From Dicyema japonicum (taxonomy: Eukaryota; Animalia; Dicyemida): a DNA stretch of 64,000 bases. Below are positions 1 to 64,000 of this stretch, one piece after another. The notes under the pieces are model-generated. The model saw only the letters and a program-made list of their open reading frames with translations. It was not told the origin of the DNA and did no database searches. How positions within the stretch are numbered: position 1 is the first letter of the stretch; each line of letters starts with the position of its first letter. The position numbers were made by a program, and so were the translations under genes. The DNA is taken from positions 62,001-126,000 of the forward strand of contig RDEW01000035.1 in the NCBI GenBank assembly GCA_011109175.1, given 5' to 3'.

Positions 1-19
1 GTTAAATTGATAATCATGC

Positions 20-2412
20 TTAGTTAAGTACATTGTTTAAGACAGGCAAATATCTAAAATTAATAATATTACCTACCTTGAATTCCACTCTTCTATTCGA
101 AATCGAAAATCAGTTTTACCAATAAATGAACTCAAACTTCGTAGACATATTTTAGCAGAATTTTTGGCTTGAATAGAATCGGACTCCTACACATTACGGT
201 TAGAAAAACCAAAGTATAAAACATAGTATCGAAAAAATGATTGATGTATTTGCTAAAGAGTTTCAATCCTAACATGCTTGCAATTGAGGGTAACTAAAGG
301 TAATATTACAGGATTAACTAAATTGCATAGAGTCTTGGAAAAATCCCAATATCTTGTATAATTTTTAAACGAAGCTGCAAAAATTAATGAATTCAACAAA
401 TCATCTGATGATTGAATACACATATTTTTTACGTTAACGTCACATTTTAATAGTTCGACAAAAAGAAAAAGGCATCTATTTTATGAAACAAAGGAAAACC
501 CTTCCGCTTCTTCCCATTCTTCTGCTTTCTTATACATTATCGATGGGCATGAGCATCCACAGGTTAATTTTGTATTCCTGGAAAATTTCGGTGCGAGTGA
601 TCCGCATGAATACATCTGTTTGTTACTATGAAGTTCAAAATCGTTGTCATATGCACTTTTAGCAACGGAAAATGTAGCACGGCCTGGCTCCAACGTTCGG
701 AAACGTTCAGGGACAGAATCTTGGTTTTTCATAGCCATAAAAGCATTTTTGATGGTTTCAAAAATTTTTGGAAACAAATCATCTTTAAAAATTTAAATAT
801 AAAATTAACTATAAGCAACACATAAAGTAGAAATAGAAGTAGCAGCTCCTGAACGAACATAAGATATGGAATCACGAAGATTAACTAAATAAAGAGACCA
901 CAAAGTTTCTAGAAATTTTCTAATTTTAATTCTATTGAAGTTACCTTCCTTCTTCTGGAAATTTCAAAGCTAATCTGCTGCTGGAGAGACACGCGGCTTT
1001 TAATAGGTCATAAATTATACCATCACGAACAGGCCAGCTGTCGTCACCAAATGAGAAGATAAACATTTCAAAAAATAAATTAGCATAAGGCCGCATTACT
1101 TCACTATTAATCTAAAATATATAATTACTAGTAAACCTTTAAAACTAACTCATTTACAGCAATACATGCACATTCTCTTACTGCATGATTCTCGGATTGA
1201 CATTCCTCTAAATAATACTTTACCTAAATTAAATAAGCAAATTAACAGTTTGCTCAAAATGATCCTCTATTAGTTGTCTTCCTGATTGAAGTGTTACTTC
1301 CGACCACACCTTCTGTGCTAGAAGTCGAACTCCTTCCCCCAAATAATAACTGGAAAATAAGGAAATATTTTTTCACCGATTTAAGCATAATGGTGGTAGT
1401 AAAATTGTGATAAATGTGTCCTTTTCAATCTGATTAAAATCAAATTTCTCAACAGAATTGAAAAACAATCTGGTTGCTTCGACAGCTGATCTTCGAACCT
1501 AATATAAATAAAATTGTCTAGAATAAACCTGACTCCAGTTATCAGACAATCCAATACGAAGTTGTTCAGCTTTATTATCCGATAACAGTAACTTTTTGAA
1601 TATTTCTGTATTAATTTCGCCGACTATAAGATGAGTCAAACCGAAACTTGTAAGTGTATCATACAGCGATGAAAGAATTTTATATAACTTTTCCTTAACA
1701 AAACGGTTATCACATGCGAAAGCAGAATCTACAACTTCACACAATTCGCCATTAAAATAATAAAAAAAGAATCTGAATTGTGTTCTATTATCAAATTTAA
1801 AGCTCTAAAATGACAAACAAAAATACTCAAGCCATGTGACAAGATACCGCCAACTTGAAGAATCAAGAATAATCTCTTTAGCTGAGACTCCGATCTTAAA
1901 CGTAAAATTATTTTCAATAAACCATAGAAATTGAACATTCCTCATTTTGGTGCAATTCTCGTTTTAAGGGACCCGTAGATAATGAATTTTTAGTTTTTTT
2001 TACATTAAGTGAAATCCCATCAATTATTTTCTTTATAATATCCTGGCCAATAAAATTATGATTGTGCTTAAAAAGTAGAGCTAAAACAGCCCCTTTAAAA
2101 TTAAAATTAAGTCTCAACCACACTGTTCTCTTATTCTCACTTCTTCATGTTCCAAATATTGAAAGCAAATACGCGAAATGACAGAAACGATTGAATTACT
2201 TAGAAGACTGTTATAATCTCACTAATAAATATAAGCGATCCGAATATAGTATTCCATGGTATGTCGTTATCATCCAAAACAGTCAATAGCTTTTCAAGCC
2301 ATTTTTGATGACAAGCTTCAGTTAAAGTTTCATTTAATTTAATTAGTCCTTTATCACGATTCAATTTTTTAGTACTGCATAAAAGAGTCGTATATATTTC
2401 TTCAATATCCAT
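20..2412 (-). CDS. Multi-exon conserved uncharacterised HEAT/ARM-repeat protein
   Basis: Exon fragments HEEVRIRE, ACDNRFVKEKLY, GLSDNWSQV, DDSWPVRD..AACL, QMYSCGSLAPK and RIEEWNSR|YLPVLNNVLN* join across ~23-nt GT-AG introns (e.g. 54-76). Family recognised from motif memory, not from a search. Confidence 0.72.
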
Positions 2413-2529
2413 TATAGCAACAAAACTACGTATTAAACACTAAATTAAAAACCAAAATTAAATTTAAATAATTGAATAAAATTTTAATTATAATCTATCG
2501 GCGTCAAAAAATAATTTTAATATTATTAT

Positions 2530-3160
2530 TTATTTATATATGATCTGCTAGAGCAGAAAACTCAACAAACCCAGACAAATTGAAGGGATTACGAACACTC
2601 CGTAACCAAGCACTTACAAAATCAGACAGCTGCAACCAGAAGCCAAATGAAAAAGAATTGAAAAGAATGACACAATACCAATTTCAGCATCCCTATAAAA
2701 GATAACCCTAAGGGACTAATGTAACAATTAGCAATCAAAGAAATAATGTCTAAACTCAAGACCAATAAATCCTCGGGACCTTACGGAATACCAGTAAAAC
2801 TGTTCAAGTATAGGTCTATTAAACTAGCAACAGCTATAACAAAAAATTTTAGTAGGATGGCAATGCATTACAATCCAGACATTCTTTGTAAAGGACTACC
2901 TGTTCCAACAGAAAAACTTAGGAAACCAAAAAAGCCATCTACACACCTACGTCCAATATTTCTACTTTCGGTAAGACCCTTCAGAAAATATTATTAAATA
3001 TTATCCTCAACGAGATAAGACACCAAGTGGACGAATATTTTTACTCAAATCAAAGTGGATTTAGTTTTGAATGTTCAACTGCAGACATTATATGACCATA
3101 TAAATAATATATTTTTCGTTTTGGTTCACCCTCACGCGACGAAAATTGGATTCCAGTTTC
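2530..3160 (+). mobile_element. Degenerate RTE-like reverse transcriptase fragment
   Basis: KLKTNKSSGPYGIPVKLFKY...HLRPIFLL, followed by a frameshifted QSGFSFECSTAD motif. Confidence 0.6.
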
Positions 3161-3169
3161 AATCTGGCA

Positions 3170-3660
3170 ACTAAAAACTACAATTACTCTCCTGTCAACC
3201 TGTTCAACGACTTCAGCGAAGTCGGACTGGATGATGGTGGCTATTAAGCAGGAGAAAAGCTTTCGCTCCCAAAGATATACCTAATCCTCCTCGGGACATT
3301 GAACAGAACCCCGGGCCCCAAAAAAAGTTGAAAATTCCTCAGTGTCATTCAATTTAACATAAACGACCTTGCACACAAATAATCTGAGCTTATTGCCTTT
3401 CTCATCACCCACAAAATCGATATTTCTTTCCTACAAGAAAGGAAGCTATCCAGAAAATCAATTTTTCCTTATTTCAAATATTATTCAATTGTCCACCATC
3501 ACCGACCTAATTCAAACATGGGGGAGGTGTACTCACCTTTATACACAAGTCCATTCCATTCTGTATACTTCAAGTCCATTCTATTCTCTAAGGAAATTAC
3601 CGAAAAAATTCGTACAAGACGCCGACAAAAAAATAATGAATCCTTCACTATCTTTGTTGT
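3170..3660 (+). mobile_element. Degenerate 5' part of an APE-type LINE with a 2A-like motif
   Basis: GACATTGAACAGAACCCCGGGCCC (DIEQNPGP) at ~3295-3318, then IQFNIN...ELIAFLITHKIDI (APE N-terminus) with stops and frameshifts. Confidence 0.6.
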
Positions 3661-3662
3661 TA

Positions 3663-4330
3663 TCCTGGAACTATCTACTTAAATAGTGAAAATACTGAGT
3701 TTATCAACAAGAGGCCGAACTATCCAACTTAAATAGTGAAATTACTGAGTTTACAACAAGAGGAAATTCGAACGATAGAATAATTTCATAACCAAAAGTG
3801 GTGGTAATTTCATGTTCTCAAGTCAAATGAGTTTCAAAGCGAAGATCCACATTACAAGGGCATATTACAAGAGGAAGGAACTATTGCACGGCAAGGGAAT
3901 CTCCAAGGCGAAGAAGCATATTACAAGTCGAATAAACTTATTCTACAAGACGAAGGAACCTGTTGACGGCAAGGGAATCTCCTCAAGGCGAAGAAACATA
4001 TTACTAGTCGAATGGACATATTCTACAAGAACTAAGGAACCTATTGAAGGGCGCAGTAGCCAAAGGGTCAAAATCTCTGGATATTTTCCAAGTTGGACCT
4101 AGTACCCACACCAATTGATCCCTACATTCGTATCTGGGTCTACATGGAACTTTGTTACCCACACCATTGATCCCTACAAAACCTGGGACTGCCGTGGAAG
4201 TACATACTGGAGTTGGGACCTACTGGGGGGTACCCAACCAATTGTTCCCTACATTCGAATTGGGATCTACACAAGACTTTGTTAACCACATCATCGGTCC
4301 CTACAGGGCGGCTTGGGACTATTGTACTTA
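3663..4330. repeat. Block of imperfect tandem repeats (~55 bp x2, ~80 bp x3, shorter CCCTAC-containing units)
   Basis: AACTATC..ACTTAAATAGTGAAA.TACTGAGTTT twice; GCGAAGA..CATATTAC..GTCGAAT and CGGCAAGGGAATCTCC repeated; ACCCACACCA.TTGATCCCTACA repeated. Confidence 0.65.
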
Positions 4331-4735
4331 CTACTGTAAGTTTAAAAGGACTCACTAGGGGAGAACTAACTGAAGATGGGCTTACTAGCTTTGTGCCTAC
4401 TACGTTCTGGATATGAAATTAGGATGTGTAACTTCCAAGACTAGTAGAAAGGTGATTAGTTATTTTCGTCTTCCCCGTGCCTCCTTATTTTAAATTGAAG
4501 TCTTCATTATTTGGTAATCTCCGTTTTCGAAAACGACGTTGAGCATCGTATCGATCCATTATCTACCCTGTAACATAATGCAATATCCCTAAGCGCCTAA
4601 TAGAAAGTAGCCACAAAAGTTCTGCAATATCCTTTCACCATCCAATGGATAGGGATCCTTCCGACCGATGTAGATAAGTGTAGAACGTGCTGTATTCAAA
4701 TTAATATCCGAGTATCTTCAAATTATAGAAATAGC

Positions 4736-4786
4736 CGCGTGGCGCCATGTGGTGCTTCGTGGCTCATTGGCTGAAGTTTCAGATAT
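4736..4786 (+). mobile_element. Isolated head of the 330-bp SINE family
   Basis: GCCGCGTGGCGCCATGTGGTGCTTCGTGGCTCATTGGCTGAAG matches the heads at 15.2k, 22.2k and 42.6k. The downstream body differs. Confidence 0.6.
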
Positions 4787-4835
4787 GTAGAACCTCAGGA
4801 AAACATTTTCCATAATATCAGGTCTAATGCTAATA

Positions 4836-4890
4836 TGTCGCGAGCGCTGAGCGAGATAACAGGTGATTTGACAGGTGCCAACATCTGTCA
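4836..4890 (+). mobile_element. Ginger-like terminal inverted repeat (TGTCGCGA..., left end)
   Basis: Similar to the reverse complement of 23761-23821; preceded by TAATA. Confidence 0.55.
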
Positions 4891-5079
4891 TGTTAATTGA
4901 AAATTAATCAATACTAAAGTTTTGGAATAATTTGTGCGTTTTTAAATAAAATCATTATTTTTACTAATAGATATTAATCTTAGGTAATAATTGTGGCGCG
5001 CCATCCGCGTTACAAATTCTATCGTGTTACATTTTGACCTTGAAATTTTATTTTTTTTGACACGAATCAACCTTGATAT

Positions 5080-7039
5080 GAATGAATGAATGAATGAATG
5101 AAAGATCAACAACATGTTACGAATTAGGTACCAATAAGTCTGCATGTTAGGCCTAGACTCTTCATCCCGGTACTTGTTTTCTGACAATCCATCCTATGTC
5201 TATTTACTTTGACGTCCTGATTCGGATGTCCTCCTTGATCGGCCTGACAAGTTTGTTTTCTTCCTCCGTCAGGGCTTCTTGCAATTTTTTACCGAGGGCT
5301 AGTTTTATTGCCGCCCGCCGTGTTCTCTCCAGTCGTGCGATAATCCTTTCTCTCGAAGGGGTGTAGAACCATCCCTCGCTTCCGTAGATCATTCTGGGAA
5401 GAATCACATTCCGGAAGATGAAGAGCATGGAATTGACGTCTAGCTTCAGTCTTTTAGTGCAGTACAGTGCCTGCAAAGCCTTTTTCCTTCGCCCTTCAAT
5501 GTCCTCCATGTATGATCCTCTTCCATCGACTGAAATCCCCAGGTATTTCAATGACTAAACTCTCGGTATACAGAGAGTGTAGGGCTCTTCCTGATGTCTA
5601 CCCGGCCTGCTTATCCTCAAATAACTGGATTTTTCCGTCGAGAGTTTCATGCCTCTCCGATCGCACCAACCCTGGACTTCGTCGATAAAAACACCTAGTC
5701 GCCGCTCTGAGAAGTATGCCTTCAAAGATGAATCCAGGATTAGAATGTCGTCCGCGTAAATCATTTACTTGGTTCTGGCGTTCTGCGGAGACGGAAAATC
5801 TTCCATAAATATGTTAAATAGCAAAGGGCTAAGAATAGATCCCTGTGGCACTCCTCTTTTAAATGATATTCCATCCGAATAACTTCCACCAACTACCACG
5901 TGGGATATCCTCCCAGTTAGGTAGTCCTTCAGCCATAGGAACATTTCTCTGGTTATTTTAGACCGAATTAGTTGACGAAATAACGCCTCGTGCCATACAC
6001 TGTCGCCTCGTGCCCTTCTATAAACCGATTCAGTCTTTTAAAAACAATACGTTCCATAATCTTTGATGTAGAACATATGAGACTTATCGGCCTATAACTG
6101 AGGGGATCCTTCCTGAGCTTTTCCTGGCTTGAGGATCATCTTAACAATAGAACATTTCCATAAAGGAGGTACGTGTCCGAGCCTGAAACTCGAGTCGTAC
6201 ATCTCACGTAGAACAGACAATAGTTCATCAGAACCTTCTTTGAACATAATAATAGGAATCCCATCAAATCCGGGTGCCTTGTTCTTGCATTCACGAATTG
6301 CTGTTCTAACTTCTGCCATTGAGACTTTTTATGTCAAACTACCTAGATCTTCCATAGAGTAATCCATGAAATTAGGCAACTCATCTGAAAATTTTTCATT
6401 TATAACACTAATAGGATCGACACCCTGTATATTCTCTAGTTGACTTCGGAATACCGAAGGAACTTTTTCCAATGGGATTGTCCTTCCATTTTGATCGGCT
6501 AGCTCAATGTTTTTTGCTTTTAAACTCCCATTCGTTAGCCTCCTGTACATTTTCCAGAAACAAGGGTTTTTCCAGTTAACCTTAGAGGCTGCAATCTTCA
6601 ATTTATTTTCGGCGTTTACTCTCCAAGCTTCTTGTAGCATTGTTTGGATCACATCAATTCTGTATTTCAAGATTTTCCTGTCTCACATATCAATACATCG
6701 TCTGTGCTTCGCCTTCAGAGTATTCCTCTCGCGAATAAGATCCCGTATTATAGGTGGGCAAGAATCTTTGCTCTTCAGAAAGCTCTTCGAGTAAACCTTC
6801 CTTCCATATAATTGAAGATACGTCAGCATAGTGCTGGATAATACCCTGTCGAAAACATCCAGCTCATTTGGTGTAGAACAAATGATAGTCTTCAATAGTA
6901 TGTTCACGGACAAATAATGACGATAATGTACCCAGTCTATTGACGAAGTATCATAGTATAGGAAAATATTTTCTGCAATGTTTGGTTCCAAATTTATAGA
7001 TATTTCCTGCGGAATATGATCACTCCCAATGTCCCAAAG
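5080..7039 (-). mobile_element. 5'-truncated L2/jockey-like LINE
   Basis: WDIGSDH (APE end), KAPGFDGI, GVPQGSILSPLLF, YADD; (CATT)n tail; 12-bp TSD CAACCTTGATAT at 5068-5079 and 7040-7051. Confidence 0.9.
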
Positions 7040-7473
7040 CAACCTTGATATTCAGATGTTGCAGTTTTTATATCAGCCTTGATATTCAGATGTTGCCGTT
7101 TTTATCAAAAATGCTACTTAAAAATTTAGTACTAACTATTGAAGAGTACAAAAATATTGTTGCTTATTTGGAAAACAATAAGATTGATAAAAATTTAACT
7201 GGAATGAAGAAGTCCCGATTTCTAAATAAGACAAAATGTTTCTTACTAGAAGACTCTAGGCTAATAACCAATGATGGAACAAAAAAATTGTAATTTCTCA
7301 AGATGATTTGGAAACTATGAAGTCTGAATTTACATTTGAAAACGCATTATGGAGTAAACAAAATGAAAGAATACTCTGACAACTATTTTTTTACTATTAA
7401 GAGATCTATCATCCGAAAAGTTTGTGCTGAATGTATGGCGTGTGCACAAAGTCAGCCGCTAAAAGCACATATT

Positions 7474-10400
7474 ATTATAAGCACTTATCGCTATGTCATA
7501 GGACTTGACAAAGCATGTGCAACACGAGTTAGCAAATCACTGGTTAGTTTCATCCACTTCCTCCTATTCAAAGCCGCAGCGCGCAACCAGTCCAGATCCT
7601 CTCCACTTGCAAGATGCCGTCCCATTTCTTTGAGGTCCTCGTCGAGAACGATTGCCAGTGTCGTCCTTGGGCGACCACGGAAACGGGGGGCCTCCAACAT
7701 GAAGTAATCCTCCATGGCTACGTTCGCGGGGCATCTAGGTCCAGTCGCAGAATATGGCCGAAAAGCCTCCATCGTGTATCCAGAATCTCATTAGAAATTT
7801 CTGAGGTCTTCGTCCTCTTATAGAGAAGATTAGATGACATCCTCGTATCACTTCTTTCGAACATCATATGCCGTAGTTGGTCTCTATGAAACGCATTAAG
7901 CCTTTTCAGTTCATTTCTTGAGCAGGCCCAAATACCAGCGTTATATAGTAGTATGGGTTTCACTAGCGAGTTGTATAATCGAGTTTTTGTTATAATGTCA
8001 AGGCCCTTTTTGTGAAGTCAGATGTTCTTCAATCTGGAGAGGGCAGTTTGTGCTAGGGTTTTCCTTCTCGTAATTTCTTCATGGTCTCCTAGGAGGGAGC
8101 CAAGCTTTTTGCATTTGCGCCAGTACTCCTCCGTCCTTGTTTCTTCCCTCTTGAGTTCAGTTACGTCAGTCTTGTCCGGATTTACTGTTAGGAAACCATT
8201 CGGCTAGTCTTCCAGACACTTCTTCCATCAAGCGGGTGAGCGGTATTTTGTCATTTGAAGTAAAGTCTACGTCGTCAGCATACGCAATAATGTTTGTCTT
8301 TTCACCCATTATCGGTTTTGACTCCCGTAAAGCAGCTTCAAGGTATATGACAAAAAGTATAGGTGATAATGGGTCTCCCTGTGGAGTGCCAACAGTCGTC
8401 TCAAATCGGCGAGACAAGGCTCCCCCGACTCTTACAGTGAGCCAAGTATCAGCTAGGAGGGTGGTGGCCATTCTGACAGTTGAAGCGTCTAGGAAACTTT
8501 CCAAAACCAGTATTAGCCTCCGTCTGTCGACAGAGTCCCTCGAAATGTCGATTCCGAGGATGGTTGTAGACATTTTGAACTTTTGAACGGCCGCAGATCT
8601 CCACTTGTGGGACCACAAAACATCGGAAGTAGATCTTCCTTTTCGGAATCCGCTGTGGTATGGCGACAGAAAAGTATCTAGGCGTCCTTCCATCCTTTGT
8701 AATGTTATGTTCGCCAGAATTTTCCGAAGTGAATTCATTAATATGACCGGACGGAGGTTCTCCACCTTAGATCTTGGTTTATTCGCCTTCTGTACAGGTA
8801 TCAAGATACCCTCTCCCAGGGTCAGCGTGTGACCATAATAGTACATTTCATTCAGGATCCTAGCGATGCATTCATACAGCTTTTGGGTTCCATATTTGAA
8901 GAATTCACCAGCGAGTCCGTCGGGGCCAGGAGTCCTGTTGTTTTTCAACTTGGAACTCGCAAGTTCAACTTCATATGGTGTGATTTCCTCGTCCAATTTT
9001 CCTCGTTCTAGGTTGATAGTGTCGTTCCTTGGGTCAAAAAGTTTTCCAAAGTGGGCAGCGATAATTTCAGCCACTTCCATTTGGTCCACAATTTGCGTTC
9101 CTTTGTCATCTCTTATCATTATCGGTTGATGGGGTCTATTTCCTTTCATCTGTTTCACAGCCTCGTAAAATCTAGCGTTGTCCTTGAGAGATTCTATCTT
9201 CTTAATCTGGTCCAGTGCTTTATTTCTGTTATGCTGGCGTATAGTTTTTCTTATTTTTGCTTTGATAGTTTTTCTTTCTAGCCGCAATTTTGATTTTACG
9301 TTCGAATCGTCAGTATTTTGATATAGCATCCATATGGTCTTCTGTTTATTGGCAAGGTCCTTCACCGTGTAAATTTCATTGTGCGATGGGGTTTTCTCAT
9401 TTTCTTTCAATAGATGCAGATTGGCTCCTTTATGTATTGAGTGCTTTACAAAATCCCAGGATTTTCCGGGCGGCAAATCTTAGGCATGTTTTCTAGTTCT
9501 GCATCCAGATATTATTTGAATTCTAGGGCCCCTTCTGATTGACTGATTAAGGATTCCAGATTATAACGTCTATAGTTAGGTTCTGTGGTTTCAATGTGCT
9601 CCCGTTTCGTTCTTTGTAGTACCATAAATCTCTTTAGAGAAAGTCTAGCAATAACCATTTTGTGGTCGCTGTCGATAATCGATCCACCATAAGCTCGTGC
9701 ATCAAGTATAATTCCTCGGTCTTTTTGCCTGCATATGATATAGTCGATCTGGTTGTACATATTTATCACTCGCCCTTCGGGGTTTGTTCTGTGTCCCGAC
9801 CACGTAGATTTATGTCTGGCTGGATGCATGAAGGCTGTATCGCATAAAAATAGGTTGTTCGTTTGACAGAAGTTAGCTAGTAGAGTTCCCGGGAGATTTC
9901 TTTTCCCCCTACCATGCCTTCCCATGAATATCTCATCGGTCGTAACCTGGGTGCCAGCTTTCGCATTTAGGTCTCCTGCGATCATTACTAGTGTTGAGAG
10001 AGCATACATGGAGAAAACGGCAGAAAGACTGGTGTAAAAGTCATCAATCTCATCAGGGTTTTTATTAAGCCATCCACTGTGAGGGGCGTACACGTTTATT
10101 ATAGTTAGATATTTCTTCGACGGGTTGAGGTCATCCAGTTTCAATTGCAACACCCCGATTCTATCATTCACATTGTAACATCGGCAAACTCTCCTGGATA
10201 GATCTTTCCTGACCGCAAATCCTAGCCCATAGTGCTTGTTTCCACCTGGAAGGAAGATTAGTCGGAAGTTCCCATGTTGTTCTTCGATCCCGTTTATAAG
10301 TTTGGTCTCCTGAAGGCAGGCGATTGAAACCTTGTATTTTGAAAGATCCTCGACCAGTTCCTTCCGTTTCCAAACGCTAGAGAGTCCCCTGACGTTAAAC

Positions 10401-10533
10401 GTGAGAAGGGAGAAGTCCGATGGCTTGAAACTGTGTTTTCCAGACATTGAGATCAAGAGCCACGTCACCAGCTCAACCAAAAAAATGATGGGGTCTATTT
10501 CCTTTCATCTGTTTGGCGAGAAAGAAGTTAAAG
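7474..10533 (-). mobile_element. Full-length RTE-clade LINE, family RTE-1 copy a (APE + RT; nonsense and frameshift mutations)
   Basis: APE ORF 9512-10480 and RT ORF 8166-9476 (GTPQGDPLSP, YADD); (AAT)n tail; 14-bp TSD TAAAAGCACATATT at 7460-7473 and 10534-10547; splits the Ginger integrase. Confidence 0.95.
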
Positions 10534-11059
10534 TAAAAGCACATATTCCTTTAATAAACATTAAAGCGAAAGCTCCAAGAGAGCGTTATCAAATGATATG
10601 GTAGATTTGAGTCGATGGTCTGAAGAAAATCATGGTCTCAAATATATTTTTAACGTAATTGATATTTATTCAAAATTTTGCTTTGCCCGAGCTACTAATT
10701 CGAAAGAAGACATTTCTAATTGCTTCTATTTAAAAAAAACATTTTTTATAATTTTGGACCTCCTCAAATATTACAATCAGACAACGGAAAAGAATTCAAA
10801 AATGAAATAGTTACTTCATTATGCCAAGAATGCAACGTTTTACAGAAGTTTAGTCGCCCAAGGCACCATCAATCACAGGGTCAAGTTGAAAGGTGTAACC
10901 AAACGTTAACGCGTTGGTTACAAAAAAGACTATTTGTAAAAGGAAATCACGAATGGTCTACGAGCCTCGATTCAATTGTCTATAATTATAACATAAGTGT
11001 TCATTCAGCAACAAAAAAGTCACCGTTTAGCCTATTTCACTGTATTAAAAGGTATAATA

Positions 11060-12787
11060 TGTCACATGGGCGGCGCGTAACGCATGGGCAGCCTGTTACA
11101 TTTTTTCGACCTTGAAAAGGTCTTTTGATTATCCGACATTATTATTATTAATGTCGGATCACTGGGTCAAAAGAAAGAAATAAAAGTTCTCATCTAACTA
11201 AGTGATCCCAGACCGACAAAGGTGAAATTGAGTCCCTCATTGGATTATCCGACATTTAATTTTATATATCCGATTTATGTCGTGATTTAATCCTGTTAAA
11301 TTAGTTTTTTATTCATAAATGTTATGATTATAAAGATTTATTTTTTATAGCGGTAAACCTAGATTTCTAGCGTGATTTATAGCATGGAAGATTATTTTGT
11401 TGCAATGGCTTCATACAAGGGTTTTGTGAAAAATTGCGTTGAATATCAAACTTTGAAAGATGCTTTGCATGATAAATTTCCCGAAAATCTTCCGAGGCAC
11501 CGAAAATATAGGCTTGTAAAGAAGATACAGAATTTTTCTATTATCAATGACAGGTATTGTAAATTGCAATAATTTTAGACTGTATCTTAAATCAACTGAT
11601 CCCAAGTTAGTCATATCCCTGGATAATGAAACCGAAATGGAGCATGTTGCGAAATCGTTGCACGAGTTTTCACACGGAGGAGTCAATAAAATTGAGTATG
11701 AATGTCGACAAAGATACTTCACTGTAAAGAATGAGATTATCAGAAAAGTCATTCGAAATTGTGAAGTCTGCAAATTTTCGCGTCCTTTAAAAGTTCGTGA
11801 TTTTTTTTAATTGGAGATATAAATCACCATATGTTTGCTTCTTCTCCAAATGAACGTTTTCAGGTAGATCTAATAGACCTGAAAAATTTTCAACATTAAA
11901 TGAAAATTTCAAATGAATTTTAGCGGTCATTGACATATATAGTATGTTGGTTTTTTTAATTTATAGATTCGCTTTTGTACGACCACTCTATAATAATTCT
12001 GGTAAAGAAGTATGTGAAAACTTAAGATCTTCGTTCCGCCTGAATGGGCCATGTAAATTTCTTCAGTCGGACAATGGTTCTGAATTTAAAAATCAAGAAA
12101 TAACAAAACTTTGCGAAGATTTTAACATTAAGCAAATTCACGGAAGCCCTAACAATTCACAAGCATAAGGACTTAAATATTTTAAGTGATAAATGTGCGA
12201 TTCCATAACAAATTGACGATTTGGTTAATTGTTCGACTCCAAAATCTATTGAAAAATCACGTAGTTTGATTTAAAAAATTTACATCTAGATAATTCCCAG
12301 TCAGATAATTTGTGTCCGAATGCGAAGAGATTCAATTTCGAAATTAAATCGATTGAAGAAAATTCTAATTATTACAAAGCTATGAACAGGAAAATGAATG
12401 TTCATAATAGTAAATATACTTTTAACATAAGAGATAAAGTGTGAATCAAAAACATTAATAAATAGGTTCGGGCTAAAAAGGACTTTGGAACAAATCCCTC
12501 ATTGCGACTGGATAAGTTTGAGTCTCAGTATTATCCAGTTGCAGAAATAATTAATATTTTACCGAATAATCGCGTGGAGGTAGTTTTAAATAGTTTAATT
12601 TGATAGATAAAAAATTCGAAAGGAGAAATATCGACTGTATTAATGAGTAGACTAAAAAAAGTTACTTAAATTTAATTTTTTGTGGTTAATAAATCATTTA
12701 TATAATTAATTGAAGTTAATTGAAGTTAATCTTGGTTCAAGGTTAATGTAACAGGCTGCCCATAGGTAACGCTTGGCCCATGTGACA
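11060..12787 (+). mobile_element. Ginger2/TDD-like integrase transposon (inner), degenerate
   Basis: TIRs TGTCACATGGGC...CCTTGAA (11060-11115, 12736-12787); 5-bp TSD TAATA (11055-59, 12788-92); SHGG..C..C zinc motif, QVDLIDL and QSDNGSEF. Confidence 0.9.
11141..11242 (-). mobile_element. Extremely 5'-truncated LINE tail (GGATCAC stem-loop family)
   Basis: 14-bp TSD GATTATCCGACATT (11127-40, 11243-56); matches the 14.0k and 27.3k tails. Confidence 0.85.
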
Positions 12788-12917
12788 TAATACATTTATG
12801 CGAATGAAAGTGACTTTAAACTTTATAATGTTTAGATATTGATAAGGATAATGAGGAAGAAATATCAAGTTTGAATAATGAGGATGACTGTGAAATAAAA
12901 TCAAATGAAGGTATATA

Positions 12918-14745
12918 GAAAACATTCTAAAGCACCTCGGTCCAAACGGGCTCTTGGCACTTAAAGATATCTTCGAATTCTCCATCAACAGGTGTTTCAT
13001 CCCGATGTTATGGAAGAAGTCGAACATTATCCCAATACTCAAGAACAACAAAGCCTCCTCCTTGCCCTCTTCGTTCAGGCCAATTTCCTTAACATCTGTT
13101 GTCTCAAAAATCCTCGAAAATCTTAACGAAATCACCCCCTACCTCGACCTCTCCGACTCACAACATGGTTTCCGTCTTTTACACTCGACCACCACGCACT
13201 TACTGACACTAACCCAATACATCTCCAACGGTTTCAACAACTGCAAACCCCCAGAACGAACTGTCTTGGCCTCTATTGACCTAACTAAAGCTTTCGACAG
13301 AATCTCCCGTGTGGTCCTCTGCAACAAGATCTATTCTTCAAATATTCCCTCTGTATGGAAGTCATGGCTCACAAATTTCCTCTCGGGAAGACTGGGTCAT
13401 ACGTGTCTATATTCAAATCTATCAAGATATCGACTCCTACCAAACGGTGTTCCCCAGGGATCAGTCCTTTCACCCTCACTTTTCAACCTTTACGTCAAAG
13501 ACATCCCAACAACCCAAAATACGTTACTATTGACATATGCCGATGATCTAGTAATCGCATCCAGGAGTGGCGATGTTCGACTGGCCACCGAAAAAGTGCA
13601 GTACCACCTGAACTTGCTATCCGACTGGATGAACTTAAACTGGATGAGTGTTTCCACCTCGAAGTCATCAGCTACCCTGTTCACAACCGATCGAAGACAA
13701 TTCAACCTAAACCCCACACTCTCGTTGGGAGACGAACCACTCCCCTTAAATAAATACCCGAAGATCCTTGGAGTTGTCTTCGATCCTTCACTCTGTTTCA
13801 ACAGACAAGTGGAGGAAGTAATGACAAAAGCCAAGCGGAAACTTAACATATTACGGGCAGTAGCTGGCCACTCAAACGGTCAGCAAAAAGAAAACTTAAC
13901 TCTTCTCTACAAACAGTTCATCAGGACTACACTCAACTACGCCTCACCAAGTTGGGCCCCCTCAATCTCCTTGGAATTATCTACAATCATACAGAAATTG
14001 TGAGCCGATGCCATGTCCTATGAGAAGAGCTGTTCAGGATTCTCGACCCCGCCGGACTCGTCCTCACCTTTGTCGGTCTGGGATCACTTAGTTAGATGAG
14101 AACTTTTATTTCTTTCTCTTTGACCCAGTGATCCTGGGGGTAATAATAATAATAAGAACTGCAGAAAGTGCAAAACTCGGCGCTGAGAATAATAACTGGC
14201 TGCTTAAAGTCAACCCCCACCGACCATTTACATTGGGAGTCGAAAATCCTCCCGCTCTATGACCACCTGGAAATGCGTAATTTACAATTTCTACGGCAGT
14301 CGTTCGACCCGAATCACCCAGTTCACGCTCTGCTAAGTAACAATAACCGCTGATACATACGCAGGACCCTCTTTGACCTACAAAGAGCCTTGTCGAAGAT
14401 CACCGCCCCTCAAGAAGACTCAACTTGGACCCGCCGAATCCATGATTTCATCTCAACACGGGCCATTAAGACACTTCAATATAACAAAGTCTTGGAGCGC
14501 TTCCCCCCTGATATCAGCCCAACGGAACAATCGCTCCCGAGGAAGATCAAAATCGGACTGGCTCGCCTACGATGTGGACACCACCCTTTTCTGGCTGGCA
14601 GAGTAGTTCGGGACCTTTTTCCCTGCCCTGGACCACCGGATGCAAAAGTCGAGGATCTCTGGGAGCGGCCTGTCCGGACTGCACGCTCTCTGATGGTCGC
14701 CGGCTTCCCACTTGCTGGCGAAGCCGGGGTTAATAATTTAATTTA
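12918..14745 (+). mobile_element. 5'-truncated L2/jockey-like LINE RT, interrupted near 14.0 kb
   Basis: ORF 12954-14003 (FRPISLTS, DLTKAFD, GVPQGSVLSP, YADD) resumes at LQKVQNSALRIITG; ends GGGGTTAATAAT. Confidence 0.88.
13968..14155 (+). mobile_element. Short 3' fragment of a GGATCAC-tail LINE inserted in the RT
   Basis: Similar to the reverse complement of 27260-27435; (TAA)n tail; no clear TSD. Confidence 0.75.
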
Positions 14746-14902
14746 GCCTAGTGGTGATTTAATTTTTCAAGCTGTGAATTGTGTTAAGTGGATTAATTTC
14801 AGAGGATTAATATCAAGGTTGATTGGTGTCAAATTTCAAGGTCAAAATGTAACACGATAGAATGTGTAACACGGATGGCTCGCGACAATAATAATTATTA
14901 TT

Positions 14903-15236
14903 TATTTATTAACCCCGGATACACCGAGAAAGAAGTTAAAGTAAACAACTAATTAAATGTATCCAGTTTCCACTTCTACAGAAACAGAGTCCATCCGGAA
15001 TCAGCATAAAGGGTAAGACGTCCATTACATGCAGTTGTGGAAACCCCTCCAGTGGAGTGGGGAAGAGCAAATGATCCTTTTTCATGCCGGCCTGGCACTG
15101 AGCGTCACCTAGACAGGTGGATCACATGACGTCACTCTATTAGGAAGAGAGAGGAGGAACAGACAAGCAAGCAGAAAAAATTTAAATCAATTAACCACGC
15201 AGCACCACATGGCGCCACGCGGCCTTATTCCTTACC
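14903..15236 (-). mobile_element. SINE-like element (~330 bp), copy 1
   Basis: 17-bp TSD CAATAATAATTATTATT (14886-14902, 15237-15253); (TAAA)n tail; homologous to the 22.2k and 42.6k copies. Confidence 0.88.
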
Positions 15237-15499
15237 CAATAATAATTATTATTATAAGTAAAAGTATTTTATAAAAAATTTATACCAATTTTTGCTGGCA
15301 TACCATAATTTTTGACAATAAAATCAAAAAACTAACCCACATCAAGTTGTCCTGAAGCCTAATAAAGTTACCATAAAAGCTACTGAAGAGTACAACATTA
15401 TAAAATGCATGCTGGAGGGGCAAGACCTGAATGCATCAGCAACTCGGAAGTATAGAAAAGCTTTAATTTAATTTTAATTAAAATTTTATGAGGAATAAG

Positions 15500-16700
15500 C
15501 AGGAATTTAATATTATCGTCGTCTGCTTCCATGTTCTGGAATTCGCTCCTTAACAGATATGGGGTCGTATGTACTCACGTTCCAGAATTTGACCGCTAAC
15601 GGGTAATTTGCCCCCTTCGCTTCCATACTTCCGTATACCTAATATGAAGTGTGGGAAAATAATATTTATTACATGTTATTTCTGTTATGGAATCATGTTC
15701 ACGATAATCCTGAAAGTTTTAATATAGAAGAATTGGATTCCATAGAGTATCTTGGTATTCCTGGATTCAACACTGTTGTGGAATCAGATGTTAAAGAAAA
15801 TCCAAGTGGACTTCATTCGATTTTCGACGAATTTTAGGTACCGTCATTGACGTAACAGTCTTTGATGTCCACCTTCTCCCAATATCGTCTGTCCATCGTT
15901 TTTCGTTGCTCTCCTCTGCTCAGACTTTTTGGCGACTCCACCATATCTGAAAAATGTGAGGACGAGCCACGATTTATGCAATTCATTGTGTCTCTAGGAG
16001 AATCTCAACACGCAGTCAGGTCGTGTTCCCCTGCACAAAGGAGACATCTTGTCTTCTCCTTAAACAAGGAGGATATGTGTTCATGGCGTTGGCAGTTAAA
16101 ACATTTCGATGGGTCTTTTCTGTACCATTCAAATGTAATTGGCACGTGGAGAATGTTGAAACCGAGACGGACAAGCGATATAGCCTCCGCCCTTGATCCA
16201 AATAGAACCCTTGCAAGTGGGAGTCTCCTATCTACCTATTAAAACGGTGATAGAGGGGCTAATTCCTTGAAAAATACATGATTATCATCAACCCAAAAGG
16301 GCAGGTTCTTAACACAATTTCGTACGGTTTCACTCGGATTTCACTGAAGCAATGGTTTCTAAGACCAAAAGGTGAAGTAGCATTCACATGTTCACAAAAA
16401 TCCTTTTGTCCACCTCCTTTCTGAATTCGAGGATCCCGGAAAAAACCACGTGGTAACCGAGTAAGAGAGAGAAGGAACCAGTTCATCTTTCGTCTATAGT
16501 CCTCCATCAATTGGATGTTAACAAGCGGTTATTAAGTAAGAAGCAATAAATTGCGATAGTTCCATAGATCGGTCAACATTGGCCTGGTAGATGAACAGCG
16601 TGCCAGTTAAGGACATTCAAAAAGGTGATTTGCTGTAACTTGGAGAGGTTGCAAGGGAATAGAGGAAATTTTTGCAAAGCGATAGGATTGAGTAGTAAGG
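15500..16700 (-). mobile_element. Degenerate LINE ORF1 (gag-like zinc knuckles) plus ORF2 remnant
   Basis: Minus frame reads KCFNCQRHEHIS..RCLLCAGEHDLTAC*..NCIN.GSSSH (jockey/I-type triple knuckle); YGSEG remnant near 15.6k. Confidence 0.6.
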
Positions 16701-16806
16701 ATATACATATTCTCTACAATGTAAAAACTATTATTTTTATATTAAATAAATTAAACAACATTTTTGAAGTTATTTTAAATTGGTAATTAATTGAATTTAT
16801 TGAAAC

Positions 16807-19800
16807 ATGACTGAATTGTATGATGTTGTGTGCGAATGTCAAAATAAAATAAAAAACATAAGAAATATATGTATTCTTGCCCATGTAGACCACGGTAACT
16901 TTATAAAATAGTCAATTTTTAAGGAAAAACAACTTTAGTTGATTTTTTGTGTGCTTCAAATGGTATAATCTCCAATAATATGGCTGGTGAAGTATTTATG
17001 TTAAATTCATGTACTTAGCTTCGATATATGGATAGCAGAGAAGATGAACAACAACGAGGAATTACTATGAAGTCAAGTGCAATTTCTCTTCTTCATTGTT
17101 ATGGTTTCTGAGATTATTATATTTCTTTTAGAAAAAGAATTTTATCTTATTAATCTGGTTGATACTCCTGGTCATGTAGATTTTTCTTTTGAAGTCGCTG
17201 CAGCTGTTAGAGTATGTGATGGCGCCATAATATTAGTTGATGTTGTTGAAGGTGTCTGTTCTCAGGTTAATCACTAATTTAATTTTTAGACTCATGGGGT
17301 TATTAGATCTTGCATTAATTGAAGGATTGAAATGTGTTCTTTATTTGAATAAAATTGATAAATTGTTTACACATTTGAAATTAAGTACTCGACAAGCCTG
17401 CCATCATTTGAGAAAAATTGTTGAGCAGGTCTAACTTTAATTGATATAAAGGTTAATTCAATAATTGCCCAGTTTTTCAATTCTGAATTATTAGATTCAT
17501 CGTTTTCTACAAGTTATTCTGATTCGTTAAATATTGAAAGTTATTTTGTCCCCGAAAACGGAAGTGTTATTTTTGGAAGTTCTACTGAAGGCTGGGGATT
17601 TACGTATTTGACTTTTCTATTATTTAGTTTACCACAATTTGCTCATTTAATTGGAAGTAAGATTGCTGATGTGAACTCAAAGCTACTCTCTGAACATATG
17701 TGGAGAGACTATTATTGGAATTCAAAGAAGTGTAAATTTATTGATTGTTCTGATGGTCAAAGATTATCCATATTTGAAAAATTTGTGTTGGGCACTATTT
17801 TGAATATTTATGATGTTACAAAGAATAGGTAATATATTAAATTATTATTTTGGATAGAGATATGGAAAAAATAACTCGAATTTATGACTTCTTAAAATTA
17901 GTAGATAAGGATCTTAGTAGAAAAGAAAATATAATTAGCGGAGCTCAAATATTATCCAAGTGGTTGCCATTATTTAAATCTATCTTTGGTTAACGGTTTA
18001 ATCAAATGTATTTAGATAGTGTTCTTATATTTATGCCTTCTCCTACAGAACTCGATTCGAAAAGAATAAAAAAACTTTTTTCTTCCGCAATTATAGCTTC
18101 AGAAGATTTTACCGATACATGTAGTATGTTGAAAAAAGGTATATATTTTTATTACTTTTTAGAAATTATATCTGTTAATACTGATGGTCATAATGTCGTC
18201 GCATTTATGAGCAAATTAATATTCATTCCTTTCACTGATCTTCCAAGAAAATATCAAATGTATACAAGAAGTATTTTATTGATTTTTAGAAATTATGACA
18301 AAAATAAATTTTCAAATCAATGTTTGTTTTATTAACATATTTGTAGTTGGAAATGAATTGTGCATCGGATTTGCTCGGTTGTTTTGTGGAATTATTCGAA
18401 AAGGGGATTCTTTGTTTTTCCTTGGACCTAAGCATGACTTTCACTTGGTAATCAGGAAATTTTAATTTTAGGTAGAATGCTCTGAAAAACTCCCTAATTA
18501 TTATCAACACGGAGAGTCGATTGTTATTGGAGATCTTTTTACTTTTATGGGCAGAGAGCTGATTTCCGTCGATATTGTTTATTCGGGAAATATTTTTGGT
18601 TTATATTATTTCTTAATATTTTTAGGATTTTCATGGTCCGGAAATTTAAAGTTTATGAAAACAGCAACATTATCTAATTTTGCTGATTGTCCTGCTTTGA
18701 CCCCTTATTATTTTGATGCCCTTCCTATCATGTCAGTTTCAGTAGAACCTGAAAATATTGGTATTTTTGAATTTTTCAGAGTTTTAGATGACTTAAATTT
18801 ATTAAATCAAGGACTAGAAATGCTTTATTTATCTGACCCTTGTGTTGAGACTTTTGTTTCTAGTCTGGGTGAACATTTAATAAAAGTAGCTGGTCAGCTT
18901 CATCTTGATAAATGCATTGAAGACTTGAAAAATAAGTAGTTCAATATATATCTAGTAGATTTGTCCGTGTTCCACTAAATTTTTCAAGACCATTGGTCCA
19001 ATTTCGTGAGACTATTATCATGGTAATAATGAGCACAACATACAAATAATTCAAATTACTTCTTTTGATTCTTCTTTTACATGCAAAATAAGGTGTTGAT
19101 GGTTATGAATATTTTAGTGTTACTCTTTTGCCTGAAAATACTGTCGCTTTACTAATAAAATATAATTCATTGATTCAGATGATAAGTAAAATTCAACACA
19201 AGTCTTATTTGTCTAACGATTTTGAAAATCTAAATATATATATTTTAAAGTTTAAAAGTTTACTTGAAAGTTCCATTAATTTTCATTCCGTATTTGATAT
19301 CGATAAAGTGATATTTATTTTACTTTTTAGATTTGTGGTTTTTGCAAATCGACTGGAACTAATATTCTCTTAAATTGTGTTCCTGGCCTTAAATTACCAA
19401 CAGTTTGGGGTAAAAACGAGGTTAATAAAGAATCAATATATAAAATTTTTTCATCACTTGTATTGTGCTAATTATATATTTTAAGTTAAATGGATTTGAA
19501 TTAGCTACCGAGGCGGGCCCATTATGTGAAGAACCACTTTATGGACTCTGTTTTTGCATTAATGAGTTGGTTTATTAATCATATTTTTAGATTTGAATTT
19601 ATATCTGATTTATTGCTTAAAGGAAGTGAATGTGCTGGAAAGCTTGTTATTTGTCGAAAACTTATTTCGGGATTTAGAAATGCTTGTAGAAATTTGATTG
19701 CGTCATGTGAACAGAAATTGGTACAACCAGTATTTTTGGCCAGCATTCGTGTGTCTTCCACATTTATTGGTTAGTTATTCATGCTATTAATAGGTAAAGT

Positions 19801-20178
19801 GCATGGAGTTATCACTCGACGATCTGGTCGAATAGTTAGTGAAGATATAATCAACGATTTAAATATATTTTTATGTGATTGCTTTATTCCAATTATCAAT
19901 TCTTTTGGCTTTGAAGATGAAATTAGAAGCAAGACAAGAGGGATGGCTTCTGCCCAACTAAAATTTTCTCATTGGGAGGTAACCTTAATTTCAATATTAA
20001 AAAGATTGTTCAAGACGAAATAAGCGATTGCTTTTATTCTGATGACAATGAAGATATTCCCTCATTCACGCTTACTCAAAAATTAGTTAACGAAATTCGA
20101 TTACGTAAAGGATTAATTACTCAAGACCAAATTGTTGAAGATCCAAATAAACAGAGAACTTTAGCCAAGAAAAAATAA
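16807..20178 (+). CDS. EFL1: Elongation factor-like GTPase 1 (60S maturation, Ria1/EFL1)
   Basis: [11 protein letters not shown]|[47 protein letters not shown] and KQRTLAKKK*. Many 23-30 nt introns. Confidence 0.93.
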
Positions 20179-20426
20179 TTCTTTTTTATCTTTAAATTTA
20201 TCTTTTGATAATTTTATTAATTTTCATGATAAGTTTTTTTATCTAAGATATATTCAAAAGGCATAATAAAATGTGACATTTTCATCGCTGATTACCTTAG
20301 TCATATTTTTAATTTGTATTCTTAAGTTTTAACTTAAATGTTTAAAAGTAATTAAAAAAATTTTACTGAGATTTAAAAAAGATTAAATCAAGAATTAAGT
20401 TAGTATATTAAGTCTTTAAACGAATG

Positions 20427-22041
20427 TTACATTAAGTTATTTCTGTATAAACGAATACTAAAGAAGATCAAATAAATAAAATCTCCAAAAATGATGAAGG
20501 AAATCGAAATGTAAACGAGTTTATAAAAATTTTTGATTTCTGGAATTATGATCACACAGATTGCAATCAGAACGCTAAAAAAATTATTTAGACTTGTCTG
20601 TGCACTTCCTACACGTCCTCTATTTTCTTCTTCGACAGTTTCTTGAAAGCATTGATTTATTGATAAATCAGCAATCCATAATCCTATTATTTATTAAAAT
20701 AAAGAACCAAATCGTGCAAGAATTATTCCTGTCATGAACACTCCAATGTGGACAAAATTTTCTATAAAATCATATTTTTTTTACTTTTATTCGAGTAATT
20801 TGGTATGCTTATGGAAATTACAGTAATTAATAAGCATGATACGTGAAGTATTAATCCAACCATACCAGTTTTAATTAATTTTATTTTGCGATGAAGATAA
20901 GGATATAATAATGTTCCAGTAAATCCAACAATTGCTCCCGCACCCTGTAGAGTTCCCAAAACATTAGCTGTTAGACCTTGGCTATATGCATACGCTTTAA
21001 AATATTTGTTTAATACATTTAATACATATAGTAATTGAATCGAATCCTAAGACCGTCATATATACGCATGAAATTGCTATCCCCGCAAGCATGCAGTTTT
21101 GATTAAAATAAATATTCCATGCAGAAATCAATGATTTTAAAATTCCAGTCTGATTATTAATAGTTATGTTTTTGTTTTTTTCCAAAAGTAAGTAATTTGA
21201 TTCTACAGTATTAAAATCTGATTACGATCAGAAGAAGTGCATTTAAAATTTAGTCTAGGAGTCGATTTGTATACTTTCATTAGTAAAATGTATTCAGCTG
21301 TAATCGAGACTATGTTCCAAACAACAATGAAAAAAATTGAATTTCTAACTGCAAGAAAATGAATTATTTGTCCAGTTACGACTGGTGCTAAAATTTTTGT
21401 CATTAAATCAATTCTTCTAACAACAGAATTTGTTTCTAAAATATTTTTTATTTTATGCCTGATAGTGAATCTCCATTTTCACGAACTAAAATAATTAACC
21501 AATCTTTTTCGATTGCTATGGTTTCAGAATCACTGCCTAATTCTGCCAAGACAGCAAAAAATATTGTTAATATCTAAACTAATTCATAAATAACTTGGCA
21601 TGTAGTATTGATTAGTTTATTTTGACGATAGGTATCGTAAGAAAATAACAATATTAGTGGTATTGATGAAAAAATAATACATAAATTTTGAAAAATCAGA
21701 GCGATTTTTATCACTAAAAATTAATTTGATAAGATAATTTTAACCTCGTAGTCGATGGAATTTATCAATTAAACAGCCTATTGAACTAGCAAATAATACA
21801 GAGGCCAATTTGAGACTCAAGACAACAATAGAAACTCTAAGGAGTGAATTAGGATAAAGTTCAGTCATATACAATGCCAAAGCAAAGTTCCACATACGAT
21901 CACCCTGTTTATATTATTTTAATAAAACCCACGAAGCAAGTAATCGAGTAGCATATACTTTAATCTTCCAATAAATGATCAAATTCTTAATTTTTTCAGT
22001 ATAACCTAATTAAAAATTAGATTTTTCGTACTGATTATCAT
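20427..22041 (-). CDS. SLC40A1: Ferroportin (iron exporter)
   Basis: LASW|GDRMWNFA, IAIEKDWL, VRRIDLMTKILAPVVTGQI, YMTVLGFDSITI and C-terminal LVYISISFIIFG. Short introns, one of them GC-AG. Confidence 0.92.
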
Positions 22042-22175
22042 TTTTTCAGATAATTTTGATTATATTTAAATTATTATTTCAACGTTTAAATAAATTTATG
22101 ATTTTTAATAAAATAAACAAACTTTTATTAAGAGTCGCGATAGTGAATCTCCATTTTCACGAACTGATTGAAATC

Positions 22176-22492
22176 GCCGCATGGATTTATGTGATGCTAC
22201 GTGTCTAATTGGTTGAAGTTTTGCATTTGTTTTGTCTGTTCCTTCTCTTCCACTTCCTACTAGAGTGTCGTTATGTGATCCACCTGCCTCAGGCATCCAG
22301 TGCCAGACTGGCACGAAAAAGGATCATTTGCTTTCCACACTGGATGGGTTACAAGGAATGGACGTCTCTTACCTGGCTTTTACTTGTGTGACGTTGAAGG
22401 ACTCTGTTTCTGTAACAGTGGAAACTGGATACACTTAACTAGTTGTTTACTGTTAACTTCTTTCTCGGTGTATCCGAGGTTAATAGATTAAT
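22176..22492 (+). mobile_element. SINE-like element, copy 2
   Basis: Head GCCGCATGG, body AAAAAGGATCATTTGCT, tail GGATACAC...GTGTATCCGAGGTTAATA. Confidence 0.85.
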
Positions 22493-22559
22493 TAATTAAT
22501 TTGAGTTGAGAGTGTTGAGCTTTTCGTTTGTCATAAGAACCCAGGCCTTTGATACTGTC

Positions 22560-23760
22560 AGGGTTGATAAGACGAGTGCATCACTTGAAAGGATTAACAA
22601 TTTCTAAGTTTTGTATTAAGAGAAACAAAGTATAGAGAAAGTTAACTCATACAGTAATAAATTTCTGAAGTGATCAAAAATATATTAACCTTTTTCAAGC
22701 AAAAAAAGGAACTGAAATAAACTGTAACCTTAAACCAATTTCGAAGTAAAAAAGTCTCTCTTTTTTGAGTCGCATCATCCTTCTAAAACGTATAACATTA
22801 TAGGAAATATTGCGGAGTCGAAACATAAACAAAGGCCTCAGACTTGAGCCTTAATTTCTAAAGCAGAACAGAACGTTGGTAGCTTTTTTCTTTCGTATTT
22901 TAGCATGTTCCGTAAAATTAGGAGGCCAAGGTATTTCATAGTCTTCTTTCGAAGTATGTTTTGTAACAAGTTCTTTAGGTTAACCAGCCTCCTGCTTCCA
23001 GTTATCCTCACCATACGAAAAAAAAGTTTCAACTGAAAGAAAGTTTTCATTACACCACTGTTCAATCTGGTCCTTGTACGTCTTCAACCGTTTCTCAGAT
23101 ACCATAGGGTTTAAAGAAACATCATAAATTATTACGTCATGGCGTATATCAAGATTTCTATACGTGGGTTTTCTGGGAAAGGCAATTCACCCATTACAAT
23201 GTTGAATAGTAGAAAACTGAGGACTGAATACTGAAGGGCACCACTTATCAGCCAAATTTCACGAACTCACAGTTTAAAAAAAATAACAATTGACTTCATA
23301 TCTTAATATCCAAAAATAAAGTTCCTTTTCAACACCACATTTCGCAGACAAATAAGAAGTCCTAGACGCCACACATTGTCGAAAGCTTTGGATATATCAA
23401 AGCAGACCGCGATAAAACATCCTTTTGTTTCGAAAGCCTTCAAATTGACGCGTTAAAGGTGTCAAACAATCTCCATAAAAGCAATTTTTGCGAAAACCCC
23501 ACTGGTGCTCTTTTGATATATCTTTCTATGTGTTCTGAGATTCTGTTAAACACGATTCTTTTCATAATTCTTAAGATTTTTGGCATAAGGCTTATAACTG
23601 GTTGTTAAGTATCCATGTTTCCCAGATTTACGTATCATCCTTAAGGAAAGGTCAGAGGTTCTGTTAGTATCCATAGCCGAATCACATTTTATAGGACGTG
23701 TAGATTTTCCCAAAAAATATTAAACAGCCTCAGCTTTAACCAACTTAATTTGTAGTAAAA
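22560..23760 (-). mobile_element. Degenerate LINE RT fragment
   Basis: Minus strand AVCFDISKAFDNVW and MKYLGLL with stops. Confidence 0.6.
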
Positions 23761-23821
23761 ATGACAGATGTTGATCTGTCAAATACAGTCTACCGCTAGA
23801 TCACGCTCAGCGATCGCGACA
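23761..23821 (-). mobile_element. Ginger-like TIR (right end, ...TCGCGACA)
   Basis: Inverted homologue of 4836-4890; followed by TAATA. Confidence 0.55.
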
Positions 23822-23923
23822 TAATAATATTGCTAAACTGAAAAAAATATATAAAAAGAAACTGAAAATTTTGTTAATAGTTGGTTATCTGAAATATAAT
23901 TCCTTATAATATTAAAGTACAAA

Positions 23924-25108
<1,185 letters not shown>

Positions 25109-25329
25109 TTAAATAACTCAAGTGAATTAAAAATAATAATCCAACTAGCACTACGTTCAACACGAATTAAATTCTAATAAATAAATTTTAATAATTACAA
25201 ATTTTCTAATTATAAGTTTAATTTAAATAATTTATTGTTTTAATTACTATAAACCTTTTGAATATTTTTGGTTTTTTATTCTGATATCTAAGAATTTTCA
25301 TTGGTCCTGGGTCATTGTCTTTGGTGAGA

Positions 25330-27060
25330 ACCCTGTATGGGTAGGCATGTCAAGGGGAGGAGAAACATGACAGGAGAGTCATTCGTGCAATTTTTTAACA
25401 TGTTTGACTACTTCATTTTATAATTCGGCATTCAACCACAATGCGAGGCATAAGACTACGTGGACTGGACTCAGAAAGGATGGACATGGATACTATGTCC
25501 GCATATACAACCAGATAAAATATGTATTATGCAAAATATCTCTTCGTGCGTTATTAACAGACTCCCGCAGCTATGGAGGCACCATCATTCAGTGATCATA
25601 AACTGCTGCACGCTTCAGAATGAAAAGATATTTCGGAATAGATGTAGCTAGAAAGAAGAGAGCTTATCTGGATCGTTTTATTGTGGAAAAATTATGCTTA
25701 TGTGAGAAAACGCGTGAAAATTATTGTATGACAATTAAGGAGAGTGTGAACATAAATATGGATGATCCCCCAGCGATGATTTGGAATGCCACTGTTGAGG
25801 GAATAAATAAGGCAAGTTTTGACGTTCTTGGGGAAAAAGGCCGGTAAAATTTAAAGGAGTCTTCGATTACGAAATTGGATTATTATCAATTAAACAAAAA
25901 AAATTGTGGCTGAGAATAGAATCGTGTATAAATAATGATACCTACAACAAGTTAAGAAAAAAAAAATCGTATTGTCAAGAAGATTAAAAAGAGGAAGAAG
26001 GAAATTTATTCATTACAGTCAAGGAAGAAATGTATTGGATAATAAAGAAAAAAAAGAGAAGAGTGAGGGAACTAGCCCGGCATACACTGGATAAATTGGC
26101 AAAGGACGCCGAACGTTACAAACATGGTGCAAGCATGTTTGCTGAGGTTAAACAATTATCCCGCAACACCAGACCGGAGAGAATCACAGTTCTTGATGAT
26201 ACAGGAAAAGTAATAATCAACGGTCGGGAATCAGCAAATAAAACTACCGCTTTCTACAAAAAAGACTAAATCTCAATGAACACTTGAAACCGTTCGAAGG
26301 AATTCCCAGAGACTTGAACCAAAGCATCACGCATTACGAAGTCGTTTCAGCCTTGAGTAAGCTCAAGAACAACAGAGCCCCTGGACCGGACAACGTGAAT
26401 GCAGAATTATTGAAATACGCGCCAGACAGGGTGGCTGAGTTAATTTGCACAGTCCTGAACAGGACGTTCAAATGTCACAGTCCATTTGATGCGGGGAATG
26501 GCATCTTGATCCCAATTCAGAAACTTGGAAAGGAAAGAGGCAATCTAAACAGTCTACGCCCGATTACACTAATGAATACGATAAGGAAAATACTCTCCTT
26601 TGTTGTGCTGGATCGTATTTCAGGCCTTGTAAATGAGTTCCTGAACCCAAGTCAAAGTAGATTCAGACCTGGAAGGTCGACGGCAGACGTTGTATGGACA
26701 CAGGTGGATGTGTGCAATGTGCCAGAAACACAAAGAAGAAATCTCAATCCTTGGAATCGACTTATCCCGTGTCTTCGACACTATCAACCGCAAAAAATAA
26801 TGCTTTTACTGGAGAGTATTTTAGACGAGAATGTATTACGTGTGATCAGATTTTTACTCTCCAACACATCGCTATAGTGTGCGTGGGAAATTAAAACTCA
26901 ACAAGATTTAAAACTGAGACCGGCGTATCACGCGGACATTGCTAATAATAAAACAAACTGCCAGAAAGAAAGGGGATCATCGAGAAGGGTTATGGCTGAG
27001 ACAAAAGATTGGAATGGCCATACTCCGAGGGAACTCGTTCACGATCCACACAACCGGCTT
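25330..27060 (+). mobile_element. Degenerate, internally deleted RTE LINE
   Basis: HNARHKTTWTG (APE); LKNNRAPGPDNVNAELLKY and LRPITLMN (RT). Confidence 0.8.
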
Positions 27061-27259
27061 CCTCAACTAACATTTGTTCTTTGTAAAATAATTGTCTCTA
27101 TATAACAAATTAGTTAAAAATTAGTTAAATTTTTGAATTAATTTTTTTTGCAACCCCAAAGAGACGGGTAAATTATCAATTTGGCCTGACGTTAAAAAGC
27201 TTGAGAAACCATAATTTATATACACTAGGATCCAAAGAGAAAAATAGAAAACGCTGAAT

Positions 27260-27650
27260 AAGATTAACAAAGGCAGGATCACTTGATCAAAGAAAAAGAA
27301 ATAAAAGTTCTCATCTAATTAAGTGATCCCAGACCGACAAAGGAGAGGACGAGTCCGGCGGGGTCGAGACTCTTGAACAGCTCTTCTCATTGGCCATGGC
27401 ATCGGCTCAAAATTTCTGCATGATTCAGATTTTTCGATAGTGTATGGAATAGAGGGCAGCTCGGTAAACTAGCCTCCTTTAAGAGTTTCCGTTGTAATTC
27501 GATTAAGAAATTTTCAATGGGCTGGATTTTATGTTCTGGTTCAATTAACCTTATTGCAGTCTTCTCGATTGCGGATAGTTTCAATGAGAAGATCGTGAAA
27601 TCTGCATTGCCCGTGAAGGACTTGCATACGGCATCATTGGTCAATAACGC
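27260..27650 (-). mobile_element. 3' fragment of a GGATCAC-tail LINE (ORF2 C-terminus)
   Basis: KLSAIEKTAIRLI...LPSCPLFHTL, followed by the stem-loop tail. Confidence 0.75.
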
Positions 27651-27879
27651 GGCAAAAGAGAAAACTAATTAATTTTTGCTTTTTGGAACGTCCTAATAAT
27701 AAAATAATAAAACAAAATTAAATAGCCATTGATATTTTTGATTTTGGATAGCCTCTTTAATCGAGGAATTCAACCATTTGGTCGCCCTAGCGAACACGTA
27801 TTTTGAAAATAAAATCAATCAATTGTAAATAACTTTTATTACGAAATAAAATCAATAATGTAATTAAATTAACAAAGCC

Positions 27880-29212
27880 AATTATCCAAAGTGGAACCCG
27901 CCGACATTATCGACGTTGCGTTACGATTGCAACAGAGATCAACTGGAGAAACCAAAAGACGTTCCCTCTTCTTACCGCCCCGTCTCAATAACTTGTGTTT
28001 TATCAAAAGTGCTGGAAAAGCTTATATTAATGTGCATCTCTCCTGTTCTACATCTATTAGAGTTTCTACATGGTTTCAGGGCAGACCGTTCTACAACGAC
28101 TCATTTGGGTTCTATCTCCCAGTTTATTACTGACGGCTTCAACACGAGAACACACCTACGGACGGCCTTTACGGACGGCCTTTGTATCCTTCGACATACA
28201 GAAGGCCTTTGATTCTGTTCCGAGGAAACTCCTAACGCATAAGATTTTTAATTTGAACTTACATCCGAACATCAAGCTATGGCTGGAAAATTTCTTAACT
28301 GGACGACGCGGAAGGGTCGGGATTGACAAAACCACTTCAAAATCAAGGCTACTCCCCAATGGGGCCCCGCAAGGCTCCCCTTTATCTCCTCTCCTTTTCA
28401 ACTTATTTCTACATGACCTATTTACTACCAATGACCAGGACACTATGTTTTTATCCTATTCGGACGACCTAATTATCGCTGCAGGAGATAAATCTCCTTC
28501 CGTGGCTGTAGCAACTGTTCAGACACACCTAAACCGAGTATGTGACTGGCTATCTGCAAATATGTTATGTGTATCAGCATCTAAATCACAGTTCACTATT
28601 TTCACTACTGATAGAAGATTTAAGGATGGACTCGAACTGTTTTTTGGAGATACTTCTATCCCTTCTACGCAAACCCAGAAGATCTTTGGGGTAGTTTTCG
28701 ACTCTCTGATGACGTTCTCGAGTAACATAGAGGGTCTTCGGAAATGGAACATTTTAAAAGCGATCATAAAGAAGAACCTTTTTCCCCTGCTGCTTGCGTC
28801 AACAAGGTCTACCAACATGCCATCGTTTCTACCATTGAATATGCCTTCTTTTTTCGAGAGTGGATCGTTTAAACTCTCTTAGGCGGAAAATTATGCACCA
28901 AACGGACATCCCTATTGGCGGCCTCGTTTCTGATGAGGCGATGTTGAAGAATGGCCAGGGTTTCTTACGTTTCTGCAAGGAACTGAAAAACCCATTCAAG
29001 GAAAAGGTGGTCCATGCAGAGGAATTTCGGTCGGTTATAAAAAAGTTCACGTCGATTGAATTCCTTTGCAGAAGGAAGAGAAGACGCTTCCGGAATGCGG
29101 TTGGGTCATCAAAAGACCAGACAAAGAGAGTTTGGATGTTGTTGGAGGCTGGGATCACCTAATTAGTTAGTTTTGACCTATCTTTCTTGGTGGTCTTGGA
29201 GTTAAATAAATA
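27880..29212 (+). mobile_element. 5'-truncated L2/jockey-like LINE
   Basis: YRPVSIT, DIQKAFD, GAPQGSPLSPLLF, YSDD; ORF ends AGIT* in the stem-loop tail; (TAAA)n. Confidence 0.85.
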
Positions 29213-29214
29213 AA

Positions 29215-29545
29215 GCCACCGGGTCTCACGTGCATCGTGGTTTTTTAGTGTAGCTAGACATCCAAGTTTCTTTAGGAAGCGAAGCGATTTTCAACTTATT
29301 TCTCCGTTGTCTCGACCACAATGGGATAGAAAGTGAACCGATCGTGCAATGCTTCATATTTTTCTCCTTTGCTTTCATTGTTTTTTTTCCGCGGAATTCA
29401 GTGTGTCTACCGCGCTCCCGACATTGTCGGATGGGCAAAGAGGGTCGACACAAGTAACATCCCAGACCAAAGGTTTCCCCTCTTCGAATGGAAAAATTGT
29501 GATCCCGTCGAGACGTTTTCCGTCTCCTCTGTCCAGGCCAACAGA
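29215..29545 (-). mobile_element. CRE-clade LINE restriction-like endonuclease fragment
   Basis: GLDRGDGKRLDGITIFPFEEGKPLVWDVTCVD...FYPIVVET. Confidence 0.8.
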
Positions 29546-29574
29546 ATTTTAATGAATAAATTAAAATTTGTTAA

Positions 29575-31500
29575 ATTTAGGTTAGTTAGTTAGTTCGTTA
29601 GTTAAGTAACCCCGACCTCACTAACTTTTAGGAGCCCAGCAGCTAATAAATAGGACGCAACATGCAGATCGCTCCCTTAGATCAATCAGTCCAGGCATTG
29701 TAGACGAACGCTGTGCTAATTAATGACATTTAAATAGGTGATTTGTTGTCAAATCGTAGAGGTTGAAAAAGAGACAGAGGACATCATACGTTGGTAGAGA
29801 GGGGTGGTGCCCACGTCGTAGACGAGCCAGGTTTATTCGGACGTCCCTCAGAAGATAGGATTCTGATTGGTCTATTAGAGGAAGGGGCCGGTGTAGTATT
29901 TTATTATCATCGAGTCTTCGTAGAAACAAATTCGTGTATCTGCTTCATTAGGGCTGAAAGGGATGGATGATAGAATTCGAGACAGGTTGTCATAATAATT
30001 TGAATCATACAACTCAACATTAATGGAATTAAACCAAAACACGCCGAGCTGATTCACCTCGTTCTTGAGTCTTGACTTTCTACCTACTTTTCATTCCCAA
30101 AATTTAAAAGCGTGAAATCTGAGTACAATGGACTTGCATGCGTCATCGTGGGTCGTATAAATTGTTCATAAACTGTGGCAAGACTCCCAGTATGTTTTCA
30201 AGAACACTTTGTTCTCAACGTGTCGGATAAAAGAGACTCCCTGATCATAGGTGACTCCTAGAATCTTTGGTGTTTTGTTAATAGGAATAGCCTCGTTCTT
30301 TATAAGGATTTTTTGTTTCGACACTGAGCTATCTTTTGTAAGTGGTAAATAGCGTAACTGAGGACATTGTTGCTAATGTGTCGAACCTCCGTTTTGAAAG
30401 CCATAGTTCCAGCTTGTCAAACATTTTTTGAGCGACAGAGTCGCTGATTGAATGCTTCTGTCCTTGGAAGCAAGGATGATATCGTTGACGTAGGAGAGGA
30501 TTAGACAGTTCTCATTAAAGGTTTGTGACATGTTGTTTATGTAGAGGTTGAAGAGTTGGGGTGGGGAGCCTTGAAGGACTCCATTTGGAAGGTATCGAGA
30601 TTTTAATTTGATGTTGTTGTTGAGTACTTGTCTATCAATTTTCAAAAACGGAAAAAAAGTCAAGCGGAAAAAAAGTCAAGTATTGAAAAAATTTTTAAAA
30701 ATTAAAAGATGCTAGTAGTATCACAAAAATGCGATATAAACTAAAAAAAGACGACTTGACTTTTTTTCCGCACTCCAGCTGACAGATGGTTCAATGAATT
30801 GTTTGTACAACAATTTCAAAGCTGAAAAAGGGGTTTTAATGACACCGAAAATAGTTTTGATCATCCCTAACTTTCTTGAGCAGCTTCCAGAGACAACGTC
30901 GACGTGAGATGAAAAGGACATGTGTGTGTCAAAGGTGATCCCCAAGATTTTCAGTTTCTTCGTGAAAGGTATTTTTGTCTGATTGATAAATATATTCACT
31001 GTTATTTGTCCAAGTCGTTTGTCTGATGTAATAAAGACGAAGAAGATTTTTCAGTAGTATATCAAGCCGGTTATAATTTAGCCAAATTTGAATCTTGTGA
31101 ATCTATTCTTGAAGTCTTTCTTATGCCTTTGGGATATCTTGATCGCGGGATCCGATTAATAAGTCATCAGCATATGATAGGATGAATCGTCTTTATTATC
31201 GGGTTGTGGTAAATCGGACATGTATAAGTTAAATAAGTTGGGTGATAAAGGGGAACCTTGTGGGACACCATTGGGTAGTAATCTCAAATTGAATTGGTCC
31301 CATCTATGTATACCCGGGCCCTTCTTCCATTTATGAAGTTAGCAAGCCAAAATTTTATATTGAGGTTGACGGGAGAACAAACAATTTCCGGGTTAGAATT
31401 TCCTTGAGACAGAGTCGAAGGCCTTTTGTAAATCGATCGAGCAAACAACCGTTTTGAGTGACGAGGATTTGTGTTAAAGCCTTCATATAATAAAGCCTTT
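29575..31500 (-). mobile_element. Degenerate L2/jockey-like LINE (two RT pieces)
   Basis: DLQKAFDS, GVPQGSPLSP, LKILGITFD and LARLRRGHHP; (CTAA)n-like tail at 29575-29605. Confidence 0.7.
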
Positions 31501-31700
31501 TCACGAGCTTTTTCTTGTGTGAGTGTTCTTTCTAGACAATCCAGTTCCGCAGTGAGTATCCACTGATGACGGCGTCACTCGTCAAACCCTTTCTGCATCG
31601 TAGATGCGTGGAACCTTCCACCAGGTGAACAGAAGCGAGATTCGAACTCGTAGCCTAAGCCACTTAAGCCCGACACCTAACCACCCGGCTTCATAGATTG
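31500..31700 (-). mobile_element. tRNA-derived SINE-like sequence or tRNA pseudogene
   Basis: Minus strand AGCCGGGTGGTTAGG (A box, D arm) and CGAGTTCGAATCTCG (B box, T arm); acceptor stem not paired. Confidence 0.55.
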
Positions 31701-31790
31701 GGATTATTTTAAATTTAAGTTAAGACAAAATACTAATCAACAAATTACAATTTGAGTTTTTAAAATAATAATAATATAAATAATATATAT

Positions 31791-34700
31791 AACATACACC
31801 CCACTTTATTTAACAAACAATAAAAAAGTTAATATATTTAATCAACAACCTTCCTCGCCTGCCTGTTCGCCAGCCTTTTCAGGCAGGTTCGATTCTGGTT
31901 GCTGAAACAACTCCGAGAGCGCTTTGTCTAATTGAACCCTCTGCCCATATGGCATCTCAGGGCTCTGCCTCCTATACCCCAGTGTCAAGCTCTCTAGGGT
32001 CCGATTTAACACAGTGGACTGTAGATAGGCCTGGAGCTTCCTATCTACCCCTAACTGCTTCAGATAACCCTTGTGGTACTTTGATGCAATTTTTCCCACA
32101 TTATAGGAATAATGAGGACTTTGCAACTAAGCATCTGCCCCATCTCGTTTGCAAGAAAATCATACTTCCTTTTTTTCTCCACCTCCACAGTCTGCAAACG
32201 GTCTTGAGACGTGATGCCAATTTCTAAGATAAGGACTTGGCCAGACTCCTTATCGTGTACCACAATGTCCGGTTTATAGTGCTTGACTAGCACCGAGGTA
32301 CGGATAACACTGTCTACCTTAATTTGGACCCTGGTGTTCTCTACTACAGATTGCACCTTATGAGTCCGCAACTTTCTGGTGTGGCGAATACCATACTTAT
32401 TGCATAGTAGAAGATGAAGACTCCTTACTACCTCGTTGCCTCCACACATAGTCGTGGCAGAGCATGGATCCACATCGAGTGGCTAAATGATCAACCGACA
32501 TGCTCCTTGACTTACAGTGGGGACATGTATTTGTTGATCGACCCCAAAAAATATTGCGGTCTTGCATATACGTGTACAACGCCTCCGATCGAGGTGAGTT
32601 GTCACCGTATTTTAGCCATATTGTCGACGACTTAAGGTCGACATGTGGGTTGTCCAATGCTCTGAAGAGGACCTTATGAAGGCTTTTTAAGTTGATCTTT
32701 TCCATCAAATTATTATATTGTAATTCGATCAACGCCCTCACATTTACTAGCCCACCATCATCAACACCATACTTAGCAGACAAAAAAGGTCTGATAGTGC
32801 CTAGGTGGGTTGCCCGTGTTTTCTCGGTCGTTATTATGGCGTGCTTCCTAGCAGACACACTTGACCCAGCTATCAGGGTGTCGTGCATTCGCATTAGGAT
32901 ACGCTCACTTAGTTGGACTACTCCACACAGTCCACGGCCGAATTTATCACGGGGTAAATATAGTCTCTCCTTATTGGCTGCCAGCACATGGACATGGTTC
33001 TCTCTGAGTACTCCACGGATCATAACATCCATCTCATCATACTCTTTGGGCTCAAACTCCACAACACCTATGTAGTAGTTTAGCAGCGAGACAGCATACT
33101 CATTTAATGCTAGGAACAAATTCCTTGCATTTAGAGACGTCTTACACAATAACGCTGCTCTTTTACGGATGCCTTCAGTAATTTGTCGCTTTGTCTCAGG
33201 CATTATAAGGGACTTTGGAGATTCGGTAACACCCAGATACTTATATCCTTCGTGTTCCTCTAGGACTCTTACTAACTCGCTACATACTTGCGTGTTAGTC
33301 GCAGACTTTGAATAATTCAAATCTAGCCCTATACTCTCAAAGAATTCCCTGGCACAGACCCCCATGGAGTAGAGCTCCTCGGCTGTTCGAGCATACATCT
33401 TCAAGTCATCGATAAAAAGAAGGTGATTTGTACTGAAACAGACCCCTTCACAATGAACTGGTATTTGCTCAAACCGGTCATTGAGGCGGCGACTCAATGG
33501 CTCCAAACAGAGAACAAAGAGTAGCGGAGACATGCTATCCCCTGAAGGATCCCCCTCTTGAGTTTTACCTCGCCTATCCGGTGCCTATTATAGTTCAGAT
33601 GAATACTCCACCTATTCATCACAGCCACTACAAAGCTGATGAACCACACAGGCATACACAGACTGTGTAGGCACTCGACAAGGTAAGAATGATCAACTGA
33701 ATCGTAAGCCTTCTTCACATCCACCCACATAGACAAAAGTGAGTTTCCGTGAGACACAGAAAGGCATTTGTTGATCAAAGCCTGCTCTTTTGCCCCCTGA
33801 CAATTTCGCAAGTTCCCAACTGATTCTCGGAGAGAATCCCATTTGCGTCTACAAAGCTCCTGACCTCATTAGCCACCAATTTGGTCATCAGCTTATACAG
33901 GGTTGGCATGCAGGTTATCGGTCGATAATCTGCAGCAGACTGGGGGTTGTCCAGCTTTGGGATCAAATAAGTTGTCCCTGTGCATGCCCAATCAGGAATC
34001 GTTTCCGGGTTAGTGATGCTTTTCTGTAATACACGACACATAGACTCGTGTAATGAAGTGCATCTTTTGATAAAGAAATTATAAACTTTATCGACCCCGG
34101 TCGTCTTCCAATCAGGGAGATGTCTCACTACCGCCTCAAATTTCTTGCGAAAATCGAAAATTCCGCAAGATTCCGCCAAGAAAGGAGCGGCGCTGTACGG
34201 GACATTCCACGCATTTCCTCTGCGTGGTTTAGCCTCCCACATACTACCCCATGTGGAAAGCATTTGTCGCGTCCTGCTGGGAACATACACTATGGCCATT
34301 TTCGTGTAGGCGACGGTAAAACAATCTGCGATTAAACTCAAACAGAGTATTTTCTCTCCTTCTCTTACACCGACTTTCATGTGTATAGAGTTTCCTCTTA
34401 TACACCATTATTGCCTTTTCTAACTCCACCTTTGCCCTCCTCAACTCTTTGAGGTCCCATTTGGGAACACGGAGTTTACTAATTAGCCCCTTTACTATAG
34501 GCGGTGCTTTTCCTCTAACCCCTCTCGCCACACTACTTATGTGCCCCTCCAGTGCTTCCAGCTCAGTCTATCTCCAAGCAATCTTGGCACAGATCTGCTC
34601 CCTCCATTTACTGGGTGGTCTGGGCTTGTCCGTCAATTCCTCATAGGTGATCTGTGCTGCATACAGCACTAGGGAGATGTCACCCAGTGACCCTACTGGC

Positions 34701-35249
34701 TTAGCCTCCACCGCATAAGCCACAGCCTTATTGATACAGGTTAACACTACACCGTTAACCTTACAATGAGGAATCTTGCGGGTAAATCTACGGTCCTCAA
34801 GTGGGACATCTGCCGCTGCAGCGAGATTCCGCGCAAAGACCTCATAAACATGCTTGAGCTGCAACGTATCACAGCTCTGGTGCTCGTGCTCTCTTTGACA
34901 GTTGTGGTCACCTGGTCCCCGCCCCTTTAGACCAGTACCCTCTTTGCCTACAGCCATCTTCTTGAGTTCACTCACAGATATAGCAGTACTGAATCTGCCA
35001 CTGCAGAGCTCCGCCAAGTATGGCCATCCATTCCAGGGCATTCGAGATAGCCTGCTACGTACCTGCAGGACTACCTGCCTCGCCCATTCTTTTGGGTCAT
35101 CTGCCACAACGCTCTCGGATATGGCAAGAATTACATTCATACCATCAGGTAACGCAAGTGACCCTTCTCCTTTTTTCCTTTCAACATTTTTGCCAACTCG
35201 AGAGAGTTTTAACGCCACCGAATCGAACGCACGTTGCATGTTTTTATAT
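31791..35249 (-). mobile_element. R4/Dong-clade RLE-type non-LTR retrotransposon, near full length, frameshifted
   Basis: YAAQITYEE, YRPITCMPTLYK, DVKKAYDSVDH, LLFIDDLK, CPHC..HL..C and KPDIVVHD..LEIGI..EKKRKY. Imperfect AT-rich TSD ATAATATATAT (31780-90, 35260-70). Confidence 0.9.
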
Positions 35250-35389
35250 ATAATAATATATAATATATATTTTTTAAATATTCAAATAAAATTTTCGCTT
35301 ACTCGTGTACGTACCTGTTCTTGTTGTTTTTACATTTTTTTTTTATTCTAATTATTTGAAAATAATCATGTTCATTAAAGTTATTTTAG

Positions 35390-36556
35390 ATGGAGTTAAA
35401 TAACTTTCCTTCTATTAATCAAGATTTACTTTCTGATTCTATTAAAGAGGTATATTGACATTATCTATTTGTAGGTAATGAACCTCACAGGATGCTCAGA
35501 TACAATTGCTGTTACTGCCCTTAATGACTGCCGCAATATTGTAGCAAAAGCAGTCGCCTGTATAAAAACAGGCAAAATAAATGTACTAATTTGTTTTATT
35601 TGAAGGATGATTGGGAGGAATGTGGAAAGAAAAAGAAAACTACACGTGAAATCAAACCTGAAATAGTTCCAAAAAGTTTATTTATATTTTATTTTTGCAG
35701 AGAATCCTGTATCGAAGGTTGTTCACTACAGTGCAATGCCAGTAAATAGACGGGAAAAAATTCGACCAAAAATTCCACGAAATGATAATGCTATGAAGGG
35801 AAAAAGCAATGATATTGACGAAAAAGTTTAGTTACTGATTTATAACAAGTTTAATGGGCTAGTATTTACCCCATCAAATTATAATGAAGGAAGTTTTACT
35901 GTTCCAGACTTATATCGTGTTAAAAAACCAGAAAAGTTGCATTTATATTTCATCTTTTAGATCTGAAGATCTTTCATTAGATGCTTTGTCTGATTTATCT
36001 GACTTTGAATTAGAGATTGAAACATCGATCTTGCAATTTAATGAACCTTCATTACAAAAATTTAAGGTACATTCAATCAGATTTCTAATTTAAAGGTTTC
36101 AAATTTAAGAAAGGAATCTGGTAAATGTGTTGAATTTGTTAATAAGGTTTGCTAACTGTTTAATTGTAGGATATGTTAAGTACCAAACCTTGTATTATTT
36201 TCGACAATAATGCTCGAAAAGATAATTCCAAGTCAAAGTATTGTTTCATTTAAAAATTCAGCAGTGATGTTTCTCCAAAAGAGGGATCTTTTCCTGTCAA
36301 AAATGTAATCAATTTTACTTACTTAAAGGAATCGTCTAATAACGTCTTATTTAAAGAAAATGGTTCAAGAAGTTTTGTTCATTTTTTATCTTTAGGTGGA
36401 TCTTTTTTTTCAATATTGTGGTCTCCTGAATTTTGCGCTGATGTAACATTTGGTAAAAAATGTAATTTTAAAGAAATTTCGAGTTCTAATAAGGTGTTAA
36501 TTTATTTTAGTTTATAGGTTTTATGTTCTAACTCTTTGTTCACTTCAAAGAAGTGA
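35390..36556 (+). CDS. UBAP2L: Short UBAP2/UBAP2L (Lingerer)-like protein with an N-terminal UBA-like domain
   Basis: IKE|VMNLTGCSDTIAVTALNDCRNIVAKAV..|DDWEECGKKKK resembles UBAP2L VKQLIDITG..ALHDCNGDVNRAI..SWEMVGKKK; LQFNEPS resembles LQFGSEP; introns of 25 and 23 nt. Confidence 0.6.
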
Positions 36557-36789
36557 GATCTTATTACTTTCAATTTAATAGTCTTGTTATTATCATTGAT
36601 TTAATTTTTTATTTTTACTAGTAGCTCAGTTCATTACATCTTTATTTGGTCACTCTTATGGGGTTTTATATTATTCACGTGCACAGCACATACTGGGGTT
36701 AACACATAATCTCACTTAATGGATTTTTTGCGCACAGCTAATTGTTCAGTTTTTGATTTGACTGGGATGCATTTTAGACCTGCGAATGT

Positions 36790-37078
36790 TCACTTAAGAT
36801 GTCGTCTTTTTGCTTTATAGACGTCGCTAAGCCTCTCTCTCAAAGTGGGAAACAATACTTCGAATCGATGGGCTGAATTTTTCAAAGCTTTGATTTTTTT
36901 ATCAGAATGAGAACAATTCGACCTATTTGTCCATTCTAACTAGACAATTGAATCATATTACGGCATGGACGAACTTTCCACTGCGGACCCATGCGCAACT
37001 TCCAATATTTCTTGGTAAATACCTTCAATGTGTTAAAAAAGACTTAAAATTGGGAATGAAAGATACTATGAGCTGCAT
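36790..37078 (-). CDS. Possible small two-intron gene (~80 aa), unidentified
   Basis: Removing GT-AG introns of 21 and 22 nt gives MQLIVSFIPNFKYLPRNIGSCAWVRSGKFVHALEWT...KRRHLK*. A plus-strand reading cannot be excluded. Confidence 0.3.
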
Positions 37079-37202
37079 TGAATTTCATAATTTAACTATG
37101 TCATATTTGCTATGTTAATTAGAGTTAGATGATTGATAGAAAAGTACTAAAACATAATTAACTTAGTAAATTATATTAAAGTTAATTAATAAAAGATGTA
37201 GA

Positions 37203-38050
37203 TTATAGGAAGCTATATTCGCATCCCTCAAGAATACCACATTCATCCTTGATCAAAATTATCATTAAAAATACAGAACATGTCTTTGAAATATCTGTCT
37301 GTATGGATGGTTGCCCTTGGACCTGATGATCAGCGGCTATAATATCTTTTTAAAAAAACCGTTATCAGTCCCTAAAACAAGTGAATATATACCACGGAGT
37401 CCGAACATATTAATAAAATACCATGAGCCAGAACTCACCCTAAAAGTTTACAAACAATAAATAACCACGATGGGTCTAATGATGGAAGGACAATACCTTG
37501 TTGAAGCATTTCTTTATATTTGGTAGTCAAGGGAAATGGTACTTTAGCTAAAAATAAATATTGAAAAAACTTGTAAGAAAGCCAGCAAAGCCCAGTTGAT
37601 GAGACCACCGATTAAAACCATTGGAATCATATTCATCATAACTCCTTTAGACATTTCCATCATTGTATTTGGATCTAATTGTTCAATGAAGTCTACCATT
37701 AAAAACATTCGATTTCTTTGATTGTGGTCGCTCTGATTTAAAGTAACCAGTTTTAGGATAAATATAGAATTCTTTCCTCATTTGAAATCCCTAGAAAATA
37801 AAATAAAAATTACTTTTCTAGTAATAAATTGACCATTCTCTCTCAAAAGACGAGATCGAGTGACATATTGACTAAAATTTTTGATTATAATTAAATACTT
37901 CTGAGAAATTGTCGAAATGTCCTTAGACTTATCATCCGAAGAAAGTAAAATCGTTGCATAATGTCGTATTAAACCAATGCAGAATGTAATAATAACAATT
38001 GGAATAAATATCCAAGTACGGATATCGGAGCATAATGTTAATTCAGCCAT
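37203..38050 (-). CDS. EMC3: ER membrane protein complex subunit 3
   Basis: [32 protein letters not shown] and [19 protein letters not shown]. Confidence 0.93.
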
Positions 38051-39079
38051 ATCTTTCGATTGAAAATGTACACGTATTATAACAAAGATGCAATGCTTTA
38101 TTATTTTTTAATTTAAATTTTGTTTTTTTAATTATTAAATATAAGATAAAACCTCAATCACCCAGTTTTGACTTCACAGTCATTTGGTATGTTTACCTGG
38201 AGATTATTTCGCTCCGTGGCGATGAGTTCTGGCTTCGACCTCAACATTATCTCTAGATCATTGTGATTAAATGATGGTTCTACTAGAACGCGTCGAGATC
38301 ATGGGATTAGTTAGTTTGGTCTTTGGAATAATTTTATTTCAAAACAACACACGTAAAACTATGATAGTTATAGTTTTACCCGCGCGACGTTTGAAACAAT
38401 CAAATTTAGGTTAACCTTTCCCATTCGTGTGCAACCACTCCCTCAAGTCGTCAAAATATTCTACAAATTTAATTTCTTCTTTTGACGTACTTCAGATCAG
38501 CATCAATATTCACAGAAAGCGTAACTCGTGGGCGTTTACAAAAAACTTAGATCAGTCTAAAAGAGGATCTTCTTCTGATATCCACTACTTCCATTTGGAA
38601 ACATTCATTTCTAAGACCATTTCTTATGATCAAATATGATATTTCATTTTGAAATATTTCATTAGAAAGTCTCGAACAAAACATATCACATTGTTGATTC
38701 ACACTTTCTCTTATGAAATCAAATATTTCGTCAAATAACATTAATGTGGAAATTTCCAACTTCAGAATTTGCCTAGAGGAACTAAATTCTAAATAGAGAA
38801 AATTACGTCAATCCCGAGGGGTACAGGACAACCAACACCAAAAATTCAGAGAAAGTATGTCTTGTTGATGTTGAATGGGAGATGACTAATAGTATGTGAG
38901 ATAACGGATACCCTTGATTTATTATTATATTTATCCTAAAACTATTCTATATTTATCCTAAAACTGGTTATTCTGCAATTTATTATAATTTGTGAGCCAC
39001 GCAGTGAGGGCGGCAACTACCTGACTTCTATTGTTTAATAAAGAGATTCCAAAAAAAAAAAATTTGTGACATGCGCCGA

Positions 39080-40330
39080 GCGCACAACAATATTTACGGC
39101 AAAAAATATAAAAAGAACAAATTTTTAGTAATGGCGAAAATCAACCCCAGTTTTAACTTTAACAACTTTATTAGCAAAGAAAAATTAAAGAGGGAGTTAT
39201 TTGGCCTCATGCGCAAGAAAGGCTTGGACTCCTCTCTGCGCTCTCAGACCCTTCTTATCGTTTATTCTGTGCTGCAAAATAAGATTCAATGATGGCATCT
39301 CTTTTTATGAAGTTTCCATCCTTTTTTCTTCTGCTTCTCTTATCGACATACTAGCAAATTTTTAATTTAAGTGATCAACCTTCGGAATGTTACACATAAC
39401 AGAATTGAATAAGAACAGACTTAAGACAGACCCATGTGGTACCATTCTTTTTAGCAAAGTTTTTTTCTAAATATGATTTCCAACACATATAAAAAAATCT
39501 CTACCAGAAGAAAATCCTTCATCCACACAAGTGCATTGATCCCTACATTAAAATTTGACAGTCTTCAAAAATCCATCATACCAAACGCTATCAAAGCCGT
39601 TAATAAGACTAGACATACTTCTGTAAGACATTCTCAATACTTCTTTGCAATACATATAAAATATGATAATATAAATAATTTCCAGTTCTTCCTGTTTTCA
39701 GTTCTTCAGATATCAATTTCATTCTTTTAGGAGATACAGTTCTTCTAGGCAATCATCCCAACAATACAAGGTTTTCTGGCAAACGAAAATACACCAATCT
39801 ATCAGCACTCCGTTGTTAGAAATGATTCAGTTCTTTACAAGTAAAAACTTCTTAACTTTCTGTTTCCATTATTTCCAATAAACATTAACCATCAGAATTA
39901 GTTTACACACAACTATATGCAATCTGTTTTGCATTCAATCTCCCACGAGGATTGGGCTTTCATTATTAACGAAAAAATCATTATAATCCGGATATTAATA
40001 ATTCCAGTTTTTTTCATCAACGTTTCATCAATAATTAATGCATCCATCTAACAGCACTGAAAATAGCCCAGCTCCGGAGTCCACTTCCTAAGAGAGCGGG
40101 GATTAAACAGGATAATCCTGGTTATTTTTGATTTATTTGGCTGTCTTCTCTTCGTAAGATCCCGACCAGAACAAGTAAAAACTGCATCCTTCTTCGTTCT
40201 TGTCATGTATTTAATATTTTTAGATAATTGTCAACAATATTATAAAAACGTTTTTCTTCCTGAATAATTCTGATTACCGTTGCTCTTTCCGTTCATACGG
40301 ATCTTTCGGAATCGCTGATGGATGATTAAT
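39080..40330 (-). mobile_element. Highly degenerate LINE RT
   Basis: Minus strand AFDSVWYDG..WMKDFLSGR..VPHGSVL with many stops. Confidence 0.5.
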
Positions 40331-40599
40331 TCGCCTTCATTGACCCTAAATGGAATAACAATCCCCTTTACAAATTCTACCAAAATACTGGGGTAACATA
40401 TGACTCACTAATGACTATCAGCAAACATGTGATCAACATAATTTCCTTTTCCATGAAACTTAAAATGTGTATAAACGCTATTTGGATACTAAAATAGATG
40501 GTTCTACTTAATAGTAGATCATCTCTAATGTCAATATTTACTTCTGTCAATCATTTACTGCTGCGCGGCATTGGCTACTAAAAATTCTTCACAAACTAA

Positions 40600-41900
40600 A
40601 GAAATTATACTCCTTCCAAAAGACAGTAACGAAAAACCTACACAGAGCCTCCTCTTCGTCAGTAAAACCAACTCTGTTCGAGGAACTAGTGAGGAGAACT
40701 CGATTCTTAGATTGTCTCCGAGCCGTTATTTCTAGCGATATAAGTTTGCTTGATGTCCTAGTATAAACTATTTTGCTTCTGAGCCGTGAATGCCATGTCG
40801 AAGCTAGAGAAACGTCGAAGCTGATCTCTATGGATCGAGTTTAGATTGTGATTGTCATTATCAGAAAGTCCCCATGTTCCGGAATTGTAGAGAATAAGCT
40901 TCACCAGTGAATTGTATAAACGTATCCGTGTTTGTGTACTCAATCCTTTACGCTTTAGCCAGTTTTACTTTAGGCTGCTTAGTGCACTGTTTACCTATGT
41001 TTTCCACATAATTACGTCTTGTTCATCTCCCAGTAACTATCAGAGTTTCTTTACTTTTCTCAAATGTTCATCCAGCTTGGATTTTTGTCTGAAAAGTTCA
41101 GTCTATTCTGTTTTCTCTACATTTTCATTGAGGAATCACTCGGCAAGTTTATTTGGCATCACCTCCAATAGGCTTTTCAGAGCATCATTGAAATCCTCGT
41201 CATCCGCATAATCCACAACATCGATTTTTGCTTCATATTATGGTTTTAGCTCTCTCAATACAGCTTCCAAGTATATGACTAATAGTATGTGAGATAACGG
41301 AGGTGTCCCAGATGTTGTTGCAAATTCGGACACGGATATATTCCTTGACTAAGAGGTAAGTGCTTATTCGTTTTAAACATTCCATTGAAGAAGTCCGCAA
41401 TGAAGGTTTGTAGGTTTTCAATTGTCTTGATATGTTCCTCATTCTCTTTCCTTGACATAATGAAAGGTATTTATGATTTCCTTCTTGATTATTGTTCATT
41501 CACGATTATGCTCTTTTTTGATATGCTTGTCTTCAGTGTTTAAGTATTGAACCCAAATAGATATTTGTTTCTTTACAATACCGCTTCCACTCGTATTATT
41601 TCTTGCAGTTGTTTCGATACTTTGGGAATTTGTTGATTTGTTTCCACACTGCTCAGCTTCATATCGAGGCATCTCCTTAATCATCCTTTGTTGTAATGAT
41701 AGTCCGTTTAGGTAAACTTTGTTAAATGTCAACCCAATGACATTCTGGCGATGACCATTTTGTGGTCACTGTCCAATTTCGACCCACTAAATGACCTTGC
41801 GTTGATGAAAAGAGTTTTATCTTTTGCTAGACAGATTATCCTATGCTAGAACATGATGAAAAGATCTTATATTTTAAATTATGTCCATCTGCCTGTTTAA
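40600..41900 (-). mobile_element. Degenerate RTE LINE fragment
   Basis: SDHKMV, VDYADD and RIRLYNSLVKLILYNSGTWGL. Confidence 0.7.
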
Positions 41901-41957
41901 TAGAAAATATCTTCGATTTATCTTGAAAGCCATAAATCATGGATTGCTCTTAATTCT

Positions 41958-42350
41958 ACGCCTTAATTGACCCTAAATGGAATAACAATCCCCTTTACAA
42001 ATTCTACCAAAATACTGGGGTTACAAATTACTCACTAATGACTATCAGCAAACATGTGATCAACATAATTTCCTTTTCCATGAAACTTAAAATGTGTATA
42101 AACGCTATTTGGATACTAAAATAGATGGTTCTACTTAATAGTAGATCATCTCTAATGTCAATATTTACTTCTGTCAATCATTACTGATCCCCATAATCCA
42201 CAACATCGATTTTTTGCTTCAATGTATGGTTTAGCTCTCTCAATACAGCTTTCAACGGATGTGTCCCAGTTGTTGTTGCAAATTTGGACACGGATATATT
42301 CCTTGACTAAGAGGTAAGTGGTTGTTCGTTTTAAACATTCCATTGAAGAG
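41958..42350. repeat. Local duplicate of 40333-40560 joined to a duplicate of 41200-41400
   Basis: TTGACCCTAAATGGAATAACAATCCCC...TTACTTCTGTCAATCAT and ATAATCCACAACATCGATTTT...CATTCCATTGAAGA each occur twice. Confidence 0.85.
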
Positions 42351-42369
42351 GTTTATTTATCATTTATTG

Positions 42370-43400
42370 AGTTATTTACAATTAAGTAATATTTTACATT
42401 ATCCGCTTTAAAAGTCATATCCTTGGATAAGATTTTGTCAAAAATCGAAAATGATCGTTCCACTACGCACTATGTTATTCCACATACGTCTTCTTTGAAA
42501 TCCATTTTTTTCAAATAATTGTATGCATTATTTATAGTAAAATATGTCGATTCTAAATCATCAAGCAAAGGAATTTTGAAGATAGCCACGTTGCGCCATG
42601 TGATGCTTCTTGGCTAATTGATTGAACTTTTTGTTTTGTTCGTATGTTCCTCCTCTCTCTTCTTATTAGAGTGGCGTCATGTGATCCACTTATCTAATTG
42701 GCGCCCAGTGCCAGGCCGATACGAAAAAGGATCATTTGCTCTTCCCCACTCCACTGGAGGGGTTTCCACAACTGCAACTATGGACGTCTTTTATCTCTAT
42801 GTTGATTCCGGATGGACTCCTTCTGTAGAAGTGGAAACTGGATACATTTAATTAGTTGTTTAATTTTACTTCTTTCTCGGTGTATCCGGGGTTAATAAAT
42901 AAAAATAAATCAAGCAAATGTAATAAAGTGAATATTGTGATATTATCGTCGTTAGATCTTCATGAAGTTGTCCATTAAATAAACATTCTTTTGCTCTTTT
43001 AATAAGCAAAGAATCTCCTTCTAAGAATGTGCATATTTGAATAACATATGTACTGTATAATTTAGTTAAAGATTTGTTACAATAAGACAGCAATGTCACA
43101 CCGATTATTTTAAATTTATATTGATGCTTAAAATTATGATATAATTATATTATTTAAATTTTTATTTAAAAATTGACCTTAAAATCTTAAAATTGACCTC
43201 CTTTCTCCGAATTGAGCAGTTATTTGACATTGGATATACATTTATTAGTGGAGAAACGAGAATTAAAGGAGTCAGGCATTTATTACCATCCACCACGATG
43301 GATTCTTAAAAAACTTATATACATGTTTGGTTTTTATCAGCTAAAGTTCATACGCAAGTGGTTACGTTTAAAGCATCTGGGTTTAATTTTTCTCTGATAA
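42370..43400 (-). mobile_element. Degenerate hAT/CGGBP-like transposase remnant, interrupted by a SINE
   Basis: C-terminal CVVERSFSIFDKIL motif; the reading continues across the SINE TSD. Confidence 0.4.
42570..42908 (+). mobile_element. SINE-like element, copy 3
   Basis: 10-bp TSD ATCAAGCAAA (42560-69, 42909-18); same head, body and tail as the other copies. Confidence 0.88.
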
Positions 43401-44057
43401 ACATTAATTTTAAATCCTTAATCACAAATTTTTATGATTCTATATTTTTGAAAATAATTCAAAATCAAAGCTGATTTACTTTTAAATTGATACATACATT
43501 TTAAATATTGGTAATTCGATACACATACATATAAAAAAAGCACTTTTACGTAATTGCACCTGTTACAACTGATTTAAAAAGCCTTTTTTTGTTTAAATGT
43601 AAAATGATTTACTTTTGTTTACTTTCCTTAAGTTTTATTTGGATTGAAAATACATTTGTAATTTATATATTATCAATATTAGAGTGAAAATAATGAAAAA
43701 TCTAGTGAAAATAATATTGAAATTAATAAGAGAGGAGTTAATATAGTTTTTATGATAGATATTTAGTGGAATTTTAAAATATATGCTAAAATTTGCCAGA
43801 CTATTTATGAGAGCCAGCAAAAAATCAATTAAAAAGGGTTTAAAAAACAGTTTAAGAGAATACGAGGATGAAAAAAATTCTATAATAAAAAATAATAAGT
43901 ATTCATAAAAATAAAATTTAGCAGATATCAGCCTCTTCCAATAGCATACATTTAATACAATTTACTAAAATATAATAATAATAATTTTTAACAATTAATT
44001 TTTTTAATTTAACAATATATACGTGGCATTAGAGTGTGTTGTCATATAAATGATTCT

Positions 44058-46215
44058 ATGAATATGATTGATTTAGACATTCATACTATTAACAATGATT
44101 ATAAAAAGTAATTTTTATTAAAAACAATTATTTATAGAAACTCTGAAGATAAATTTTTGTCTTGCTTGATAGCTAGTATCAATGTTTTTTCACTATATTG
44201 GACCTGCTACATGTTTAACTTCTTTCACTATGACCCTCTAGCAATTTTAATTCAATTTTTGTAAACTGTATTTTATTTTACATTAAGTTATTTTGCCATT
44301 GAATTTTTGATGGAACCAAACTTTAAAAAAATTACCCCAAAATCATATAAAGATATCTATTACGGCATAATAAAGTCTATGTGGACGCTTACATTTCTAA
44401 ATGGTCTATATTACTGTGGTCCATTTATTGTCATTCTAATCAAGCTTCCTGATATATTTTTTCATAATTTTAAACGTTATATTGTTTCTTCAAGAAAAGA
44501 TAAAGTAATCACTTTAATATATTTTTAGTTTATAATTTATTAGCCCTCATCGGGGCTTTTTTTTCTTGTTTTCATAGAAACTGGGGAAAACATGAGTAAA
44601 AATAAAAATTACACTTTGTCTATTAATTTTTTGTCGTTTGACTCATCCCAAGTTTAATATTATTATTATTAGATACTTATATTATTGCTCATATTATTAT
44701 CAATCCGAAATTTCTCATTTGAATATAATTCTATTTCATCATCTTTATTTTCAGTGTTTTTTACCATTATTGTCGTGGTAATTAAAGTTATATATATGGT
44801 TCGTTTTTTTTTAATTTCGAATTAGAATTTGAATTATTCACATTATTTGTCTATCGGTGCTACATTTCCTTGTTTTCTTTACTGCTCAACAGTTTTTATA
44901 AATCAAAACATTTTAAAGAAATCATCATCTATTATTTCAATTTTAAACTGGGGAACAAGTTGTATCTTTTCTTTTATTTTAAATTTTATTTTCTCTCCAA
45001 ACGGTTCTATATTAACTGCTTACAGTGTTATTTCCTTTGTTATCTTCACTTTTGGTAAAAATATTTATAACTAATAATAGTCTTGATCAAAGTACTTATG
45101 TCAAACAATTTAATTGATGATAAATATGGAAACTATTTTATTAACAACAAGAATTCGAAGATTTTCTCATTATCTCAAATTAAACTGATTGTTATTCAAG
45201 TCTTTTCGCAGCAAAAATCTCGACGAATTGTCTTATTTTTGATTATAAATCTGTTGTTCACTTCTGTTGAGTTAGTTTACGGATTATGGACTAACTCGTT
45301 GTCTCTAATATCAGATGGATTTCACATGTTATTCGACTGTGGAAGTCTTGTAATGGGGTTATATGCTGCTATTATTAGTCAGTCATATTTATCTCAATCA
45401 CCCGGGAAGTGTTTTGACCGCATTGGTGTACTTTCTGGATTTACAAATGGATTTTTTCTTATTATTATTTCTATTCTAATAATGATGAATGCTATAAAAA
45501 GGATTTTATATCCACCAACGATTATTACTGACCGGCTATTAGTAAGAAAATGTTGTACTTTTAGAAAATAGGTTGTGTCTATTGGAGGACTATTAGTCAA
45601 TTTAGTCGGTATAGTCGCTTTTCATGATCACCACTGTGGTAGTGATTGTGAACATAAACATGACGATAATATGAGAGGTTAATATATTAATATTATTTTT
45701 AGGTGTGTTTCTTCATGTTTTGGCGGATACACTAGGAAGTATAGGTGTTATCATTTCTACTCTTGCTACTCAATTCATGGGGTTAAAAATTGCAGACCCT
45801 ATTTGTTCCTTTATTATTTCATTTTTTATTTTCATCAGCGTTGTTCCTCTTCTTCGTGATACGGGACGAGTTTTATTACTCAAAAATGAAGAGGGAGTGG
45901 CCCTTAAAATTGAAAAAATAAGACACGAAGTTTTTAAAATCATATATTATAGATTTTTTTAATTAAAGGAATTATTATTGATAATTCTCAAACATTAATA
46001 TTTGTTTGGCCGCATTTGAATACTTTATATAAAGCCAATGCCAGAATTTTAGTTTATGATGATTACTGCCCAAACAAAGTATTTTCTCAAGTTTTGGAAT
46101 ATTTATAATCATTATAGATTAAAGAAATATTTATTAAATATAATATTTTTGATGCAACAATTCAGATTAGTAAGAATTCTTACCTACATCGACTTTCAGA
46201 GATAGATTCATCTAG
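44058..46215 (+). CDS. SLC30A5: Zinc transporter ZnT5-like (CDF family with N-terminal membrane extension); start approximate
   Basis: FLIINLLFTSVELVYGLWTNSLSLISDGFHMLFDC, RG|VFLHVLADTLGSIGVI and ADPICS; upstream TM exons such as HYIGPATCL. Confidence 0.85.
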
Positions 46216-46874
46216 GTATTTATACTAATTATTAAATTATCGTGTTTTTGAAATAAAACTATTTTGTTAATTTTTTCTGATATTTATAAGGAAACAATAA
46301 AGTTTCTAGTAAAAATTAGGATTGCGTAAGCTTTATTACAGATCCTTTATCGCCATAATTCCTTAGGAGGATAAATAGGATCTTATTAGGCATCTGATTA
46401 CCGCTATTTCGAGCCTCTGTCAAAACCAAATTACCTCGCAGGGAAGGCTTTGTAAAATTGACTTCATAAAAATCTTAGCAGAAAATTAAGAAAAGAATAT
46501 ACAGTATGACCTCGGATTGGGGTAGACCACATGGGGCGCCCTCCCTTTTTGATCAGTTAAAAAATTAGCCTTATTTTCCGAATTTTTCCTATTTTTAAAT
46601 ATAAAAAACCATTATTGAGACACTTAAAATTATTATATTCAACATTAGCAATTAGCACTTTTACATTTTTCTTGTGTGGATAAAAATAAATGTTTACTAA
46701 ACCAATATTTGTCCGAAAGACAAATATTAAAAAATATAAAAATATCAATGGTACATCGATAAATTGTATAATGAGGGACGTAGTATGTCGCGAGCACTAC
46801 GCGCGACCAGTCAAAGTCAATCAATGTCAAATTAACTTAATTTTTTTTACATTATTAGGATTTTATTGACAGTC

Positions 46875-47810
46875 AAAACATAAGTTAGTTAGTTGCCGCC
46901 CTCACTGCGTGGCTGTTCCCTCTTAGAATTGCGAGTGAAATACGCTCAAATGGCCAGCAGCGTTCACGGAGATCTCTAGTGCATGAGGTGATCCGGTTTC
47001 CAAGATGTCCGAAAAACTCGAGTGTAGAGGGGGAGTAGGATCCGAAGTCTACATAGCAAGGGGAACAAATTTGACATTATCGGGAAGGTCGACGTATTTT
47101 TCGAGTTTGGCCTTCTCCACCTTGACGGCTGCAGAGCAGGCCCTTGAAGCGCAATCGTGAAGATTGTTCGGGGCGAACGTGTCTTTACATGTTACGTACA
47201 AAACAAGTGGTTTCCCGGCCTCAAAAAATGGTCATCCCGTCACTTCTGCATAACCCGACCGGTTCAAGAATGACCGAGTATCCAGCAGCATCCATAGCCC
47301 GCTTGACAATCTCATTCAGAGCCTTGTGCTTGGATATCTGTCAGCGCTCCTCTTGCAGGCGAGAGAGTGCAGGCCATAGCAGTCTATCAGGATGCCACAT
47401 CGGCACGGGTGAGGTACAGATATTTTTTGTCCTAGTCGCAGAGAGATACCACTTCTAACGCATTCATCATCTAAAAAGGTGCCTAGAACTCAATTGGGGA
47501 TGGCGTTTAGTCAAGCTCCGCTCTTAGGGGAAGCCCCCGAAAGCAAACAAGCTCGTCGGTGCTGATTGGCTGATTTCAGTAGGAGTCCAAATGATTTCCA
47601 ATATAATAAATTGTCCAGGCTCCGCTGGCAGTCTTGTGAAGGAGGCAGGGGGAGGTTTGTGGCATTCCAGGCTTCTCGTGCGTGGATTATGTCTTGGTCA
47701 ATTGAGAATTTGGGTAGGGAGTGTAGAATCCTCCTGACCAAAGGTTCGCAGGCCGTGAGTGAAGACAGATGTGCAGGAAGTGAGACGTCCAAAGTACGAC
47801 GGATTTTTTA
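46875..47810 (-). mobile_element. CRE-clade LINE 3' part
   Basis: SGASPKSGAWL, HPC..CG..HSLAC..H..LNEIVKRA and EPVGLCRSDG; (CTAA)n tail. The 3' 24-mer (46890-46913) recurs inverted at 38996-39019. Confidence 0.8.
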
Positions 47811-48239
47811 AGGTTAAGAATAATTAAGAATAATTATCATTTTTAACTGTTATTAGTCACTACATTCAACTTCGTAAGTTTTTTTGAATGTATTATAGTT
47901 TTTTGATTCAAAGATAAAATCACATGCATCCATTTTGAATTTTTCGCTTTGGACTCCCTATTTTTATTTCATTATTCAAAGCCCGAAACCACAGATTTTT
48001 TCACTAGTAGGTTTGATGTCAATTTCTTTTTTTTAACTAAAACCAATCCAGCTATACACTGGAATGGTTGAGGTGATGTTCGGAGCATAAATTTTTTAAT
48101 GATTGCAATATAACCTACTAATATTCTCTGAATACCAATGTTATATGGTTCGCATGATAGTAATAAAAGGTTTTATCTCATTATAATTAGCAGAATTACA
48201 TAAATGTTGTTTAATACTTAACCTTGATTTGATCCCCAA

Positions 48240-50530
48240 AATATCATTATTATTATTAAAAGCACTTTCACAGAATCAAATAACGTTATATTAACTAAGG
48301 CCCCGTTTGTGCCACACGTTTCTAAATTTGCTTCATTTCACGATGCTTATTGGCCTTGATTGTGCCACAGAGCAAAATTTCTTATTTGAAATCTTTTTGG
48401 GCCAACCTAGGCCCATTAAATTGCGAAATTGTTTTCGATGAAATATATCCATTTTCTTGAGCTCTAGCTTTGTGACCCCCCATATACCCGAGTTGTACAT
48501 CAGCACCGGCTTATATATGAGTTTTATAGTCTTAATCTTAGGTTTGTTTTATTAGTTTTCGTTGAGTCCATAACTTCTGCATTTTCTTGTGCATGGGAGT
48601 GGCTAGAACTCTTCTATCATCATGTCCTCACTATCACCAAGTAAGGATCCCAATTTCCTTTTTTTCCTCCAATTTTCATCAATTTATTTTGATTTCCTGG
48701 TGATTCCTAGGTTTTCAGTCTTTTCATGATTAACTCGCAGAGACCAATTCTTAAATTCTCCAGGGAATTTCTCAAAAGCAAGTCCAAATTCCAGATCATT
48801 TTCTGACACAAAATCTATGTCATCTGCATATATAATTTTCATCGGCATGCATCCTTAACATTTTGTTCTAAGAACTCTCAATGCCGCTTCCAGGTTGTCT
48901 TGATTTTTGGTAGAACCGGAGATGGACAGTCTCCCTGAGGTATTCCAACTGTTGTCCCGAAAGGCTTTGATGTTGTGTTCCCAACTCGTACAGTTAATTC
49001 AGTGTTCGATAATATGAAACGGACAAGTCTTGTGTTATCCCCATCAAGAAAACTCCCAGCAACGTCCAACAATGTTTTTTGTTGACAGTGTTAAACGCAC
49101 TGGAAATGTCCACTCCCAAAATCTTAAAATCACTCCTGTATCGTTGACACATGTCACATATCCACCTGTGGGACCAGACAGCATCTGCGGTCGAGCGTCC
49201 CTTTCTGAACCCACTCTGTCCCGGCGACAAAAATTCATAAACATCAGAAGATATCCGACTAAGGGTTATCAGAGATAGTATCTTCCTCAATGTTCCCAGT
49301 AATATCACAGGTCTTAGATTTTTTATCGGTCCCTTGCTCTTTTCTGGTTTATGCAGAGGAATCAAAATTCCATCACCAAGTTTCAAGGGGGAATGCGTCT
49401 CAAATACCTTATTGAAAATCTTTGTAATGAGGGTTGTCAGTTCGCCTGGTGCATACTTGATCATTTCTCCATGTATGTTGTCTGGTCCCACTGCCCTGTT
49501 GTTGTTTAATTTAATGATTGCCAGGTTAGTTTCCTTTGTAGATATAGGTAGATTCAGGCTTCTTGGTGATTTCTCAAATGGCTCCACATATGAGGTTTCA
49601 TTTTCATTCAAAAGTCCTGAAAAATGTTCGGCAATAATCTCAGTTTTTTCTTTATTATCCAATACATTTCTTCCTTGACTGTCGTGAATACAAATATTCG
49701 TAGGTTGAACTCCCCTCTGCAAAAGACGAACTACTCGAAACATTTGTGTTCCGTATCTCAACTTCTCAATTTCACTGACACGTTCGTCAATTTTTTTGAC
49801 ATAAATTAACTTCTTCCTACTTCTAATCTCCTTGACAAATACGATTTCTTTCTCTTCTTAACTCGTTGTAGATATCATTATTTGTACATGATTCCATTGT
49901 CAGCCGCAATTTTTTTTGTTTAATTGATAATGATCCAATTTCGTGATCGAAGACCCCTTTAAATCCTGGCGGCCTTTTTTCCCCAAGCACGCATGCATCC
50001 TTCATATTTTGTTCTAAGAGCTCTCAATGTCGCTTCTAGGTATACGACGAATAGAACCGGAGATAGAGTCTCCCTGAGGTATTCCAACTGTTATCCCGAA
50101 AGGCTTCGATGTTGTGTTCCCAACTCGTACAGTCAATTCAATGTTAGAATAGAAAACGGACAAGTCTAGTGTTATCCTCATCAACGAAACTCTCAGCAAC
50201 GTCCAAAAATGTTTTTCTGTTGACAGTGTCAATCGCACTGGACATGTCCACTCCCAAAATCTCAAAATCACTCCTGTATTGTTGACACATGCCACATATC
50301 CACCTGTGGGACCAAACAGCATCTGCGGTCGAGTGTCCCCTTCTGAACCTACTCTGTTTCGGCAACAAATAATTCGTAGACATCAGAAGATATCCGACTA
50401 AGGGTTATCAGAAATAGTATCTTCCTCAATATTTTCTGTAATATCACTGGTCTTAGATTTTTTATCGATCCCTTGCTCTTTCATGGTTTATGCAGAGGAA
50501 TCAAAATTCCATTACTTAGTTTCAATAATG
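48240..50530 (-). mobile_element. Degenerate RTE LINE with a duplicated RT segment
   Basis: LNNNRAVGPDNI, QSGFRKGRSTAD and GIPQGD; 48845-49400 is repeated at 49990-50520; tail AAAGTGCTTT(TAA)n. Confidence 0.85.
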
Positions 50531-51916
50531 GCATTCCTACATTTTCGAAGACACTTAGAAGGTCAAAATCCCATCCAGGAAATCTATTTTTACATAATTC
50601 AATAGCAAGAATTAAATCCTCCATAGATATCGTTCCACATAAAGTCCCTTCCATAAGTGAGGATGGTCACCTTCAAGAACACCAATTTTTATGCCTTTGG
50701 GAATAATTAACAAAAAATCCAATTCTTGTTCCTCTGTCAGTTGTTGTCTTAAGGCATCTTCCACTTTTTCTTTCGGGATCCGAGAACCGTCATGAGATTT
50801 AGATTTATCTCTTCATTTTTTATTCAAAGAATTCATTTTCGAAAAAATTTTCCAAATTTTAGGATTATTACGATAGAGTTTGCAACATTCTCTCTTCCAT
50901 CTCTCTTCTTCAATACGTTTTAATACTTTTATCAATACCTTCTTTATCGACTTTATCCTCTCTTTAAGACAGTAAGAATCTTGCGGATCCCATATCGTCT
51001 TGGCTTACCTTCAAAAATCCGCTTTTCATTAAGCAGAGATTATATTTGCAATCTTAAGACTTTCAAGGTTTTATTTGTAATATTATGCAAGACTTTCAAG
51101 GTTTTTATTTGTAATATTTTTTTGGTGAGGTGGTGACGTGCCTCGTTTCTTCTGTGTACAACGGTTAAGAAAAATGTCCGAAAAACACTCATTACACAAT
51201 CGAGAACTCAGGCTAATGACGTTCAACGTACGTGGAATATCGAAAGATTAGACAAGGAAAGTACTTTGTGACGATCTCGAGAAATACAAAATATCTATTG
51301 GCTGCCTACAAGATACGAAAATCGAAAATGGACGCGATGAGACATGGAACAACTACCGACTGATTCTTTTCCCAACTGAATGCAAGCACTACGGCATGGG
51401 ATTTTCCCTACACGTGAATTACCTCAAAAATTACATCGCTATTTGAGAGTCAACGATCGAATATGTGTCCTACAAGTCAAACTAAAAGAACTATGCCCGT
51501 CCAAGAGTCTATTAACTGTCATAAATGTCTATGCACCACACTGTGGACGAGTAATCAAGAACCCCAGTGAGCTCGAGGAATATTACTCAGAACTATCAAG
51601 CACATACTCTAATAATGCTTCCTTGTCTTTGTTGCGAGAGATATGAATGCAAAGGCCGGAATGCGAATGGGGCCCGAAGAATCCTCTATTGCAGCGGTTC
51701 TCAACCTGGGGTCGATTCGACCTCCAGGGGTCTAAAATCAATCCAGATCGATCGTAAGGGGGTCGAAAATAAAATACTTGGGAGTCGAAAATAAATTTAA
51801 TATATTTAATTTTTTCATTTTAAATTAAGTTAGTTTTTGGCACTTGGATTTATAAAAAATTCTTTTGATGATAGACCATATTGCTTACTGCATAACAAGT
51901 CATTATCAAATGATGC

Positions 51917-54900
51917 TTTTGGTTGAGCTGGTGACGTGGCTCTTGATCTCAATGTCTGGAAAACACAGTTTCAAGCCATTGGACTTCTCCCTTCTCACGT
52001 TTAACGTCAGGGGACTCTCTAGCGTTTGGAAACGGAAGGAACTGGTCGAGGATCTTTCAAAATACAAGGTTTCAATCGCCTGCCTTCAGGAGACCAAACT
52101 TATAAACGGGATCGAAGAACAACACGGGAACTTCCGACTAATCTTCCTTCCAGGTGGAAACAAACACTATGGGCTAGGATTTGCAGTCAGGAAAGATCTA
52201 TCCAAGAGAGTCTGCCAATATTACAATGTGAATGATAGAATCGGGGTGTTGCAATTGAAACTGGATGACCTCAACCCGTCGAAGAAATATCTAACTATAA
52301 TAAACGTGTACGCCCCTCACAGTGGATGGCTTAATAAAAACCCTGATGAGATTGATGACTTTTACACCAGTCTTTCTGCCGTTTTCTCCATGTATGCTCT
52401 CTCAACACTAGTAATGATCGCAGGAGACCTAAATGCGAAAGCTGGCACCCAGGTTACGACCGATGAGACATTCATGGGAAGGCATGGTAGGGGGAAAAGA
52501 AATCTCCCGGGAACTCTACTAGCTAACTTCTGTCAAACGAACAACCTATTTTTATGCAATACAGCCTTCATGCATCCAGCCAGACATAAATCTACGTGGT
52601 CGGGACACAGAACAAACCCCGAAGGGCGAGTGATAAATATGTACAACCAGATCGACTATATCATATGCAGGCAAAAAGATCGAGGAATTATACTTGATGC
52701 ACGAGCTTATGGTGGATCGATTATCGACAGCGACCACAAAATGGTTATTGCTAGACTTTCTCTAAAAAGATTTATGGTACTACAAAGAACGAAACGGAAG
52801 CACATTGAAACCACAGAACCAACTATAGACGTTATAATTGGAATCCTTAATCAGTCAATCAGAAGGGGCCCTAGAATTCAAAGAATATCTGGATGCAGAA
52901 CTAGAAAACATGCCTACAGATTTGCCGCCCGGAAAATCCTGGGATTTTGTAAAGCACTCAATACATAAAGGAGCCAATCTGCATCTATTGAAAGAAAATG
53001 AGAAAACCCATCGCACAATGAAATTTACACGGTGAAGGACCTTGCCAATAAACAGAAGACCATATGGATGCTATATCAAAATACTGACGATTCGAACGTA
53101 AAATCAAAATTGCGGCTAGAAAGAAAAACTATCAAAGCAAAAATAAGAAAAACTATACGCCAGCATAACAGAAATAAAGCACTGGACCAGATTAAGAAGA
53201 TAGAATCTCTCAAGGACAACGCTAGATTTTACGAGGCTGTGAAACAGATGAAAGGAAATAGACCCCATCAACCGATAATGATAAGAGATGACAAAGGAAC
53301 GCAAATTGTGGACCAAATGGAAGTGGCTGAAATTATCGCTGCCCACTTTGGAAAACTTTTTGACCCAAGGAACGACACTATCAACCTAGAACGAGGAAAA
53401 TTGGACGAGGAAATCACACCATATGAAGTTGAACTTGCGAGTTCCAAGTTGAAAAACAACAGGACTCCTGGCCCCGACGGACTCGCTGGTGAATTCTTCA
53501 AATATGGAACCCAAAAGCTGTATGAATGCATCGCTAGGATCCTGAATGAAATGTACTATTATGGTCACACGCTGACCCTGGGAGAGGGTATCTTGATACC
53601 TGTACAGAAGGCGAATAAACCAAGATCTAAGGTGGAGAACCTCCGTCCGGTCATATTAATGAATTCACTTCGGAAAATTCTGGCGAACATAACATTACAA
53701 AGGATGGAAGGACGCCTAGATACTTTTCTGTCGCCATACCACAGCGGATTCCGAAAAGGAAGATCTACTTCCGATGTTTTGTGGTCCCACAAGTGGAGAT
53801 CTGCGGCCGTTCAAAAGTTCAAAATGTCTACAACCATCCTCGGAATCGACATTTCGAGGGCCTTCGACTCTGTCGACAGACGGAGGCTAATACTGGTTTT
53901 GGAAAGTTTCCTAGACGCTTCCACTGTCAGAATGGCCACCACCCTCCTAGCTGATACTTGGCTCACTGTAAGAGTCGGGGGAGCCTTGTCTCGCCGATTT
54001 GAGACGACTGTTGGCACTCCACAGGGAGACCCATTATCACCTATACTTTTTGTCATATACCTTGAAGCTGCTTTACGGGAGTCAAAACCGATAATGGGTG
54101 AAAAGACAAACATTATTGCGTATGCTGACGACGTAGACTTTACTTCAAATGACAAAATACCGCTCACCCGCTTGATGGAAGAAGTGTCTGGAAGACTAGC
54201 CGAATGGTTCCTAACAGTAAATCCGCACAAGACTGAGATAACTGAAATCAAGAGGGAAGAGACAAGGATGGAGGAGCACTGGCGCAAGTGCAAAAAGCTT
54301 AGATCCCTCCTAGTAGACCATGAAGACATTACAAGAAGGAAAACTCTAGCACAAACTGCCTTCTCCAAACTAAAGTAAATCTGTTCCACAAAAAGGGCCT
54401 TGACATTATAACAAAAGCTCGATTATACAACTCGCTAGTGAAACCCATACTATATAACGCTGGTACCTGGGCCTGCTCAAGAAATGAACTGAAAGGCTTA
54501 ATGCGTTTCATAGAGACCAACTACGGCATATGATGTTCGAAAGAAGTGATACGAGGATGTCATCTAATCTTCTTCTATAAGAGGACGAAGACCTCAGAAA
54601 TTTCTAATAAGATTCTGGATACACGATGGAGGCTTTTCGGCCATATTCTGCGACTGGACCTAGATGCCCCCGCGAACGTAGCCATGGAGGATTACTTCAT
54701 GTTGGAGGCCCCCGTTTCCGTGGTCGCCCAGGGACGACACTGGCAGTCGTTCTCGACGAGGACCTCAAAGAAATGGGACGGCATCTTGGAAGTGGAGAGG
54801 ATCTGGACTGGTTGCGCGCTGCGGCTTTGAATAGGAGGAAGTGGATGAAACTAACCAGTGATTTGCTAACTCGTGTTGCACATGCTTTGTCAAGTCCTAT

Positions 54901-54935
54901 GACATAGCGATAAGTGCTTATAATAATAATAATAA
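51917..54935 (+). mobile_element. Full-length RTE LINE, family RTE-1 copy b
   Basis: Near-identical to 7474-10480, inverted; 13-bp TSD TATCAAATGATGC (51904-16, 54936-48); splits the transposase at LSNDA|MKP. Confidence 0.95.
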
Positions 54936-55564
54936 TATCAAATGATGCAATGAAACCGTCCAAATTGTTGGATCATCTGAGGAGAAAACATTCGGATAAA
55001 AAAGATAAATCATTAGAGTATTTTGAAGAATTAAAGGATTCTTTTCGTAAACAAAAAACGATTGACACTGTTTTTACAAATAGTAATTAAAGAAACAATA
55101 GTCGTTGTTATTTTAAATTATATTTAGGAGGACTAATTGTATCCTATAAAATTGCAATGATTATTGCCAAAAATGAGAGTTCCCATGTTTCTGGTGAAAA
55201 TCTCATCAAACCATCTATATCACTGATTCTATCAGATCTGATGGGTTTAAATCCTGACGAAATTTTAAAATCCTTACCAATTAGCAATTATTCAATTCGC
55301 TGCAAAATTGACGAAATGTATGATAATGTTAAACATATTTTATGTGAAAGACTTAAAAATACTATTTTTTCGCTTTAAATTGACGAAAGTCATATATGTG
55401 ACAACCAACCAATTCTAATGGGATATGTCAGGTTAATCTTATTAGAAGCTTACCCCTTAAGATATTTTGACGATCATGCTCTTCCTACAGAAGATTTATT
55501 ATTCGTCAATTATTCGAAAACTTATACGACTGGATTTTTTATTTTTTCCGCTGTCAAATTATTT

Positions 55565-55746
55565 AAAAAAAAAACCCACCACTCTTCAAACTCTAATGAA
55601 GGATGATCGTCGCCTATTCAAGAAAGCCGTGGGTACTCTGGAGGAACATAAGAAAACTTTCTCGATCCTGTTGAGGCGTACCGGGATCACTTAATTAGTT
55701 GGTTTACTCCTTCTTTCTTGGTGTTCCCTTTTCGGGGTTATTAAAT
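55565..55746 (+). mobile_element. 5'-truncated LINE tail (GGATCAC family) inside the hAT transposase
   Basis: 9-bp TSD AAATTATTT (55556-64, 55747-55); reading ends RTGIT*. Confidence 0.75.
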
Positions 55747-58700
55747 AAATTATTTTTGGATGACAAGAAATTCCATATGAAAATTTGGTTTCTTGTGCAC
55801 AGAAGCGCGAAGTCTAATATTGAAAAAATAAAGGATTTGCGGCATATTTGAAAAAAATATGTCCAAATGTGATTCATATACATTGAGTTCTACATAGACA
55901 ACACTTGGTTTCAAAAACTTTTTCGCCAATTCTACATGAAACAATAAATATAGTTATTAAAACCATTAACAAAATTAAAGCAAACAGCAAGTATAATAGT
56001 CTTTTTAGAAAATTTTGCTATGAGGCTAAAGAAACATATGTCCGTTTTGTGCTTCACACTAAGGTCATAGTTTCCAATTTTATTTTATAGGTACGATGGT
56101 TATCAAAGGGAAATGCTTTAGAACGACTTTCAATATTATTTGACACAATCGTAATTTTTCTTACTTCTGAGGGTGATAAAAATTTAGCAGATTTAATTGT
56201 ATCGAAAAAAAAGAAATTGTTTATTTGACTTGGATTTTTGGAAAATTTAATGAAATTTCATTAGAACTTCAGGGAAGGTATGTGACGTTAATAGATTGTA
56301 AAAGAATTATTCAAATATTTATCGAAAAAATTAAGTTACATAAATATAACTCGGAAAAAAAGAAATTATTATAACATTCCCGAATTCCACTCAATTGGTA
56401 AAACATTTAATGAAGATATTAACAACTTTTTGACATTTATTAAGCATAGAAAAAGATTTGATTCTTCGATTCCAAGATATTCTTGAATTAGAAATTTCAT
56501 CTTGGATGATTAATCCGTTTTTGTCAAAGCCAGAAAAACAAAAAGAAAATATTAAAGAGAAATTAATTATGTCAAAATTCAATCCAGAATTAAAACTATA
56601 TTATAATGATTCACAATCACCTGTTATTTTTCGGATAAATATGAAAGTGAAATAGAGTTATCCAAAATTGTGGACAGAAATAGCACAATTGCTACTTTAG
56701 TTTCCGACATCATATTGTGTTAATGCGGATTTAGCATTCTACATCGAATTGTAAATATAGAACAAAACAGATTGGATGTGTCCATTTGAGGAGATATTCG
56801 TTAACACAAATAGAGCCAGATATCAAATCTTTGGTAATAAAACATCAGTCACAGGGATCCCATTGGTATTTAATTCATTTTTATTATAGATTTATGCTAA
56901 TATACCAACTTAACATCGAATATATACTTTTTTTGTTTGATTTGATTATTAACAATGAATTCATTTTAGATAGATAACTAATTTTACTTAGAATTGTCTG
57001 TTCTAAATAAAAAAGTTTTAAGGGGTCGATTAAATATTAGGGGAGTCGACGAGTAAAAAAAGGTTGAGAACCCCTGCTCTATTGGAAGACACGGGCGCTG
57101 AAGGAGAAATGCATCTGGCGCCTCTCTTGTGAACTTCTGCAAGGCAAATAGCCTTTTCCTGTGCAACACGGCCTTCACGCACTCAGCTTGCCACAAGACG
57201 ATATGGCACGAACAAATAAAAAACTCTGTCGGAGAGACCGTGAATGTATATAATCAAATCGACTACATTATCTGCCGAAAGTCTATAATCAAACCTGATA
57301 AATGATGCACGTTCCTGCCAGGGAACAACAACTGACAGCGACCACAGGATCGTCATTGCAAAACTTTCTGTAAAAAAGCACCTGATTGGGAAAAAATACA
57401 TTGAAAACGCGAAGAAAGCGAGACAAAAGCCCAATATATACTTTCAGACAGAAAAATTGTGGTTAGAGCCCACTTGTAAAGCTAAATATCACGAACAAAT
57501 CGAGACTCTTATGGAGAAAACCGCACCGGAATCATCAGTACAAACTATGTGGGATCAAAAAAAGCAGGTAATCTCCAAATCGGCCAATATATGCCTTGGA
57601 GTCCGAAATCATCACGCCCTAAAATTGGATCACCACCCGAACCTGCCAGATATGGCAAAGCATTGCAGAGAGCTACGACTAAAAGCGGCAAACACGTCAG
57701 ACGAGAGTAAAAAAAAGAGTTTAATATCCAACAAAGGGAACTAAAGTGGAAAATCAAAAAGATGAACAGAAAACACTCACGGGAAATTATTACATCCCTA
57801 TTAAAGAGGAATGCTTAAGAGACAATTCAAGGATGTTTGCGGCTTTGCGACTGCTGCGGACAAAGAAAGGACAAAACACCCTTCACATCAAAGACAAAGA
57901 TGGAAAATTCGTGGGTAACCCGGAAGAAAAAGCAGAATTGATTGGACGACACTTCGAAACACTGTTGAATAAAGAAAATAAGGACTTTCCCCCTTTCCAG
58001 GGAGATGCAAAGGCGCTAAAAATCCCAAAAACATTGCACTAAGCCGGATAAAGGGTGTGGCGGATCTACCAGCAAGTCAAAGTGGGTTCCGAGAAGGGGG
58101 GTCTACGGCAGACATTGTATGGAGCCACAGATGGCGTTGCGCAACGCACCAAAGATTCAAGAGCGCAACGACCGTTTTGGGAATAAATCTCTCCAGAGCT
58201 TTCGACTCAATAAACAGACAGAAACTGATGAATGTGCTTGAGCAAATATTGGATGAATCGTCGGTTAGGATAATCAGACTACTACTTGCGAATACAAGAC
58301 TATCTGTGAGGACAGAAAGAGCAACTTCCCGCAGTTTCAAAACAACGATTGGGACACCGTAGGGTGATTCCCTCTCCCCTTTACTATTCATCATATACCT
58401 TGAATCTGCACTCCGTGACCTCCGTAAATGCTATATAGGAGACATAGAAGAGACATCTTATGCGGATGATGTGAATTTTGTATCACGGGACGTGACCGCA
58501 CTCCAACACCTACTAGAAAATGCACCTTCGAGATTGAGAAATGGTTTCTCAGCGTAAATGTTAACAAAACTGAAATTACGGAAATTAAAAGAGAAGACGA
58601 TATTACTCATGAAAGATGGAGACGAACTAATAAGCTCGGCTCTCTACTAGGAGACGCTGAAGATGTACTAAGGAGGAAAACACTGGCAAATGCGGCAATG

Positions 58701-59661
58701 GCTAAATGAAGAAAGATGGCTAAGGGCCAAAGGACTTGGAATTGACATCAGATGCAGGCTCTACAACGCGTTTGTGAAACCAATTCTACAGTACAACCCT
58801 GGGACATAGGGAAGTTTCTTCAACGAACTATTGAACTTGGATTCGTTCCATAGAAGGCAACTAAGAAGCTTACTCGGAATGGAGTGGCCACGTAGAATAT
58901 CAACCACTGGTATCTACAACAAGTGTGTGTGTTCTTACATCAGCAAGGATGTGATAGATGCCCGGTGGAAGCTATTTGGGCATGTATTAAGAATGAACCC
59001 GGACGCACCCGCTAACAAAACAATGTAAGATTACTTTGACAGTTGCGAAAAACCCTTTTGCGGACGAACTAGATCGACACTTCCGGCTGCCTTAAACAAA
59101 GACTTAAATCGTGTGAGAAAAAATCTAAAGACGGGGGACGACCTGGACGAATTGAGATCACTCGCATTCGACAGAGGAAGATGGAAAAGACTAACTATAA
59201 ATATTGTTTCCTTGAGTGTTGCACATGCGGGGCTATAATCATTATGGCTTTCGTGAAAGTGCCTTAATAATAATAATTAAGCAATACTGATATGCTTCCA
59301 TTAGTGTTATTTACGAAGATTTAGAATCGCACGCGACATTTCCAGAATGGAAAAACAATTAACTTAAAATTTCTGATAAGTTGACGTTAAAATCCAAACC
59401 CTAACCCTATTGTGGCCGGCCCAAAGTTCATGTATACACATTCCAGTTAAAAAAATAATCATTTAAATCTTATATGATTCAAAATCAAAAAATAGATTTT
59501 TCTGGTGATTAAAAATTGGTTGTGAGATGTGCTAACTTAAGAATTTTCCGCCACATTATGGAACAGGAGGAAGAGATGACATGCGGCAATAAATCTACCA
59601 CATCTAATTTAGTAATCACGAATCTTAATTTTTGATAAAAAAATATTTATAAATCAAAATG

Positions 59662-62159
59662 TTACAAGAGGTCCATACTTCTTTCAATTTTATATATTTG
59701 TTGGTTAATATATTTCAATTGCTGGTAATTAACGGGAATTTGTCTATATGATTAATTTTTGATTAACCAGAGTCTGTAATTGAGTACAATTTATATATTT
59801 ATTGTAATATTCATTTAGTAAAGTGTGAATACAGTCAATATGCGTGTGAACATAATTAAGAATAATGTTAGGATCAATATCAGGTAATCTAATAAAACAA
59901 GGAGCTAATATAGTGGATAGACTAAAACAATTCATTTTGTTAACATGTCCATAAGCAACAACTTTAACTAGATGCCACATAAAAATATTGAATATTCTGA
60001 GATGATGAGGTTGAGTTTTTGATAATAAAAGTTTGATGGAATTAATAGAATTAGTAATTTGATAGTAAACGTGAGGACCAAAGAGAGGCTGTGTCATATC
60101 ACGAAATAGAGCCTTTATTAGAGTGGCCAGCGTTAGAGGAGAATAATCACTAAAGTCATTCCAATTATTATTTTTTATTTTATTTTTTAATGTTGTCAAA
60201 TCAGTAAGTGATCCTGGTTTTCTATATATTCCAACCTCATATAGACCACAAGAGGACTCTATTAACTCAATTAATGTAGATAATAGTTGTTCAAACATAG
60301 AATTTAATAATATTTTATCACATTTTTTATGAATAATTATTTTACATTCTATAAAATATATTAAATAATAACCTTTACAAAACAAACTTTTATCAAACAA
60401 TTTAATTGTTGATGAACATAAATTACATAATGTGGGCATATTTAAATTTTGGGTAATATATTTATGATCACAAATTATCCCTTTCCGAATTAGTACTCGT
60501 TTATTACTTTGTTTTAATTTATTCTCACTCTAATTTATTAAATAATATTACTTTATCTTCATTTTTTATTAACTCTATTTGACATTCTTTTAAACTATTT
60601 ATTATTGTATTGACACATTTCTAGTATTATCAATCAATTTACATTATATTCTCCTATTTTCTTATAGTTTGATTTGAAAATAACACCACCAACTGAACGA
60701 AAGTCCTTATTTAATATAAACACAGCTTTAAAGAAATAAGAAAGGATTCTCCATCTCCTCTTTCCTGGGTTATCAAGTGCTTGTCTCAAATGTACTAGTT
60801 TGGTTTGTCTTAGAAATGCAATAATGGAGGATTTCTATAATAACAACAAGACTAACAAAGTGACATTTACTACATATATGTTGGTTAGACAAATAGTGCA
60901 ACTCATCACTAACCTCCAATAATCCAATATAATGAGAATTTCCTGGTTTGTTTATTATTGGGAGAATCATGTAGTCTATTACTACCTTGTAGAGAGTACA
61001 AGAAAGGTCGTAACAAGAAGATTTAATAATAAATTGATAGAAAGTGTGTTGATCAATCATGAGTAATGTACTAGCCTCGAGGAATCTAATATTATTAATA
61101 TGGAGAATAGCATCAAATATATTAATAATTTCATATTGTAAAGATTTGGTGATCCCATACAGGTCATACTATGTAATACTTTCTCATTTAATATATTATT
61201 ATATTCTAATAAATATTGGTTAATACACACGCTTAATGTTATTATAACATTACCCATTCACAATATTATCTTTGTAATATATTCTCGTATATTTTATACT
61301 TGTTTTACAAATTCCCTATTTATTATTATAATATTACTTCCATTATTATTCTACTATTATACAATATTGATTCTATTTCATTCATTGCACTCTTCTCCTT
61401 CAATTCTTTTAGTATATTTTCTACAATATTTCCATTATCCCCCATTATTACTACCGATTGACTACGATTCTCTCTTAACATTCTCTCGTATAACATTCTT
61501 CCCATCCCTTCATATGTATTACTCACTATTCCACTTTCGTATCTATTACACAACCACTCAATTAAGGACTTTTCGTCACATTCTTTCAACTTGGGTGTCC
61601 TTTTTTTACTCATTCTTGAAGTTAAGTCATCTTTGTTACATAAGTCTTGGTTAATTATCCCTTCTTTACTCATCATGGAGGTTATGTTGTTCATTGTACG
61701 CAGGTCTTGGTTAGGTGTCCTATCTTTACTCATTTTTGAAGTTATGTCGCCTATATTACGCAGGTCTTGGTTAAGTGTATCTACTTTAGTCATTTTTGAG
61801 GTTATGTTGGGACTAGCCACGTCTCCCTTACATATTTCACTCATTGAGGGAGTTTGATTGAGTAAATAAAAAGTACATCCAGTCACATTGTTTAGTGATC
61901 CCATCTCAAGAAGGTTTGCCACATGTGACCATGTTTTATAGTATTGATATGGTTTTTCAGTGAGTGATAATACACGTTCACTGGATATTCTTCCATTATT
62001 GAAACATACTTCAACCAATCTGAAATTCTTTAATGATTCTGTAATTTTACAAAGCTTAGTAATGTTAATAATAACATCATAACAGTCATCATTTGAGAAT
62101 ACTTTCACCTTTATTGTTCTCCCTGGTAATTGCACTGATATTACTTCATAAGATCCCAT
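59662..62159 (-). CDS. MYO9: Myosin-IX-like protein: RA domain, shrunken motor remnant, C1, RhoGAP; 3' end approximate
   Basis: N-terminal RA-like domain (FRLVEV..ERVLSLTEKP); motor remnants DEKSLIEWLCNRY, SQSVVIMGDNG and INQYLLE; C1 CNLC..FCK..CKIIIHKKC; RhoGAP GLYEVGIYRKPGS..LAPCFIR. Confidence 0.72.
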
Positions 62160-62265
62160 TACTGATTCAATTTATTATTTTATTTTATTTTTTTAAATCC
62201 TTTTTGAATTTTAATATTATTATTATTAAATATCTTTTAATCCAACGACTAGAAAGTCGAAAGGA

Positions 62266-62796
62266 GTTGGATACTCTCCTGACATTCGGCCAACATGTCA
62301 ATGACGTTATTACCAAAGTCAGGAAGAGGACCAACATATTGAAAATTTTGTCCCGATCACCAATCGGGCACAACACCTTCTTACTACAGAAAATTTACAG
62401 ACAATACATACTGCCAGTAATCGAATATGCATGTCCCTCCTGGAGCTCGATGATTTCTAAATCGTCGTCTCAAAAATTAGAAGCCGCACAACTTGCTGCC
62501 TTGAAAATAATAAATAAGAAAACTGTGGATAACGTATTGAATGTTAAGAACACCTAAGATAGAGAGTGAAGTCATTTCTACAGTGGGCAATAAAAACCGG
62601 CTGTCCGCTTTCACTCTCTATATCTGACTATCTAGAAAATGCGGGAAATCTATGGAGAATGAGACCGTCCTCGTTTCTACCAATTCTGTTGGATCTTCGA
62701 GGACCCCGAACGAGAGCCTGAACATGGAAAACCGGGATCACTTAGTTAGTAGTTAACTTTTAACTTTTCTAATCCGGTGATCTTGGGGTAAAAAAA
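62266..62796 (+). mobile_element. 5'-truncated L2/jockey-like LINE
   Basis: 13-bp TSD AAAGTCGAAAGGA (62253-65, 62797-809); VIEYACPSW; ends TGIT* plus stem-loop and polyA. Confidence 0.88.
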
Positions 62797-63109
62797 AAAG
62801 TCGAAAGGACAAGATTTATATTTATAATTTAGGGTTAGGGTTATGTCCTCTGATGGGGTTTGGGGGAGTTAAATCCTTCCGCAATGAATTGTGTGAGGGT
62901 TGTAAGGTGTGTTGTTGTCGAATGGTTATCCCGGAATCCGTGCTGGGTCGGAGGTATTGAGATTGAGTCTTGTATTTTTTCCAAAATAAGCCTTTCAAGG
63001 ATCCTTGAGACCGGACTTAGAATAGATATTGGGCGATAGGAAGATGGTTCTGCATATCAGTATTGCTTATTTTGTATCTAAATTAGCCAAGTCTCTGCTA
63101 TTTTCGGAA

Positions 63110-64000
63110 ATCTCTTGTGGCTCGCCGACGACGTGCAGCATTTGAAAAAAAGAAACACACTTTCCCCTATCTTCACGGGTGGACCAATAAGGAAGGCCTG
63201 CGCCGCTGCGGAGACGTTGAGACAAACCCTGGACCAGCCAGAATAGTCCAACTGAACATAAATGGAATCAATAACAAAATATTTGAACTTCGGTCATTTG
63301 TGAAAGAAAATCACATTGATCTGTTGCTAATTTAAGAGTCTAAACTTTCTCCAAAGAGTTCAACACCAGTATTTCCGGGATTCACAGTAATTCGCCGTGA
63401 CAGAATTGGCAAACTTGGTGGGGGTCTTCTCACAGTTATCCGCAACGGCATTCCGTTTGAGGACTTAACCAACAGTGCTTACACTATGCTTAAAGGATAT
63501 GGAAATCTCGAACTTTTGGTTACCAAAATACGATTCCCAAGACTATCAATAATAATTGTCAACGCATATCTCCCACTGCTGAGTTCCTGCTCGTCCAGTG
63601 CCCCCAGACTCACTCCTCTCGCATCACTAAAGGATGTTATTATCTATGGTGACTTCAATGCGAAGCACCTACTGTGGCTGACAGAACAAACCTACGACAA
63701 AAGAGGGAAGATCATAATTGAGGACCACCACAGCCTATGTATACTTAACGATCCTGTATCTCATACAAGAACACCTACTCGACGTAATGATAAACCTTCT
63801 TCTATCAACATCTCATTGTCATCACCGTCCTTGGCCCCACTTATTGATTGGTCAGTGAAGTATGACACCAGGAGTGATCACAACCCAATATTTTTGGAGG
63901 TCAAAACAAGGTCACGGATAAAAGGACAACAATGCCCAACAATAATTAACTACAGCCTTGCGAATTGGAAAGGATTCAAGGAATACGTCGATAATTGTAT
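63110..64000 (+). mobile_element. 5' part of an APE-type LINE with an intact 2A motif; runs off the window
   Basis: LRRCGDVETNPGP then RIVQLNING..LLLI*ESKL, GGGL, IVNAY, GDFNAKH and SDHNPI. Confidence 0.85.

What the first reader, a model, noticed from the sequence alone, without database searches (positions are those of the whole stretch)
14080..14150. Covarying 3' stem-loop overlapping the ORF2 stop codon, shared by several LINEs and the SINE
Nine tails (11156, 14080, 14905, 22427, 27265, 29151, 42840, 55683, 62734) share a 5' arm GGATCAC(T/C), then TTAR/TAA, a ~35-40 nt U-rich loop, a 3' arm GTGATCC, GGGGT(T)A and a simple repeat. The loops diverge but pairing is kept. At 29151/29189 a T-A pair becomes C-G. 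The SINE carries a paired insertion in both arms (GGATACAC/GTGTATCC). Most other changes are G-U wobbles (one mismatch at 55.7k). The 5' arm also encodes the last codons and stop (GIT* in the LINEs; GYT*/GYI* in the SINE frame). Stringent LINEs such as L2-clade UnaL2 recognise 3' stem-loops. Here the signal appears fused to the translation stop, which might couple termination to cis RT binding (inference).
Basis: partly seen in the sequence, partly recalled or inferred. Interest (0 to 1): 0.75.

Follow-up and report, generated by a model that had tools for sequence, protein, structure and literature searches.

The report
LINE/SINE 3' hairpin enclosing the stop codon
Many jumping-gene families of the octopus parasite Dicyema japonicum, and a short element that parasitises them, end in one RNA hairpin that has stayed paired while its letters changed; it is most likely the handle by which the copying enzyme finds its RNA, a known kind of signal whose first arm here is also the last three codons of the enzyme's gene.

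Summary
The genome, whose statistics match Dicyema japonicum, holds at least 423 LINE-type and 456 SINE-type tails with both arms intact, against 0 in reversed controls.

The stem is 11-12 bp. Family-level alignments show 88-94% pairing, against 30-48% when partners are slid. Five to six of the eight core pairs carry compensated double changes in separate lineages. G-U pairs make the fold specific to the sense strand.

In several LINE families ORF2 does end Gly-Ile-Thr-stop inside the hairpin. At the focal site, however, the neighbouring RT ORF belongs to a different, younger LINE. The tail there is a 183-bp 5'-truncated fragment inserted into that LINE.

Two sister lineages (X, and host LINE A) carry the homologous hairpin compactly and wholly downstream of their stop. 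The overlap is therefore derived, not required.

Best reading: a stringent-type RT-recognition tail (hairpin, GGGGT(T)A box, AT-rich microsatellite) of RTE-like LINEs. Coupling of termination to cis binding remains untested inference. The scan found the same structure before in another window (s1-400496).

The parts
13974..14156 (+). Focal element: a 183-bp 5'-truncated fragment of LINE family B1 (last ~39 codons of ORF2 plus the tail), inserted into a younger LINE (family A)
   Evidence: Other copies of family A read straight across this point and lack the fragment. About 10 bp of target were lost. The frame ends ...RSGIT*, as in other B1 copies.
14077..14088 (+). 5' arm of the stem (TCTGGGATCACT); 14080-14088 are the codons Gly-Ile-Thr
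   Evidence: MFE fold, z = -2.84; RNAalifold consensus; pair counts
14088..14095 (+). Stop box YTARYTAG (here TTAGTTAG). It holds stop codons in two frames: TAG 14089-14091 ends the B-type ORF2; the second TAG 14093-14095 is the stop used by lineage X
   Evidence: Kept in the LINE and SINE tails collected with patterns that required it. It is not seen in host LINE A, whose ORF ends in TGA. Frame analysis.
14089..14126 (+). 38-nt pyrimidine-rich loop region, family-specific, with a predicted inner helix (GUUAG / UUGAC) in B1-like families
   Evidence: The inner helix has no compensatory support. Mean loop identity between families is 53%.
14127..14138 (+). 3' arm of the stem (AGTGATCCTGGG); its last bases are the start of the GGGG box
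14136..14142 (+). GGGGT(T)A box
   Evidence: Present in the families read, including X and A
14141..14155 (+). (TAA)5 microsatellite, the 3' end of the element. Other families use (TAAA)n or A-runs
   Evidence: Unit type is family-specific and unit number varies between copies
12954..14003 (+). RT ORF of host LINE family A (not the tail's own ORF2), cut short by the inserted fragment
   Evidence: Pfam RVT_1, E = 4.6e-28. At least 40 copies at 98-100% identity over the 274 bp compared. Family A's own tail is a compact hairpin CCGGCTTC/GAAGCCGG plus GGGGTTAATAA, about 5 nt after a TGA stop.
11145..11217 (-). B1 tail, very short fragment lying inside an amplified composite repeat
   Evidence: R1 hit, E = 1.6e-9; the same junction recurs in L039 and L040
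27264..27338 (-). B1 tail variant lacking the GGGG box and microsatellite
   Evidence: R1 hit; sequence read
29143..29208 (+). Tail of LINE family Z (arms GGGATCACC / GGTGGTCTT); an RT ORF lies at 28070-28882 upstream
   Evidence: The frame ...LLEAGIT* is open for about 95 codons.
55675..55744 (+). Tail of LINE family W (U x U mismatch in the stem). APE ORF 51865-52968 and RT ORF 53032-54378 lie upstream on the same strand
   Evidence: The mismatch is shared by all W copies read. Continuity of ORF and tail was not proven.
62726..62795 (+). Tail of LINE family B3 (A-rich end)
   Evidence: ORF2 ends ...KTGIT*, 146 codons open in L045.
14906..15224 (-). SINE-like ~320-bp non-autonomous element; tail at 14906-14972 with arms GGATACAY / GTGTATCC (5' limit approximate)
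   Evidence: Alignment A2; R1 hit; no tRNA, 5S or 7SL head found
22175..22500 (+). SINE-like element, second subfamily; tail at 22419-22485 (5' limit approximate)
42584..42905 (+). SINE-like element; tail at 42832-42898 (5' limit approximate)

Best explanation
This is the 3'-terminal recognition module of a group of related, RTE-like non-LTR retrotransposons (LINEs) of Dicyema japonicum.

The module has three parts: an 11-12-bp RNA hairpin, a GGGGT(T)A box whose first Gs close the stem, and a family-specific AT-rich microsatellite.

Inferred, by analogy with stringent-type LINEs: the element's ORF2 protein binds the hairpin of its own transcript and starts target-primed reverse transcription in the microsatellite.

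A ~320-bp non-coding element (at least 456 copies) has taken over the last ~62 nt of a B2-like LINE, starting at the 5' arm. It is presumably copied in trans.

In the B-type LINE lineages the 5' strand of the stem lies in the last three codons (Gly-Ile-Thr). The stop codon and about 35-45 nt then form the loop. In sister lineages X and A the same stem is a compact hairpin just after the stop.

Shown here: the anatomy, the copy numbers, the covariation, the strand specificity and the ORF ends. Inferred: protein binding, the priming site and trans mobilisation.
For: Abundance and specificity:
- 423 B-type tails, 456 SINE-type tails and 881 hits to an arm-agnostic pattern, against 0-5 in reversed controls.

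Structure:
- Single-sequence folds give the stem with z from -2.6 to -4.2 in six of nine copies.
- RNAalifold recovers the same 11 pairs on its own.

Covariation:
- A1 (20 family representatives): 88.8% of cells paired against 30-45% slid; 5 pairs with double changes; 0/500 shuffles reach the covariation score.
- Arm-unbiased 232-kb sample: core helix 96.6% paired.
- With lineages X and A added: 6 of 8 core pairs compensated, 93.8% paired.

Separate compensated events:
- SINE: three pairs.
- Subfamily V: C-G to U-A, fixed in at least 4 copies, while 22 other copies with the same 5' change, from other families, do not have the compensating A (most keep G, a U-G wobble).
- Lineages X and A: the central pairs are swapped.
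- The closing pair occurs as U-A, U-G and C-G.

Strand: 94% paired on the sense strand against 74% on the antisense, because 20% of cells are G-U.

Sharp onset of conservation: upstream coding 46%, 5' arm plus box 81%, loop 53%, 3' arm plus GGGG 75%. The LINE-SINE shared region starts at the 5' arm.

ORF2 ends GIT* in B1, B2 and B3; in B2 the YADD motif is in the same frame. Many Z, W, B2, B3, R and T copies stay open in that frame up to the end of the ~45 codons fetched.

Literature:
- Stem-loop plus terminal repeats are recognised by ORF2 in L2-clade LINEs, the stem generically and the loop specifically (PMC4176376; PMC1636434).
- Hairpin plus microsatellite in CR1 (PMC8665684).
- A compensated hairpin shared by RTE LINEs and Au SINEs (PMC6007223).
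Against: - No binding, structure-probing or retrotransposition data exist for any dicyemid element.
- Family W, and single copy T, carry a U x U mismatch in mid-stem. The W fold is no better than its shuffles (z = +0.24), so perfect pairing is not required.
- Several representatives were picked by eye from pattern hits. The model-based alignments lean towards the model's structure.
- No phylogeny-corrected test (R-scape) could be run.
- The short element has no recognisable pol III head, so 'SINE' is a working label.
It was not among the places listed by my tail patterns.
Confidence: 0.72

Rival explanations
1. Because the stop codon sits inside the hairpin, a terminating ribosome must melt the stem. 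Refolding on ribosome release would hand the RNA directly to the newly made ORF2 protein (cis preference). Alternatively, bound protein and ribosome would exclude each other, giving a switch between translation and copying. This would come on top of RT recognition.
For: - The anatomy is real. In B-type families the 5' arm is codons -3 to -1 and the stop is loop positions 2-4.
- In every lineage read, the hairpin starts at most ~17 nt beyond the stop. In A and B types it lies within a terminating ribosome's footprint.
- The whole 3' UTR is only ~45-65 nt.
- How cis preference works is an open question in the field (PMC4176376).
Against: - Lineages X and A have the homologous hairpin wholly after the stop.
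- The SINE-like element multiplies to at least 456 copies with the same hairpin and no ORF. The overlap is therefore neither ancestral nor needed for mobilisation.
- No sequence feature tested here tells coupling apart from mere compaction of a very short 3' UTR, which is typical of RTE elements (PMC2887409, PMC1291365).
Confidence: 0.2
2. The hairpin with the AAUAAA-like microsatellite serves mainly as a signal for 3'-end formation, polyadenylation or RNA stability, not as an RT-binding site.
For: - The (TAAA)n and (TAA)n ends contain AATAAA or AATAAT.
- Terminal hairpins can stabilise transcripts (general knowledge).
Against: - Families keep distinct loops and distinct microsatellite units. 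This fits cognate recognition better than a generic processing signal.
- The non-autonomous element borrowed exactly the hairpin-to-end segment, as SINEs do for RT recognition (PMC3747384).
- Copies end in the microsatellite itself, with variable unit numbers, as expected if reverse transcription starts there.
Confidence: 0.1
3. The inverted repeat acts at the DNA level: on the minus-strand cDNA (for example as a snap-back primer for second-strand synthesis) or as a duplex protein site.
For: The core of the B-type arms is close to a perfect palindrome (GGATCAC / GTGATCC).
Against: - One fifth of all paired cells are G-U, which become A x C mismatches on the complementary strand. Pairing falls from 94% to 74%.
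- The arms change sequence between lineages while pairing is kept. That argues against a duplex sequence-specific site.
Confidence: 0.04
4. There is no function. The tails look alike only because the families share recent ancestry.
For: Copies within a family are near-identical by descent, so raw copy counts say nothing about selection.
Against: - Between families the adjacent coding sequence is essentially unalignable (46%) while the arms stay at 75-81%.
- Changes in one arm are matched in the other in at least four separate lineages.
- LINE A shares only 25% protein identity with B2 in the C-terminal region, yet has the homologous hairpin and box.
Confidence: 0.03

Closest known systems
Stringent-type LINE 3' tails of the L2 clade (eel UnaL2/UnaSINE1, zebrafish ZfL2-1/-2)
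   Same: - A stem-loop at the extreme 3' end, followed by short tandem repeats.
- A partner SINE shares the tail.
- In ZfL2 the stem is recognised generically and the loop specifically by ORF2 (PMC4176376, PMC1636434). Here the stems are shared across families and the loops are family-specific.
   Different: - No sequence or structure match to the Rfam families searched.
- The hairpin spans the ORF2 stop with a ~38-48-nt loop, instead of lying inside a 3' UTR.
- The element architecture looks RTE-like, not L2-like.
- No experiments exist.
RTE-clade LINEs and their SINEs (C. elegans RTE-1, schistosome SR2/SR3, lepidopteran RTEs, plant RTE / Au-like SINEs)
   Same: - Very short 3' UTR ending in AT-rich tri- or tetramer repeats (PMC1291365, PMC2887409).
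- APE and RT ORFs adjacent on one strand; a related family has a ~1037-aa open frame.
- A 3'-terminal hairpin with compensatory mutations is shared by LINE and SINE in plants (PMC6007223).
   Different: - Clade membership by RT phylogeny was not tested here.
- The papers read do not describe a hairpin whose 5' arm is coding and whose loop holds the stop codon.
CR1 3' end (hairpin plus 8-bp microsatellite) of birds and reptiles
   Same: A hairpin directly upstream of a microsatellite, thought to be the RT recognition site (PMC8665684).
   Different: - A different microsatellite (ATTCTRTG there; TAA, TAAA or A here).
- A different hairpin.
- No overlap with the stop is described there.

Membership tests
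Stringent-type LINE 3' tail (RT-recognised stem-loop shared with a partner SINE) | Stable stem-loop at the extreme 3' end, directly upstream of terminal short repeats | tested here: met
   an 11-12-bp stem followed by the GGGGT(T)A box and (TAA)n, (TAAA)n or (A)n
Stringent-type LINE 3' tail (RT-recognised stem-loop shared with a partner SINE) | Pairing kept by compensatory changes between families | tested here: met
   No phylogeny-corrected test (R-scape) was available.
Stringent-type LINE 3' tail (RT-recognised stem-loop shared with a partner SINE) | A non-autonomous partner element carries the same tail | tested here: met
   A ~320-bp element with at least 456 tails. The shared ~62 nt is closest to LINE B2.
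Stringent-type LINE 3' tail (RT-recognised stem-loop shared with a partner SINE) | Cognate ORF2 protein binds the stem-loop, and the stem-loop is needed for retrotransposition | not testable with these tools
   Needs binding and retrotransposition assays
L2-clade tail elements and other curated RNA families in Rfam | Match to a curated covariance model | tested here: not met
   No Rfam match at gathering score in the window, nor at E <= 10 on the SINE or on nine tails of different families, apart from one chance CRISPR-repeat hit
RTE clade of non-LTR retrotransposons | Unusually short 3' UTR made largely of AT-rich tri-, tetra- or pentamer repeats (PMC1291365) | tested here: met
   The stop lies ~50-65 nt before the element's end; repeats are TAA, TAAA or A
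RTE clade of non-LTR retrotransposons | Single ORF of about 1000 aa with APE and RT domains | tested here: inconclusive
   APE and RT ORFs lie adjacent in the window. A related family has a 1037-aa open frame. No intact element could be read, and presence or absence of an ORF1 was not examined.
RTE clade of non-LTR retrotransposons | RT domain groups with RTE references in a phylogeny | not tested
   No reference LINE sequences were at hand. The best named hits are only 'endonuclease-reverse transcriptase' or uncharacterised mollusc proteins.
SINE (for the ~320-bp element) | 5' head derived from tRNA, 5S or 7SL RNA with a pol III promoter | tested here: not met
   No Rfam match at E <= 10 and no ARAGORN tRNA. 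A diverged head cannot be excluded.
SINE (for the ~320-bp element) | Short, non-coding, high copy number, LINE-derived 3' tail | tested here: met

The most novel reading that the evidence does not exclude
In the B-type lineages the hairpin's 5' strand has moved across the stop codon into the coding sequence. Translation of the last codons and folding or binding of the RT-recognition hairpin would then exclude each other. This would act as a built-in switch, or a hand-over, between making ORF2 protein and copying the same RNA, and so be a physical basis for cis preference. The sister lineages with the hairpin just after the stop (X, A) would serve as natural controls.
Probability: 0.18. Interest if true: 0.65.

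Novelty: new variant of a known kind. Interest (0 to 1): 0.42.

Why it matters
A 3' hairpin plus microsatellite that marks LINE RNA for its own reverse transcriptase, and that SINEs steal, is textbook for L2, CR1 and RTE elements. The kind is therefore known.

What this genome adds:
- A first description for dicyemids. Repeats make up 49% of the genome and were not characterised in the genome paper (PMC6736024).
- An unusually rich natural series: a dozen or more tail types (B1-like, B2, B3, Y/V, Z, W, U, T, X, A) plus the SINE share one stem whose letters change while pairing is kept.
- A graded set of architectures, from a compact hairpin after the stop to a hairpin that encloses the stop. 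This could be used to test whether closeness of the stop codon to the RT-binding site contributes to cis preference.

It also gives a precise model (R1) for annotating 3'-anchored LINE and SINE copies in this genome.

Tried and rejected
- Rfam at gathering and at permissive thresholds on the window, the SINE and nine tails gave nothing relevant. ARAGORN found no tRNA.
- I first took the RT ORF at 12954-14003 for the tail's own ORF2. Comparison with other copies showed a nested insertion.
- The full-length copies I fetched (L141-L144) were all decayed.
- My first pattern for subfamily V used too large a minimum gap and found nothing. This was my slip, corrected.
- Contigs encoding the best outside RT homologues (octopus, unnamed ENA assemblies) showed no stop box or GGGGTTA tail. 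One has a short 3' UTR and an (AAT)n end, and the others were truncated gene calls. No tail conservation outside Dicyema was shown.
- The inner helix of the loop is predicted only in B1-like and B3 families and has no compensatory support. I do not claim it.
- The W-family ORFs and the W tail in the window could not be linked by protein similarity.
- Literature searches found no description of a LINE hairpin enclosing the ORF2 stop, nor of dicyemid LINE tails. The library is partial, so this is weak evidence of novelty.
Full report
WHAT IS AT THE COORDINATES

At 14077-14155 (+) lie a 12-nt 5' arm, a 38-nt loop that opens with the stop codon TAG (14089-14091), and a 12-nt 3' arm (14127-14138). 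The 3' arm runs into a GGGGG box. After it comes (TAA)5.

The exact arm pattern is found at three sites in the window (6 matches counting both strands), where 0.01 matches are expected. Its E-values range from 3e-14 to 2e-9.

THE FOCAL COPY IS A NESTED FRAGMENT

The 349-aa RT ORF just upstream (12954-14003; RVT_1) belongs to a different and very young LINE, which I call family A. At least 40 copies elsewhere are 98-100% identical over the 274 bp compared. They read straight through the point where the window has 13974-14156.

The focal tail is therefore a 183-bp 5'-truncated fragment of another LINE (family B1). It inserted with loss of about 10 bp of target. It still carries the last ~39 codons of B1's ORF2, ending ...RSGIT*.

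WHICH GENOME

The assembly has 67,542,437 bases in 377 pieces. The published Dicyema japonicum assembly has 67.5 Mb, 377 scaffolds, 36.7% GC and 49% repeats (PMC6736024). Earlier notes of this scan name the same species. That paper does not characterise the LINE families.

ABUNDANCE AND DIVERSITY

- A pattern requiring both B-type arms has 423 matches, against 0 in the reversed control.
- The SINE-type arms have 456 matches, against 0.
- A pattern that fixes only the stop box and GGGGTTAA, leaving both arms free, has 881 matches against 5.
- The GGGGTAA version, designed to exclude B1, has 108 matches against 24.

Reading these lists and 80 fetched tails gives at least a dozen tail types:
- B1 and its relatives Q and R.
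- B2 and B3.
- Y and its subfamily V.
- Z (the copy at 29151) and W (the copy at 55683).
- U and T, each seen as a single copy.
- The SINE, in two or three subfamilies.
- Lineage X, whose arrangement differs (see the section on sister lineages).

THE STEM IS REAL AND SELECTED

Single-sequence folds give an 11-12-bp stem. Six of the nine window copies have z between -2.6 and -4.2. Family W is the exception at z = +0.24. RNAalifold on the 20 representatives recovers 11 of the 12 pairs with no prompting.

Pair counts:
- On the MAFFT alignment A1, 88.8% of cells are paired, against 30-45% when partners are slid by 1-3 columns. Five pairs carry changes on both sides. No shuffle out of 500 reaches the covariation score.
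- In 232 kb of sequence chosen without regard to the arms (the window, flanks of LINE A copies, and loci found by protein similarity), the 8-bp core is 96.6% paired.
- With lineages X and A added, 6 of the 8 core pairs show compensated changes, and the core is 93.8% paired.

Separate compensated events:
- The SINE differs from the LINE stems at three adjacent pairs, all compensated. This can also be read as a paired insertion plus a paired deletion.
- Subfamily V has C-G changed to U-A in at least four copies at different loci. The 22 other copies with the same 5' change come from other families and do not have the compensating A; most keep the G as a U-G wobble, as expected for decay after insertion.
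- The closing pair occurs as U-A, U-G and C-G in different families.
- Lineages X and A have different central pairs.

Twenty per cent of paired cells are G-U. Pairing is therefore 94% on the sense strand but 74% on the antisense strand. This points to the transcript rather than to DNA or to minus-strand cDNA.

Conservation begins abruptly at the 5' arm. Mean identity between families is 46% for the 30 nt of coding sequence upstream, 81% for the arm plus stop box, 53% for the loop, and 75% for the 3' arm plus GGGG box.

Caveats:
- I chose some representatives by eye.
- The model-based alignments lean towards the model's structure.
- No tree-corrected test was available.
- Families W and T carry a U x U mismatch in mid-stem. 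In W it is shared by every copy read, so it sits in the family's source element.

DOES ORF2 END IN THE HAIRPIN?

Yes, in the B-type LINEs.
- In a B2 copy the frame ending GIT* is open for 238 codons. The RT active-site motif YADD lies further upstream in the same frame.
- B1 copies are open for 122-129 codons in that frame, and a B3 copy for 146.
- Many Z, W, B2, B3, R and T copies are open in that frame to the limit of the ~45 codons fetched. The main SINE subfamily is closed after 13-15 codons.
- Relatives of the B2 C-terminus include a family with open frames up to 1037 aa, aligned to the last or second-last residue of the query. I could not read its 3' end, and it did not appear among the places listed by my tail patterns.

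The 8-nt stop box YTARYTAG holds stops in two frames. B types use the first. Lineage X appears to use the second: its frame ends WIN* or WIS* and is open for 38-46 codons in 10 of the 20 fetched X-type loci.

SISTER LINEAGES SHOW THE OVERLAP IS DERIVED

Lineage X has the stop box, then about 15-17 nt, then a compact hairpin (GGGCTTAC, a 4-10-nt loop, GTAAGCC), then TGGGGTTAATAA.

Host LINE A ends its ORF with TGA. About 5 nt later it has CCGGCTTC, a 12-nt loop, and GAAGCCGG running into GGTTAATAA.

Model R1 aligns both hairpins onto the B-type stem, with E from 5e-5 to 4e-3 in small searches. The outer pairs and the box are the same and the central pairs are swapped. LINE A shares only 25% protein identity with B2 in the C-terminal region. 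The hairpin-and-box module is therefore old and common to the group.

In B types and the SINE, the 5' strand lies upstream of the stop box, so the stop and the spacer became the loop. The overlap with the stop is thus a derived arrangement in one branch. It is not a requirement of the module.

THE SHORT ELEMENT

Three window copies and other loci align over about 320 bp. No tRNA, 5S or 7SL head was found, so 'SINE' is a working label. Its tail is closest to LINE B2. The shared stretch of about 62 nt starts a few bases before the 5' arm. This is what is expected if the hairpin-to-end segment is the unit that the enzyme recognises. B2's enzyme would then have to accept three changed, but still paired, positions in the stem.

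WHAT IT MOST LIKELY DOES

Published work on stringent-type LINEs shows several relevant things.
- The ORF2 protein binds the 3' stem-loop of its own RNA.
- The stem is recognised generically and the loop specifically.
- Retrotransposition depends on this binding (PMC4176376; PMC1636434).
- CR1 elements have a hairpin plus microsatellite, thought to play the same role (PMC8665684).
- Plant RTE LINEs and Au SINEs share a compensated 3' hairpin (PMC6007223).
- RTE elements have very short 3' UTRs made of AT-rich repeats. In some lepidopteran RTEs only 14 bp follow the stop (PMC1291365, PMC2887409).

The Dicyema tails fit this pattern: a shared stem, family-specific loops, family-specific microsatellites with variable unit numbers, a parasitic short element, and a 3' UTR of about 50-65 nt. 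I therefore read the hairpin as the RT-recognition element of RTE-like LINEs, with confidence about 0.7. Clade membership itself was not tested. The best named protein hits say only 'endonuclease-reverse transcriptase'.

A ribosome terminating at the GIT stop must have melted the 5' arm, so the idea is physically reasonable. Sequence evidence does not single it out, however. Lineages X and A keep the hairpin after the stop, and the ORF-less short element spreads with the same hairpin. I give it about 0.2 as an added function.

Other rivals rank lower:
- A 3'-end processing signal fits poorly with family-specific loops and with the exact segment borrowed by the short element.
- A DNA-level hairpin is contradicted by the G-U asymmetry.
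- Mere shared ancestry is contradicted by the compensated changes.

NOVELTY

The kind is known. New here are:
- The phylum.
- The breadth of the covarying series.
- A hairpin whose 5' arm is coding and whose loop holds the stop, next to sister lineages that lack the overlap.

I found no description of this arrangement in the papers searched. The library is partial. The scan had already noted the same structure in another window of this genome (s1-400496).

Noticed in passing
window 12954-14003 and 14157 onward; L002-L030: Host LINE 'family A' is very young: at least 40 copies are 98-100% identical over 274 bp. One copy (L003) has a 741-codon open frame. Its own tail is a compact hairpin plus GGGGTTAATAA starting about 5 nt after a TGA stop.
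   Followed up: partly
window 11100-11270 (-); also L038-L040, L043, L051, L055: A very short B1 tail fragment is flanked on both sides by ATGTCGGATAATC, which looks like a 13-bp target duplication. The same junction ((TAA)n followed by TGTCGGATAATCAAAAGACC) recurs at many loci. Either a host repeat carrying the fragment was later amplified, or B1 prefers this site.
   Followed up: no
G000:C12:49962-50657, C323:1148406-1149104, C55:929-1627 and about 15 others: A family 46-47% identical to the B2 ORF2 C-terminus has many near-identical copies and open frames of 730-1037 aa. It may be recently active. None of the copies on contigs covered by my tail-pattern listings appears among the places listed, and its 3' end could not be read.
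   Followed up: partly
proteins P0021, P0030, P0039; locus L157: Predicted proteins of Octopus sinensis, the host of D. japonicum, are 45-55% identical to the W-family RT of the window. They are among the best named hits. This could be ordinary lophotrochozoan LINE kinship or old host-parasite transfer. At that identity it is not simple contamination.
   Followed up: no
all tails, e.g. window 14136-14142, 42888-42894: The conserved GGGGTTA box contains GGGTTA, a permutation of the TTAGGG telomere unit. Two TTAGGG units lie about 45 nt after the B3 tail, near window 62835-62850. Whether this is more than coincidence is unknown.
   Followed up: no
L061-L080 (lineage X): Lineage X has the stop box YTARYTAG outside its hairpin and seems to terminate at the box's second stop codon, in a different frame from the B types. 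The box is also kept in the non-coding short element. It may therefore have a role beyond stopping translation.
   Followed up: partly
window 27264-27338 (-): This B1 copy has G-to-A in the stop codon (TAG to TAA) together with C-to-T at the predicted inner-helix partner (GAC to GAT). That would be a compensated change. It is a single copy, and other copies with TAA lack the partner change.
   Followed up: partly

What the first reader, a model, noticed from the sequence alone, without database searches (positions are those of the whole stretch)
55101..56090. hAT transposase gene carries three host-style ultrashort introns
Conserved Buster/ZBED5-type motifs are restored only after removing GT-AG segments of 27 nt (55101-55127; NN-R|GLIVSYKIA), 30 nt (55432-55461; LMGYVR|YFDD) and 27 nt (56064-56090; LHTK|VRWLSKG). 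Their size and pyrimidine-rich 3' ends match the host's 22-30 nt introns. Related transposases usually read through these motifs uninterrupted, so this suggests intron gain inside a mobile element. That could mean an active tiny-intron gain process or splicing-based control of transposase. The gain and control interpretations are inference.
Basis: partly seen in the sequence, partly recalled or inferred. Interest (0 to 1): 0.8.

Follow-up and report, generated by a model that had tools for sequence, protein, structure and literature searches.

The report
Dead Buster transposon carrying three micro-introns
A broken copy of a cut-and-paste jumping gene in a tiny-intron animal (probably the octopus parasite Dicyema japonicum) has three 27-30-base segments that look like the host's own miniature introns; intron-free relatives lack them, so the transposon lineage probably gained them, but no RNA data shows that they are spliced.

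Summary
Segments 55101-55127 (27 nt), 55432-55461 (30 nt) and 56064-56090 (27 nt) each start GT and end AG. Each matches a clean 9-, 10- or 9-residue gap against at least ten full-length Buster/ZBED5-like transposases. Removing them gives a gapless alignment.

Five relatives read straight through all three sites in genomic DNA: beetle, Octopus vulgaris, and three metagenome or assembly contigs.

The gene here is dead. The element runs 51692-57076, with inverted repeats and the 8-bp duplication CTCTATTG. It carries two nested LINE insertions, three stop codons and at least six frameshifts.

Contigs from four runs of one sample show a high-copy family. Other copies keep the three segments. At one stop and six frameshifts, other copies carry letters that keep the frame open.

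New here: a roughly 45%-identical Buster lies on a contig labelled Octopus sinensis, which is probably dicyemid contamination. It has a 29-nt GT-AG segment at the same position and phase as intron 2, 26 extra bases at site 1, and no intron at site 3. This suggests stepwise gain.

Splicing is unproven, because no RNA run could be reached. Splicing-based control is speculation. The scan noted the same phenomenon on at least eight other pieces of this genome.

The parts
51684..51691 (+). left copy of the 8-bp target-site duplication CTCTATTG of the hAT element
   Evidence: The identical octamer flanks both ends. It fits the nnnTAnnn Buster target preference (my own knowledge of Arensburger et al. 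2011, not tested here).
51692..51708 (+). 5' terminal inverted repeat CAGCGGTTCTCAACCTG
   Evidence: It matches the reverse complement of the 3' end with 2 mismatches. Four matches were found in the window against 0.09 expected.
51692..51916 (+). hAT 5' segment: untranslated leader plus remnant of the N-terminal coding region (...LGFIKNSFDDRPYCLLHNKSLSND), which continues in frame at 54949
   Evidence: Translation and comparison with P0024 and L003 N-termini. No in-frame start codon was found in this copy.
51917..54936 (+). nested non-LTR retrotransposon (APE endonuclease plus reverse transcriptase, ending in an (ATA)n tail) inserted into hAT exon 1; 12-bp duplication ATCAAATGATGC at 51905-51916 and 54937-54948
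   Evidence: Pfam Exo_endo_phos 2e-11 and RVT_1 8e-32. Duplication coordinates.
54949..55100 (+). rest of exon 1 (AMKPSKLLDHL...NSN*RNN); stop TAA at 55088
   Evidence: tblastn to P0024 residues 40-94. Other copies read G at 55088, giving GAA, in 42 contigs.
55101..55127 (+). candidate micro-intron 1: 27 nt, GT-AG, phase 1, no in-frame stop
55128..55431 (+). exon 2 (GLIVSYKIA...FSL*IDES...LMGYV); stop TAA at 55376
   Evidence: phmmer found 293 relatives at E<=1e-3, and homology starts right after intron 1. Alignment.
55432..55461 (+). candidate micro-intron 2: 30 nt, GT-AG, phase 2, no in-frame stop
   Evidence: A 29-nt GT-AG segment sits at the same position and phase in L003:7101-7129.
55462..56063 (+). 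exon 3, broken by the insertion at 55565-55746, frameshifts near 55769 and 55821, and stop TGA at 55884
   Evidence: Other copies carry an extra G after 55769.
55565..55746 (+). 182-nt insertion of a very high-copy LINE-3'-end/SINE-like repeat with 9-bp duplication AAATTATTT (55556-55564 and 55747-55755)
   Evidence: Duplication. The 3' 60 nt match LINE tails elsewhere in the window. Word depth is about 5 times that of the hAT, and some contigs show the empty site.
56064..56090 (+). candidate micro-intron 3: 27 nt, GT-AG, phase 0, in-frame TAG; it splits the invariant HTE|VRWLSKG motif
   Evidence: Thirty-six contigs of other copies cover it and read T instead of C at 56066.
56091..56866 (+). 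exon 4 (VRWLSKG...HQSQGSH) with frameshifts at about 56204, 56355, 56432, 56721 and 56801, and in-frame stops
   Evidence: Five tblastn pieces in three frames against P0024 residues 336-592. Other copies hold frame-keeping letters at each of these places.
57060..57076 (-). 3' terminal inverted repeat (reads CAGGGGTTCTCAACCTT on the minus strand)
57077..57084 (+). right copy of the 8-bp target-site duplication CTCTATTG

Best explanation
Window 51692-57076 holds one decayed copy of a roughly 2.2-kb Buster-type hAT DNA transposon. It is inserted in an older LINE and is itself hit by two later LINE-type insertions.

The three 27-30-nt GT-AG segments are spliceosomal micro-introns of the family's transposase gene. 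They were already present in the active source elements, and this copy inherited them. In an intact copy the host spliceosome, which routinely removes 20-30-nt introns, would have to cut them out to produce the roughly 590-residue transposase. Retaining intron 3 would stop translation at its TAG.

The introns were gained inside the dicyemid-resident Buster lineage, after it separated from intron-free relatives. Intron 2, and probably intron 1, came first. Intron 3 came later or only in this family.

Shown: the anatomy, the precise gaps, the absence of the segments in relatives' DNA, their presence in other copies, and the shared intron-2 site on a second lineage. Inferred: that they are spliced, and the order of gains.
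For: - Exact 9/10/9-residue gaps at GT-AG boundaries, and a gapless spliced alignment.
- Low chance probability.
- The sizes fall within published dicyemid intron sizes (PMC6543705, PMC13644364).
- Intron 3 contains a stop and splits the invariant HTE|VRWLSKG motif, so it cannot be coding.
- Contigs of other copies cover introns 2 and 3 (37 and 36 contigs, with substitutions inside them). No 27- or 30-nt skip appears among the listed joints or deletions. At one stop and six frameshifts of this copy, other copies carry frame-keeping letters.
- The relatives' genomic DNA is uninterrupted at all three sites: L005, a complete element with inverted repeats and one 585-aa frame; L004, Diabrotica; L006, an Octopus vulgaris chromosome; and L007 and L008.
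- L003, which is 44.8% identical, has a 29-nt GT-AG segment at the same codon position as intron 2 and 26 frame-shifting extra bases at site 1, but reads HTE-VR straight through site 3.
Against: - No RNA evidence. The four runs laid are of unknown kind, come from one sample and look genomic, and they show no splice joints.
- All three lengths are multiples of three, and introns 1 and 2 have no in-frame stop, so those two could in principle be translated.
- None of the three has the host's preferred GTA start (PMC13644364).
- The stops at 55376 and 55884 are not among the listed differences from other copies. A large share of copies may therefore descend from an already defective element moved in trans. 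That weakens the argument 'family-wide, therefore functional'.
- Most rows of the read laying tables were hidden, so rare intron-free copies cannot be excluded.
Confidence: 0.72

Rival explanations
1. The segments are small insertions (debris) that arose once in a defective copy. They spread because that copy was mobilised in trans by other transposase sources. They are never spliced.
For: - The family includes many internally deleted derivatives (joints skipping 263-1986 nt).
- Two stops of this copy are not visibly corrected in other copies.
- There is no RNA evidence.
- The 5' splice sites lack the preferred A at position 3.
Against: - Three of three insertions have GT-AG ends, host intron size and T-richness, at roughly 1e-6 by chance.
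- They are the only insertions of this size in the alignment apart from a LINE fragment with its own target duplication.
- A lineage only about 45% identical carries a GT-AG segment at the same codon position. Neutral debris would not survive that much divergence with its ends intact.
Confidence: 0.12
2. The introns are ancient features of Buster transposases. They shrank together with the host's introns and were lost in the sampled relatives, so they are retained rather than gained.
For: - Intron 2 is shared by two deeply diverged lineages.
- Other hAT groups do carry introns, for example the five-exon BuT2 (PMC3942097).
Against: - Five DNA-level relatives read through all three sites. They come from beetle, octopus and unnamed eukaryote assemblies, and include the octopus element inside the same 100%-supported clade.
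- So do all 15 aligned protein relatives.
- L003 lacks intron 3.
Confidence: 0.08
3. Segments 1 and 2 are in-frame coding insertions (extra loops of 9-10 residues) and not introns. Only segment 3 is an intron or a lesion.
For: Both are multiples of three and have no stop in frame, in this copy and, for the few substitutions seen, in other copies.
Against: - Both have GT-AG ends exactly at the gap boundaries.
- Both split codons in a way that regenerates the conserved Arg.
- Intron 1 shares the T-richness of intron 3.
- L003's counterpart at site 2 is 29 nt and shifts the frame, so it cannot be coding there.
Confidence: 0.05

Closest known systems
Buster family of hAT DNA transposons (TcBuster, AeBuster1; domesticated ZBED5, FAM200, GTF2IRD2, ZMYM6-like)
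   Same: - 8-bp target duplication with central TA.
- CAG...-type terminal inverted repeats.
- Transposase homologous along its whole length to relatives that carry PF27073 (FAM200-ZBED5 RNase-like), PF27046 and PF14291.
- N-terminal CxxC...MKPSKL..H motif and C-terminal ...HQSQGSH end.
   Different: - The sampled relatives have a single uninterrupted reading frame in genomic DNA. This family has three 27-30-nt GT-AG interruptions.
- This particular copy is a pseudogene.
Intron-bearing hAT transposase genes (Drosophila BuT2 with five exons and roughly 58-155-nt introns, PMC3942097; maize Ac and medaka Tol2 from my own knowledge)
   Same: A transposase gene of a cut-and-paste element interrupted by spliceosomal introns whose sizes match the host's typical short introns.
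   Different: - Those belong to the Tip or Ac groups, and their intron positions are not shown to be shared with this element.
- Here the introns are under 31 nt, lie in the Buster group, and have intron-free close relatives. That polarises the change as a gain.
P-element third-intron control (my own knowledge)
   Same: Retention of one intron (here intron 3, with its in-frame TAG) would give a truncated N-terminal protein.
   Different: There is no evidence here for regulated retention or for a repressor. This is only a conceptual parallel.
Introners / transposon-derived introns (PMC9860276, PMC12130899)
   Same: Both concern lineage-specific intron gain.
   Different: - Introners are repeated mobile sequences of tens to hundreds of bases that create many similar introns.
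- The three segments here are dissimilar to each other, unique in the window and too short to be mobile elements.

Membership tests
hAT superfamily, Buster family (transposon) | 8-bp target-site duplication | tested here: met
   CTCTATTG at 51684-51691 and 57077-57084.
hAT superfamily, Buster family (transposon) | short terminal inverted repeats | tested here: met
   CAGCGGTTCTCAACCTG against CAGGGGTTCTCAACCTT, 15 of 17 identical. Similar ends occur in L005 and L003.
hAT superfamily, Buster family (transposon) | transposase homologous to Buster/ZBED5-type proteins over its whole length | tested here: met
   - tblastn covers P0024 residues 40-592, E about 1e-57 to 1e-66.
- The relatives carry precomputed PF27073, PF27046 and PF14291.
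- The local Pfam copy did not recognise either the pieces or P0024 itself.
hAT superfamily, Buster family (transposon) | open reading frame encoding an active transposase (autonomous copy) | tested here: not met
   Three stops, at least six frameshifts, two nested insertions and no start codon. This copy is a dead member of the family.
U2-type spliceosomal intron (host micro-intron class) | GT...AG termini exactly at the borders of sequence that is extra relative to homologues | tested here: met
U2-type spliceosomal intron (host micro-intron class) | length within the host's intron length distribution | tested here: met
   The lengths 27, 30 and 27 nt compare with a median of 27 bp and two thirds under 30 bp in Dicyema sp. 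(PMC6543705), and under 30 bp in D. japonicum (PMC13644364). I did not verify the host's identity independently.
U2-type spliceosomal intron (host micro-intron class) | host splice-site preference (5' GTA; A residues upstream of AG) | tested here: inconclusive
   - Position 3 is C, T and C (T in other copies), not A.
- A residues do occur 4-10 nt before each AG.
- The published logos are weak (PMC13644364).
U2-type spliceosomal intron (host micro-intron class) | removal from mature RNA | not testable with these tools
   No RNA run was identified. Reads were laid on four runs of unknown kind, probably DNA, and showed no such joints.
Introner-like mobile introns | many near-identical intron copies in different genes | tested here: not met
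   The three segments are unlike each other, and blastn of the element against the window finds no other copy of them.

The most novel reading that the evidence does not exclude
Dicyemid-resident Buster transposons form a clade with Buster elements of their octopus hosts, which points to an old host-parasite transfer. They then acquired micro-introns one after another (site 2, probably site 1, then site 3). These introns only a tiny-intron spliceosome can remove. They would tie expression of the element to dicyemid cells, and retention of intron 3 could yield a truncated regulator. If so, these families are a datable record of de novo micro-intron birth in an animal.
Probability: 0.15. Interest if true: 0.75.

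Novelty: new variant of a known kind. Interest (0 to 1): 0.5.

Why it matters
Intron gain is rare in animals, and its mechanism is unknown. Dicyemids have among the shortest introns of any animal. A multi-copy transposon family whose relatives are intron-free gives a clean ancestral state of zero introns. It also gives many dated copies and at least two diverged lineages with different intron sets. That makes it possible to ask when and how 27-30-nt introns arise, and what minimal signals they need.

There is also a practical side. Gene predictors that forbid introns under about 30 nt mis-annotate such loci. An example is the chimeric model XP_036354483.1, 'serine--tRNA ligase, mitochondrial-like', on a probably dicyemid contig of an octopus assembly.

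Tried and rejected
- The search for homologous proteins with the 95-aa exon-2 piece found nothing, because of the tool's length window.
- A PDB sequence search with the 59-aa exon-3 piece found nothing relevant.
- Pfam on eight pieces of the pseudogene gave no hAT family. The local Pfam copy also misses P0024 and P0111, so this blank is uninformative.
- No close paralogue from the host is in the 1.84-billion-protein library; the best identity was 57%. Other genomic copies could therefore not be fetched as sequence.
- RNA: both run searches returned only one sample, of unknown library kind. Read laying showed no 27- or 30-nt joints, which is expected for DNA.
- I considered a ciliate genetic code, because TAA stands where relatives have Gln in FSL*IDES. 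I rejected it: there are also TGA stops and frameshifts, other copies read GAA at the 55088 stop, and the neighbours are animal LINEs and a myosin-IX-like gene.
- I looked for a start codon and further introns in the 5' segment 51692-51916. None was found.
- I looked for tandem-duplication or repeat origins of the three segments. None was seen.
- The search of earlier findings by sequence with P0033 came back blank, which means nothing.
- L007's frame ends at site 2. I tested whether this reflects an intron, but it is a plain 4-nt frameshift.
Full report
**What is there**

The candidate region lies inside a complete but dead hAT element.
- Its ends are CAGCGGTTCTCAACCTG (51692) and, on the minus strand, CAGGGGTTCTCAACCTT (57060-57076). 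The identical octamer CTCTATTG flanks both sides.
- The element sits in the endonuclease part of an older LINE.
- Two later insertions interrupt it.
  - A 3-kb LINE lies at 51917-54936. It has APE and RT domains, an (ATA)n tail and a 12-bp duplication ATCAAATGATGC.
  - A 182-nt LINE-tail/SINE-like repeat lies at 55565-55746, with a 9-bp duplication AAATTATTT.
- Without them the element is about 2.2 kb.
- The window is otherwise LINE-rich. A RhoGAP/RA-domain host gene lies at 59.7-62.2 kb on the minus strand.

**The gene is broken**

- The transposase frame has stops at 55088, 55376 and 55884.
- It has frameshifts near 55769, 55821, 56204, 56355, 56432, 56721 and 56801.
- The frame does not begin at MKPSKL, as it first seems. 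With the LINE removed it continues upstream...LGFIKNSFDDRPYCLLHNKSLSND|AMKPSKL. This matches the N-terminal CxxC region of relatives.
- No in-frame ATG is left in this copy.

**The observation**

The three segments are at the stated coordinates, and each is GT...AG.
- A phmmer search of exon 2 against 1.84 billion representative proteins gave 293 relatives. Homology started right after segment 1.
- tblastn of the best full-length relative (P0024, 592 aa) covers residues 40-592. It opens gaps of 9, 10 and 9 residues exactly at the three segments.
- In MAFFT alignments with up to 15 relatives, no sequence has residues opposite them. The spliced reading aligns without gaps.
- Segment 3 splits the invariant HTE|VRWLSKG motif and ends in an in-frame TAG.
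- GT..AG ends occur in 0.1-0.4% of random 27- or 30-mers of this element. Each segment allows only 2-5 equivalent placements.
- Segments 1 and 3 are 52-56% T and segment 2 is 37% T. The exons are A-rich.

**Relatives are uninterrupted in DNA**

The following relatives all read through the three sites in genomic DNA.

| Locus | Source | What it shows |
|---|---|---|
| L005 | ENA metagenome assembly | Complete element with inverted repeats and one 585-aa frame |
| L004 | Diabrotica chromosome | P0024 residues 79-431 align in one frame |
| L006 | Octopus vulgaris chromosome OX597819.1 | P0024 residues 6-417 align in one frame |
| L007, L008 | One ENA eukaryote assembly | Read through all three sites; L007 has only a 4-nt frameshift near site 2 |

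P0024 and P0015 are single frames on short Logan contigs of unknown nucleic-acid type. I do not count them as DNA evidence.

**Other copies in the same organism**

Only one sample holds the sequence, and the kind of its runs is not on record. I laid its contigs at 80% likeness or better.
- 1,300-7,200 pieces per run were placed, with very high summed word depth. This is a high-copy family.
- Many joints skip 263-1986 nt. These are internally deleted derivatives.
- Other copies keep the segments. Position 55456 (inside segment 2) and position 56066 (inside segment 3) are covered by 37 and 36 contigs that differ from the window by one letter. No 27- or 30-nt deletion or skip is among the listed events.
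- At one stop and six frameshifts of this copy, other copies carry letters that keep the frame in step with P0024. These are G at 55088, an extra G after 55769, an extra A after 56204, one A fewer at 56355, CA after 56432, G after 56721, and seven more letters after 56801.
- The segments are therefore family features, while those lesions are younger.

Caveats:
- Most table rows were hidden.
- The stops at 55376 and 55884 are not among the listed differences. They may be shared by many copies, as expected if defective copies are moved in trans.
- These data look genomic: contigs reach 21 kb and cover the nested repeat and the flanks. The absence of splice joints therefore says nothing about splicing.

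**A second lineage shares intron 2**

P0033 is annotated 'serine--tRNA ligase, mitochondrial-like [Octopus sinensis]'. It led to locus L003, on contig VCDQ01004311.1.

L003 holds a decayed Buster element that is 44.8% identical to the window's.
- **Site 2:** it has GTTATTTTCGAATTTTTAATAAAATTTAG (L003:7101-7129, 29 nt). Removing it restores FVR|YFEN, in the same phase as in the window.
- **Site 1:** it has 26 extra, frame-shifting bases that start with GT, but no clear AG.
- **Site 3:** it reads HTE-VR straight through.

The contig is probably not octopus DNA.
- Its SerRS gene has introns of 33, 38 and 68 nt, plus further short ones that the NCBI gene model misses.
- The SerRS protein is only 47% identical to the true cytoplasmic SerRS of O. 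vulgaris and O. bimaculoides. It has no closer relative anywhere.
- Its LINE fragments are 36-50% identical to LINEs of the window.

I read it as dicyemid contamination of the octopus assembly, with about 75% probability. If so, two dicyemid Buster lineages that differ at more than half of their residues share an intron position. Neutral debris would not be expected to keep GT-AG ends that long. The lack of intron 3 points to stepwise gain, or to a loss.

**Tree**

I used a P0024-anchored alignment of 16 rows. The window element, L003, the O. vulgaris element L006 and P0024 form a clade with 100/100 support.
- Inside the clade, L003 plus L006 is weakly preferred (82/77).
- Window plus L003 as sisters is not rejected (p-AU 0.28).
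- The sample is small and was chosen by similarity.
- The link between octopus and dicyemid elements is a lead, not a result.

**Comparison with what is known**

- hAT transposase genes with host-sized introns are known, for example the five-exon BuT2 (PMC3942097).
- Intron dynamics of transposases and of domesticated transposase genes have been studied (PMC4158355, PMC3369469).
- Dicyemid micro-introns are published (PMC6736024, PMC6543705, PMC13644364).
- My searches found no paper on introns in dicyemid transposons or on dicyemid-octopus transposon sharing.
- This is therefore a new variant of a known kind.

**Earlier notes of this scan**

- The scan reported Buster elements with three or five micro-introns on at least eight other pieces of this genome.
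- Two follow-ups reached the same reading, also without RNA.
- I could not read those copies myself.
- The host name, Dicyema japonicum, comes from those notes. It fits the GC content (about 36% here against 36.7% published) and the LINE richness (PMC6736024). I did not verify it.

**Verdict**

- Intron identity and gain are well supported by comparison, but splicing is unproven.
- 'Active gain' and 'splicing control' are untested.
- This copy itself is dead.

Noticed in passing
L003 (GCA_006345805.1 contig VCDQ01004311.1, range 614218-630021), SerRS at L003:10723-12400: A 688-kb contig of the 'Octopus sinensis' assembly carries a cytoplasmic-type SerRS with 33-, 38- and 68-nt introns. The protein is only 47% identical to true octopus SerRS, so the contig is probably dicyemid contamination. 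The NCBI model XP_036354483.1 is a chimera of a hAT exon and a SerRS truncated at an unmodelled micro-intron.
   Followed up: partly
L006 (Octopus vulgaris chromosome OX597819.1), hAT at about L006:5019-6670: An intron-free Buster element on an octopus chromosome falls in the same 100%-supported clade as the window element and L003. This is a possible trace of old host-parasite transposon exchange.
   Followed up: partly
window 55565-55746: A 182-nt LINE-tail/SINE-like insertion begins with A10, ends ...GGGGTTATTAAAT, and has a 9-bp duplication. Its summed word depth is about 5 times that of the hAT, and its 3' 60 nt recur at LINE ends at 14904-14964, 22427-22471, 29151-29195 and 42840-42900.
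   Followed up: partly
window 51917-54936: A nearly full-length APE+RT LINE has an (ATA)n tail and a clean 12-bp target duplication. Its two long open frames (51865-52968 and 53032-54378) suggest a young insertion.
   Followed up: partly
window 54900-57100 (read laying joints): Many contigs join distant parts of the hAT, for example 55069 to 57056 and 55541 to 56928, with short filler. These are internally deleted, MITE-like non-autonomous derivatives of the family.
   Followed up: no
window 51837-51916: The N-terminal CxxC motif reads CLLH in this copy, whereas loose ends of other copies read CLLC. No start codon is left, and the true 5' exon structure of the family is unresolved.
   Followed up: partly
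window 59747-62171, minus strand: A host gene with RA, C1-like and RhoGAP parts (myosin-IX-like) lies here in long open frames separated by 160-250 nt. It was not analysed for micro-introns.
   Followed up: no
L001 (Logan contig of SRR25018382): The closest full-length relative, P0024, has a base composition almost identical to the window's hAT exons (A 0.38, T 0.32). The nucleic-acid type and organism are unknown. If it is a dicyemid transcript, it would be a spliced message of a sister family.
   Followed up: no

Follow-up and report, generated by a model that had tools for sequence, protein, structure and literature searches.

The minus strand of the window, the whole 64,000-nucleotide stretch of Dicyema japonicum DNA analysed here, appears to encode a class IX myosin (Myo9) that has lost its motor. 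We put at roughly two in three the probability that this is a real single-copy gene of Myo9 descent whose head was trimmed by several internal deletions, with everything after switch II lost. Such deletions would have reduced the ancestral Myo9 head to about a third, and the encoded protein most likely works, judging from its sequence, as a motor-less Rho switch-off protein. Class IX myosins consist of an RA domain, a head, a C1 domain and a RhoGAP domain (PMC3942036). An earlier note on this DNA had read the order RA-(motor)-C1-RhoGAP as class IX; Pfam and a myosin profile recovered the domains in that order, and the assignment to class IX is made from this domain architecture.

Gene model and read support

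The gene occupies about 2.5 kb, as the earlier note had estimated, and can be modelled as six exons running from 62159 to 59662 (Table 1), with all features lying where that note had placed them. The joined model was used locally, for frame tracing, length and landmarks, and searches covered single exons. The five introns are predicted to be spliced and the gene to be expressed. A transcriptome assembly of D. japonicum is on record as GHAB00000000, under BioProject PRJNA496385 (PMC6736024). An alternative splice path, in which a single 300-nt intron skips exon 4, likewise preserves the frame. Dicyemid introns have a median length of 27 nt (PMC6543705), and the 22-31 nt found for most introns here are consistent with such short introns (PMC6543705; PMC13644364). 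Tiny introns mark the genome of D. japonicum, an octopus parasite, as a whole.

The window sequence, uncorrected, contains two frame breaks and one premature stop within the gene. We compared it with DNA contigs from four public runs of one sample, and the contigs of all four carry an additional AG behind 59747, a C behind 61153 and a T behind 61247. The read-supported AG removes the window's stop at 59744, and the three corrections together give a continuous frame that ends with a stop codon at 59664-59662, the last of these positions being the start coordinate of the earlier note. The frame breaks in the window are assembly indels, absent from the reads. The frame stays open throughout exons 1, 3 and 5+6, at a G+C content of 26-33%, a result equalled by none of 5,000 shuffles, and the open frame of exon 4 has p ~0.05 against shuffles. 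Because one read contig covers 59451-62162 without a gap, no motor exons are hidden by assembly collapse. Read depth over the gene is that of a single-copy locus, and high-copy repeats flank it on both sides.

Table 1. Features of the Myo9-like gene, in window coordinates
Feature	Position	Strand	Description	Basis
Whole coding region	59662..62159	minus	6 exons, 5 GT-AG introns, ~760 aa	three read-supported indel corrections
Exon 1	61338..62159	minus	274 codons; RA-like domain, tandem repeats, first part of head remnant	
RA domain	61926..62114	minus	Ras-association, ubiquitin-like; very N-terminus, residues ~16-78	Pfam
Tandem repeat	61595..61807	minus	60-nt unit, ~3.5-4 copies	Tandem Repeats Finder, period 60, 72% matches, score 214
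Head remnant part 1	61338..61595	minus	C-terminal part of exon 1	hhalign P 0.0013, 86 columns
P-loop relic GDNGNI	61425..61442	minus	replaces GESGAGKT; Walker A Lys-Thr deleted	hhalign
Intron 1	61316..61337	minus	22 nt, GTAATA..AAATAG	minimum-intron path keeping frame open
Exon 2	61254..61315	minus	~21 codons	required for frame continuity
Intron 2	61232..61253	minus	22 nt in window, 23 nt in reads	reads (+T behind 61247)
Exon 3	60796..61231	minus	145 codons; head remnant part 2	read-supported extra C behind 61153
Switch II relic EVSDEL	60899..60916	minus	replaces DI.GFE, glycine lost	hhalign and pattern scan
Intron 3	60765..60795	minus	31 nt, GTACAT..ACCCAG	
Exon 4	60643..60764	minus	~41 codons; linker without recognisable similarity; least certain exon	
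Intron 4	60524..60642	minus	~119 nt, GTAAAT..AGTGAG; putative boundaries	
Exon 5	60373..60523	minus	linker and first half of C1 (H-x12-C-x2-C-x12-C)	
Intron 5	60349..60372	minus	24 nt, in frame, inside C1	sequence reading
Exon 6	59662..60348	minus	second half of C1, RhoGAP domain, C-terminal tail	
RhoGAP domain	59882..60283	minus	profile positions 4-147 of 148	Pfam PF00620, E 4.8e-21

Could this instead be a dead Myo9 copy, neither expressed nor functional, whose motor is under deletion? We consider such a decaying pseudogene unlikely, even though LINEs abound around the gene, its ATG has a high-copy repeat only about 100 nt upstream, the window sequence carries the two frame breaks and the premature stop, and the RA and C1 domains are sub-threshold in Pfam. 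The breaks are missing from the contigs of all four runs; after correction some 760 codons stay open at 26-33% G+C, with 0 of 5,000 shuffles matching the three large exons; the introns retain their GT-AG ends and phase; and the RhoGAP domain extends over its full length and retains the catalytic Arg, Lys and Arg. Decay that had already removed so much of the head would, moreover, have to be ancient, and an intact frame after that time argues for a gene in use and not a neutral relic.

RA-like, C1 and RhoGAP domains

In the gene of Myo9 descent that we favour, the three non-motor modules are preserved to different degrees. At the N-terminus, the Pfam RA profile matches residues 1-105 of exon 1 with E 6e-4 and 20.8 bits, just under its cut-off of 21 (E 0.0045 on the entire exon), and RA_2 also matches, with E 0.0027. 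A PDB search with the RA region returned chance matches only, and an AlphaFold2 model of the region from the single sequence had a pLDDT of 45, too low for use. Among 1.84 billion representative proteins, phmmer found no match to exon 1 at E <= 0.001, and an exact look-up of the exon 1 open reading frame found no record. Between the RA domain and the head remnant, the tandem repeats encode 20-aa units resembling ITSKMSK..TPNQDLR.

The C1 domain matches Pfam C1_1 with E 7e-4 when intron 5 is read through, under the Pfam cut-off, and with E 0.0024 on exon 5 (profile positions 1-31). It becomes regular only after removal of the GT-AG micro-intron at 60372-60349, which leaves H-x12-C-x2-C-x12-C-x2-C-x4-H-x2-C. 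This brings seven of the eight zinc ligands into register, the final cysteine being absent, so that the earlier statement that the C1 cysteines are kept holds for all but the last.

The RhoGAP domain is complete and scores 75.6 bits in Pfam (PF00620, cut-off 24.5); in the protein atlas it matches RhoGAP clusters at 0.95. Its arginine finger in GIYRKPG is kept, as had been noted, with the codon AGA at 60221-60223, and the segment IKALFRDM retains the Lys and Arg of the catalytic face. When the GAP core without the C1 part was searched against the PDB, the best match was the RhoGAP domain of human MYO9B (41.6 bits), followed by ARHGAP15 (39.5), a lead of only about 2 bits that flips once part of C1 is included; N-chimaerin scored 26 bits. 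A word-indexed search with the GAP exon, whose length filter leaves out full-length Myo9, gave nothing at E <= 10. Pfam found no SH2 domain or N-terminal coiled coil in any exon.

A remnant of the myosin head

Is there a myosin signal between the RA and C1 domains, as the earlier note's reading of the middle region supposed? By profile comparison, the middle region is derived from a myosin head. The profile comprises 132 myosins retrieved for this analysis; its seeds were A+T-rich giant-virus sequences, and it includes no class IX heads. Read-corrected exon 3 scored 16.4 bits against it (hmmsearch, E 3.4e-7 at Z=4), a score reached by none of 2,000 shuffles, the best of which gave 11.7 bits; the reversed sequence of exon 3 did not match the profile. 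An hhalign comparison of exon 3 with the profile aligned 121 columns with a probability of 91% (P 9.5e-7). Even uncorrected, the exon 3 frame was the best of the window's 688 open reading frames against the profile, the other 687 all scoring 4.3 bits or less. For exon 3, the first match in the protein atlas was a Myosin_head cluster, a weak one at 0.82. The motifs of exon 3 follow one another as YLLE, AILHINNI.F (for ILHLGNI.F), LLMID, LY..VIDYMI..IN (helix O), IGLLEVSDEL (the switch II strand) and CISKTNQ (for CINYTNE).

Weaker segments are collinear with the order of the myosin head. At the beginning of exon 3, YLLE and its surroundings match the profile with p ~0.003. The C-terminal part of exon 1 scored 3.6 bits in hmmsearch, reached by 13 of 2,000 shuffles, and its hhalign alignment begins with an N-terminal L..L..RY motif, skips the ILVAVNPF block and continues through the P-loop strand and an IL.SNPILE helix. 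Exon 2 falls at the place of FGNAKT ... GKFI.I.F, where switch I (N.NSSRFG) is missing; a match of exon 2 to GKFI.I.F itself was rejected, its profile score being reached by 1,675 of 3,000 shuffles. Exon 4 gave no myosin signal against the profile. We also rejected EKVLHSM as an ERNYHIFY motif, since the profile puts it in the ef..l..Af..lGfs segment. In all, the remnant comprises some 220-250 aa, which correspond to portions of the N-terminal and upper-50K regions surrounding the central sheet.

Pfam Myosin_head on single exons gave nothing at E <= 10, and phmmer searches of the PDB with exon 1, its C-terminal part and a 126-aa piece returned no myosin; a weak likeness to nucleoside-diphosphate kinase in these searches (E 0.1-0.5) was taken as chance. 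Of the domains that the earlier note had proposed to check with HMMER, RhoGAP was recovered, a head signal came from the profile built here and not from Pfam, and RA and C1 remained below their cut-offs.

A different history would be fusion or exon shuffling that placed a piece of some other myosin class inside an RA/C1-RhoGAP gene, with no descent from Myo9. We know of no non-myosin RhoGAP family that combines RA, C1 and GAP, and this speaks against such a host gene. A fusion would suit the marginal affinity of the GAP domain to MYO9B and a head remnant compared with a profile lacking class IX heads, yet the remnant lies exactly between an N-terminal RA domain and a C1-RhoGAP tail, the class IX arrangement (PMC3942036), and that order would have to arise by chance, which makes this history highly improbable. 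We give next to no weight to an ordinary non-myosin RhoGAP with a head resemblance due to chance or composition: no myosin came up when single exons were searched in Pfam and the PDB, and the seeds of the profile came from A+T-rich giant viruses, but composition-preserving shuffles never reach the exon 3 score, the other 687 frames of the same A+T-rich window stay far below it, hhalign gives P 9.5e-7, and three separate segments match the best conserved motifs of myosin in their proper order.

Loss of the motor and predicted function

If the gene is a trimmed Myo9, what remains of its motor? The myosin ATPase and actin interface depend on the Walker A Lys and Thr, the switches, the lower 50K region and the lever parts. 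At the P-loop site the myosin profile aligns VVIMGDNGNIVE (61449-61414, minus strand), in agreement with the earlier note's report of a degenerate P-loop. The pattern G-x4-GK[ST] occurs in none of the three minus-strand frames, and removal of the micro-introns does not restore a P-loop either. Pattern scans of the same three frames found neither switch I nor switch II, and the sole IQ match is a spurious one within the RA domain; the absence of all three had been remarked on before and stands. The profile alignment stops at CINYTNE, after which only about 60 unrelated residues precede C1, and the gene model lacks the lower 50K region, the class IX loop 2 insert, the relay, SH1 and the converter.

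Because the Walker A Lys and Thr, switch I and the switch II glycine are gone, the head stub should be unable to bind or hydrolyse ATP. Without the lower 50K region, loop 2, the relay, the SH1 helix, the converter and the IQ motif, it should likewise neither hold on to actin nor move a lever; the stub has probably lost actin binding. The GAP activity of the protein, by contrast with these losses, is predicted to persist: it would use its arginine finger in the usual way to inactivate a GTPase of the Rho family, with the RA and C1 modules positioning the protein in place of walking on actin and the head stub serving as a linker or scaffold only. The architecture, the myosin-head signal and the loss of motifs support the earlier proposal of a motor-less RhoGAP scaffold derived from Myo9.

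Comparison with known systems

Class IX myosins are typically about 1,900 aa or more. The gene described here shares with Myo9a, Myo9b and C. elegans HUM-7 (RA, motor, IQ, C1, RhoGAP) the order of an RA-like domain, a head-derived middle, C1 and RhoGAP and has the arginine finger too, whereas it encodes only about 760 aa, its head is about a third of theirs, and the ATP motifs, the lower 50K region and everything from the loop 2 insert to the IQ motif are gone. It also differs in the missing last C1 cysteine and in the lineage-specific 20-aa tandem repeat after the RA domain.

Myosin-18 has an intact head fold and is able to bind actin, whereas most of the head fold is deleted here; the two are alike in being myosin-derived and no longer ATP-driven motors. 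Class XVIII, to which myosin-18 belongs, lacks ATPase motor activity (PMC7900500, PMC3122231). A headless isoform of Myo10 shows a myosin tail acting without a working motor (PMC6345916). That isoform comes from a gene that also produces the full motor through another transcript, whereas here the deletion is encoded in the gene and leaves a head stub in place. In chimaerins and RacGAP1, C1 directly precedes RhoGAP, as it does here, and the Myo9-like protein probably works like these motor-less C1-RhoGAPs. Chimaerins and RacGAP1 have SH2 or coiled-coil N-termini; the RA domain and the myosin-derived segment found here are not present in them.

Implications

The motor of class IX myosins is believed to be required for carrying the RhoGAP domain to actin-rich sites. 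A gene that keeps RA, C1 and RhoGAP without two thirds of the head would reveal which parts of Myo9 are dispensable, and would be a 'headless' myosin at the level of the gene, extending the few known inactive myosins. Dicyemids are animals of about 30 cells, and the gene would illustrate gene shrinkage in an extremely reduced parasite. We can speculate further, though we rate the idea as somewhat doubtful, that this is the sole Myo9 orthologue left in dicyemids, permanently a motor-less RhoGAP, and that the stub retains its central-sheet strands and helix O for a novel role other than that of a motor, such as keeping RA and C1-GAP arranged in a regulated way. At a practical level, the gene illustrates that small indels in the assembly break real genes and that standard searches miss domains such as C1 when introns of 22-24 nt interrupt them.

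Gene model and read support

The gene on the minus strand encodes, in order, a borderline RA domain, a remnant of a myosin head, a borderline C1 domain and a RhoGAP domain. A shortest-path search over GT-AG introns that preserve an open frame gave six exons, with predicted introns of 22, 23, 31, about 119 and 24 nt and a predicted product of about 760 aa. The median dicyemid intron is 27 nt (PMC6543705; PMC13644364), and the D. japonicum genome has a mean coding length of just 1,155 bp and a repeat content of 49% (PMC6736024). Exons 1, 3 and 5+6 are wholly open, and 5,000 base shuffles produced no case as open. The model is weakest at exon 4 (openness p 0.05 against shuffles), and omitting this exon within one intron of about 300 nt likewise preserves the frame; both exon 4 and the limits of intron 4 are uncertain. 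All searches were run exon by exon, with the joined model used solely for frame, length and landmarks.

Features of the gene and of the surrounding window
Feature	Coordinates	Strand	Remark
Long ORF	61326-62159	minus	277 aa, uncorrected
Long ORF	60773-61060	minus	95 aa, uncorrected
Long ORF	59744-60439	minus	231 aa, uncorrected
Exon 1	62159-61338	minus	shortest-path model
Exon 2	61315-61254	minus	shortest-path model
Exon 3	61231-60796	minus	shortest-path model
Exon 4	60764-60643	minus	shortest-path model
Exon 5	60523-60373	minus	shortest-path model
Exon 6	60348-59662	minus	shortest-path model
Indel +AG	behind 59747		run contigs vs window
Indel +C	behind 61153		run contigs vs window
Indel +T	behind 61247		run contigs vs window; inside an intron
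AILHINNI.F	exon 3		aligned to ILHLGNI.F
LLMID	exon 3		aligned to LLG.D
LY..VIDYMI..IN	exon 3		aligned to LY..LF.WLV..IN helix
IGLLEVSDEL	exon 3		aligned to FIGVLDIFGFE
CISKTNQ	exon 3		aligned to CINYTNE
LINE endonuclease (Exo_endo_phos) / reverse-transcriptase (RVT_1) pieces, long ORFs	8166-10480, 12954-14003, 28070-28882, 32397-33533, 48994-49761, 51865-54378		

Contigs of four public DNA runs, which come from one sample in one study dated 2019 and have no bearing on expression, all differ from the window by three indels, each at full depth in the spanning contig. Two of these disrupt the reading frame of the gene in the window. The +AG removes the stop codon at 59744 and sets a new one at 59664-59662, whose last position is the first coordinate given in the earlier note. 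With the +C, GGG on the gene strand becomes GGGG, which fuses two frames into one exon of 145 codons. One contig covers 59451-62162 without a gap, and therefore assembly collapse hides no motor exons. Window and reads differ at six places in the coding model (three synonymous, three nonsynonymous), too few for an inference about selection. Unpolished indel errors appear to be present in the assembly and would produce false pseudogenes at other loci.

Domains flanking the head remnant

In Pfam, the first ORF matches RA weakly at its extreme N-terminus, and the last one matches RhoGAP strongly. Residues 1-105 alone match RA_2 at E 0.0027 and RA at E 6e-4, where the 20.8 bits are just under the cut-off of 21. 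The head remnant is separated from the RA domain by a tandem array (61595-61807, minus strand), in which 3.5 copies of a 60-nt unit encode 20-aa repeats resembling ITSKMSK..TPNQDLR; a similarity search with these found nothing. The C1 domain is interrupted by the 24-nt intron, whose excision yields H-x12-C-x2-C-x12-C-x2-C-x4-H-x2-C; the claim that the C1 cysteines are kept thus holds for this regular pattern but not for the final cysteine of the consensus, which is missing (C1_1 E 7e-4, under the cut-off). The RhoGAP match covers profile positions 4-147 of 148 (E 4.8e-21), and the catalytic residues are kept: the Lys/Arg of IKALFRDM and, as had been claimed, the arginine finger in GIYRKPG.

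A remnant of the myosin head

How much of a myosin is left in the middle region? Single exons gave no Pfam Myosin_head match at E <= 10 and no myosin in PDB phmmer searches, and exon 1 had zero matches in an exhaustive phmmer search of 1.84 billion proteins. A degenerate DNA pattern for EAFGNAKT served to collect myosin genes of giant viruses, and one of these in turn led to 120 diverse myosins; the resulting local profile comprised 132 sequences, none of them class IX heads. Read-corrected exon 3 scored 16.4 bits against this profile (E 3.4e-7, four targets), a score reached by none of 2,000 residue shuffles (highest 11.7); reversed exon 3 did not match. Even uncorrected, exon 3 was the top match among the 688 stop-to-stop ORFs of the window, all others scoring 4.3 bits or less. 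The hhalign alignment (probability 91%, P 9.5e-7, 121 columns) passes in order through the most conserved head motifs, and the start of exon 3 matches I..YLLE (sub-profile score reached by 9 of 3,000 shuffles). Upstream of this match, the C-terminal part of exon 1 also aligns (P 0.0013, 86 columns), beginning at 'L..L..RY', omitting the ILVAVNPF block, continuing through a segment where the profile has NQSILVSGESGAGKT and this gene RSQSVVIMGDNGNI, and ending at IL.SNPILE, here ILYNSRIIME. Exons 2 and 4 showed no significant similarity. A protein-language-model look-up with a 126-aa piece ranked a Myosin_head cluster first (score 0.82), which is only a lead.

About 220 aligned columns remain of a head of roughly 640. 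The P-loop site reads GDNGNI, with Lys-Thr deleted, and the string previously reported at that position, VVIMGDNGNIVE, was found at 61449-61414. Switch I is absent from the remnant and the switch II site is EVSDEL, without the glycine; a scan of all frames of the gene strand found no P-loop, switch or genuine IQ pattern, which agrees with the earlier note on the missing switches and IQ motifs. Only about 60 unrelated residues separate CISKTNQ from C1, and therefore the lower 50K, loop 2, relay helix, SH1 helix, converter and IQ neck are absent.

The EAFGNAKT pattern matched 16 giant-virus contigs in IMG/VR (L001-L016), 14 of them with ORFs of about 1,000-1,100 aa that carry switch I and switch II motifs. 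The P-loop is canonical (GE[ST]G[AS]GK[TS]) in 10 of these 14 and deviates in L002, L005, L011 and L015.

Class assignment and possible function

Class IX myosins, found in metazoans and filastereans, combine an N-terminal RA domain, IQ motifs, a C1_1 domain and a RhoGAP domain (PMC3942036). By its architecture we file the gene as putatively class IX-derived; its product does not count as a working myosin. The only independent pointer to class IX, a hint, is the PDB ranking of the GAP core, in which human MYO9B RhoGAP comes first (41.6 bits vs 39.5 for ARHGAP15). The proposed derivation from Myo9 fits in architecture, but the MYO9B lead flips when part of C1 is included in the query, ARHGAP15 then being ahead by 1.4 bits.

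The GAP domain is intact, and would switch off a Rho-family GTPase through its arginine finger. Judged from its sequence, the head stub lacks a nucleotide site as well as actin-binding and lever parts and so cannot work as a motor; it would serve as a linker or scaffold, and the protein would have to be placed by RA, C1 or partners. In function the product would resemble motor-less C1-RhoGAP proteins, and by descent it would be a Myo9. Its closest parallels are the headless Myo10 isoform (PMC6345916) and the class XVIII myosins, which are ATPase-dead (PMC7900500, PMC3122231); in neither, unlike here, is most of the head deleted from the gene.

Genomic surroundings

The DNA holding the gene is A+T-rich (28-38% G+C). 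Outside the gene the window consists mainly of LINE endonuclease and reverse-transcriptase ORFs; the minus-strand ORFs 33775-34380 and 34568-35239 had no match in Pfam. The gene itself lies at single-copy read depth. From 62264 onward (62264-62700) depth is about 100-fold higher, so a high-copy repeat lies there, with its near edge just 100 nt or so before the start codon; over 59414-59527 depth rises about 8-fold. With high-copy repeats this close on either side, the gene has hardly any unique DNA left for a promoter. Just downstream, contigs of three runs have about 38 other letters between 59398 and 59395, which suggests a small structural difference or a misassembly.
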